A stretch of 64,000 bases of DNA from contig CAJVPI010000025.1 of the NCBI GenBank assembly GCA_910592345.1, forward strand, positions 1 to 64,000. Reading direction: 5' to 3'. Positions 1 through 64,000 of the stretch are shown piece by piece. A program made the translations under genes and the position numbers. The notes below the pieces were generated by a model that ran no database searches, was not told where the DNA came from, and saw only the letters and a list, made by a program, of their open reading frames with translations. Position 1 is the first letter of the stretch. The number at the start of each line of letters is the position of its first letter. This DNA is from Paraglomus brasilianum. Lineage: Eukaryota.

Positions 1-645
1 TAATTAGTTGCGAACATGCCATTCACCATCACAAAATCTAACATTGGAGAGACAGATAATGTCAGTTTGTTAATATTCATCCTTTTATCATGTAACTACT
101 TGCTGCTACAAAATGAGTGAACAGCACAGCCACATTTTTATGATTGAATTCCCATGGTTGATCATTCACTGTACACAAATTTCTATATCGATCAAGACCA
201 TTAATACTGTAATATCATATGCTGAGCACATAACCAATGAATCTTCTGTGTCGCATATAGATTTCCTAATTAGATTAACAGCTTTGATGCTAATTGGGAA
301 TAATATGACTGTACTAAGTAATTGGCGATATCTATAATAATAACGATAACAAAATGTTACTAATAAACTTTCGGTTATAACAAACTTTTACTAATAAATC
401 TGTTTATAACGGATCCGAACTGCCTTTCGAAATTTTGTATATTATATATGCTCTTCCTATAATGAACTGTCACTGGCGTCAATCTTACCAAATTTGCCGT
501 GACATTAAATATTCAATATTGGCGTTGAGACTTACGTTATTATTAACAGAAGACGGAAATTCCTTGATTTCATAGTGAACAAATTAGCATGTTAATTTAG
601 TATATAAAAACCCTCAACGCTCAGATATTGTAATTAAAAATAAAG

Positions 646-1560
646 ATGTCAACTCGAAAACGAACACGCTCAAAAACGAGGCAAAAAAAAAAAACAATCC
701 AAGTTTAAACAATGTTGAACTTGCAAGAGAATATAATATAGGGAAAGCGACTGTGACCGATATATTGAAGGAAAAGGAACGTTGGCTTTCTATTACAACC
801 GAACAGGCTAATTTGAAAAAATTTCGCGAACCCAACTGGCCAAAGCTTGAACAAGCTCTTAGTCTTTGGGTTAATAACGCACTTTACTCACAACAAGACA
901 TAACTGGTAACTTTAAAAGAAAAAGCAAACCAATTTGCAACCAAGTTTTCAATCAACAATTTTCGTTCATCGGATGGATGGTTGGCAGGGGTTTAAAGGC
1001 GAAGCTGCGAGTGCGCCGTCTCTTGAATTGTTAGAAATGCACGAGTTTCTTTACAGACTCCTTGGCAATTATAGTCCTGAAGACATTTGGAACGGTGACG
1101 AGACTGGTCTTTTCTGGAAAATGGAACCGTCGCGCGTTCAACAAATTGTCGGGTCACAAAAAAGATAAATCTCGAATTACACTTTTCTGTGCGGTAAATT
1201 CTTTAGGAACGTAGAAGATAAGCTCAGTTTTATTCATCAACATCATAGGCCTCGACCTAAATTACAATAACTTGCCAGTGTATTTCTACTGGAATAAGAC
1301 AGCTTGGATGCAAGTCAGCATCTTTAATGAAATTCTCCTTATACTTAACAATGATATGAGAAATCAAGGAAGAACAATCCTGTTGTTAATCGATAATGCA
1401 CCAGTGCATATCATTCTTGAAGAAACTGCTGAAAAACTGGAGTCTAAAGGTTGAATTACTTCCACAACTTTTCTTCAGCCCTGTGATGCTGGGATTATTC
1501 ATTCATTTAAATGTAAATATAGGGCCCTATTTGTTCAGAATCGAATCAAAGCATACACAA
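646..1560 (+). mobile_element. Degenerate pogo/Tc5 (CENP-B-like) DDE transposase, frameshifted
   Basis: Fragments in shifting frames: HTH-CENPB 'WPKLEQALSLWV', 'GEAASAP', 'YSPEDIWNGDETGLFWK', 'NKTAWM', 'ILLLIDNAPVH', 'LQPCDAGIIHSFK' (DDE_1 motifs); several frameshifts and stops. Confidence 0.9.
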
Positions 1561-2001
1561 AGTAAAAGGGGCAAAGCCCTTCATAATTCAAGCTCTAGTT
1601 TAGATTAATAAAAGAACCTTTACCACTTTCGGACAAGGGATTATCATTATATTTTAGCACTGAAACAAATTGAAATAGGTTAATTATTCTTGTGTCTTCG
1701 TAGTTGAATTATAATAAAAATACAAATTGCTGTTTATTATTATATGACTCAAGCCTTGTCGAAAATCAAAAGTTTACCAGAAAGATTCTCGGATAATAAT
1801 AATATTAATTTGGGCAATCTTTGGGTGCTTGACGATTCCTATCTAATTAATTTAGGCCTTCAATACATATTTATGATATAATGTGATCCGTCGATAGAAT
1901 TGTTTGCATCAAGTAATAAATATATTAATATCGTGTGCTTATAACACGTGTTAACTACATAAATAAAGCACAATACCCAATTGTCTCCTCTCGCCGTCTT
2001 C

Positions 2002-4462
2002 CTAAGAGGCGGAAATGGGAGAATATCCATTTATATAACTAGGAGTGCTGTTCCCGGACGGCTTGAAGGAGTCGGCTTCTTCCGCACAATACTTTTCGAA
2101 AGCTGCTTTTACAGATTGCGCCTTTTCGTCGTCAAGAAAAGAAGTCATCAGAAATAGTAGGGAAAATTTTGTGGGTGCTCTTGCGCGCAAGTAGAAATTC
2201 ATTACAAATTTTAAATAAACCGCCGAACGTAACATCTCACCTTTTCAGCATTTCGGACAAACACGCGAAGGTACTTCTCTTCGGGCACTTTATATTCTGT
2301 AAGTAGCATGACCAGGACGGCCCCAGTAAAAGAATGGATTCGATTGTTGGATTAACTTATGCAACACACAGACGTATAACCTCCACCCTTAAACTGTCAA
2401 CCAGATTTTGTTCCGACAAAACGTACTAGTACTAGTCCTTGATACCACGTCATCGTAAAACTTGATATCAATATGGTCTAATGCGGTTTCCTCGTGCAGT
2501 GCAAGTTTTATAACGCCAATCTTCACAATAACGTCCTCTTCGGAAAGGCCTTCGCCGCAGCTGGAAATTTTACTGACGTAATTCATAGGGCTCTAAGAAT
2601 GTTTAACGGGATATCAGCTTCACTATTCTCAAGGTCTATATTATGCCCTTTTTAAGACTTACTTCATCAAACGCAAGGCAGTCAGCAGGAATAGGACATT
2701 CTCCAACGAATTTGTAAAATTGTTTCTTTCGCAATCTTTTCAATATTTCTCTTGATTTTTCTAGTTTCTGTTGAAATAAAAGTAACAGGGTAACTAAATG
2801 TAGACAACCTTTTACTGAACTCCAATACCGTCATTACTAAGACTGACTACCACATTTAGCATACCGCTTCTGAAGAGTGCTCGATTTGTCGAAGGATATT
2901 GTCATCCAACTTAATGTACAGCTCGGGATCATCGATAGCCTGAGCTAATGAAAAGTGATCTTTGGCAGCTATTAACGCATCCGCTATCATTTCATCGACC
3001 GCCTCTACTATTATTCGTCGTAAGAGAAGGATTTAAAATAGAATTGTGTAAGACACTAGAAAGACACAGGTATGAACTCTCAATCATTTGTTGATTATCC
3101 TTCGCTTTCTGACCAAATTCCGATACTTACCAACCGTATGCGTGTAAACCCTCTTAAACAGATTGTACCTTGCATGAAACATATCGTACAAGTTTTGCCG
3201 TTCTTTGCATGGATAGGCTATCTGATAATTCACAACTTTTGAAGACAGCATCAAGCGATCGATATCGTAAACTTGTTTAAACCCGGTGTAATGTGAATCG
3301 CGTTGGAGGTAGTCGAATTTGTCAACGTCGACTGAATTACGCTCATTGGCTACTATATCGAATAAGAATGTGCGATCTTTGGAGGGGCTGTAGAACGGGT
3401 TGGCACGAAGGAAAGGGATTATCAATCGTTATGTTATGGCGACGTAGTAATTTAAAAACGACAGACGTCAATGCTGTTATATGATATTACGGAGTTCCAA
3501 TAATCAGCTGGTTGATGACTTTAATATCATCATCGTCCAAAAACTCAAGATCGTTAGCCAAATGGTTTACCATCATCTCGGATGCCTTCTCATGACTCCA
3601 TTTTTCTCCACCTAGTCTGTTGGAGACAAAGATTTAATATTAATGCGGAGTTGGAGGGAAGTAAAATGAAGATTGGGAACGTTCAAAGAATAGGAATAAA
3701 TGGACAGTATCGTCCAATTTCGTATAAATTGTAGACCAGCGCATACTTTAGTCTCGGTACGACTATGTTATCAAACACGTGACTGAACGGACCATGACCT
3801 ATTCGAGGTAGGACGAATATAAATGTCTTTCTTTTCACACCCCTCACCAAGAACATATAATGTTTTCCTTTGTACAGATTCCTTCACAGTACTAAAAAGC
3901 ATAATGTACACTAACCCAAGTCATGACATAATCCAGCAATAGTGACGCACTTGACCTCCCTATCGGTAATCTTGAGTTCTTTTTGGTCACGTTGGAATCT
4001 TGAAATCAATGAATTTGCTAATACTCCTACACCTGAGTATGTAGTAGCGAGAGACCGAAGTTATGTGGGCTGTTTCTGGGAATCTCATGTTCATTCGTTC
4101 ATTTTATTCATAAACTGCTTCCTTTAACAACCACCAGTCTCTCATTACCTAAACAATGGTCAAATCGTGTGTGTTTAGCGTTTGGAAAGACATATTTTAC
4201 GGATCCAAGCTGTTTGACGTTGCGCAGTCTTTGAAATTGTGGCGTATCGACTACATCCAGCATCCATGGAGTTAGCTTCATAAGTTTGGAGTCAGTATAG
4301 GGATACTAAGTAGGTTAGCATCGAATGACTGGTGGGATGTGTCTTGTTATAAACCCTCTTCTCAACAGGCGAACAATCTGGGTAACTCACATAACTATCC
4401 CCTTTTACTGGGTCGCAGAATATCTTGGGGGATTTGTTACGGTAATTCGCACAATTATCCAT
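2002..4462 (-). CDS. SAMHD1-like HD-domain dNTP triphosphohydrolase, about 10 exons
   Basis: Spliced by eye at GT-AG introns: 'KIFCDPVKGDSY|LTPWMLDVVDTPQFQRLRNVKQLG..FPNAKHTRFDHCLG|..CVTIAGLCHDLG|HGPFSHVFD|..WSHEKASEMM|..FLFDIVANERNSVDVDKFDYLQRD..MFHARYNLFKRVYTH|..'. Stop at 2002. The ATG at 4462 is tentative. Confidence 0.88.
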
Positions 4463-4500
4463 TTTCACTGTGTCGTAGATTATCTTGGGGGATTCGTTAT
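4381..4500. repeat. Two-copy 60-bp tandem duplication at the 5' end of the SAMHD1-like gene
   Basis: 4381-4440 ggtaactcacataactatccccttttactgggtcgcagaatatcttgggggatttgttac vs 4441-4500 ggtaattcgcacaattatccattttcactgtgtcgtagattatcttgggggattcgttat. Confidence 0.9.
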
Positions 4501-5439
4501 GGTTTGTAATGGTTGAGATAAAAAATTGTCTGTGGTAGAAAGAGAAGGAAGAATATTTTTCGATATTGTAGTAGAAATAGTGACGAAAAGTAAGTAGTTG
4601 TTGGCGTTAACTGGTTTGCTATTTAAATATTTTTGAACGAAATTGTCTATTATATTGTTTATTACTCAACACTTACTCTGATAGTCCTGTTCTAACTTAT
4701 ACTGATTATCCCCTATTACTATCCTCTTTGCTCATCTAACAATGTCCAGTGTTAACCACAACCAAAATTATATATATTGCGTGTTTATATGTCACATGCA
4801 CCTGACAAATGCTGTTTATTACCATTATTGTAAAACAAAGTCTTTTATTCTAATTTACAGTATAAATTATAATCCTAACAATGTCATGGTAACCGATAAG
4901 TAATAATCAAACAAATTAGTTAATCGAAATGGCAAGGTTTATCAATCATGATTATCACCCTTGTGCAAGAAAGGGCAGTTCGCCATCGATTCGCCGAGTT
5001 TGGCACGTTCGGAGTTTAGAACGCTAATATTCGATATCAATTTACGCCACATACATTTGACCGACCAATTACAATAAGACATTCTGAAATAGTCTGTAGC
5101 ACGAAAGTTCTCATGACACGATATTTATTATGTAATGCGAGCATACTGTTACACTTGTTCTGAATAATAAGTTACACATCCCTAAACGTAACATTCCCTA
5201 AATGCTCACACTGTGTTTTCCCTACAATCCCCCTACACACTCGCTCCCCCAAGTTCGTAGAACTTCTAATGCACATTGTGCGAATTTACGAAGAGTTCGT
5301 GTGTATTGTATTCTTCTTAGAGATGCAAAGGATAAACCAAATACACTGCTCGCACCCTCATGAAACGCATCAAGTCGATCTATCGCTTGGATCTGTGTGG
5401 ATACTCTTTCCTTATATTATTTTATTGATTAAGGGAGAT

Positions 5440-7330
5440 ATCAGTCAGGTATGAAGTAACCTATTACCAGAATACGTTGGCAATATTACGGTTACAGATC
5501 TTGTTATTATTATAGAAAGCTCACCATTTGCGATGTCGTTATCAATGGAATCTATGTCCATTGCATACCAATCCTGACAGTAGCTGAGAGACACAATTGT
5601 CTGATACAATTTCAGCGATGTGACTACGTCGTCCTGAATCTTTACCTCCATCAACTATGAATCGCAACGCTTGAAGGGTGTTGTAATATCGACCAAGATT
5701 TAATTCCAAATCTTTACGATTGGTATGTAATACCAGACCTTTAAAACTCGATGGACCATTTCTTTGGTACCTTCAGCCGTATTATGAAGTGTTGCGAAAT
5801 TACGAGCATGTTGAGGAAGATGTAAGTTGGCATGAACATCGGAAGATTCTTAAACGTATCAGGAAACATATATATATAATTAAATTAAAATATGGGGGGG
5901 GGGGGGTTTGTTTGACGACAGTTTTTTGGTGTTATTTTCACTTTTTACTTTTACATACCTTCACCAAGATATCTCGTTCTTCATTCAGAGTCGATTGTAA
6001 AGCATTATAGTCAAGCTCAGTGAAAGAGCGAGAGAACACCATTTTGCAACAACTACCCAACAGTTCATTATATTGTTGATTACTTGACTGTCTCGTTGCA
6101 AACTCAATCGCTTTTTAAATTCTCAACGAGTATGGCTTTTTAAATGGGGAGGTGCTAGAAAACATTGTAATATAAACGGTACCAGCATTGCAATGTTTAA
6201 CACATTGCTGAACGTGAAACTATGTAGATGAGTGGTAACGCTGACCATCTTGTGGGTTTTTCTATGCGCTTCCAATAATATAGCCATTGTTCTTGTCCGC
6301 CATTGCTGAATAAATTCATGGTTAGGTCCAGAAGCTTTATCGTCTTTCCAGCCATAGAATGGTATGTGTCTTGGGGTGTTTGTTTGTGACGATATCAACG
6401 TATCTAAGGGTCCCGATTTTAGCATAATGCCATGCTCTGTGGACCATCGTTCTCTCTTTTTTTTAATTTCCTGGTTGAATCCAATGTGGTCATACTTAAA
6501 ATCGATAAGGTGCATCCGCCATACAAGTACGGCACCCATGATTTGCTCCGTGTTTCTTCACCCTTGCAAAACCATCAAGCGACAACCCATTGTTTTGTTG
6601 ACATAAAAACACCATCTTACGTCATGACAGAATGGTTCCAAAAAGTCCTTAAGATGCCCGCCAAAGGGTACAAAACCGATTAAAAAGTGATTTGGATTTG
6701 TTTTCGCATGTTAAACGGCATATTAATATTTCCGAGCTGTAAATATACGCCGTTGAGCTTGTAGAAATGATTGCGATAAGCTCCAAATTCATCATCATAC
6801 AGGTTTATAAAATTTTTAGAACTGGGAACCCTGGCGGTGCTACAATTGAAGGTACATATTCAGCAGGTAATCGGTGTCTTTGAGGAAGTGGTTGAATTTT
6901 CATGAGTTGTGAATTTTATAAATTTATTTCTTCATATTACCGTACAATATCATTCGTTGCCAGATGTTTCTGACGTTTTCCAAATGAGTACGACTAATTT
7001 TTAACACGTTTTACGATCTCAGTAGTAAACTGTTCTCTTATTAGTACACGTTTCTTTTTCAGATGGCGGCTGGCAGTTATTTCTCGCCGTTTATTGCCTT
7101 TAACTGGGCCATTAAAATATATCTTGTTCAGATCTCACGTAATTCGGCAAATGGTTTCCGCGGAACCATTTTTGAGTAACCGCAATTGCAACCTCTCTTC
7201 AAGAAACGATGGCATTTTCATATCCGGTGGAGCCATTATATTCACTATTTTTCATCTACGCTGCAAGATTTTGCTGTTGATTGTTATGTTTGTCAGTCTA
7301 ATTTTGAGTTTATCTCACTTTCACAGTAAT
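5440..7330 (-). mobile_element. Decayed EnSpm/CACTA(CMC)-like fungal transposase
   Basis: Minus-strand fragments 'KIFINLYDDEFGAYRNHFYKLNGVYLQLGNINMPFNMRKQIQ', 'FLIGFVPFGG', 'HNTAEGTKEMVHR', 'TNRKDLELNLGRYYNTLQALRF' resemble a Glomeromycotina transposase family as I recall it; many stops and frameshifts. Confidence 0.65.
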
Positions 7331-7642
7331 ATGTAATTGTGGTACGCAATTTACATACAACATATGAAAAAATCTAAATTTTCGAAAATCTCTACTGACC
7401 GTATCTACTAAGCAAAACTGGTTGTATTTTCAGATAAAAGTAATGCTATTTTTAAATATATAATTTTATATTTTATTTGAGACGTTACCAACATTGTAAG
7501 TACTCTAATATGGAGTTTCATGATCAATAAATTTCATTCACATTCTATTTTGTCTTGATAGTCTCGTTGCATATGAAATGTTAGAAGATAATCCTCTCAA
7601 GAGTTATGAGATGTTAGAGGAAGAATACATGAACACCTATAT

Positions 7643-7960
7643 ACAGTGTGTTAAGAAAAAAACGGCGGTTAATAAAAGATGCGTTTTTTTGTAATATAAA
7701 AAAATACACGTTATTAATAATAATTGTACTAAAATACGATCGAATTCCATATCCAATGAATAAATTTTTATAAGCGCAATTTTTTGCTTACAAGTACTTT
7801 CTTTTGTTTATACTTTTGTAAAGACGGTTAACGCGAAGCTCGAAACCCAATGACAAACAATTAAACATTACTGGCTCAACGGTACCAATTCAAACAAAGT
7901 AAAAGAAATACACAAAATAACAAACATTCCCCTTCGTACCGTTGAGGAAACGAACGTAAA
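7643..7960 (+). mobile_element. Tc1-like left end with truncated HTH
   Basis: TA-CAGTGTG start near 7642; downstream 'IKHYWLNGTNSNKVKEIHKITNIPLRTVE' resembles a Tc1 transposase N-terminal HTH. Confidence 0.5.
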
Positions 7961-8002
7961 ACCAAGGTTATACAAACATTGTCTCGTGTTACAAGCGAGT
8001 AG

Positions 8003-8133
8003 CCTCAGGCTAATGCAGTATGTTAAGTTACCAAACGTGGCCATACATCATTAGCGAATCATCGACCTCAGCTGATGCAGTATGTTAAGTTGCCAAACGT
8101 GGCCATACATCAGGTAAGATATTTAGCGAATCA
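8003..8133. repeat. Two-copy ~63-bp tandem repeat
   Basis: 'cctcag..atgcagtatgttaagttrccaaacgtggccatacatca..ttagcgaatca' starting at 8003 and 8066. Confidence 0.85.
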
Positions 8134-8227
8134 GGCCATAGATCAGTATTTTATGCAATGTGAAAAATAATAATAAACGTATTAATGTTATCACGTGATT
8201 TACTAGTAATGCACACTCATATATTAT

Positions 8228-8289
8228 CCCTAAATGCACGCTCTCAACTTTTCAGTCCCGAGGGCGTGCATTAGGGAGAGTTGACCGTA
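8228..8289. mobile_element. Solo mariner/pogo-type terminus with internal hairpin
   Basis: ccctaaatgcacgctctc ... gagggcgtgcattaggg imperfect inverted repeat, ending gagagttgaccg-TA. Confidence 0.45.
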
Positions 8290-8419
8290 GCTTGAAATTA
8301 AGCCATTTGTTTGGGTCGTATGACATACAGTCAAATTTTTTATTATTTAGTTGCGTCACAATTAACTAACCTCGCAATAATAAAACGCGAGTATTACAGG
8401 GTTTCTAAACGAAAGCAGT

Positions 8420-9745
8420 GAAGGACCATTCCAACTGAAGTTGGACTTATATTTAAAAAGCCTCAAGCACATTATGAACTCTGAGCAAGGAAAGAGGCGT
8501 GAAAAAGCAGAACATCTCTTTAATAAATATTATAAGGAAAGTAAAATTTTTTTGTTGGAAATGTAGTTGAGAAGTGGCGTGGCGGGAATCTCTTAGTTTC
8601 TTTGTCACGAAACCAGTGTTGAGGGCACAGGCAATCTTTTAGTTTGGCTGATGCTCAAGTCTCTTAGTCTCTCAGTACTGGTCCCATCGGGGGCACAGGC
8701 AATCTCTTAGTTTGGCTGTGTTAAAGTCTCTTAGTCTAGCTGATGGGATGAAAGTCAAATGAAAAATTTTGGACATACTAGTTGAGAATGTTACTAATAC
8801 TTCGAATTGTCTACTTAGGATGACCCTCAACCTGATTCTCAAGTTGCACGACAATGGCGTAGGTTAGCCAGTGGATCTTCGGTTCATTTCCACCAAATTA
8901 CGGATAGCTCTGTAATTGGAATTAATAATGGAGTTCTCCATGTAAAGAAAAGAAGTAAAAAGAGGTACAGATGTGCATTTTAGTTAGAACTAATTGCCTT
9001 ATTATTATAATATGTGCCGAACGGACTGCAATTTTAATTATTTAGGATGATCAGACTAAGCAAAACCAAAAACGGACAAAAGTTATAATGGTGGATGGCG
9101 ATGAAGATAATAATAAGGCCGAAACGATAGATGATAATAAAGACAAAATCGAAACAACAAGTAAGATCGAAACAGGAGATGACTATGAAGATGAGGTCGA
9201 AGCCTTGAATTTGATTTTGATTCAGTTATCAAGAGTTTGCAACAAGAACCATTACACGAAGTATTAAACTTTTGATTTCTTATTGCTTTGTTACTTTTTT
9301 TTACTATTGTTTCTGTGAGTCAGTGGGAAGTTGGTGGTATAAACATTACACAAAATTCCGTGAATATCAGCAAGAGGTTCTTGAAACACTTAAAACAACT
9401 GATTAACCTGGCATAACACATACAAAGTCCTGTAAGTAACAGCATAGATGAATCCAATATTATGTTTACATAAATGTGCTCACATGCAAATGTCATTTTA
9501 TATTACACTTTAGGGCACTATCAGCCATAATTGTGCTCTGTAGAAACTGTCCTTATCCAAATTTTAATGACAAAGAGTGGCAGACAATAATTCTAACAAA
9601 CAAATATACAATCCATGAGCCAGTGATGCCAGCTTCAGTATCAACTGCCTTACATGAAACTGTGATCAAGCATTTGTCAGGCCAGGACAGTTATATGCAT
9701 GCAGATGAAACTCCATTGAACAGAACAGTTGCACAAACCTTCATT
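8420..9745 (+). pseudogene. Decayed spliced gene of a multicopy hypothetical family
   Basis: Exon-like pieces 'KSLKHIMNSEQGKRREKAEHLFNKYYK', an acidic stretch, 'WEVGGINIT', 'ALSAIIVLCRNCPYPNFNDKEWQTIILTNKYTIHEP..', with gtaagt/ttag splice sites, frameshifts and stops; truncated at about 9745. Confidence 0.5.
8623..8737. repeat. Two-copy 68-bp tandem repeat with tctcttagt subunits
   Basis: 'gggcacaggcaatc..ttagtttggctg..aagtctcttagtct' at 8623 and 8691. Confidence 0.8.
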
Positions 9746-9747
9746 CA

Positions 9748-10062
9748 GCTAAAGATATTCACAAAGCAACACAGATTCCAATGCATACTATTTATAACAA
9801 CTTAAAAAAATTGGATAAATTTGGTAGTGTAGACTGCAAAAAAGGAGCTGGTCAACCTAAAAAAATCACTCCTAATGTTGCATGATACATCAGTCAGTGA
9901 TTCTGCAATTTCCTTGCATTCCATGAAAACTAAATTGGCTTGGAAAGGTGTACAGGTCTCCCACACTACAATTGCAGCACATTTGATAGCCCTCAGGTAC
10001 AATAAAAAGCTGCCAAAAGCCACCCTGATGTTAACTGAAGCTCACAAACAAAGGCAGGTGGG
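9748..10062 (+). mobile_element. Tc1-like transposase N-terminal fragment
   Basis: 'AKDIHKATQIPMHTIYNNLKKLDKFGSVDCKKGAGQPKKITP' (GRP-like linker mutated to GQP) and 'VSHTTIAAHL..YNKKLPKATLMLTEAHKQRQV'; TGA stops at former CGA codons. Confidence 0.8.
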
Positions 10063-10343
10063 ACTTTGATCTTGCAAAGCGACATTTTGTTTCTATAACC
10101 ATTAACATCCTGCTGTAATTGTACTATCTGAGCATCTCGATCATTTCAATCATCTTGTTGATTTGTAATATCATCTAAATCCTGGTCTATTCTTTGATAA
10201 TTAGTCTGAATAGTATCTAAAGTACCATACATACCTTGGACAATATTGGCAGGATTGTTTAATGGTGTACCATGTCCTCTGAAATGGGTTTCAAGTCGAT
10301 GTAACCCCCAAGTGATATTTACAAAGGGATCTATATGTGCCAT
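10063..10343 (-). pseudogene. Truncated repeat-associated coiled-coil ORF ('MAHIDP..'), possibly gag-like
   Basis: 'MAHIDPFVNITWGLHRLETHFRGHGTPLNNPANIVQGMYGTLDTIQTNYQ..', continuing past a TGA as 'NDRDAQIVQLQQDVNGYR'. Family identity is uncertain. Confidence 0.4.
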
Positions 10344-10346
10344 ATT

Positions 10347-10950
10347 AATATGAACTCATAATTTCCGCGAGTTTTCGAATAGAGCCTCCACCATTAAAGA
10401 TAATAATGTGAGTAGCGTTTTCACATATATCTGTAGGAATCTTGTGAAATTTTTGTGCTGTATATATTGAAGAGATATTTTCATGTCGCCCCCTAGTGAA
10501 AATGGAATAATTTTTTTCTGTTTAGCTTGGAGATTAGAGTAAAGATCTTCGACTATCATTACTGTACTTCTTTTAGCATTAAACTTTTTTGGATCAGGAA
10601 TTCTATCAGGAGTCAGTGTAGAAAATGTGACACCTTCATAATATAAATAGGGTTTCGATTTGTCTTGTGCAAGATATTTATAGAAATTTCGAACTATTCC
10701 ATATTTTGGCTCGTTTAAATGGTGTCCACAAGAACTACATCGTTACATTTAACATTGCGTTCTCTTATTTTAGAACTCCTTTTCTTCTTAAACATGTAAT
10801 AAAATTTGGGCATTACTAGCTACCTGTATTGCTGGCCCCTGCCATTACGATACGAAAAGGCTGCGTTGGTGCATCTTTATCTCCCTGATATTTTTTTGAG
10901 GGTTTAACTTCATCTACATTAAATACACAATAACATTTTTCGTTATAAAC
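10347..10950 (-). mobile_element. Polinton/Maverick- or virus-type A32-like (FtsK-HerA) packaging ATPase relic
   Basis: Walker A 'PFRIVMAGASNTG' (broken by a stop/deletion), Walker B 'TVMIVEDL', and after a frameshift 'FTRGRHENISSIYTAQKFHKIPTDICENATHIIIF' (Arg-finger GRH, Q sensor, IRxN-like motif). Confidence 0.75.
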
Positions 10951-12400
10951 TAATATATATAATATATTTTTATTCCAATAACTAGACGTGTGTAGTGTGC
11001 CGCCCGATTCCATCGGTCGGCCTTTAGAATTTTACCGTTGGATAAATTTAAGCTAAATGTATTTCCCGACTACTAGTGCGGGAAACTCATTCCAAGAGAA
11101 AATGCTGGAATTATATTTGTATTTTGTGTTCAATAAAAGCAAAATTATGCTTTCTCATAATTACATCTTAAGGGGTTTCCAAATAATTCTAATCAGCGTG
11201 GGCTATTATTTTTTTTTGTGGATTAAAGTATAGTATTTAAATGCGTTTGAATGATGAAGTTAATGTTTATGATGGTCATTTGTTGTACTCAAATTTAACT
11301 TGCACTTAAAACGTAAAAATAACACCAATATTTAAATTAACATGTTATGCTTACACTGCCGCAAAACGATTACTTTAATCTATTCGTGCCATCGGTAAAC
11401 TGATAAATTGGTGGAAAATGTTAAATTGTAGCACTAGACTTGGCGCTCCAACTAAACCACCTGATTGTTAGAATAGTGCGTTATACCAAATCCAATCAAG
11501 CATTGAATCGACATGCCATTGGTCAGTTGTTTGTTTTTTGACCACCACCACGGTTTATTATGTTACCACCAACGAGTACCAAAACTTCACCCGATTAATT
11601 AATTCGAAAACAATTACAACACAATCCGTAACGATAGTCAGTCGCTAGAGGTCAACTGGCTGGAGAATAATGGTAAAGAAAAAAAAACCTTTGACAGAAG
11701 AATCCCATCAAACTTCTCGAGTTATTAATTCTATGTATTAACTATATTTATTAAATAACAATAGTTAGATAAATTCTGCATGTGTGCTCAATAAAAGACC
11801 CGAAATGTCGGAATTTTGCAAGAATAGTCAAAAACTACTCTAGAGTTTTCGATTCTAAACACTTATCTCAACGCAAAAAAGCACAATTGCCTGATTTTTT
11901 GAACGATTTACTTGCGAAAATCAATCACATTGTTTATTCATACTACAATCACCAATCATAAATGCTGTGATAGTGAACGCAAAGCATCTTTGGATAATTT
12001 GTTATTTGCTTTTTTTATAGGATATTGATGTTGGAAAGATTTGTAATTTAATTTTTCGAGGATAAAAATGAGTGCGGAACGTCAGGTGCCGGTCAGTCAG
12101 TCTGCGTATTCATTAGAAATATGTTACGTTTGCGGATTTTGAAACAATTACCTCATAAAAAACAAAACGCATCCATAACCTCTCCAAATTTGGGTCGAAC
12201 ATATTGTTACTAGCTCTTTATGGCAACAAGTTGCTATAATGGCAAGATCAAACATTGCCCTCTGTTTCGTACTAATTTGCTGCATTATTAAATGAGAAGT
12301 AGTTTGATAAAAGTCTATTTTTAAATGATCCTATCCTAGCCACAAGACTGAAAGAATTATGCATAGTTTAACCAAAAATAATGTTCTCGGATAAATTTTA

Positions 12401-12412
12401 TCACCACTACCA

Positions 12413-12447
<35 letters not shown>

Positions 12448-26472: not shown

Positions 26473-29400
26473 TTACGGCAATTTTTTATTACGTCTTATT
26501 AAGTTCTGAAGATAAACTATCAATGTCCTTCCGAACACTGATGACCATATATGGATTGCAATGAGCCATGAAATAAAGATGAGAGAAATAAAGTACAGAA
26601 TATATGTGTATCTTACACCATAGAGTAAAGAATAAATAGTCATTAACAGAAGCATGCTACTAGTGACAGCTCGAGACCTATAGTAAACAAATATGGGACG
26701 ACAGTCAGTTAGTGAATGCTCTTAATACGCGCAAAGTATGTAAATAGTTTTAATCCAAATTCCTAATAACCGCCATTCAATCAACAATAAACTCAAACTC
26801 TTTTTACCTGCCAGATGTCCTCGGTAACATTTTCCCACTATTCATTATTTCCACATAGAATATTATTGGTGCTATTGCTAAGATGCTATGATCCGATGAG
26901 AATGGTGCATACCAATGTACTGCCAAATTCCTACTCCACACCATTAACGCCGGGACATTAAAAGGAAGCAGAATGAACAAAAATATAAGCACTGATTGAA
27001 CGTAATGATAATGATCCCAATGTTTCTGCAGGTCAGCACCCTTTCCCTGTGAAAAGAAAACTGTGTTAGCACCATTTATAAACCCGGAAAAGCAGAACAG
27101 GAAATCGGATACTATGACGTTGACCATCAACTATCTCTACTTACAGCTGACCATGCATTCATCAATGATCGTATGCATGATACTGTATGCACTACGAATG
27201 CTGCTACGAACGCAAGTTGATATGGTATGAACGCTGCAACGAGCACAAACACGAAGATGGTAGCTATAGTCCTCCGACGCATACCAGCCATCTTAGATTC
27301 TTGTTGCCTATAATACAAATAACCGTTAAAACAGCGAACGCTAATAATCAATACGAGTCAACTGTGGATAATTCTATTTCTTTTCTCGACCACCACCAAT
27401 AAGAGTTGATCTCTCGCATCTTAAAACGCTTACCTATTTACAACGCGAGCCAATGAGAATCCTCTCCAGTTGATAGCAATTATCATTCTAGTCAATAGTC
27501 TGACCAACAACGACAGAAATATCCAACACACAGATGTAACCCCAACGCTCAGGATGAGAAAAAGCGGATGTAAAAACCAAAAAAATGGATCATGATTGCC
27601 AAGAAGGGTGTCATTAACATTAAAGGATGCCTTTTCTTTTATAGCCTTATGTACATCTCCGGGCGTAGACTCGACTGGGAATAAGTCTGCTAACGAATAC
27701 GTTTTAGATGCTCCGCTTATGGATTGGTATATCGATAAGAGCGACACAAACACGAGTAACTTGGGCAATGTTCTTTGAACGAACTGTGCAAGTCCTTGTC
27801 CAAAGCTCATATACGATCCTATGAAAAATCAACAATATTTATAGTATTGATAAAAAATTAATGGCAGTATTCGAATACGATATCAGCATGTACAGTATTA
27901 AACAGTTCATAAATCCACGCGTGACACACGTCAAATAAAACCAATCGGAATGTAATCCCTCTCGACAATACATACCACCTTTCTGATATTCTTTCAATTG
28001 GATCCTCAAAGTCATTACCACAACCATGAAGGGAAACGCCACCAAAACGGACTGAAATCTCATTACGATCTTTCCTAAACTTCCGTATGCATCCAGTCTG
28101 ATGTCTATTGATAAAGGCGCTGAACATGTTGGGTCTATCCAAAATTGTAGACTGAGACCTTTCCGCAGTTTCGGGCTGCTGACTGGAAGGACAAATGGCG
28201 CCTGTCCATGGATATTGATATCAACATTTTGGGCATTGACCAAGAACTTGGATTCATGCATCGATGATATCGATTGGCGAATGAGTGTAGCAAAGAACCG
28301 ATCGTCTAGAGGACAAGTCGATTAGTGCCTGGTAAAGGATGAATATTGAACGATATTTATATCTTACCATCACAGCCAGGACGATTCACAAACATCTTGT
28401 ATGTCAAAAGGCTATTATCAATTATTGGTACGTGCAGAGTAGACACGATGGAATCAGTCATTGGGAGTCCGGGAACATGTATGCCATAAAGCAGGAGATC
28501 TAAATCAAAATTATAATTGAATAACGATTAAGCTGGTAACAAGTCTAATAACATTAACGACAACTAATACAAAAGTCGCCGGTGAATGAAACGATAAAAA
28601 CGATGAAATTCTATTTATATCAGAAAACTGCACACCTTTCATTGACGTGTCAATCCGCGTGACGGTCTTACTTTCATCAATAAATTCGGCTAGTAGAAAA
28701 CCATCAAGTCCCACACCTTCTTTATTCATTATAGCAACATACTGATAGTCTCCCAACTCTTGCACATTCAATTTCAGAAAACTGAAAGTGCGTCTAGATG
28801 AAGGAATTCTATCGTATTTTGTTGATGCAGGCATTAGGGATGCTTTATGAGATGCATTGTAACACGACAACCTTGGAGCGCTAAGGAACGTTGCCTTCTC
28901 CGTCGTCGCATCGTGCACGTCACGTAATTTGCTAGGTATGACTCCACATAACAAGACTAGCAAACGTGAAGATTTCCCGAGATGCTGATCGGTAAGCAGA
29001 GAGAATGTTGTCAAATTAGATAGAGGAGTTGGTGGTGGAATTGGCATAAGGTACACTTTGTTTGAGATGTGCGATGTCCTGAGTACTAATCTCTGCTCCA
29101 TATGAAGATATACATGAGGTTTCTCTTCTAGATCCAACACTCCGAAAGATTCTATAAAATAAGTCATGAGGTATGGAACGGTAAAATTATTAATAACAAC
29201 GCCAAGGTGGTTGACATCAAGCTCACAACTATGTGAAAAAAGCTTCTTATTCTTATGCAGCAACCAATGTAATCCTAGATGCTTACCCCATTGATCCCGT
29301 TCAGTCTCCAGCCGATCTTCAAGACCAGTCAAGAGTGCCTTACGAAATATTTTCATACGTTCCGCTCTTGGCTTTGTCTGACCTGCACGCCTTACATCGA

Positions 29401-30733
29401 CTATATTCAACATTGTCTTTGCAATAACGTTAACTAATTGCTTGCACCATAAAATACATTGATGATCCATTGACGTCCACACACTCGGTATTGATGTGGT
29501 GAATACAGTGAATCCATGTGATGCTGGGACAAGAGAGTTAATATTGGCTGTATCTGAGCAGATGATAGTATCTAGATTGCCACCGGCTATGGAAATAAGC
29601 GTGACATCCGACAATGGAGCCGAGGACGCTTTGCCATTGGAATAGCTTTTCCGCCAGTATTCGTTAATGTTTGTATAAATTTTGCTTATTTGCCAATCAA
29701 GCGGCGCAGGTGGAAGCAGGTGGGGAGTTGCCATAGTGATAATTGTGTTTATGGAACCAGGTTCATAATTAGGCATAGTAAATAATGTCCGGGCAACTAT
29801 TCCACCCATCGAATGAGCAATAATAATTACGGAAGATGGTTCCGGATGATCTCCGCGTGCAGCTGGATACAATGAAAGTATGTATCGAATAGCATCATTG
29901 AGATACTCTGCCTGTTCAAGCAATGAATTTCCATGAAGTGCAGAGAATTCCTCATTGAAATCAACTATATACAAAAAAGAAGAGTTATTTAATTGCAAAT
30001 TAACACTATTACAGAAACAGAATAGGCATGACGCTCTCACCGCTTCTTACTTATTTCCAATACCTGTGAAAAAATCTAATCCTCTCATACTATCGTCCCA
30101 TTCTGATAGTCCGCTATAATACAAGTTGGCTGCAGCAGATGCGATTGATCTTACTTGCTTGTAGCTTCCAGCATTCCCGGGGATAAACAGAGTAGGTATA
30201 CCGGTTGGTCTATCGCTGTTGTCTTTTCCAGCTTCTCTATACAAATATAATCCATATTTCTCAGCAAATATAGTCTGTTCACTATCAAATCCCACCATCT
30301 TAATATATCTGGGATTCATGTATGTAACTTCGCAGCCCTTTGTATCTCTTTGATAATTTATGAATGAGTCAAAAATGAGCCCAGACATAATCATAGTAAT
30401 TAATAGTATTAAGATTATTGAGAATGACAAGGATATTGATGCAGATGTATTGAGTAGTGAAGATAAATGCGAGGGCGATTTATTTCCGTGTGATTCGGAA
30501 AGTGAATTGGAATCGGGAGTGGAGCTTGAGTTCGATTGCGGGTTAATTAAATTGGTAGATAATAAAGGTGCCTCTTCATTGGAAATGGGCGATGTAGGTG
30601 ACGGTGTGCGCTCTCTAGTCTGTTGTCCATTTGAGCCGCCGATACTTGACGTAAAGATATCAAATGTTCTCGTGTCATAGTATTGCGGTGTGATTTGAAG
30701 TGTTTCGCATTGTTCTGATTCATGTATACCCAT
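26473..30733 (-). CDS. BST1: GPI inositol-deacylase (PGAP1/Bst1), multi-exon, multi-TM
   Basis: 'GCEVTYMNPRY', 'LFIPGNAGSYKQVRS', 'DFNEEFSALHG', lipase motif 'IAHSMGG', 'MATPH', 'MDHQCILWC', several C-terminal TM segments. Confidence 0.95.
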
Positions 30734-31317
30734 TTACTGAAATATGTGAAGGAGTTAATGGGCGAATGGATAAGGGGATGAATGGGATGATTGAACGAGA
30801 GTGAAACAGATCTAGAGTTATCTCTTGCAGTTCAATTGATGCATTTTATTGTATGGGTAACGATTATTTGTACTAACTGTTCTAATTATCTCTGAATCGA
30901 CGCGAAGCAGTCATTCCGTTGTCAGTGTAAACCAGTGTTGAATTATTCTCTCTAGAGTCATTCATCTCGACTAACCTTGTAATTTCTATGTGCCTTCGGT
31001 ATGCCTCTTAAATGTCTTCCAGATTACGACCAGTGTTCTGAGGGGCGGGCAGACTAAGAGAGCGAAAGCACTCTATTCGAGTATGGCAGAAAGGTATGTT
31101 GGAACTAAATGTAACAGCTTGGATGGTCACACATTAGTATTAATATTAGGATCACAAAAACCAAATCAGCGACAGAAAAATAGTTGTAGGTATGACATGC
31201 CTTTTCAGCAGGTGATTATTGCATCTTGTCACTCGGAAAGCGGAGAAACCGAAGCACCGGACGTCACATTATTTCGAATACCAAGCAGAGAAAATATTAC
31301 GGGCGACACGGTCCGGT

Positions 31318-31363
31318 TTACTATTACTATTACTATTACTATTACTATTACTATTATAATTAC
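31318..31363. repeat. (TTACTA)n microsatellite
   Basis: ttactattactattactattactattactattactatt. Confidence 0.9.
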
Positions 31364-33318
31364 GACATTTTAGTTTCCGTCTACCGTCATTTGGTGACTA
31401 TTCTGATGAAAAGAATGACAAATTGCCGGAATTTTTTCCCCGCACATTTCCTTTCTCTTGGCTTTTTCTTTTTTTATGAAAACAATTAAGATGCTATGAG
31501 ATTACTTTTCCTTTTATTTATTGTGGCATTGTTCGAGAATGTCAATTATTGACTTGTACAATTCGTTTACATCACATCATTGTACTTCCAGTGTGATAAC
31601 TCGCATTCCTCCAAATGCGTCGTTTCCATAGTTAATAGCGTTATTGTTATTATTGTTATATTAACGGTATAGCCTATTATGAACTCCTTATAGTGACATG
31701 CCAATTGGCAGACGGCAGATGATCGACAAAACCACATGCTTGCCAAACAGATTAAGATTACTTGATATTGATTATCTCAGCGTTCACACAAATTATCGCA
31801 GCCAATATTGTCTATTCCACGTGATACTGGAATGCATACTCACGATAGCATGTCGATAAGCATGACATCAGCCGTACTAAACTAAACTAAACTAAACCCC
31901 AACTAATTAACAAGCGAAATGGCCTAAATTGCTTGGAAATATTTGCTCTCTCGTATATCGTATCACGACGCCAAACACAAGTTTTTGTTTCGTTGTCACA
32001 AGTGATTTCAAATTCTTTTTGCATAATTTAATTTTGTCATATTCTTCTAAGCCAATGTTGCACAGACTTGTAGCATATTTCTGCTAGCATAAGATAAGAC
32101 TAACTAAATCGACTCGGTTACGTACGTGACATCTATCAAGCCAGGAAATTTTTCTACTGATGGTATCAATGACATCTTGATTTTCGTTGGAGCATCCCAC
32201 CATGTATTCAGGAAAGAAGGTTAACATTTTTGAAGCAAATGCCAGACGATTTTGTTTTGGTAAAAACACTTTTAGGTTGACCGAATTGCAACCTAACCCA
32301 ATTCGAAATCAGGTCAACCCAGTTTAAAATAAGCATATTAATATTTATTTTCTAAAACGATATTTGGCAAAACTGTCGATGAACAATTGTGTCCTACCTA
32401 TTTAATAAAATCCATTGTTGAAGGGTGTGTTGTGTCGATGAGTATTAATTAGCCGTTAATAATACTCATATTAAATAAAACAATACGATCAAAGTAGTGG
32501 AAACGATCATCATATTAAAGCAGGTGAGAACAAATAAAATAGGTTTATTAATATGAAGATAATTTTACGAATCACAAAGATAAGGATGATGAAAATCCAT
32601 ACCAATAAAGAGCTTTTTTATTGCTGAAATAATACACCTGTCATGGTCCGTCGTCTAGGAGACCAAAAAATTGACCGGGATATTCTTAAACTAAACTTTT
32701 TTACACACCCACGTTAATTCATGAAGGCGGTTTTTTGTTGCTAAAGTATAAACTCGCACTTCATACGTTGTGCTAAATTTAGAATATGGAACTGGTTTTC
32801 CTGTTTGGGCTGATACTCAACCCCGTTTGCTTGAGCTACAATCACTGTAGATGTTACTCTAAATTGTTTAGATTATACGGTGATTCTAGCATTCTAAGCA
32901 ATAGACGTTTCCGTTCAGCAACAAACCGCACAAAGTAGAACTATTATTAGAAAAACAACCAGTAATCCTTAGTTGAAGAGTATATTAACAAATGAAGGAC
33001 TTTTTCGTACGCATTTATATCAAGTATTATGATTATCATGCTCTGATACATTTATTTAAGTTATTATACGGCGATTACGAAACCTCTAATGTGTACATGG
33101 TGATGTAAGTATGACGTTTGAATTGACTTTTAAAAGGGACGATAAAAATAGTGATAGGGATTGAAAGTGGGATGTTTCTCTTTCTTTCTTGTATGGAAAG
33201 TGTGCTATCCGAGATTAGTTTTTCACCCTCTTAAGCAGGTTTCCTTTTTTACAACGATATAGTATACTGGATATATATACTTGTCTTCTCAAATGGGGTT
33301 CGTAAACAAGTAAATATT

Positions 33319-33960
33319 ATGTTGGTCTTGGACTTTGAATTCGTCTCTAACGAATGGACGAATATTATGATAAAGATCTTCTTGTCTTTTGTATCCAAAG
33401 GAGGAGGAGTTAGTACTAGGATGGAAAAAGATTTAATTTCTTTGGTAATTTCAGCAACATTACCTTTCTAGTTTTTAACAAATTAAATTCAGTAAAAGCA
33501 CCATTAGCCACCTGCTGAGCTTTGACAATTCCAGGGTTAGCCGCTCCAAAAAGAAAAATGTTGGTATACTCAATTTCTTGGCAACCTCAACAATAAGGTC
33601 CACACAATCTGCTGTTGTATTTCGGTACAGTTTTTTAATCAATCCAAAGCTACACCATCACACTTGAATTTAGTATGTCCAGGTATGATTCGATGCTTTC
33701 ATAGTAACCACAAATTACCAAATATAAATATAATCAAACGGTCGCATTGTCTTTATTCTGCCCACCAGCGTTATCGCATGTAATCTTTAAATGCTTTAAT
33801 TCCACCCATCGAACACATTGCTCAGTGTGCCATTAGGACCTTTGCCGATAATTTTGTCTTCATCGAGAACGTAATTAATTTGTTCGCGTACTGCTTCATC
33901 TTGCATACCAAATAAATGCACTTTACGTGTACTGAGATAATAAATCAAAGGGAATCGTTT
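33319..33960 (-). mobile_element. Decayed Sola-like DDD transposase C-terminal half
   Basis: 'IYYLSTRKVHLFGMQDEAVREQINYVLDEDKIIGKGPNGTLS', 'HLKITCDNAGGQNKDN', 'IPGHTKFKCDG', 'FGLIKKLY', 'LYHNIRPFVRDEFK'. The DNxxGQNK and GH(T)xxxxD motifs are typical of Sola transposases. Confidence 0.75.
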
Positions 33961-34014
33961 ATTTGATTATTGTATTCCGTGGAGTAAGTACTTAACAACG
34001 AGGGAATCTCACGC

Positions 34015-34890
34015 TCAATAAGAGGCGCGTACAACGCTCCTGGATTTTTCGTCGTATTCCTCATCTGGTAATTCTGGTCCATAACGCACTATCTTTCCGT
34101 CAATGATCATGACATGACTACCTTGAGATGAATCAAACTGTCGAGCCTCGGTGAAGCGACGATATGCAATAAGGTTTTTTGCAAGTTCTTCTCCTTCTCT
34201 TTGTTCGGGATCGGGATCGGTAACATAATCAAAGATAAGACAGCGCTCAGAGATATCCATTGTAGAGGGCCAAACAAAATTAGGACCGACGACAATTTTG
34301 GGGATAAGATGCAATCAAACTGGGTCAGGTTTTTTGTATACCGTAAAATTTCTCTCTGTCCTTATCCGTTAATGGTCCATATTGCGATTCTTCAATGCCC
34401 AGTTTTTGAGCGAATTTTTCGAGATCTGCATCTTTAGTATTAGGGTCAAATTTTCCGTAAACAGGCTCTTCAGATGTATCGTGCTTTATTTCTTCAACAG
34501 ATTCTGTTTTAGGATTAAGCTCAGACATTTTATCAAGTGGGCAATATGTACTTTATTATAACATAATAACACTAGAAATTACGAATTAGCGACGGAGTTG
34601 ATCGATTCATTTTCGATTGAACGAGACTTTGCAGTGTTTTTGTTATCGACTATGGTGTTAAACAGATTTTATTAGTATAAACGAACAAAGATATTACGAG
34701 AAATTATGAGACACATACGGGAAGCCAAGACTAAGTTTAGGTAGTCATGTTTCTCCTCATCATTGTTGCAGGCAGTGAAGGCTTTCTCCGCTCTAGCTTC
34801 GGCTTCGCTATTTTCAGTGAGGTAGTAGAGTAGGATAGACTTTTGCTCCCTATTGAGATTGAGGGAAGCAATCTCTGCATAGATGTCCAT
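34015..34890 (-). pseudogene. Disrupted 2-exon hypothetical gene of a multicopy fungal family
   Basis: 'MDIYAEIASLNLNREQKSILLYYL..' + intron + 'EPVYGKFDPNTKD..', then a stop/frameshift to '..LAKNLIAYRRF..HVMIIDGKIVRYG'; ends next to the Sola-like relic. Confidence 0.55.
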
Positions 34891-35310
34891 TTTACCTGTA
34901 GGTGGTGGGTCGACATGTTAATACACTTCACAGTAGTATACGAACCAGAACTGGACATTTCAGTTTTAAGTTGGTCAGTTTCAAAGATTTTACTGCCTGT
35001 GGGATGGCATATTAACACCCAAATGCAACAAGATTCTGAAATAACTATGTTCGCAAATGATAACCTGAATTTTTTTCTCTCCCTTCCTATAAACTTTTAA
35101 AGCGTGCTTTTGGAATTTATGTAAGCAATACTACGCTATATTTAACAAGTTTGATTGGCATCATGTAGATCTTTCTACAACATCCCTGCATTAGAACCGC
35201 GTAAGTCGCGTGAGAAATTAAGTGATCGGCATTATGTTTCGGAACGCGCATGTGATTTTTAACTCGATAATTTAAATAAATCTGTACCTTATATAAAGTT
35301 ATTAACAGAC

Positions 35311-35940
35311 ATGTCGTCAGAGCTTGAATCATTGAGACAAAGAGTCGCTAAACTTAAGGCTGAGAATATGAAAATAAAACAGCTTATAGAAGAAAGCGCC
35401 AAACGCGAAGCCGAGAGCGTTACCTTAAGGCGAAACTAGAGAAGAATAAAATAGACACTGCCAATCTCGTGGTTGAGAATGCTGAGCTTAGAGATAGAGT
35501 CACGAAATTGAAACAGAAGCAGACACAAAATGATATTATGCATAAAATAATTTTTTCAGCCTTGCTGAACTTGTTCAGACTTAATACTAAATCAAAGAAG
35601 ATAAGGAAGTCGATGATTTTGTTGATTTGAAGAATAAAGAAAGAATTAGTAGTGACATAAGAGATAGAAACAGAGAGAAGAAAATGCAAGCCCAAGTTTC
35701 ACACAGTCCTTCTTTGATGTTAGCCGATTGCAATAATATTTCGGATACCGAGCAGAGGAAGAACCACATGGTGATCTGGAAAAATGGTTTCAATCAAAAA
35801 TCACATGACATGAAAACAGTGACAAATTTGTCACTGAAGTACTGTATCTGAATTGAGCAAGATGATGAAATTAATGAGGTTGACACCAGTCAAGTTGTAG
35901 TAGAGAAGATCAGAGAATATTACAAGAATTGATGAACAAA
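35311..35940 (+). pseudogene. Frameshifted coiled-coil ORF of a multicopy hypothetical family
   Basis: 'MSSELESLRQRVAKLKAENMKIKQLIEESAKREAE', 'ENAELRDRVTKLKQKQ', 'KEVDDFVDLKNKERISSDIRDRNREKK' in shifting frames. Confidence 0.55.
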
Positions 35941-35949
35941 TTCAAACAA

Positions 35950-36065
35950 GCTGGCTTTAGATCCAAGTTTTCGGAACCTAATATCGTCAGCATCCACTTT
36001 ACCCAATTTATTGGCCAGCTTCCTCTTGATCACCTCCTTCAGGTCATCAACATCCTCTCTGCCAA
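35950..36065 (-). pseudogene. Crinkler (CRN)-type N-terminal ubiquitin-like domain fragment
   Basis: 'EDVDDLKEVIKRKLANKLGKVDADDIRFRK' matches the VxDLKxxIK..VDAxxLxL pattern. Confidence 0.55.
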
Positions 36066-36777
36066 AATTTGACTTTAACCACTGTACTTGACCATATATT
36101 GAAAGGTAGTGACCCAGCCATGGCAAGAAAAGTTTTGTATGAAACGCTCAGAACTAATGTGCGATGTGATCTTATATTACTAACACTGATCAGTTGCTTA
36201 ATCAATAACGTATTGTTACACAATATAACCTGTATAATGCAAATAAAGTCGTACAAATATAGTAAAGTGATTGTTTACTGCCATAACCTATAATCGGTCA
36301 TAGTGCAATAAGTAACTTGTGCATCTTTGAAATATAATGGTTTATTATCCGTTTTCTGGCAGCTAAATTTGTCTTTCACTCAAATCTGATGCTAGAAAAA
36401 TTACAGAATTTGGATATTTACATTGGTAGTGTCTTTTAAGACTAATCTCTTACGTCTAAGTGATAATACTCCGGAGATTGAAAAATGCTTTATATAAACC
36501 GGTAACTGTAAGGTAAGTCCAAATTTGTAACGATAATGACTACTTTATATGGTGACTCAAATTCGAATTTGTATTCAAATGTTTCAACTAGTGCAAGCTT
36601 TACAACCCAAAGGTGAGTAGTTATATGTAAAGTAACTCTTGTTTCGTACGCGTAATAATAATACGGACTAACACTAATGTAGGTGTATTGAAAGAAAAAA
36701 AATTTTTTTACGCCACTAACGTGCATCTTTAAATCTTGATTAGTTCCACTGTTTCAACTGTCTCAACTTCTTCTCAT

Positions 36778-37644
36778 ATGCCACTTCGACTGAGCAAAAA
36801 ACTCCTTAACCAAGCCAGAGATCGCTTGCTTGCGCTTCAAGAAAAATTGGAAGTGGATGAGGATACAAAGCCAATAATTATCGCTGAAAATGTGTCTCTT
36901 GGAGACTACATCAAGTATCGCAAAACTGACCGAAAACTCCCTGTCAGAATTCGCTTGGTTGACGGGAAAATTCTAGCTTATGAAGTACCTCTTACATCCC
37001 ATGGAGCCGTAGTAGGCAGAATTTCAAAAATGGTAGTTGTCTGGAATAATCAATTAGATTGTGCATATGAAGAAGATCTTATTGTAGGACTGAACAGTTA
37101 CTATACAGCTGACCTTACCATTCGACCACAAGGACTTCCTAGAGCTCCAGCTGGACAGGAACCCAACTCAGACGGAAATGCATATCCAACAATGGTTGTC
37201 GAGGTTGGCAACAGTGAACCAGTCCCTAGCTTACATGATCTTTCAGCGGGTTACTTTTCTCCACGAACGACCATTCAAATTTACCTTGCAATCAAACTGT
37301 TTCCCATTCGTCAGAACGGTACAAGGGCAATGCTTGCGCTGCGCTACTTACGTACAAATCACAACAATACAGTGCCGGACATCATCATATCTTTTGGTAC
37401 CGCGTCTCCCCACTCTAGTACAATAGAATTTCTTACAAATGTAGTTGGTGTTCCACCTGCTAACATAACTGGTGTTGGGTTTTCAGCAACTGCGTGCAAC
37501 ACCCCTGGTCTTCCGGATTATCGATTGCATATTCCCGTCATTGAACTTTTTAATGGCGCCTCTGGCGGTGTCCCTGGGGCATTTAATGGGTTATATTTGG
37601 ATTTATGGGAATTGCAAAATATAGTATTGACGTTAACCCGTTAA
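36778..37644 (+). CDS. Intronless Uma2/DUF820-like PD-(D/E)xK restriction-endonuclease-fold protein
   Basis: Open 288-aa ORF: 'RLVDGKILAYEVPLTSHGAV', 'YTADLTIRP', 'YPTMVVEVGNSE', 'IQIYLAIKLFP', 'ISFGT', 'LDLWELQ'. Confidence 0.75.
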   Translation: MPLRLSKKLLNQARDRLLALQEKLEVDEDTKPIIIAENVSLGDYIKYRKTDRKLPVRIRLVDGKILAYEVPLTSHGAVVGRISKMVVVWNNQLDCAYEEDLIVGLNSYYTADLTIRPQGLPRAPAGQEPNSDGNAYPTMVVEVGNSEPVPSLHDLSAGYFSPRTTIQIYLAIKLFPIRQNGTRAMLALRYLRTNHNNTVPDIIISFGTASPHSSTIEFLTNVVGVPPANITGVGFSATACNTPGLPDYRLHIPVIELFNGASGGVPGAFNGLYLDLWELQNIVLTLTR

Positions 37645-38039
37645 TCTAAAACTCCTTAACGTCATTTGTGGTACAAGTGGTAAAACTTATAATAGTGTGT
37701 TTCAGAAATGAGACAAGAAATTAGCTTCCATTATAACAATCAAAGTAAAGTTTGCTTGCATGCATATTAGCTTATCTTTTAACTATGATATGGTTATGTC
37801 CGTGAAGTTTTGCGTTATTAAGCTTTAACCATTATATTTATATGCAAGTATGTGCATCAAAAACACCTTGCATACTTAGGGATTATATTCTACGAAGAAG
37901 ATTGAAATCTTTATCCCGACCCAAGCAAATATATAGAAATCCTCTTTTGCTATAGTCAATCGATTGTAATAAGCAGCCGTCCTTGTTGATTATTAATATG
38001 TACTTTCCTACATGATCTGATCGTACGTTATACATTCCC

Positions 38040-38500
38040 TTGTTTATTTGCAATGCACGTGGAAAAAGTATTTTACCATAAATAGCCATTCTCTTGGAGT
38101 ATTGCCATTCTTCGTCATTATAAACATGTGATCGAGGGGTACCCTCATACAGAGATATATCTCTTCACTTATCAACCTCTCGCGTCTGGACATATCCATC
38201 AATTCTTCTGAATCGAGGTTTTGATCTCGTGCAAAGTCTATTATCTCTGCATCGGACATCATTCTATCTCGGTATATTTGTCATAAATTTATCGGGTCCT
38301 CACCATGATCGATGGCCAATTGTCTGAGACCTTTTCACGGGGTATGTATCCTGTAGGTAACGAGATTTTTTTCTTTATTGCAAGATTTACTGGGTATAAA
38401 ACATCAAACCCTTCGATATTAACCACTCCGAGTAGTCTTTCTATGTATTCTACTTCCGTTCCAGGCCCTTTCGAATTAATTATTCTCTTGAAACATTATT
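38040..38500 (-). pseudogene. Decayed multicopy hypothetical ORF
   Basis: 'KKKISLPTGYIPREKVSDNWP', 'MSDAEIIDFARDQNLDSEELMDMSRRERLISEEIYL', 'PRSHVYNDEEW' in different frames. Confidence 0.5.
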
Positions 38501-38553
38501 GGTAGGTACAGAATACGTGTATTAAAAATTATTAGCGAACTAGCAAAGCTAAT

Positions 38554-38800
38554 ATGGGATTCTATTGTTGTTCTTATATATTCTCCGACTGGCGAAATTT
38601 GCAATAAAGACTGTTATAGACCTGAGGTGTGTAAAATTCATTGGAAGGCCCCTACGCGTGTAACTTGTAAAGAATGTGGTAAGTTGACATTCTCTATGTT
38701 TCATGCATGTAGAGATCATTCCGGTTTAAAGATTATTATCAACGAAAAAGGCTAGTAAAAATCACCCAGAACATATCTGAGAGTAACACTACAGCAAAAG
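38554..38800 (+). pseudogene. Frameshifted small Cys/His-rich (zinc-finger-like) ORF
   Basis: 'MGFYCCSYIF', then in the +1 frame 'PTGEICNKDCYRPEVCKIHWKAPTRVTCKECGKLTFSMFHACRDH'. Confidence 0.55.
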
Positions 38801-39311
38801 AGTAAATAATTATATTTTCGAACACTTACTAAAAAAATCCGGTTTAAGTTAAAAATATATATATATATTTGGCTGTCCTAAGAATTCGACTTAAAGCGCA
38901 GGAAAAGTGTGTCACCAGGCAAATTTTATACTGGTCGACATTATTGTTAGTGGTAGGTTGAATATTAGCATCACCTAACACTAATCCCACCATAATACCC
39001 ATTTCTGAATCTAACAACGACAAGAGTTAATTGGTATGCTTAACTACACCGGTTTGTCGCACCTTCAACAAAGTGAATTCTTCATATTTTAATATGTTAT
39101 CGTTATACAATAATGCAGTGTAACACTTACATCATTCACATGTGAAGTTCACTTGAGAAACAAACTGCATACTGATCTTAACTACACTTGTTACAGTACA
39201 TTCAATTGCTCACACGACAATGTTTCTAAAGACACTTGTATCACCTTGATATACATCCCCTGATCTGCACAGCATTGATCAAGAGAAACGTTCACAACTT
39301 TATTAAATATT

Positions 39312-40518
39312 TCAACTATGATGTCGTCTGGATCTCTGACATAACAACAGTTGCTTTACAGGTAGTTTTGCTGCAATATTGTAATTTGACTGAATTGCTA
39401 AATCTATGGTTATGTGATCCAGCTCTCTTATTGCCTTTTTCGGCTCCCGCCCAACAACCCATCTCTCTACAGCACGCATGACAAATTCTCTCAGTTTGAA
39501 GGTTATATGCTTATCATTGTTCAAGATCATTTCGTTCACTCCCATGAGTGGCAGTCGGAGGATGTGCCGCCATACGTGATCATCGACGAATTCATGAAGG
39601 TTTCGGTCAGTTAGATCGTTGCTATTACAAAATAGACGATTTAATTGGCGTTCAAAATCAGTTCATACTCAAGTACTATTACATACCCATACTTGTCGAT
39701 ATAATTCTTGGCGGCTCCCTTAAGAAGTATATTGACCTGGCACCTCATGTTGCTAAGGATATCTCCGACCTTCTTTGCCACCATGGGGACATCTGGATGT
39801 GCCCGCGTACTACCCAGAAGTCGGGCGGCAAATTCTTCATACAACTCCGACGTGCTGTTTCGAGTGCGCAAGAAAAGTGCACGGCTTTCCTTATATATTC
39901 GATCATTCAAAGTCTTAAAGGCAAGTTATATATTAAATCAGTGGTTAAATTTTAAACGTCGCAGTGGAACTGATAAATGACTTACAGATTGATCGATTGT
40001 CGGTTTCTTTTCTAAAATTTTTATTAGGTTTAAGATATGTGGCCTACTGGTCACCCACTCAGCAATTTCCTGATCACTTCTTCTGAAAAGTTCTCGGCAT
40101 TCTTCATTGATATCTGATTCTTTTTCATTGGCGTTCTCTTCGACAACATTACCGTGGTTACTCGTTTCTTGATATTCGGGTTCGGAGAGGGGGGGATATT
40201 GTCCTGTTCAAATCGATAATTAATACAAACAATTCATATAACAATAAGCAACGGCGTTTTGGTATTATTTAGAAGAAACGTACTTGGTTCGTAGGTGAAA
40301 ATATCCCGTTCCGCGGCGCTTGTTTCGTTATCAGAATCGATCACTATGTCTAGAAAAGTTTTCGTGTCAAATGTTATTATAGGCAGTTCCAATTGCATTT
40401 AATTATAATTTAATTCAGAAAAATTGCCTCTTGGTTCAACAGTCTGAATTCTTTTCGGTTTGGGTGGGATTGGTTTTGGGATTGGTTCTGGCATTGGTTG
40501 TTTTCTTGATCTTGGCAT
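39312..40518 (-). CDS. Uncharacterised 5-exon protein, apparently intact
   Basis: Exons join in frame: 'MPRSRKQPMPEPIPKP..VEPR|DIVIDSDNE..|..SDQEIAEWVTSRPHIL..|TLNDRIYKESRALFLRTR..|..FVDDHVWRHIL..KLREFV..LDHITIDLAIQSNYNIAAKLPV..*'. Intron 1 needs a GC donor. Confidence 0.65.
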
Positions 40519-41198
40519 CGTCAAGTGTACGTGTGAGTTGTGTAAGAATGTGTGTAAGTAAGTGTGTGTTGCTGTGTTTGAATGCTCGACTCGCGCGCTT
40601 CAAATGCACATTTATAAATAACAATATGGCTGCACGATAATATATATTGCTCGTATATGTGCTTGTTAAAATTAAATGATCTATACTGTGTTATAAAAAA
40701 AGTCGTTTCGAAGATAGCAAAACCATACTCTATGTTTCTCTCTTCGTTTGGGATTTCCTTTCGTGACTTTTCAAGTATTTCCTCATATTGGCGACAATAA
40801 TCCACCTTTAATAGACAACCCAGAAAATTATACAATTAATATCACTAAAACGTAAATAATTAAATACTTTTCAACGTACATCTGGTGTTGATAGCTTTTT
40901 TGGTCTGTATCTGATATATATAGATGATGCAACGCCGTTCCTCCGTTTGCACAATCTTGTCATTTTGAAAAACTAGTTTATTGTTGTTTTCAGGAAAATT
41001 TAACAGTTCGAGCAGGTATAAGGAGGGCAATAAATCTTGCTTCTTTTTAATCCCCGCGTGCAGGATTTGCATCTGTACACAAAAATTAATAATCTAGCTA
41101 AAAATATTTCTGACATTAAAAATACTCTAACCAAATATGCAGCTCACTAAACATATCTGACAAACACGCGACATAAACATTGTGTACCAATAGCAAGT

Positions 41199-41366
41199 GT
41201 CAAAAGACACGACACTATTTTTGTTATTAAGAAATATTGATTTACATGTGATATTCTTGTCAAAACATCACGACAACGCAAATGCTTTCAAAACATCACG
41301 ACACCAGATTGTTGTCAAATATCACGAATGTTGCGGCTAGGGCAATGTCAAAACATTCTCAAAACA
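41199..41366. repeat. Five spaced copies of a GTCAAAACATCACGACA-like motif (transposon subterminal-type repeats)
   Basis: Copies near 41199, 41259, 41288, 41314 and 41347. Confidence 0.7.
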
Positions 41367-44300
41367 TATTATATGTACAATTTCTAACCAGCGTTCGTCA
41401 CGCGTCCTAACCCGTAGCGATATTAGTGAATAATAAACAGCTTTTTATTACCGGTTGTGGCATTGGTTGCTCACATTATTTGAATATTTAAAGGTTGTTA
41501 TTTATTTATTTATTTATTGAGTTTTTGTTTCTAATTGTGTTTATTGTTATACAAATGTGTTTACTATTACATATTACAGAGTAGTGAAGCAACATTGACT
41601 CATAAGCCGGACATGCGCATGAAACTGCATCTGCTGATACAGGTTCATTGCCTTGAGGTCAAGATCGCAGTATTAGACTTATTAGGGCATTTTACAATAC
41701 CTTTAACCCCTCCCGAAGATCCAGAGACGGTGAAGGATTTTGTATGCCATTTGTTGCGGCTTGTAACATACGTTGATAACGTGTCTAGTCGACTGGGAGA
41801 TTTAGGATGAGGCAGACACGTTTGAGCAGTACTACTCCCCCAAACGTGTAGAAGGAAAAATTGGCTTCTAATTAATATAGTCAGGACTTTACCCAATATA
41901 GAAATCGATTCGAGAGATGATCTACAGAAATTTTCTTGAAATGTGATTGGCTCTCGCCGTCTTTTTACCTTGTGGATTTTCACGGTACGTGTTAATATAA
42001 GCACACAACAAATACACGTCTAGTTTCGTTAATCCCTCGCGCCGAGCTCTTATTGGAAAAGTAAATGAGTCCTAAAATTTCTATATTTGCTGTGTACTGT
42101 TACTAGCGACACCGTAATTACACTAACTATGCCAACACCTATAGGACCTTTTTTATGGTACCTGGTCCTGGTAACCTGAAAGCAAGATCTCCCATGTTTT
42201 TGCAGAGGTGAGCCGTCAAATATGAGCCACCACTCTCAGAAAGCCGCCGAAAAGTGAAGTCGGATGAAAGCCATGTATTGTTTTTTATAATATTTTTCTG
42301 TTACCAACTAGCAGTAGGGGGGGGTAGTAAAAGTGTTGCCAAGGTTTCTTTATATTACCGAAAAATTGACATGCGAGCTTCTCCGATAGCTCCTACTGAC
42401 ATGCTAGTTACGCGGCCAAGCGATTCGCTTTATATCATAACCATTTCCTGAACTTTTTGCCTTTAGAATCATATTCAATTTGCGAGAGGCATTATAACCA
42501 GATTATCACTAATAATCATTCTTCCAACGTCTAGTGGGTTCTATGTCGTCGTGGCTTCCTGCCGGTATTTTAATGTGTCGGTCCCCCGGACAAGAGAATA
42601 AAAGAGTCCGATTCAGTGCTGATGAAGACAATACCCCATTCCTGTTAATCAGTCCAAGTTATACCATCACGTATCCGAAGAACACGCGATGTAAACAATG
42701 TCAAGTATCTAACTATACCCAGAGATATATTTGAAATTATCGAGTCTGATACCTTCTGGGACCAGATTATAAAACGAACAAACTGGAGTCATATGCTTAC
42801 TATTATTACCACACATTTACAATGCGAACAAAAAGAAGCAGAAGCATAAACAAAGGAAAGGCAAAAGAAGCCTCCTCCACTGACACCATCACATCCCAAC
42901 ATATTCTAGAGCTTGATCGACTTCTAGAGTATAACCAACGGGGAAATCGCAATTAATAACTGAACTCAATAATCAACTGTCGCGAATGCGGCAGCAACTT
43001 GAGGATCAAAAGAACGAAATACAAGACTTGAAGGAACGATTACAGAAGGCATACGATATTACGATTCGATTGACACTTTGCATGAAACTGTACAGGAATC
43101 TTATAGATCGGGCTATTACTACATAAACATCTTTATATGAGAATATTAAGATTTTCATTAAAAAACTTGTTACGTTCGTATACGCCGCTGAGTAATTGTA
43201 ATCAGGTCGTTGCAAAGTTTATTGAAATTCTGATTTATTACTATAATTATTTGAACGTAGGTTCTTCAAATGCTGAGAAAATGCCATGGCTGTCGATTTG
43301 ATATATGGATCTAGTCATGGCAAATACGTGAATCTTGCAGCATAAAATATTCTATCGTGTGCGTCATAACGCGAATCAAACTGCCGGGTTTCCAATCCAG
43401 GCACGTAAGCGGGACGTCCTGAAAGTGCGAACCACGGACACATTCGGGGCTGTTATACATAGAGTCGGCAAGTTGTTCATCTTCCCTGTGGAATCACGTA
43501 TACTGTCCGATCGAAAACCATGGTATTGCAATACGTCAAAAAGCTTTTGTTCAATCGTCGCTATCCTCGTCTAAGTCAATTGATCTATTTTCAATATATA
43601 TTATTAAAATGGAATAACAACAGAAGAGATAAATGACGTTTTATTCAATTAGTTATTTCCAGTGAAATGCTTTTTGAGAAAGATAATATCAATTTCTGCA
43701 TTTAATTGATACACGTCTACTCATATATATACCCAGATGCCATATTATGCACATACAACAGTTCACTACAAGTTCTCAAAACAACGGACTCTTTACACTC
43801 AATAAAACACTACATAACCAATAAAAAAATTCAGTAAAAGCAAACCTTCCATCTTCCAGGAAAACAATAAACGACTCTAACACAGATTTCGCCAAAATTT
43901 TCTGGTCGATCGCATTTTCCTCCTTGGGTTTGTAGTGAGGAATATTATCTAGAACATTGTAACCAACCAAACTGCAGTCAACATCATCGATCTTTCTACT
44001 TCAGTAACTTGCTTTTCGCCAGTAGAACAGGTGAGTTGCATTTGAGCCTCTTGTAACGCCATTTACTGATTAGAATCAGTTTTTATGTCATATTTGTTGA
44101 ACATTTCCTCAACTTGTTGTTGATTAACAATGATAGACCAAATTCTGTATTTCACAAGAGTGGGAAATTATGGACACTGGAGCATTGGATTTTGTAAAGG
44201 CAAGAAATTAATTCAGAAAATCGGGTTCCTTTAGAGTATCAATCAAGCCATTTCTAAAATTTCAGCATAACATTGTTCTTGCCAAGTTTTTTCAATTTCG

Positions 44301-44777
44301 CGAAGCTTCTGCTCTAGCTCCTAAACGACGGTAATGGATTCAACATTCCATCCACTTAGAAAAGCTCTCTAATGCCATATTAACTCCGCGCTTTAATTTT
44401 AAACAGCGGTTCAATAACTCACTCTTGTTATTTATTTTAGGGTAATCGTGGCAGTAAGTAACGACACAACCGTCCCAGGCAAAATAGTGAAGAACTTTGT
44501 TCTCTGTCATGGCGAGTCTTTGCTTCAATGTGAGTGATTGGTTGACTAGGTCCTGCCAGCACTATTACCAGTTGATAGTAATACCGTTATACCAAGTGTC
44601 TATTTTAATGGGAAAAATTGTACTACGCGTATGTGTTCTTTTTTATTAATGCTCTGACTTTGACCCGTTTCGGGATTGTCGCATCAGAATAATCTTTTGC
44701 ACCAATAAACTACATAATCTATGTAACAATATCGAGAAAATATGTGACAAGCTTGAAACGGCCCGTTCTCTAGATCC

Positions 44778-44874
44778 AGGTATATCTCGCTATTTCATTA
44801 ATATATAATTTTTTATATTAATAGTTTTCAATATTATGCTATTCTTTGGCGACAAGGGATGCGAAGGCAAACGG
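44778..44874 (+). repeat. Inverted partial copy of intron 4 plus micro-exon 5 of the neighbouring Uma2-like gene
   Basis: aggtatatctcgctatttcattaatatataattttttatattaatagttttcaatattatgctattctttggcgacaagggatgcgaaggcaaacgg closely matches the reverse complement of 45497-45600. Confidence 0.9.
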
Positions 44875-45192
44875 ATAATTTAGAGACTCAACCTCTTTTT
44901 TGAATTTGCAGGTTATTACGAGTTTAATTCAAGGGTGCTTCCACATAATATCAATATGATTAAGTTAACAAGGTTCTGAAACAAATCGCGCACATTTACT
45001 ATTAACTGTCTTTGATCATTTGAATATGTAAGAAAATATAGAGTACATTATCTATTGCAAAGCAAATATTGAGAACCAATTCTAAAGTTTATGAAACTGG
45101 TAATGAGTTTGATAATAATCGTTTCTGAATAAACTTATAAACAAATTTATAGCACATTTGAGCAAAGGGTTTGTGAAGAAGGTTGATGTTTT

Positions 45193-46434
45193 TCAGTCTG
45201 GCTGGACAGGTAAAACTACTTGCTGAACTTCATATAAGTCGATGGTAATATTAGTAGCCATCAATGCAGCAGGCGGTGGTGCAAATGGAACATATCCAAT
45301 GGCAGGAACCGGCGGATCGTAAAACACGTCGCTAACGGGGATGTTGATTATATAGTCCGGGTTGTTTAGGGCATTGCAACCATTAACGCCAGTAGCAGAT
45401 CCGTCTTTGTTGATGGTCCCAAATTTCCACTACCATATAAAAATTTTTGAACATGACAGGATGTATAAATTTCTCTCTCTAGACAAGTAAACCTTACCGT
45501 TTGCCTTCGCACCCCTTGTCGCCAAAGAATAGCCTAATATAAATATTGAAAAACTATTAATATAAAAAATTATATAATAATGAAATAGCAAGATATACCT
45601 TCATGGCCCGATCTCTGTATCCTTGTGCATTGCGTGTATCCTTTATTTCGTAAAGCTTGATGCCGAGTATGGCTCGTACATACGGCTCTCGCTTCCATTT
45701 CCTGCACTTGTCTTTTAAGGAGGAGGAGCTTTGGCCCATGGCTACTTCAACCACTATCCTCGAATAAGGGTTTCCCTACATAAACCATATTATATCAACC
45801 ACGAACAATAGATATTAATATGACAAATTCAAAGTACTCTCGTATTACTCGGAGGGGGGCTAGGGTGTGGGACTGGTGGTTGTGGAACAAAAAGATGATG
45901 TGGTTGGACAGCGAGATCTGGCATTATACGGGATCCATCTCGACTTGGCGATTCGTGTACTGTGTGGAAAGGAGATGATATGAAATCAACAAGCCAAAGA
46001 TCAAGTAAACTGGAAGGAATTCCCTTACATGACTGTCCAACAATTTGTAGTGGAGCATTAAAATCGCGAACGCCACCGTTTGGAACATCAAAGCGTTTGA
46101 TCAACAGAATAACAACTTTCTCATGTTCAGCTGTGGGCATATCAACTATGAATACAGTGCCGTTTTTATACTCAATCTTGTATCCAATCCTGTCTTTGCT
46201 TTCGATGAAAGAGTTGAAATCTTGCACGGATACGTCTGAGGCAAGCGGATAAGGAAGACTACAATCCATACAAGTCAATACGAGACGTATCTCAAAAAAA
46301 CAAAAAAAAAACAAACAAACTAGTGTGATGCGTGCTCACCTGGTCTCACTTATCGGCTTGCGTGGTAAATGAATCTGCCCTGATGAAAATACCTTCACCA
46401 AAGCGTTAAGTGGTTCAAGTTCAAGTCTGACCAT
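45193..46434 (-). CDS. Uma2/DUF820-like endonuclease-fold protein, 6 exons
   Basis: 'MVRLELEPLNALVK..|SLPYPLASDVSVQDFNSF..YKIEYKNGTVFIVDMPTAEHE..|..IMPDLAVQP..|GNPYSRIVVEVAMGQS..VRAILGIKLY..|AILWRQGVRRQT|WKFGT..IDLYEVQQVVL..*', all with GT-AG introns. Confidence 0.78.
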
Positions 46435-46980
46435 TTTTTTCGGGCTATCAATAAGATACAAATATGATTTGATTCATGTCTGAGTTTATAAAGCCAGTAT
46501 TTTGCGTTCCCGTGATCTTGCGAATTTTGATATACTAATACTCTCACACCCACCCCTATGATTACTACAATTACCCGCACAACGTACCCCTAATTAACAG
46601 TTTATTACATAATACACGTGATTATAAAACCAGTCCATAATAATAATACAATTCTGGTTACTGTGATTACTATAAACCAACCCCCTAAGTTTGTTATTTA
46701 CGTGACGGGTTGCCGATCATTTTCAGGGGATTCTTTTCTCGGGGGGCTTAAGAATTTAGTTCCAAAAAAGAAATACCTGAGCCAGTTTGTGTTATTCATT
46801 TGGTAAAATCCCAGCCGGGTGACGAGAAATTATTTGTTTATCCGATAATAGTAGAAGTTTTTTTAATGGCATATGACTGAGAATTTGAATTCAAATTACA
46901 AGCTCAGAATTTAATTCTTGCTGTTCATATAGAAACAGATTTATTCAAAACCTCCATTAGTGAACCTGGATATGTTGTAC

Positions 46981-47155
46981 TAGCTTTTTTCTAATCCAAT
47001 TACTTTTTTATAGCAATAACCAAGGTTATATTGTGCATTGGCAAATCCTTGTTTAGATGCCTTTTTATACCATTCAACTGCTTTTTGTTCATCTTTTTCT
47101 GCTCCAATTCCATTGTTATAACATACACCAAGATTATATTGTGCATTGGCATTAC
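46981..47155 (-). pseudogene. Sel1-like repeat fragment
   Basis: '[56 protein letters not shown]'; no surrounding ORF. Confidence 0.85.
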
Positions 47156-48199
47156 TCATGCATGAGTATATATAGTGGAAAATTTTTTTTCAGCGTAGAA
47201 TCAGTGTTATTAAATTTTCACTCAATGTATGCAAATGTATATTGGTATGTTAGATGTCAATGTCAACAACAAGACTGAGAGTGTCCTGTGAACGGCGATT
47301 TGATCAAGTGAGTTCTGCGGTGATGACAGTTTAGAAGGATTCGTGTATTTATTATTATCTAATACACTTTTAAATCCAAACATCAAGTCCCAAAAATGGA
47401 CATAATTATTAGTCGCTTAAACTAGTGATTGCTACAACTTGTACAATATGTGTGGTTACATTCTAAATTTAAAAACTGGTTATTTTTAGCACACATTAAC
47501 ATTCCGGTGGGCTTTATAAAAGATAGAATTAGGCATACATCAAATAATCTTCTTGACAAGAACGTATGATTTATTTAAATGTTAAATTGTCAATACCAGA
47601 AAAATACGCTGGCGGCAGCGTCGCCACCCGATAGCAATGCTAATTTTATCTCATTGCACGCCCAACAAATCACATGTACACGAAATTCATCAAACAGTTC
47701 ATTTTTATCCAAGCTTTGTATTAATTATAAAATGCTGTTCATTCACAATATTTACTTGGTTATATCACATATACCTATTTTCGATTTACTACTACTACGA
47801 TGCCAAATTTGTAAAAGCAATGCGAGATGTGTTCCTCCTATACCACCACATTTTTTTTTTAAAAAAAAGAAAAAGCTAAATTTCTACACTAGGAGAGTCT
47901 ATATATGAATTCATTGCGTGGTTACATAAGATGAAGAATATACAAGAAAAAAAAAAGCAGATCAATTAAATGATCTTAAATATTTCGATCCATGTATGTT
48001 TAATATGAAATTTACAAGAGACTAGAAATGCTGCTATATATTAATAAGAATGCATTCAAAAAGCGTATTTTCTATTTTAATATTTACGTACGCAACACGT
48101 ATTTCATTATTATATGTGTATATATATATTTAGATATTTTGATTGCACACGCCCCCATCCTTTTTTCCGATTATCTACAACCTTTTTTTTTTGTTGCCT

Positions 48200-49971
48200 C
48201 TATAGCTGTACTTGAACAGGGTGTGGAAATTGATTATGTCGTTTGAGCGGCATTGCTGCTGACTGTCGAATGTCATTCCCACTAGAATTATTGCTTGGTG
48301 TAGATTTCTTGCATTGCTCGATGATGTCGATCGATGCTTCTATAATCTGGGCGTGCACCAAAACAGCAGATTTCCTAGCATCCAATAACTATCATATTAA
48401 AAGAAAATAAAAAATTTTCAGTTAACATCTATGAATTATTCCCAACGTGAGACCAAAATATATATATAATAATCTATATAACGTACCTTCCACTTAACCT
48501 CAAAGAGGTCATGGAACGCATCTTGAACTCTTCGTTGCCAATCGTTGGACATTCTGATGTCTCCATTATCCACGGCTTCTTTATCCCGGTCGGTACTAAG
48601 GAAGAATGTCAAGTCCGGGCAAGGAATGTTGGTGTATGAAGATTTGCACCAATTGATGTCCAAGCCTGCCGCCGCTGAAGATGCGATGGCCGTATAAATA
48701 TAATGGTCAACTATTAATGTTATACCATTACTTAGATGTTCGCGCATCGTGGGGCTAGAGAATAACAAAATATGGGATGAATATATATATACGTTGGTGC
48801 AGACGTGGAAAGAACAATATGATATTTCTTGGTTCTTTACTTACACTAATTCCCACCAATGTGCAGCAATCAACAAATGCAATGCTCTTGGTTGTGAATG
48901 TCCATTATTCTGTCGATGCTTCGTTAATGCTTCACCAGCCGGAGTAGATGCATCGGGGAACTTCCATAATTTCGCCTTGATACCCTCGTTTTTCAAAAAC
49001 TCCAACAGCTTGGCAGCTTGCATGGTAGTCGCTCCATCTTCGTAACCCTCGAGGACGATCAATGCACCACGAGAGGACGAGGGTGCTGAGGTTGTAGTAG
49101 GTGAAGCAACTGGAGCAAGAGGACTAAGCAGAGGCTGAGGTGGGCTGCGTGAAAAGCTAGGCAGTCGATGTATACTTGGAATGTTGATAGTCGACCGTAT
49201 AATTTCACTTGGCAATTGTTTGGCACCTCTAAGATGAGATAGTTCTTTAGCGCCACGTTCAATGATAACAACGGATTGGTTAGAAGCCATTCTGTGACTG
49301 ACGATATCCGCAGATCGTCTGTCAGTCTTTGCGTTAATCTCTACTAGAAAATTATCCATTACGCTTTCTCGGGTATCTCGTGGTTTAATATTCTTGATGA
49401 CAGGGCCCGCCCTCCGTCGTGGTTGATATTTATAGTCTGGGTATGCTCTCATATGACTTTCTTTAGCCTCTTCGGCCTTGCGCTTCCATTCTTCTCTCTC
49501 TTCCTCGGAAAGATTCTTCCAATGATCAGCGACAATGCGCGAGATTTCACTGTTATTAATACCCGGATTTTGATTGAGGATTAGTGGGTGGTGATGTTGT
49601 CTATATAAGATGAATGAATTGGGAGGGCGAGGAATATAGGGTTTCTTCTGCTTTGTTGTAGACTTGGCAGAAGTCTTGTTATCCATGTCGTCTATATTAA
49701 GTTGAGAATCTTGAAGACGCCGGCGTTTGGTTTCAACGTCAGCGGTAGTATCTAGCTGCCTCTTGTTTGTTTGAGGAGAGCTTGGAGCGGTCGATATGGG
49801 TGAAGAACACCATTCATCGTGATTGATCAGATTAGATATGCTCGCAGCCGAGTGTAATGGAGAAAGTGCGCTGTTTGGGGAAGAAGAGTGCAACTCGCAG
49901 TTTGAAGGTGAGGGGAGTTGTTCGGTATTTTCGTCGCTGTGTGTTTCGGGAGTTTCTGCTGGTGTGCTCAT
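48200..49971 (-). CDS. HMG-box (Rox1/SOX/MATA-type) transcription factor fused to a degenerate thymidylate kinase (Cdc8/DTYMK-like) domain; 3 exons, 527 aa
   Basis: Exons 49971-48845, 48754-48487 and 48388-48200 (1584 nt, in frame). HMG: 'IPRPPNSFILYRQHHH..NSEISRIVADHWKNLS..HMRAYPDYKYQPRRR'. TMPK-like: 'RGALIVLEG..FPDASTPAG..LHLLIAAHWWE..GITLIVDHY..GLDINWCK..PDLTFFL..WK|LLDA'. Confidence 0.9.
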
Positions 49972-50106
49972 TTTTTCCGATGATAAAAATTGAAAATGGT
50001 TTGGGGGAGTATGGTGTCTACTTTTGCGGGGTATTTATGTTATATGCTTTGTATTCATACCGTATTTTATATACATGTATAATAAAATTCAATTCACTTC
50101 AAAGCA

Positions 50107-51744
50107 ATTGTTACGATGGGTTTATTGTTGTATGATGATTATCAACATTATTATTGGTCAACAATAAAACCCTAAATTCAGCATTTCTATAATTGTCGAA
50201 CTTGACTCGAATTCTTCCAATAACGAACAATGTATCGAACAAACAACCAAAATCTGTTGTTACATTTTAAAACAAAGAAAAAATGGGTTAACTAATGAAA
50301 TGACGTCTACTCGAATAATGAATAAATTTCGAGTTCCAAAATAGTATTTGATTGATGAATATAAAGATGGCGGGGGTGGAGGGATGAATATAAGGACATG
50401 CCTATGCTGGGAGAGAGAAGGGAAGAGTGGCAAAAAAGTGGGAAGAAAGAGGATTGTGCGATGTGCATAAGAATGTTTCGAATGATATAAACAATGAATG
50501 GCGGAGTGCAGCGGATGTCATAACAATAGCGGGGGCAATATGCCTGGGGATGGGTTGAATGCCAGCGAACATATATGGCCTTGTTGAATGGCTGTTCGTT
50601 CAACAACGCAAGTAAAGTATCGTCATCGTACGTGGGATGCCCGTTATGATGAAGCCCTTATTATCATTACTACAGCCAATGAGATAGAATTTCAAACAAT
50701 GGAACAATATATAATAATAGAGTTGGCGAATTCCAATTGGACCGTGGGTGTTATTACAACAAGGTATATATATACATATTGTCTATTCTATTCTATATTA
50801 CGATACTAGGTTTTTTCCTTGTCTTGTTATTTTTACTACTTACGATTATATTATCATTGCTATTATCATTACCACTGCAGTCGCTCGCATCTCAGTCATT
50901 ATGTCCATTAATAATGACCGTCCATTCATACATTTATTCGTTTCATTGAGTAACAAGGACACTGACAAAGAGATGCCTGGACTTTTCGCTTGTACAAATG
51001 CACGAATATCAAAGCATGCAAACGTTCTTGCGATTGGCCGTATGCTCATGCTGTCTGTTCAGCATTTGATACAATAGTACTACGAAGTTAATTTGGGAGA
51101 GGGAGGACAGCTTCATTGTCTGGATTACAAATATGATACAATAATGTAACTAAGGTTGATAATAATTGTAAAAAATAGTTTAACGATCCGTAACTATGAC
51201 AATTAATAATTGTTATTAATAAATAGTCGAAATTAATAATAACAATCACCATTCGGACCATATTGTCATATCGTGTCATAATGCTGTTATTATTATTATT
51301 ATCAGTGCGGTTCCTATTAGCCTAATTTTCCCAACTACTACGTAATTTAGAAACAATAACCACCTTCATGGAATCACTCGTTTACCACGCCCCCTATTCA
51401 CAGTTGTTCCTCTTATTTGTCGCTCGTGCAAGCATCTAATCTTGTGTGTGCTCCGTAAAGGGTATTACAAGAAATATTAAGGTAGACTCGAGGAATAGAC
51501 CGATTGCAGATGCATGGCAAAAAACAGTGACCACCTTGTTAAACTGTGCGACAGAATTCGCATCTAGAAGTCCATTTTCATTGAGCAATCCATTGTTCTC
51601 CCTGCTCAGTAAGAAACAAAAAAGGAACATAACATTCAAAGTGTGGGAGTCGGAACAGAGCATAGAAGGTAAGATAATGATTGTAAATTTTTAAGTTCAG
51701 CAAATAACATATCGACGTTTCTTAAGGTTCAAACATCAATTGTT
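50107..51744. promoter_or_regulatory. Cluster of SOX/Rox1-type HMG sites (AACAAT/ATTGTT) upstream of the HMG-TMPK gene
   Basis: Sites at 50107, 50124, 50160, 50226, 50490, 50522, 50695, 50703, 51209, 51241, 51352, 51592 and 51739; TCCATTGTTCTC at 51589-51600 fits YYYATTGTTCTC. Confidence 0.5.
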
Positions 51745-54599
51745 TCTCGTTGAGGTACAAAATATAATCCCATCAACCTTTTATTATCAAATGGGGAAAA
51801 CTGTTGTAATTTGCTATATACCCTAATAACCCTAATACATATATAACGAATCCCACATCTTTGTCTCGTTACAGAAACATTCTTTTGAACAAGACGTTGA
51901 CGAATTGATTGTATGACAGCCTTGTAAACAGTAGCCTATTTATAGAGCTGGCACGCGTATATACAAGTAGATTGCTAAAAGTAACTGGGATGAAAAGTAG
52001 CTCGTTTGTCATTCAAACAAAAGACTCGGATCGCTCATGGCAATCTGGTTCCTGCATACCTTTGCAGTCTCCTTTCTCACGAGGGTGGTTGTTTATCATT
52101 ATGTTTATCACTTGACAATGTATCTCTTACCTTGATGACAAACTAAGTTCTTTCCTTCCATTCCCATCCATTCATCTATTTGTGCAATTTACAACAAAGC
52201 AATAATACAATAAACGAATTATATCGAAAATAGACATATTAAAGGACACAGACAATCCTAGTACTGCGTAAATGATCATTCTTTGTTGCATCCTTATTAT
52301 TATAATTATAATAATAATATTACTATTATTATTAATATTCAAGCATATACTGTCCGAATATTACTATTTCTACTATTTATTGTCTTATTGTCCAGTCGGC
52401 AAACACTAACACCCAATCATGGAACAATCATCGTTACATGGCATTGTGCATGAGTAACCCAAAAACAAGGAAACCAAATTAACCAATCATACTTGTTACT
52501 TGTGAAGAATGAGACTGGATATAAGCAAGCTGATAAAGAAGATAGAGAGACGGCGTAGATATATGAGACTTTTATTATTGGCAATATTAAATCAAATAAT
52601 GACTCGTTGTTGAAAGAATAAATGAAATGTCGCGAAATAAAATGTGTTGTACTGATATTAATAAGAATGGAAAGAAAAGGCAATGAATGATATTTTTTTC
52701 AAATTAGATATTGGAGATAAAGACGATTTGTCATCAGGATAATTATCGGAACAAATGATGAAAGCGAGAGGATGTAGTAATGATGTATTGAATTCCCCAC
52801 ATCATCAAGAAACCATTCGGAATTTTTTCACACAGTTTTTAAACTTGAACATTTTAGGTGTGTCAATAGGCGGTTTTGTTCCAGTTATTCCCACATGCGG
52901 ACGGTTTATACATATTCGAATGTAATACATTCATTCGAACGTTCTTATCTTGCTCGATTCTCTTTTTGCCAAGCGACTTACCAAAGATGGCAAATCGTGA
53001 GAACAATGTTATCCTCTAAAAAAAATCCGAAACCCGAATCGACATACACTTTCGCTAATAGTGCTGGGAAAATGTTGGTGTCAACTTAGCCTCAAACGCA
53101 TTAATGAAATCTGGCCCATCTACGTACGATAACTGATAAGAAAATTTTTATCGGACATTCCCATTTTTAGATTCGATTATCATTGCCTTACGAGTGCCAT
53201 CCCCGTGTGTTATACTTATTAATATTTCGTAATGATCACGGTCTTTATCAGGCAACATTCTCATAGTCTGCAATGACATAGCAAGTCTCCTGTGCTTTTT
53301 AATGAAACACACTTTGTCCTTGGCCGAATTTGATAAAACGATCCGATATTGGTTCGCTTCCTAACCTTTGCTATCATAAAGTAAAGCCGAGATTGTATAC
53401 ATAATGGTTTGCAATATACAGGATTTAATTTGTCTTTTGAAGAATGCCTTGAGTTATCGTTGACTTTGTCTTTGTTCGTCAATTTGGTTTTTAATAAACG
53501 GAAAAGTTTGATTTGAGTACGGCCGTAGCGTTTTATTATTAGCGCAGAAAACTATCTCACCATTGGTAATATCCAATTGGAAACAATTTACCTACCACAA
53601 GAAAAATGCTCTTTGTTAACGGTTCTTTGCCTTAGTGAGAAATATTTGCTACACAAACCGGACAAGGCGAACAGATTACTTGCAATTGCCGAGATTCTTG
53701 ACTACTTTATAATAATTAAAGTTCACGAATATTGACATTTAAGGACATTCGGTAGCACGTAACTCTATGACGATAAATTTCTGGTTTTGTCGTCACGGTG
53801 TACAACGAACAACGACATCCCCACTATCATTAACCGGAGTCAGCAAACCTGCTTTTTCGATATTCACTCTTCATATGTCTTTCTAATTTGTCAAAATTTT
53901 AGTGACAATTCATCATTTAGAGCATCATCAATAGATTACTCGGCACGTTGCATAATAATACGCCATCCAGACGCTATAACTTGTCGAGCTGGACGAATTT
54001 GTTGACGTTATTGCAGTTCTAAAAATTAATACTTATTGGAGGTTGGAAAGACTTTAATTCCATAACTTTATATGACAGATTGTTATTGGTGAAAGGAAAC
54101 GGCTGTCAGTGGCTATCACCGAAATTATGTCTCCCGTATTAGCCGCCATCGCAATGAGAGCATGTTTAAAGGAATGCATAATCCATGTCAACGTTAATTT
54201 ATATCGTTTATGTTGAGCAATTATTTTTACTTCAATGACGTTATATTATTGACGCATCTTAATTAAATAAAATACGACTTTAAGATTTTCCACAATGTTA
54301 TCAAGTCATTTATTTGTCTTCCAATTGCAGTTTACAATATATCATAAAATCAAATAGAAGTTGTCATCCGTTCATGTTGACCATAAGAAATTTCAAGCAA
54401 CTGAATCTTGGAATACCTGACTCCACGTAATTGACGCCACGTAATAGTAACGGAGAGACGTATTCCTAAGATATAGTAATATGCTTAGTATAATAAATTA
54501 AAGCTACAGATTACATTTACAAAATGTGAATACAAGTTGGATAATAACATATACAACTTAATGAATAACAAGTAGTTTTAATAAAATAATTTTTTCAAT

Positions 54600-54641
54600 T
54601 GTAAAAAGTTATGGGTGGTGGGATACTTTTGCTCCCTACTG
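54600..54641. mobile_element. Solo Tc1-like right terminal inverted repeat
   Basis: The reverse complement reads TA-CAGTAGGGAGCAAAAGTATCCCACCACC, a Tc1-style CAGT..AAAAGTAT end. Confidence 0.55.
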
Positions 54642-55087
54642 TATTGGTTTATTGTTGTTTGTTTCGTTTGACTACTTTCTCTTCCATTAATATTAACAGT
54701 CTTGTCTGCTCACCTGTGTCTTCTTGTTGTAACAAAATAAAGTATACGTTTTCTAACTTTTTAATGCACTATTGACACTGATAATAGTAATCCCAACATA
54801 TCATCCATTTCTATTTCTTCAGTATTACCTCATAATTTCTTTTTAAAATGTCTATGTGGTTATGATTCTCTAATAATTGGTCATTATCTAGAATATCATA
54901 CACAATATCCTCATCAGGAATAAACACCCATTCCTTGCATTGGGTCTGAGAGGTGAAGCTTATTGACCAGTTCACTTATATCATCAAGTCCATAATACTA
55001 GCAGTGGGCCCAGCTCCTAATTGTTGATAAGTAATAAAGAACATAACTGGCCCAGTCAAATGAATAGCCAAGGTTTGCTTAGATATA

Positions 55088-56023
55088 CACTCCCTGGACA
55101 AAGTTTGTACCCAAAACTATTTTAAACATTTTTCAAAATTGTACCAAATCACTAGCTATGATTTTACATTATTTGAAAGCTTTGTTCTCAACGAAGTTTT
55201 TTATTAATACTAAATTTGCATTTTATAATTTTTATTATGACAATAATTTATAAATAAAATTGTTGTCAAAATTACAAAATTGACATATTAATATGTCTTA
55301 TTTTTGCATTTTCTTTCAAATAATAATAAACGATTGTAAATTTTATATTATTTGAAAGGTCTTGTTCTCAAGGTGTTTCTTGTTAATACTAAATTTTGTG
55401 TTTGGTGACTATATTAATATTTTAGAAAATAATTTGCTACCATTTATTCAAGAAAATTACCTAAAAAACGTTACAAGTTTCAAGATGACAATGCTCCTGT
55501 CCACGCTGCAAAAGGTATAACAAAATGGATGTCTGAGAAGAATTTTATTCTTCTTGAAGGTTGGCCTCGTACCTTAATCCAATCGAGCAATTGTGGAATA
55601 AACTTGGTCAAAGATTAAAAAGTCGTTCTAAACCTCCACAAAATTTGGGAGAATTAGAGAATTTTTAAAACAAGAGTGGGTATAAATTCCTCATAAAAGA
55701 TATCTGAAGTTAATTAGTATGCCCAAAAGGATTGATGAGTGTATTGCCAATAATGGTTGGCCAACTGGGTATTAATATTAGTAAACAATATAATTTTTAG
55801 TGGTTGGATATAAAATTTTATCACTGAAATTGTACGTCAATTTTGTAATTTCAACAACAATTTATTTTTAAAAATTTGTCATAATAAAATGCAAATTTGG
55901 AATTAATAAAAAACTTTCTTGAGAACAAGAGCTTTCAAATAATGTAAAATCATAACTACTGGTTTAGTACAATTTTAAAAAAGGTTCAAAATAATTTTGG
56001 GTACAAACTTTGTCTGGGGAGTG
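55088..56023 (+). mobile_element. Internally deleted Tc1-like element with ~200-bp TIRs and TA target duplication
   Basis: Left TA|cactccctggacaaagtttgtacccaaaa..; right ..ttttgggtacaaactttgtctggggagtg|TA. Internal DDE fragment: 'FQDDNAPVHAAK..EGWP', 'LNPIEQLW', 'MPKRIDECIANNGWPTGY*'. Confidence 0.92.
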
Positions 56024-56514
56024 TATGTGAATTATCCTGTTGACAAGCTTATTGGATATGGCCAATATCCAAGAGCAATCCTGCATTGATATTTGTGAGA
56101 GTATATTTAAACCATGCTGGGATTGTATTTCCCTTGTTGCCAAGACCCTCATCTCCATAGCTGGCCTTGATCCTCTAATTCTCTTCTTGATCTCTTCAGT
56201 ATCTTGATTAATGTACTGAGCTGTTTTCACAGCTGCTTTGATGGTATAGGGACAGTAACTGTCCAGTTTCTCATTAAGATGTACACAGTGGCTGGGCTGG
56301 ACGAAAGTTTGAGAACGAAGATCATATTTGAGTCACGTGAAACATCAAGCGAAAATTTATTTATTATATCCTAGAAAAAAATCTAAGGTGTCTTGTCACT
56401 TCGCATTAATTGAGTGTAAAAGTATTTTTTCCTTTATACTTAACAACGTTTTAAATTCTTCGTTTGTGACAACAAACTCTTGGTTCTGCTGTCTAATGTA
56501 ATTAGTCATTACGC

Positions 56515-56955
56515 CTACTCCATGAACTGCTTCACCGACAATAGAAAATTGTTCTTCGGGCTCGTCGGGTTCATCGGGTTCGGATACTTTACCATTTCGA
56601 TTGTCTCTTCGTCAGCCAGTACGATGAACTTTTGAGACCGTATTTTCTTTAATTCCATACAGGCAAGCGCCGCTTGAGTCAAATTAGGTTGAGCTTTCTT
56701 TTTAAAACACAAATCTCTTTTTTGAACACCCGTTAGAGAAACCCGCTTTATTGAAGGTTTTTTACTAACCATACCTCTATTGTTCATATGTCTTTTAATT
56801 GTTGCGAGAACGATCGAAATCTATTGGTTTAATATAAAATGATTACCAATTATAGTAATAGTGATGGTTTACTTCATCTGAATTGGTTCCGGGAAAAAGC
56901 ACCATATTAGCCAACTTCATATTATCGAGTGATCATTATATCGAGAGCCACTGTG
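56515..56955 (-). mobile_element. pogo/Tigger-like 5' end: TIR plus truncated CENP-B-like N-terminus
   Basis: The reverse complement end reads CAGTGGCTCTCGATATAATGATCACTCGATAAT; ORF 'KRVSLTGVQKRDLCFKKKAQPNLTQAALA'. An acidic pogo-like C-terminal remnant lies at about 54650-54970. Confidence 0.7.
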
Positions 56956-59911
56956 TATCTCGTCATGCCACCTGTCCTAACACATGTAGTTCATAGCCTC
57001 CTCTGAGACATCCAGGAAAACTTCTTTCAGCAGTCATCCAACTCCTTTGTATTTGGCTGATAGATAATAATGCCTATATTAATAAAAGATTCGGCCACAA
57101 TTGAACATTATAATTACTTTCTCAAAGGATGTGTATCTAATAATGATGACGCATATTTCTGCATAAATCACTCGATCGGACGGTAACCACCAGCAACAAC
57201 TGCGGAGGTGCAGCACGTACACAAAGCGCTGCGATAGTGCAGCAGGACAATAATAATAATAGTTAGATAAGCGCTGCAGTAGTGCAGCAACTAGCGTATG
57301 CTGATAAACAATCGCTACTAAAAATAGATCAATTAGTCCGATAAAAGCAGCATAGATTTCAGCTAGAGTCGGGGTGTTTTCGCAGTGTGTTTGATTCCTT
57401 TCAATAAAGGATAATCGCCTCTTGTCCCGTGATTATCCGAGTAGCATTTGCTGAAAGCGTAAGTGAAATACATTGTACCTCGCCGATAGACTATCAAACT
57501 AATCCCACGATAAAGTGACTCGAGGACAATTAATTTAGTGTCGCTCATCGACATACTGAGTCGTAAGTGTAAAGGGCCTAAGTGTTTAAAGGTCACTAAC
57601 TGTAGATCGAGATTTAACTGTTAGTAGGAAAAGCCACGCTCCGCAAGAAAGCAACTAAATACCTAGTGCCGATTATTGTCTTCTCCCTGCAGTAGTTACA
57701 TCTCATTGGAAACTGGGAACATGTTTCAACCACAACAATTACAAGTCCAAGTAAAGAGTACAGTATTGCAGAACAGTTTGCAAATGCAATACAGAAAATT
57801 AATGAGAAAAAAAAAGGCTGATTTCATTGCAAAAAATGGAATTAATGCAACCAAGAACAGATTGGACATGTAAAAAGTCCAACTTGATCACTTGCAGCAA
57901 TCTATGCAATAAAACCATTGATACAGTTTACCATCATTTACACAAAATAATCCTAGTGTGTTAATGATATAGTTAGTTAATAAGAAATTCACTACATATA
58001 ATTCATATACGTATTCAATAATGCTTATTGCATTTATTGCATTAATAGTAATGTATTCAAAGAAAGTTCTCAATGTTACCTTTTACGGTATAGCACCACC
58101 AGTGTTGTAGCTGAATTTATCATAACAGACTTATCAGCTGAACATTTGACAACAGCTCTACACTATTTCTGTAAACAAGAATGCAAGATTAACAATGATG
58201 AAATCTCCTAGAGAATATCTACAACAACTCACCATTGTAAGGTGACAAACCACATTAGCTGAAGCTGAGCAAGAGGCTAAGCTGTTGGGACTGGCTGTTG
58301 GGAAATGAAAAACTTAGGTTTACATCCACTTCCATCATTGAAGAATCTCTGTTAATCCTTTATCCAATAAAGACAAGTCTTTGATTTGACTGAAGATGAG
58401 GATGACAATAATATAGAGCCTGATGTTTGGTAATGGATGGGAGAGCAACAAATGAATCAGGACGTCTCCTTAGGAGGTGGCAGCTGGAGACTTTATGCAA
58501 ACGGTACACTGTTTCTTGAATACGGAAAAACGTTGTAAACGACAACAATAAACACAATACTATTACTATACGATGTTTATTACATATACATGTATCTTAC
58601 CTGCATATGTTGCTCTCGACGCCGAACAACGTTTCAGAAATCTTTATACAGTCCAGAGTTAAAACAGTTTTTCGCATGACAATGGTAGGGTTATATATTT
58701 TTATTATTATGGAAAAATATCAATAGGCGAATTGCTGAACGTACTAGAAGAACAACAGCGACCATTGGAGTACAGCGTAAAATATTAAAGACATTTGACA
58801 TTACCCAAAGAAATTTGAATACTGAAGAATATCTCACCCAGCATTCATTCATAATAAGTGTGAATCAGCTAATTTTGGCTTAAAACTCTATGATGGAGTT
58901 AAAACGGATTAAGAGTAAGTCAATAAAATCCAATGACGATGAGCAATGATCGAAAAATACGATCAAACCAGATGCTTCCAAGTCGAAGGCTTCAAGAAGT
59001 TTACAAAAGTCATGTAAAACGACGTGCAAGTGAGATTAAACCGAAAAAAAAAGGTAAAATATGCCAAGCGCTGCGTGCTATCCAGAATGTTAAGTAAAAG
59101 TTATTTTACTCCAAGCTGTTAAAGTGAGTGTTGTTGGCTGCGGAAGGCGATTATATCTCTCGGTTACGTTAATGTCACACTTCGGACGTCATGCACAGAA
59201 ATTTTTCCAAATAAAAAAACACCAAGCTGGTTACCAGTCTCATCACTGCCTATTACTATTCGACTAAGACGGAGTACTTGGACCGGTTTCCTCTTTGGCA
59301 GTAGGTTTGCGGAACACTGCCCCGGTGTATACTTGCTTCAGGAGTTCAGGGATTGCCTGAAACATGTAGTGATACAATAAATTTCCATTAGCTAATCTGA
59401 CAAAGGTGCATGGCTGCTTGCATAGTAAATGATGTATATTGTACACAACTTTATTATTACAGTGGAGTGAAATACTTAATATTAAGCTCAGGTCCAAACC
59501 AAATCCTGCGTCTAGAGAGGGAAAATATAATACCTGTCACTGTATTTATGCCGTTAATATCTTCTCCCCCTCGAGCAATTTACAATACCGCCGCTACTCT
59601 TATTAAGATATTTTTCTCTAACTAATACACGTATTTACTTCATGTATTATGTGGGATGCGATCAACGAATCAGCAAATAAAATTTAATATAAAGGGACTC
59701 ATCTTACAATGGTTTAATGACAATTACCATTTTTATATGAACAATAGTTTGATACTTACGTAACAGTATTACGTGTCTTTGAAATTTGTGCTGTACATCT
59801 CCTGTCCTCGTTAGCCCTTAAAGTATCTCACAAAAAAAGTGAAAACCACGGCAAACCAACAGAAACCAATAATATATGCGTGTGGTGAAAGCTCTTTTTC
59901 CGTTGGTACAA

Positions 59912-60185
59912 TCCATTTGGAATTGACATATGTTGTATGGGGAGGTAATCATTTCATCGACAATCATTTCATTCACCAACATTATTTCGAAGTTATCCTT
60001 TTTTGATAGTTAATTGTCGGTGAAATGTACTGTCGGTGAAATGATTGTCGATGAAATAATACGGACCCGTTGTATGTCAGATCAGAATTTATGTCCATTT
60101 GAAATTGACATATGTCAGTTCGGAGTAGACACATATGTCAGGTCAGAATTTATATCCGTTCGGAATGGACATATATGTCAGATCG
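59912..60185. repeat. Degenerate tandem array (gacatatgtcag / tcagaatttat..tcc units) interrupted by the MITE
   Basis: 'tccatttgraattgacatatg' at about 59912 and 60094; 'atgtcagrtcagaatttatrtcc' twice; '(g)acatatgtcag' repeated. Confidence 0.7.
59940..60068. mobile_element. 129-bp foldback/MITE with repetitive TIRs and 8-bp target-site duplication
   Basis: GGG..atttcatcgacaatcatttca ... tgaaatgattgtcgatgaaat..CCC, flanked by gttgtatg at 59932-59939 and 60069-60076. Confidence 0.75.
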
Positions 60186-63100
60186 AAATAATATAGGGAA
60201 TTAAAATAAGATAATATACTTTGACATTAATAATATTCACTCTGCTGCTATATAACTAATTAATGTTCCCCCCTATTAACTGTTCGATGTTTAATTTAAT
60301 GAAAACAATCAATAGTTATACTTGATCATCGTGGAATGAGATCATGTAACCAGATATTTTTCGAATTCTGTATGCACAAGTACGTTTACATAACGGCTTA
60401 GTATACATGGTTAATAAGGAGGTGGCGGAGAGCGGGCTATGCAATTGGTTGTACTTTGGAGAAACTATTTAATACATTATCGTTCAAAGCTACACTGCGG
60501 TATTTATGCTATATGTACGTATGAAAATATGTGTAAATAGATTTCGTCATTTTATCAAACTATACATTCGTTACATTATTTTTTTTTTGAAAAAAAAAAA
60601 AATAAAAAAATAACCAATTGGCTTCAAAAAGGTACAAAAATTATTGTAACTTACACGGGCGTCACCGATTTTCGTATGTAGTCTGACAATCCACTAATAT
60701 AACTTTCAGGGGTCTGTAGATCCACATAAGAATAATAATATATTAACACGGCTACTGCAAATATTTCGTTAATATTAACTGTTTTAATAACCAGGAATTT
60801 ATCCGACATGTTCAAGTTACTATTACACGTCGATCATCATCAATGTTACCGTAGACGTAGTCATTAAATAATTATTAATTTATTACCCGACATGTTATTC
60901 ACTTCAAAAAGATGTTAGTAGGATTATTTCCCAAATGACTTCTTACCCCGTTAATTAATTATACGATGCGAATTAAACGCAACACTATTACTATAGTTAT
61001 TTATATTATCCCGATATGTATATAAACAGCAGTTGACTCCCGGCGATTCACACGTCCGTAATGTCCAAAAAATCCAATGTCAGTAGATATTAGTCACGAG
61101 CATGGCATGCTAGTAGACACGTCTTCAGGTATTTAATCAAATATAGAATAAAGAGGAAAAACGCAAATAGGATCTGTCTTCTCTTATCATTTGCAATCGA
61201 CTTATTAGTGGTAATCTCTGGCCGGATAATAAACTCGAGTAACAGCAAACTATTACTATAGTGAGCAAGCTCATAACGGATATCTCTTTTGCGCAATAAC
61301 CATTGTGAATATAGTATTTCCATCGCCAATTATGAAGTCCTGTTGGAGAGAGATTTGGCCTGGATATGTAGAAAGCGAAACGTCAAATAAATAAACTGTA
61401 GAATTAAGGTTTGTTATCCAAGTAATATTTGCAATTTTACTACAAGAGTAAGAGCAGTTTACGTTACCTTTTTAAAAAACTAGATGCTTTGTTTTAAAAA
61501 TTACTCTAAACTGCATTTAATAATTACATTATTCTGTAGCAAAAAATTTTTATGTTTGGATATAATTTTAAATAGTTTGTTTTTATTAGCATCTTAAACT
61601 TCACGAATAATATACCGTAGACCACTGAATGCAATACCCCCCAAAATATCCTCCTTCCAAAATACAATCGGTCTATACAATACGTTTTGTTACTATTAAT
61701 AAATAAAAATGTGCTCACAAGCGCGACAATAAACCGTTTTGAGTTGTATTATGGCAAAATATAATGAGTGAGAAATTGCTTGACGTTTTAACTACATTCT
61801 CAGTGGCTCTTTTAATGTGCTTGTTTCCCTCTCGCACAGTATCCTTTACTTCACATAGTACCCCCCGGGTACATATTAACCAATCAAGGCGTTTTAGGTA
61901 CAGTATGTACTCAGGATATGTATTCAGTGGCTTACGGTAGCAATATGGAAATCTATAAATAAATTGGTAATAGTTGCCACTTTATTGCTTCGCTTTCTCA
62001 AGGCTTCCATGCACTATTACATACTTTAATATTTCGCCAATAATTTTTAAACTTAACTACAATCTGATGTAAGAGTCCAGTCATTAACAAATATAATTGT
62101 TCAGGGCATGTGAAAAAACTTACTTTGAGTGCTACCCGCTTCCGACAATCTTGATAGAATCTTTGTCTAATTGAGCTAACTAAATATATTAGCGTTAGTT
62201 CCTAACATAAAATTCTTTCCACAAGAGTTAGACAAACTTAATGAATAAAGAACAATCAACCTTCTTGTATGCAATAAAAGCATGGTTAATTATTTGTGTC
62301 TTTATTAGACGCAACTAAGGTGGACAGTCTCAGTTTTACAAATACCTTCCAACAACGTTATTATCGACGCTTACATAACGACTGACGATTGGTATTGCCG
62401 TTTCCGGTATGAGAAATAGTTTGTATGAACCATCTAAAATCGGGAAGCACCACAAGGGCGTAAAAAAGAACAATTGTACAGGACAATAGTTATATTTAAC
62501 TTTATAGAAGGCTAGTGAACGACGCAGCACTTTGAATTAAAAGCGCCATGCGCGTAATGTAATACTAGCATATAATAATACTGACTCTGATATAAATAGT
62601 TGAATTAAACAATCTATTGCCTACTATAGCCATTCAAGTTTACACTGGTTCTTTTAGGTGAGCGACTGATATAATGTACACTCGTATTCTGCTAAAAGCA
62701 GTCAGTGTGCATGTATGTGTGGTTTCAGACTAAACTTATTTAGCAACTCGTTTGTTTGTGGATTTATACAAGTATGTATTAATAAATAACGCCTATTTCT
62801 TCCCGTATATTCAGCAACAATAATGCAAATAAATGAGATGCAAATGTATATAAGAACCTTCTGAACTATGGAAAAAACGTTCGTGTTATGAACTTACGTT
62901 ACAAAAATATGATGGCTGACAAACCGATAAAACAATAAAAGCAAGTAAAGTAAACTTAAATTGTAATATAATATTAAAATTTAACATACAATTTTCCTTG
63001 GATTACAACCACATTGGATTAATACATATTATATTTCACAGTCAAAAAGCTTATACGTTTTACAACAAGTTTATTCCGTCGCTATTTTTTTTTACAACCG

Positions 63101-63237
63101 TACAACGCCCTTCGGAAGAAACTCTTATCTTGTTGGTCGAACCAGGGCATTTAATAGAGTGTCTGTAATACCTCCAAACTTACAGAAAACCATTATTACT
63201 GATCGCAACAGCAGTCTTAATTGTTGTCATTAAAAGT

Positions 63238-63780
63238 ATGGGTAGAGCGTGGTCGTCAAAGGTATACTTTTTAACAATAATAAGTTGTATTCGACTACAC
63301 TGGTATGTACTCATTAACGTCTAATTTTTTATCCGTACACAGGAAGATAAAATCCTTGTTGGATTTGGCAACGGGAAAAATGGAAGAAGAATGAGAGCAA
63401 CCTATTTAAATCATAAAACTGCAAAACAATGTGCTGATAGATGGAAAGACATTCGGGGATGTATGTGCTTTTAATTATTTTTGGTTTCAGTTAGGAGTTG
63501 GGTGGCTTGGTCTTACGCGCGTGTTGTTCAGCCCGTAACTTTCTAACATAACTTGCATACGCTATATATTCCAACAGATATCGACAGACCATTTACTCCG
63601 TTCGAGTGTAATATAATTCGACGTTTGTACCAGACATATGGCCCGCGATGGAGAAGAATGTCCGCAGTCCTCCACCGCTCTCCTGAAATGATAATGGAGT
63701 GCTGGCTTTCTTTAAAAGCTATGGATGACAAGACTGAGAGAATACACAAACAAATGTCTATCCAGCGACTTCTTTCTTGA
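63238..63780 (+). CDS. Small two-repeat Myb/SANT-like DNA-binding protein, 3 exons
   Basis: 'MGRAWSSK|EDKILV..KTAKQCADRWKDIRG|YIDRPFTPFECNIIRRLYQTYGPRWRRMSAVLHRSPEMIMECW..MSIQRLLS*' with GT-AG introns. Confidence 0.8.
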
Positions 63781-64000
63781 AACCTGCACCTGCCTTAAAT
63801 TAATTCATGAGGGCTATTAAGGCATATTAATATACACGAAAATTTTTTGAAATTTATCTTTTTTTTCTCCTTTTTCTTTTTTCTTCCTGCTTTTTGGATC
63901 GGCCATATTCTAGCAGAGACCCGTTATCAGATAAAAGACATCAATTATGTATATTGATTACGATAGCATTAATGAAAATTATGTACAGTATATTACATAA

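What the first reader, a model, noticed from the sequence alone, without database searches (positions are those of the whole stretch)
48200..49971. HMG-box transcription factor fused to a catalytically altered thymidylate kinase fold
Seen in the sequence: a Rox1/SOX-class HMG box (about 49650-49410) and the start of a TMPK domain (about 49075) lie in the same exon. Two further exons complete the TMPK fold with no stops or frameshifts, so this is not two merged genes or ordinary decay. Established: Cdc8/DTYMK enzymes use a P-loop GxDRxGK(T/S)T, an NRWE motif, the catalytic DR(Y) motif and an Arg-rich LID. Here these read GYEDGATT (no Lys), HWWE, DHY and AVDNGDIRMS, while structural residues are retained (RGALIVLEG, FP, HLL, GLDxxWCK, PDLxxFL, WKxxDA). 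Inference: a pseudo-kinase module kept as a dTMP/nucleotide sensor or dimerisation domain (TMPKs are dimers, so heterodimers with the true Cdc8 are conceivable), coupling nucleotide status to transcription. I know of no characterised HMG-TMPK fusion, but I cannot check databases.
Basis: partly seen in the sequence, partly recalled or inferred. Interest (0 to 1): 0.88.

Follow-up and report, generated by a model that had tools for sequence, protein, structure and literature searches.

The report
Mycorrhizal HMG factor with dead kinase
Arbuscular mycorrhizal fungi of all five orders share a spliced, conserved gene that joins a SOX-like DNA-binding box to a thymidylate-kinase fold stripped of its ATP- and dTMP-binding residues, and that fold likely serves as a pairing module of a transcription regulator, not as an enzyme or nucleotide sensor.

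Summary
Three exons on the minus strand give a 527-aa protein, identical to an annotated Paraglomus brasilianum protein, with a Pfam HMG box (113-181) and a thymidylate-kinase (TMPK) domain (316-480). RNA-derived contigs splice both introns. One contig runs from the end of the HMG box to near the stop codon.

Orthologues occur in 11 genera from all five Glomeromycetes orders. No fusion outside them appeared among the 150 best of 1.84 billion cluster representatives. Variants in the TMPK domain are mostly silent (16 synonymous codons, 2 residue changes). The predicted fold matches human TMPK (Z 25, rmsd 2.2).

The family has lost the ATP-site residues (Lys19, Arg16, LID) and the dTMP-pocket residues (Arg45, Phe72, Arg76, Phe105). 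Arg97 varies (R/K/H/G); DHY occurs only in Paraglomus. The dimer helix and fold core are kept.

Best reading (0.5): a likely repressor-type HMG factor whose pseudo-TMPK domain is a dimerisation or interaction module. Dimerisation is untested. A separate CDC8 is supported only indirectly. No description was found in the searches run.

The parts
48845..49971 (-). Exon 1 (residues 1-376): disordered N-terminus, HMG box, linker, first third of the pseudo-TMPK domain
   Evidence: covered in pieces by RNA-derived contigs
49816..49851 (-). Conserved motif SAASISNLINHD (residues 41-52), an EH1-like IxxLI that lacks the first Phe; candidate co-repressor (Tup1) contact
   Evidence: residues 42-52 identical 11/11 in the 10 orthologue models P0008-P0017, with poorly conserved flanks; core in 16 proteins; function inferred from PMC4943189 passages
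49717..49728 (-). Basic run KRRR (residues 82-85), candidate nuclear localisation signal; orthologues have KKKRK or KKRRK upstream of the HMG box
   Evidence: function inferred
49429..49635 (-). HMG box (residues 113-181), SOX/SRY-like, with a basic C-terminal tail to about residue 188
   Evidence: Pfam; best HMG hits in PDB are an SRY/HMGB1 chimera and SOX9/11/2/4; 66-68 of 79 residues identical in complete orthologues
48305..49071 (-). Pseudo-thymidylate-kinase domain (residues 301-493), spread over three exons
   Evidence: PF02223; human TMPK E 3e-33; AF2 model Z 25, rmsd 2.2 over 189 residues; below the TIGR00041 cutoff, 60.6 vs 83.25 bits
49021..49047 (-). Degenerate P-loop G309-YEDGATT-M317 (Asp15>Glu, Arg16>Asp, Lys19>Thr, Thr21>Met)
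48730..48891 (-). Helix alpha3 (residues 361-384, split by intron 1): the dimer helix of human TMPK. His69, Leu70, Leu71, Trp77, Glu78 and Pro81 are kept; the dTMP contacts Phe72 and Arg76 are lost
   Evidence: PMC8679000 passages
48755..48844 (-). Intron 1, 90 nt, phase 2 within codon 376; same position in orthologue L001
   Evidence: (joints in X1 and X6)
48487..48754 (-). Exon 2 (residues 376-465), with DHY (48700-48708) and the collapsed LID (48544-48591)
48389..48486 (-). Intron 2, 98 nt, phase 0 after Trp-Lys
   Evidence: skipped in 4 of 4 runs laid
48200..48388 (-). Exon 3 (residues 466-527 and stop): last strand and helix of the fold, variable tail, conserved C-terminal V-[HQ]-[VI]-Q-L motif

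Best explanation
This is a Glomeromycota gene for an HMG-box protein fused to a thymidylate-kinase fold that has lost its ATP- and dTMP-binding residues; the protein likely acts as a sequence-specific, probably repressing transcription factor in which the dead kinase fold serves as a dimerisation or protein-interaction module. Shown: the gene model, splicing, family range, loss of both nucleotide sites, retention of the fold core and helix alpha3, and purifying selection. Inferred: a genomic copy of the eukaryotic TMPK (CDC8) gene fused to an HMG gene before the AMF orders split, lost catalysis in a burst of change and was then held constant. Also inferred: alpha3 pairs two subunits so that two HMG boxes bind paired sites or loop DNA, and the N-terminal IxxLI motif recruits a Tup1-type co-repressor.
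For: Architecture: 18 of the 180 proteins held carry both domains, and all 18 are Glomeromycota-named. Members come from 11 genera and all five named orders. Expression: intron 2 is skipped in 4 of 4 runs, intron 1 is joined in 2 of 4, and one 1062-nt contig spans 48208-49457. Catalytic loss: none of the 24 family proteins that include the P-loop segment has a Lys there. Among 27 proteins, none keeps Arg45 or Phe72 and all 27 have Trp at Arg76. Among 118 TMPK-like representatives (two of them family members), these residues are kept in 112, 112, 111 and 114. Arg97 is R/K/H/G in the family but R in 117 of 118 representatives. The LID is the least conserved segment (27% identity). Kept: 36 positions invariant in both the family and 3 canonical TMPKs, mostly core and alpha3. 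In human TMPK, alpha3 forms the monomer-monomer interface and Phe72/Arg76 contact dTMP (PMC8679000 passages). Selection: 16 synonymous codons vs 2 residue changes in the domain, against 8:8 sites in linker and termini (Fisher p 0.02); pS 0.86 and pN 0.25 against L001. The family is one clade on a long stem (1.16) with short inner branches. TMPK-class genes number 2-3 per thymidylate synthase gene in 3 of 3 AMF and 1 in 10 of 10 other fungi (PMC4771724 Table S5 rows).
Against: Conservation of alpha3 may reflect core packing; surface exposure was not computed. Pro81 is not general among active TMPKs (20 of 118). Several pocket positions switched to new invariant residues (Glu311, Asp312, His371, Trp372), which could mark a new ligand site. 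The N-terminal motif reads IxxLI and misses the published [VI]xx[IL][LM] pattern at its last position; the paper itself calls such short motifs poorly specified. No intact AMF CDC8 sequence was retrieved. The tree does not resolve the donor and holds no named Mucoromycota or AMF Cdc8. In R. irregularis a 404-aa form without the TMPK domain is on deposit. The variant counts are small and pooled from low-depth contigs of unknown strains.
Confidence: 0.5

Rival explanations
1. The old substrate cleft has been re-tooled to bind a different ligand (a metabolite, metal, cation or peptide) that switches the transcription factor, as the beta-amylase domain is proposed to do in plant BZR1-BAMs.
For: Pocket positions did not simply drift: Asp15>Glu, Arg16>Asp, Lys19>Thr, Asn75>His, Arg76>Trp and Asp121>Tyr are fixed across 11 family rows. 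Segments beta2 and alpha1 are better conserved in the family than among 3 canonical TMPKs (81% vs 45%, 71% vs 50%). Precedent: PMC6394054 passages.
Against: Positions 45, 72, 97 and 105, which line the cleft, vary freely. The LID varies in length and sequence. Large invariant residues such as Trp may simply fill the empty pocket.
Confidence: 0.22
2. The domain heterodimerises with the true Cdc8, bringing dTDP synthesis to chromatin or letting Cdc8 levels tune the factor, so transcription is coupled to thymidine nucleotide supply.
For: The alpha3 residues His69, Leu70, Leu71, Ala74, Trp77 and Glu78 are identical to canonical TMPK. TMPKs are dimers. AMF hold extra TMPK-class genes, so a partner probably exists.
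Against: The domain is only 32-36% identical to canonical TMPKs over its length and sits on a long stem. No AMF Cdc8 sequence was in hand to compare.
Confidence: 0.14
3. The domain is a dTMP/dTDP/ATP sensor that keeps the nucleotide pocket.
For: The fold is intact. Asp96 and Tyr98 are kept, and Arg97 is kept in 19 of 27 proteins.
Against: Phe72, Arg76, Arg45, Phe105, the LID Glu/Tyr and the P-loop Lys are absent throughout. The P-loop is acidic and is modelled as a helix extension from residue 312. Arg97 is His or Gly in the Paraglomus and Ambispora proteins.
Confidence: 0.06
4. The working product is mostly an HMG-only protein, and the TMPK part is a minor isoform or a passenger.
For: The R. 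irregularis orthologue is on deposit as a 404-aa 'MATA-HMG' (ANQ32280-84) that ends before the domain. Several database models hold only one of the two domains.
Against: In this window both domains start in one exon and one contig joins them. The 404-aa form ends in a short tail where L001 has an intron, which looks like intron read-through. The domain is about 65% identical across orders and under purifying selection.
Confidence: 0.05
5. The domain is still an active dTMP kinase with an unusual active site and may be the AMF Cdc8.
For: Automatic names such as 'bifunctional thymidylate/uridylate kinase'. No separate AMF CDC8 sequence was retrieved here.
Against: There is no Walker A Lys, no P-loop Arg and no basic LID. 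The score is below the TIGR00041 cutoff in 3 of 3 family proteins, while 2 of 2 canonical controls pass. AMF hold 2-3 TMPK-class genes.
Confidence: 0.03

Closest known systems
Eukaryotic type I thymidylate kinase (human DTYMK, yeast Cdc8; PF02223, TIGR00041)
   Same: Fold (Z 25, rmsd 2.2), about 35% identity, core motifs, helix alpha3, and probably the intron before Pro81 (canid isoforms P0018 and P0026 carry an insertion at that point).
   Different: ATP-site and dTMP-site residues are lost, the LID has collapsed, and the domain is fused to an HMG box with long disordered regions.
Fungal MATA-HMG / SOX-TCF class HMG-box factors, expanded in AMF (over 100 in G. rosea, PMC4771724 passage); Rox1 (likeness recalled, not tested)
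   Same: A single HMG box with SOX/SRY-like best hits and a basic tail. The R. irregularis orthologue was deposited as a truncated 'MATA-HMG'.
   Different: It carries a C-terminal pseudo-TMPK domain and is nearly invariant across all AMF orders (66-68 of 79 HMG residues). No link to mating was tested.
Plant BZR1-BAM transcription factors (BAM7/BAM8)
   Same: A lineage-wide fusion of a DNA-binding domain to a copy of a metabolic enzyme that no longer works as the enzyme (PMC6394054 passages).
   Different: Unrelated domains. In BAM8 a residue predicted to bind ligand is needed for activity, whereas here the ligand-binding residues are lost.
MAGUK guanylate-kinase-like domains (recalled, no call)
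   Same: A nucleoside-monophosphate-kinase fold turned into a non-catalytic protein-interaction module.
   Different: Derived from guanylate kinase, found in animal scaffolds, not fused to a DNA-binding domain.

Membership tests
Active type I thymidylate kinase | TMPK fold and homology (PF02223) | tested here: met
   74.6 bits vs cutoff 27; Z 25; E 5.8e-13 for a model built without canonical TMPKs in its alignment
Active type I thymidylate kinase | P-loop G-x-D-R-x-G-K-[ST] | tested here: not met
   0 of 29 family proteins match; 24 include the segment and none has Lys
Active type I thymidylate kinase | dTMP contacts Phe72, Arg76, Arg45, Phe/Tyr105 | tested here: not met
   absent in all family rows; present in 111-116 of 118 representatives
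Active type I thymidylate kinase | DRX motif with Arg97 | tested here: not met
   His in this protein; R 19, K 5, H 2, G 1 of 27
Active type I thymidylate kinase | LID with Arg143 and E-R-Y-E | tested here: not met
Active type I thymidylate kinase | TIGR00041 equivalog cutoff | tested here: not met
   58.9-60.6 bits in 3 of 3 family proteins vs 83.25; controls 124.6 and 113.5
Active type I thymidylate kinase | dTMP kinase activity; homodimer through alpha3 | not testable with these tools
   needs an assay; the complex predictor was not available
SOX/TCF/MATA-class HMG-box transcription factor | Single HMG box with SOX/SRY-type best hits and a basic C-terminal tail | tested here: met
   PF00505 E 8e-24; PDB hits; tail YKYQPRRR in 7 of 7 rows shown
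SOX/TCF/MATA-class HMG-box transcription factor | Sequence-specific DNA binding and bending; nuclear location | not testable with these tools
   basic runs only
Mucorales SexM/SexP mating-type HMG | Locus flanked by triose-phosphate transporter and RNA helicase genes (PMC7490403 passage) | tested here: inconclusive
   the nearest downstream ORF is a Sel1 repeat, and none of 15 window ORFs scanned matched such families; not all ORFs were scanned
Transcription factor-pseudoenzyme sensor (BZR1-BAM type) | Ligand-binding residues kept while catalysis is lost | tested here: not met
   the original ligand contacts are lost; a new ligand is not excluded
Tup1-recruiting repressor | Conserved [VI]xx[IL][LM] motif outside domains | tested here: inconclusive
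   a conserved IxxLI differs from the pattern at its last position

The most novel reading that the evidence does not exclude
A founding invention of arbuscular mycorrhizal fungi: a core transcription factor, kept in all five orders, whose thymidylate-kinase shell was re-tooled into a new signalling surface. It either binds a new ligand through its fixed Glu/Asp/His/Trp substitutions or pairs with the true Cdc8, and so ties nuclear proliferation or symbiotic state to gene expression. This would be the first pseudo-TMPK regulatory domain.
Probability: 0.36. Interest if true: 0.85.

Novelty: new variant of a known kind. Interest (0 to 1): 0.66.

Why it matters
AMF carry over a hundred HMG-box genes and almost no characterised transcription factors. 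This one stands apart: it is nearly invariant across all five orders, it is expressed in rhizosphere and root-associated data, and it carries a domain not found fused to HMG elsewhere in these searches. That makes it a strong candidate core regulator of the symbiotic lineage. It can be studied without AMF genetics, through DAP-seq, yeast assays, purified protein and host-induced silencing. It also adds thymidylate kinase to the enzymes turned into pseudoenzyme modules, and it flags database entries that are mis-named as active kinases or truncated to 'MATA-HMG'.

Tried and rejected
No whole genome is held, so a separate CDC8 could not be sought directly. tblastn of two canonical TMPKs finds only this locus in the window. 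Twenty representatives were looked up by name; apart from P0038 (Ambispora fusion) none was an AMF protein, so no AMF Cdc8 was found. A second read-laying run gave no answer; only 4 of the 20 holder runs were laid.

The ESM Atlas gave only ordinary TMPK clusters for the domain and no usable hit for the whole protein; this shows neither novelty nor absence. The first AF2 model was weak in the C-terminal half. The second included four canonical TMPK rows and so leans towards that fold. The trees do not place the donor; one search left out rows under 150 aa and fragment P0172. The linker count typed (7:8) was wrong and was corrected to 8:8.

Literature searches showed no description in their listings; two searches returned 0 papers. 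Supplements of PMC8778642 (1 file) and PMC7490403 (12 of 13 files) held no thymidylate-kinase term. Riley et al. 2014 on AMF MATA-HMG genes was seen only in a reference list; it and other subscription papers may mention the domain. Earlier scan findings: none.

Rejected: a gene-merge artefact, pseudogene decay, an active kinase, and a bacterial origin of the domain (best hits are eukaryotic type I, and the introns are shared across AMF).

Full report
Observation. The minus strand holds an open frame from 49971 to 48845 that encodes an HMG box and the start of a TMPK-like domain. Two GT..AG introns of 90 and 98 nt join it to exons 48754-48487 and 48388-48200. The result is 527 aa without stops. 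A 527-aa protein annotated in Paraglomus brasilianum (P0001) is identical over the searched region and matches the model. Pfam gives HMG_box at 113-181 (E 8e-24) and Thymidylate_kin at 316-480 (E 1.1e-20).

Expression. Twenty listed runs from 13 studies hold part of the stretch, and four were laid. One is on record as RNA; three are guessed to be RNA. Intron 2 is skipped in 4 of 4 runs. Intron 1 is joined in X1 and X6, with loose ends at both of its borders in X5, and the bin inside it has no depth in any run. One 1062-nt contig covers 48208-49457 with both introns removed, from the last helix of the HMG box to near the stop codon. These are assembled contigs, so they show presence of the spliced form, not its level.

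Family. Word-indexed searches with the linker and TMPK part found orthologues in Rhizophagus, Glomus, Funneliformis, Acaulospora, Diversispora, Racocetra, Cetraspora, Dentiscutata and Entrophospora. A full HMMER scan of 1.84 billion representatives added Ambispora leptoticha. With Paraglomus this makes 11 genera, covering all five named orders of Glomeromycetes (one taxon looked up per order). The scan listed the best 150 of 10,903 hits. Four of the 150 carry both domains, all from AMF; 18 of all 180 proteins then held do, all Glomeromycota-named. A non-AMF fusion should have scored on both domains and ranked high. That is inference, and a fragment could represent such a cluster. Many database models are partial. 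Three Funneliformis models lack the P-loop segment, while the similar genomic locus L001 has it. The R. irregularis orthologue is also deposited as a 404-aa 'MATA-HMG' that stops where L001 has an intron.

What is lost. Positions follow the 212-aa canid TMPK P0022, which matches human numbering at the residues cited. None of 29 family proteins has G-x-D-x-x-G-K-[ST]; the 24 that include the segment have no Lys. Among 27 proteins, none keeps Arg45 or Phe72, and all have Trp for Arg76. Arg97 is Arg in 19, Lys in 5, His in 2 and Gly in 1. These rows include several models of the same species and are not independent. Among 118 TMPK-like representatives (two of them family members), Lys19 is kept in 112, Arg45 in 112, Phe72 in 111, Arg76 in 114 and Arg97 in 117. 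Passages read assign the roles: the P-loop Asp-Arg is catalytic in type I enzymes (PMC3169407); thymine stacks on Phe72 and the phosphate contacts Arg97 (PMC1950558); Phe72 and Arg76 contact dTMP, and alpha3 forms the dimer interface (PMC8679000). Both nucleotide sites are therefore dismantled. The family falls below the TIGR00041 cutoff while controls pass.

What is kept. Thirty-six positions are invariant in both 11 family rows and 3 canonical TMPKs, mainly the strands, His69-Leu70-Leu71, Ala74, Trp77-Glu78, Trp116-Cys117-Lys118 and Pro127-Asp128. Seven switched to a new invariant residue, one of them (Tyr151) in the poorly aligned LID. Against P0001, complete orthologues share 66-68 of 79 HMG residues, 84-89 of 130 in the TMPK core, about a third of the linker and 3-5 of 14-16 in the LID. 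AlphaFold with family rows only already matched human TMPK (E 5.8e-13). With four canonical rows added, most of the domain reached pLDDT above 90, with a weak LID and a helix running into the old P-loop; it aligned to human TMPK at Z 25, rmsd 2.2 over 189 residues.

Selection and origin. Variants in the laid contigs give 14 synonymous and 1 non-synonymous site in the TMPK domain. Adding the replaced stretch of X6 gives 16 synonymous codons and 2 residue changes, against 8:8 in linker and termini (Fisher p 0.015-0.023). Against L001, pS is saturated at 0.86 and pN is 0.25 over 129 codons. The family is one clade on a long stem with short inner branches; its donor is unresolved. Intron 1 is at the same place in L001, and two canid isoforms carry an insertion at the homologous point. 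This suggests a genomic copy of a eukaryotic TMPK gene. A published KOG table gives 3, 2 and 3 TMPK-class genes per thymidylate synthase gene in G. rosea, R. irregularis and G. margarita, and 1 in each of 10 other fungi, including M. elongata and R. oryzae (PMC4771724, two supplement rows). This fits a separate CDC8 in AMF and no extra copy in their relatives, but it is indirect and two of the three sets are transcriptomes.

Mechanism. The HMG box has SOX/SRY-type best hits and a conserved basic tail, so sequence-specific binding is likely. A conserved island at residues 41-52 resembles the EH1-like motifs proposed for Tup1 partners but misses the pattern at one position (PMC4943189 passages). 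A C-terminal V-[HQ]-[VI]-Q-L motif is also conserved. I favour a repressor-type factor whose pseudo-TMPK fold pairs subunits through alpha3 (0.5). Rivals are a re-tooled ligand site (0.22), a heterodimer with Cdc8 (0.14), a dTMP sensor (0.06), an HMG-only main product (0.05) and an active kinase (0.03). Binding was not tested.

Novelty. The two-domain architecture sits in databases as automatic annotation. Seven literature searches showed no paper describing it; subscription papers were not searchable. Fusions of a DNA-binding domain to a spent enzyme are known, as in BZR1-BAM (PMC6394054 passages). This is therefore a new variant of a known kind, with a new domain pair and a range across the whole class. 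Interest 0.66.

Noticed in passing
P0028/P0030 (ANQ32280-ANQ32284): The R. irregularis orthologue is deposited as a 404-aa 'MATA-HMG' ending in a short tail at an intron position, so earlier catalogues probably missed the TMPK domain; an intron-retaining HMG-only isoform is not excluded. That intron is absent in this window.
   Followed up: partly
P0008, P0009, P0017; L001:431-500: Three Funneliformis protein models lack the first strand and P-loop segment, while the similar genomic locus L001 has it; probably a gene-model error.
   Followed up: partly
window:48203-48232 (-): A C-terminal motif (H/R)-x-x-F-x-x-x-V-[HQ]-[VI]-Q-L is conserved after a variable tail in orthologues from three orders; no function assigned.
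   Followed up: no
window:49240-49275 (-): A short conserved linker motif (SVVIIE-R/G-G-A/S-KEL, residues about 233-244) is shared by most orthologues, including Ambispora.
   Followed up: no
P0038: The Ambispora model is 1007 aa with an unrelated-looking C-terminal 270 aa, possibly a merged neighbouring gene.
   Followed up: no
window:46983-47189 (-): A Sel1-repeat ORF lies just downstream of the gene (PF08238, E 6.5e-17).
   Followed up: partly
window:36733-37644 (+) and 45829-46335 (-): An intronless 303-aa ORF with a weak Uma2-like endonuclease match (E 2.5e-5); the second ORF looks similar by eye but had no Pfam hit.
   Followed up: partly
window:21344-21778 (+) and 27430-30733 (-): Two GPI-pathway genes, PIG-A and PGAP1/Bst1, lie within about 9 kb of each other; a TruD/Pus7 gene and an M13 peptidase are nearby.
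   Followed up: partly
P0043, P0045: Unnamed representatives with two tandem TMPK domains in one chain, grouping near green-algal sequences in the tree.
   Followed up: no
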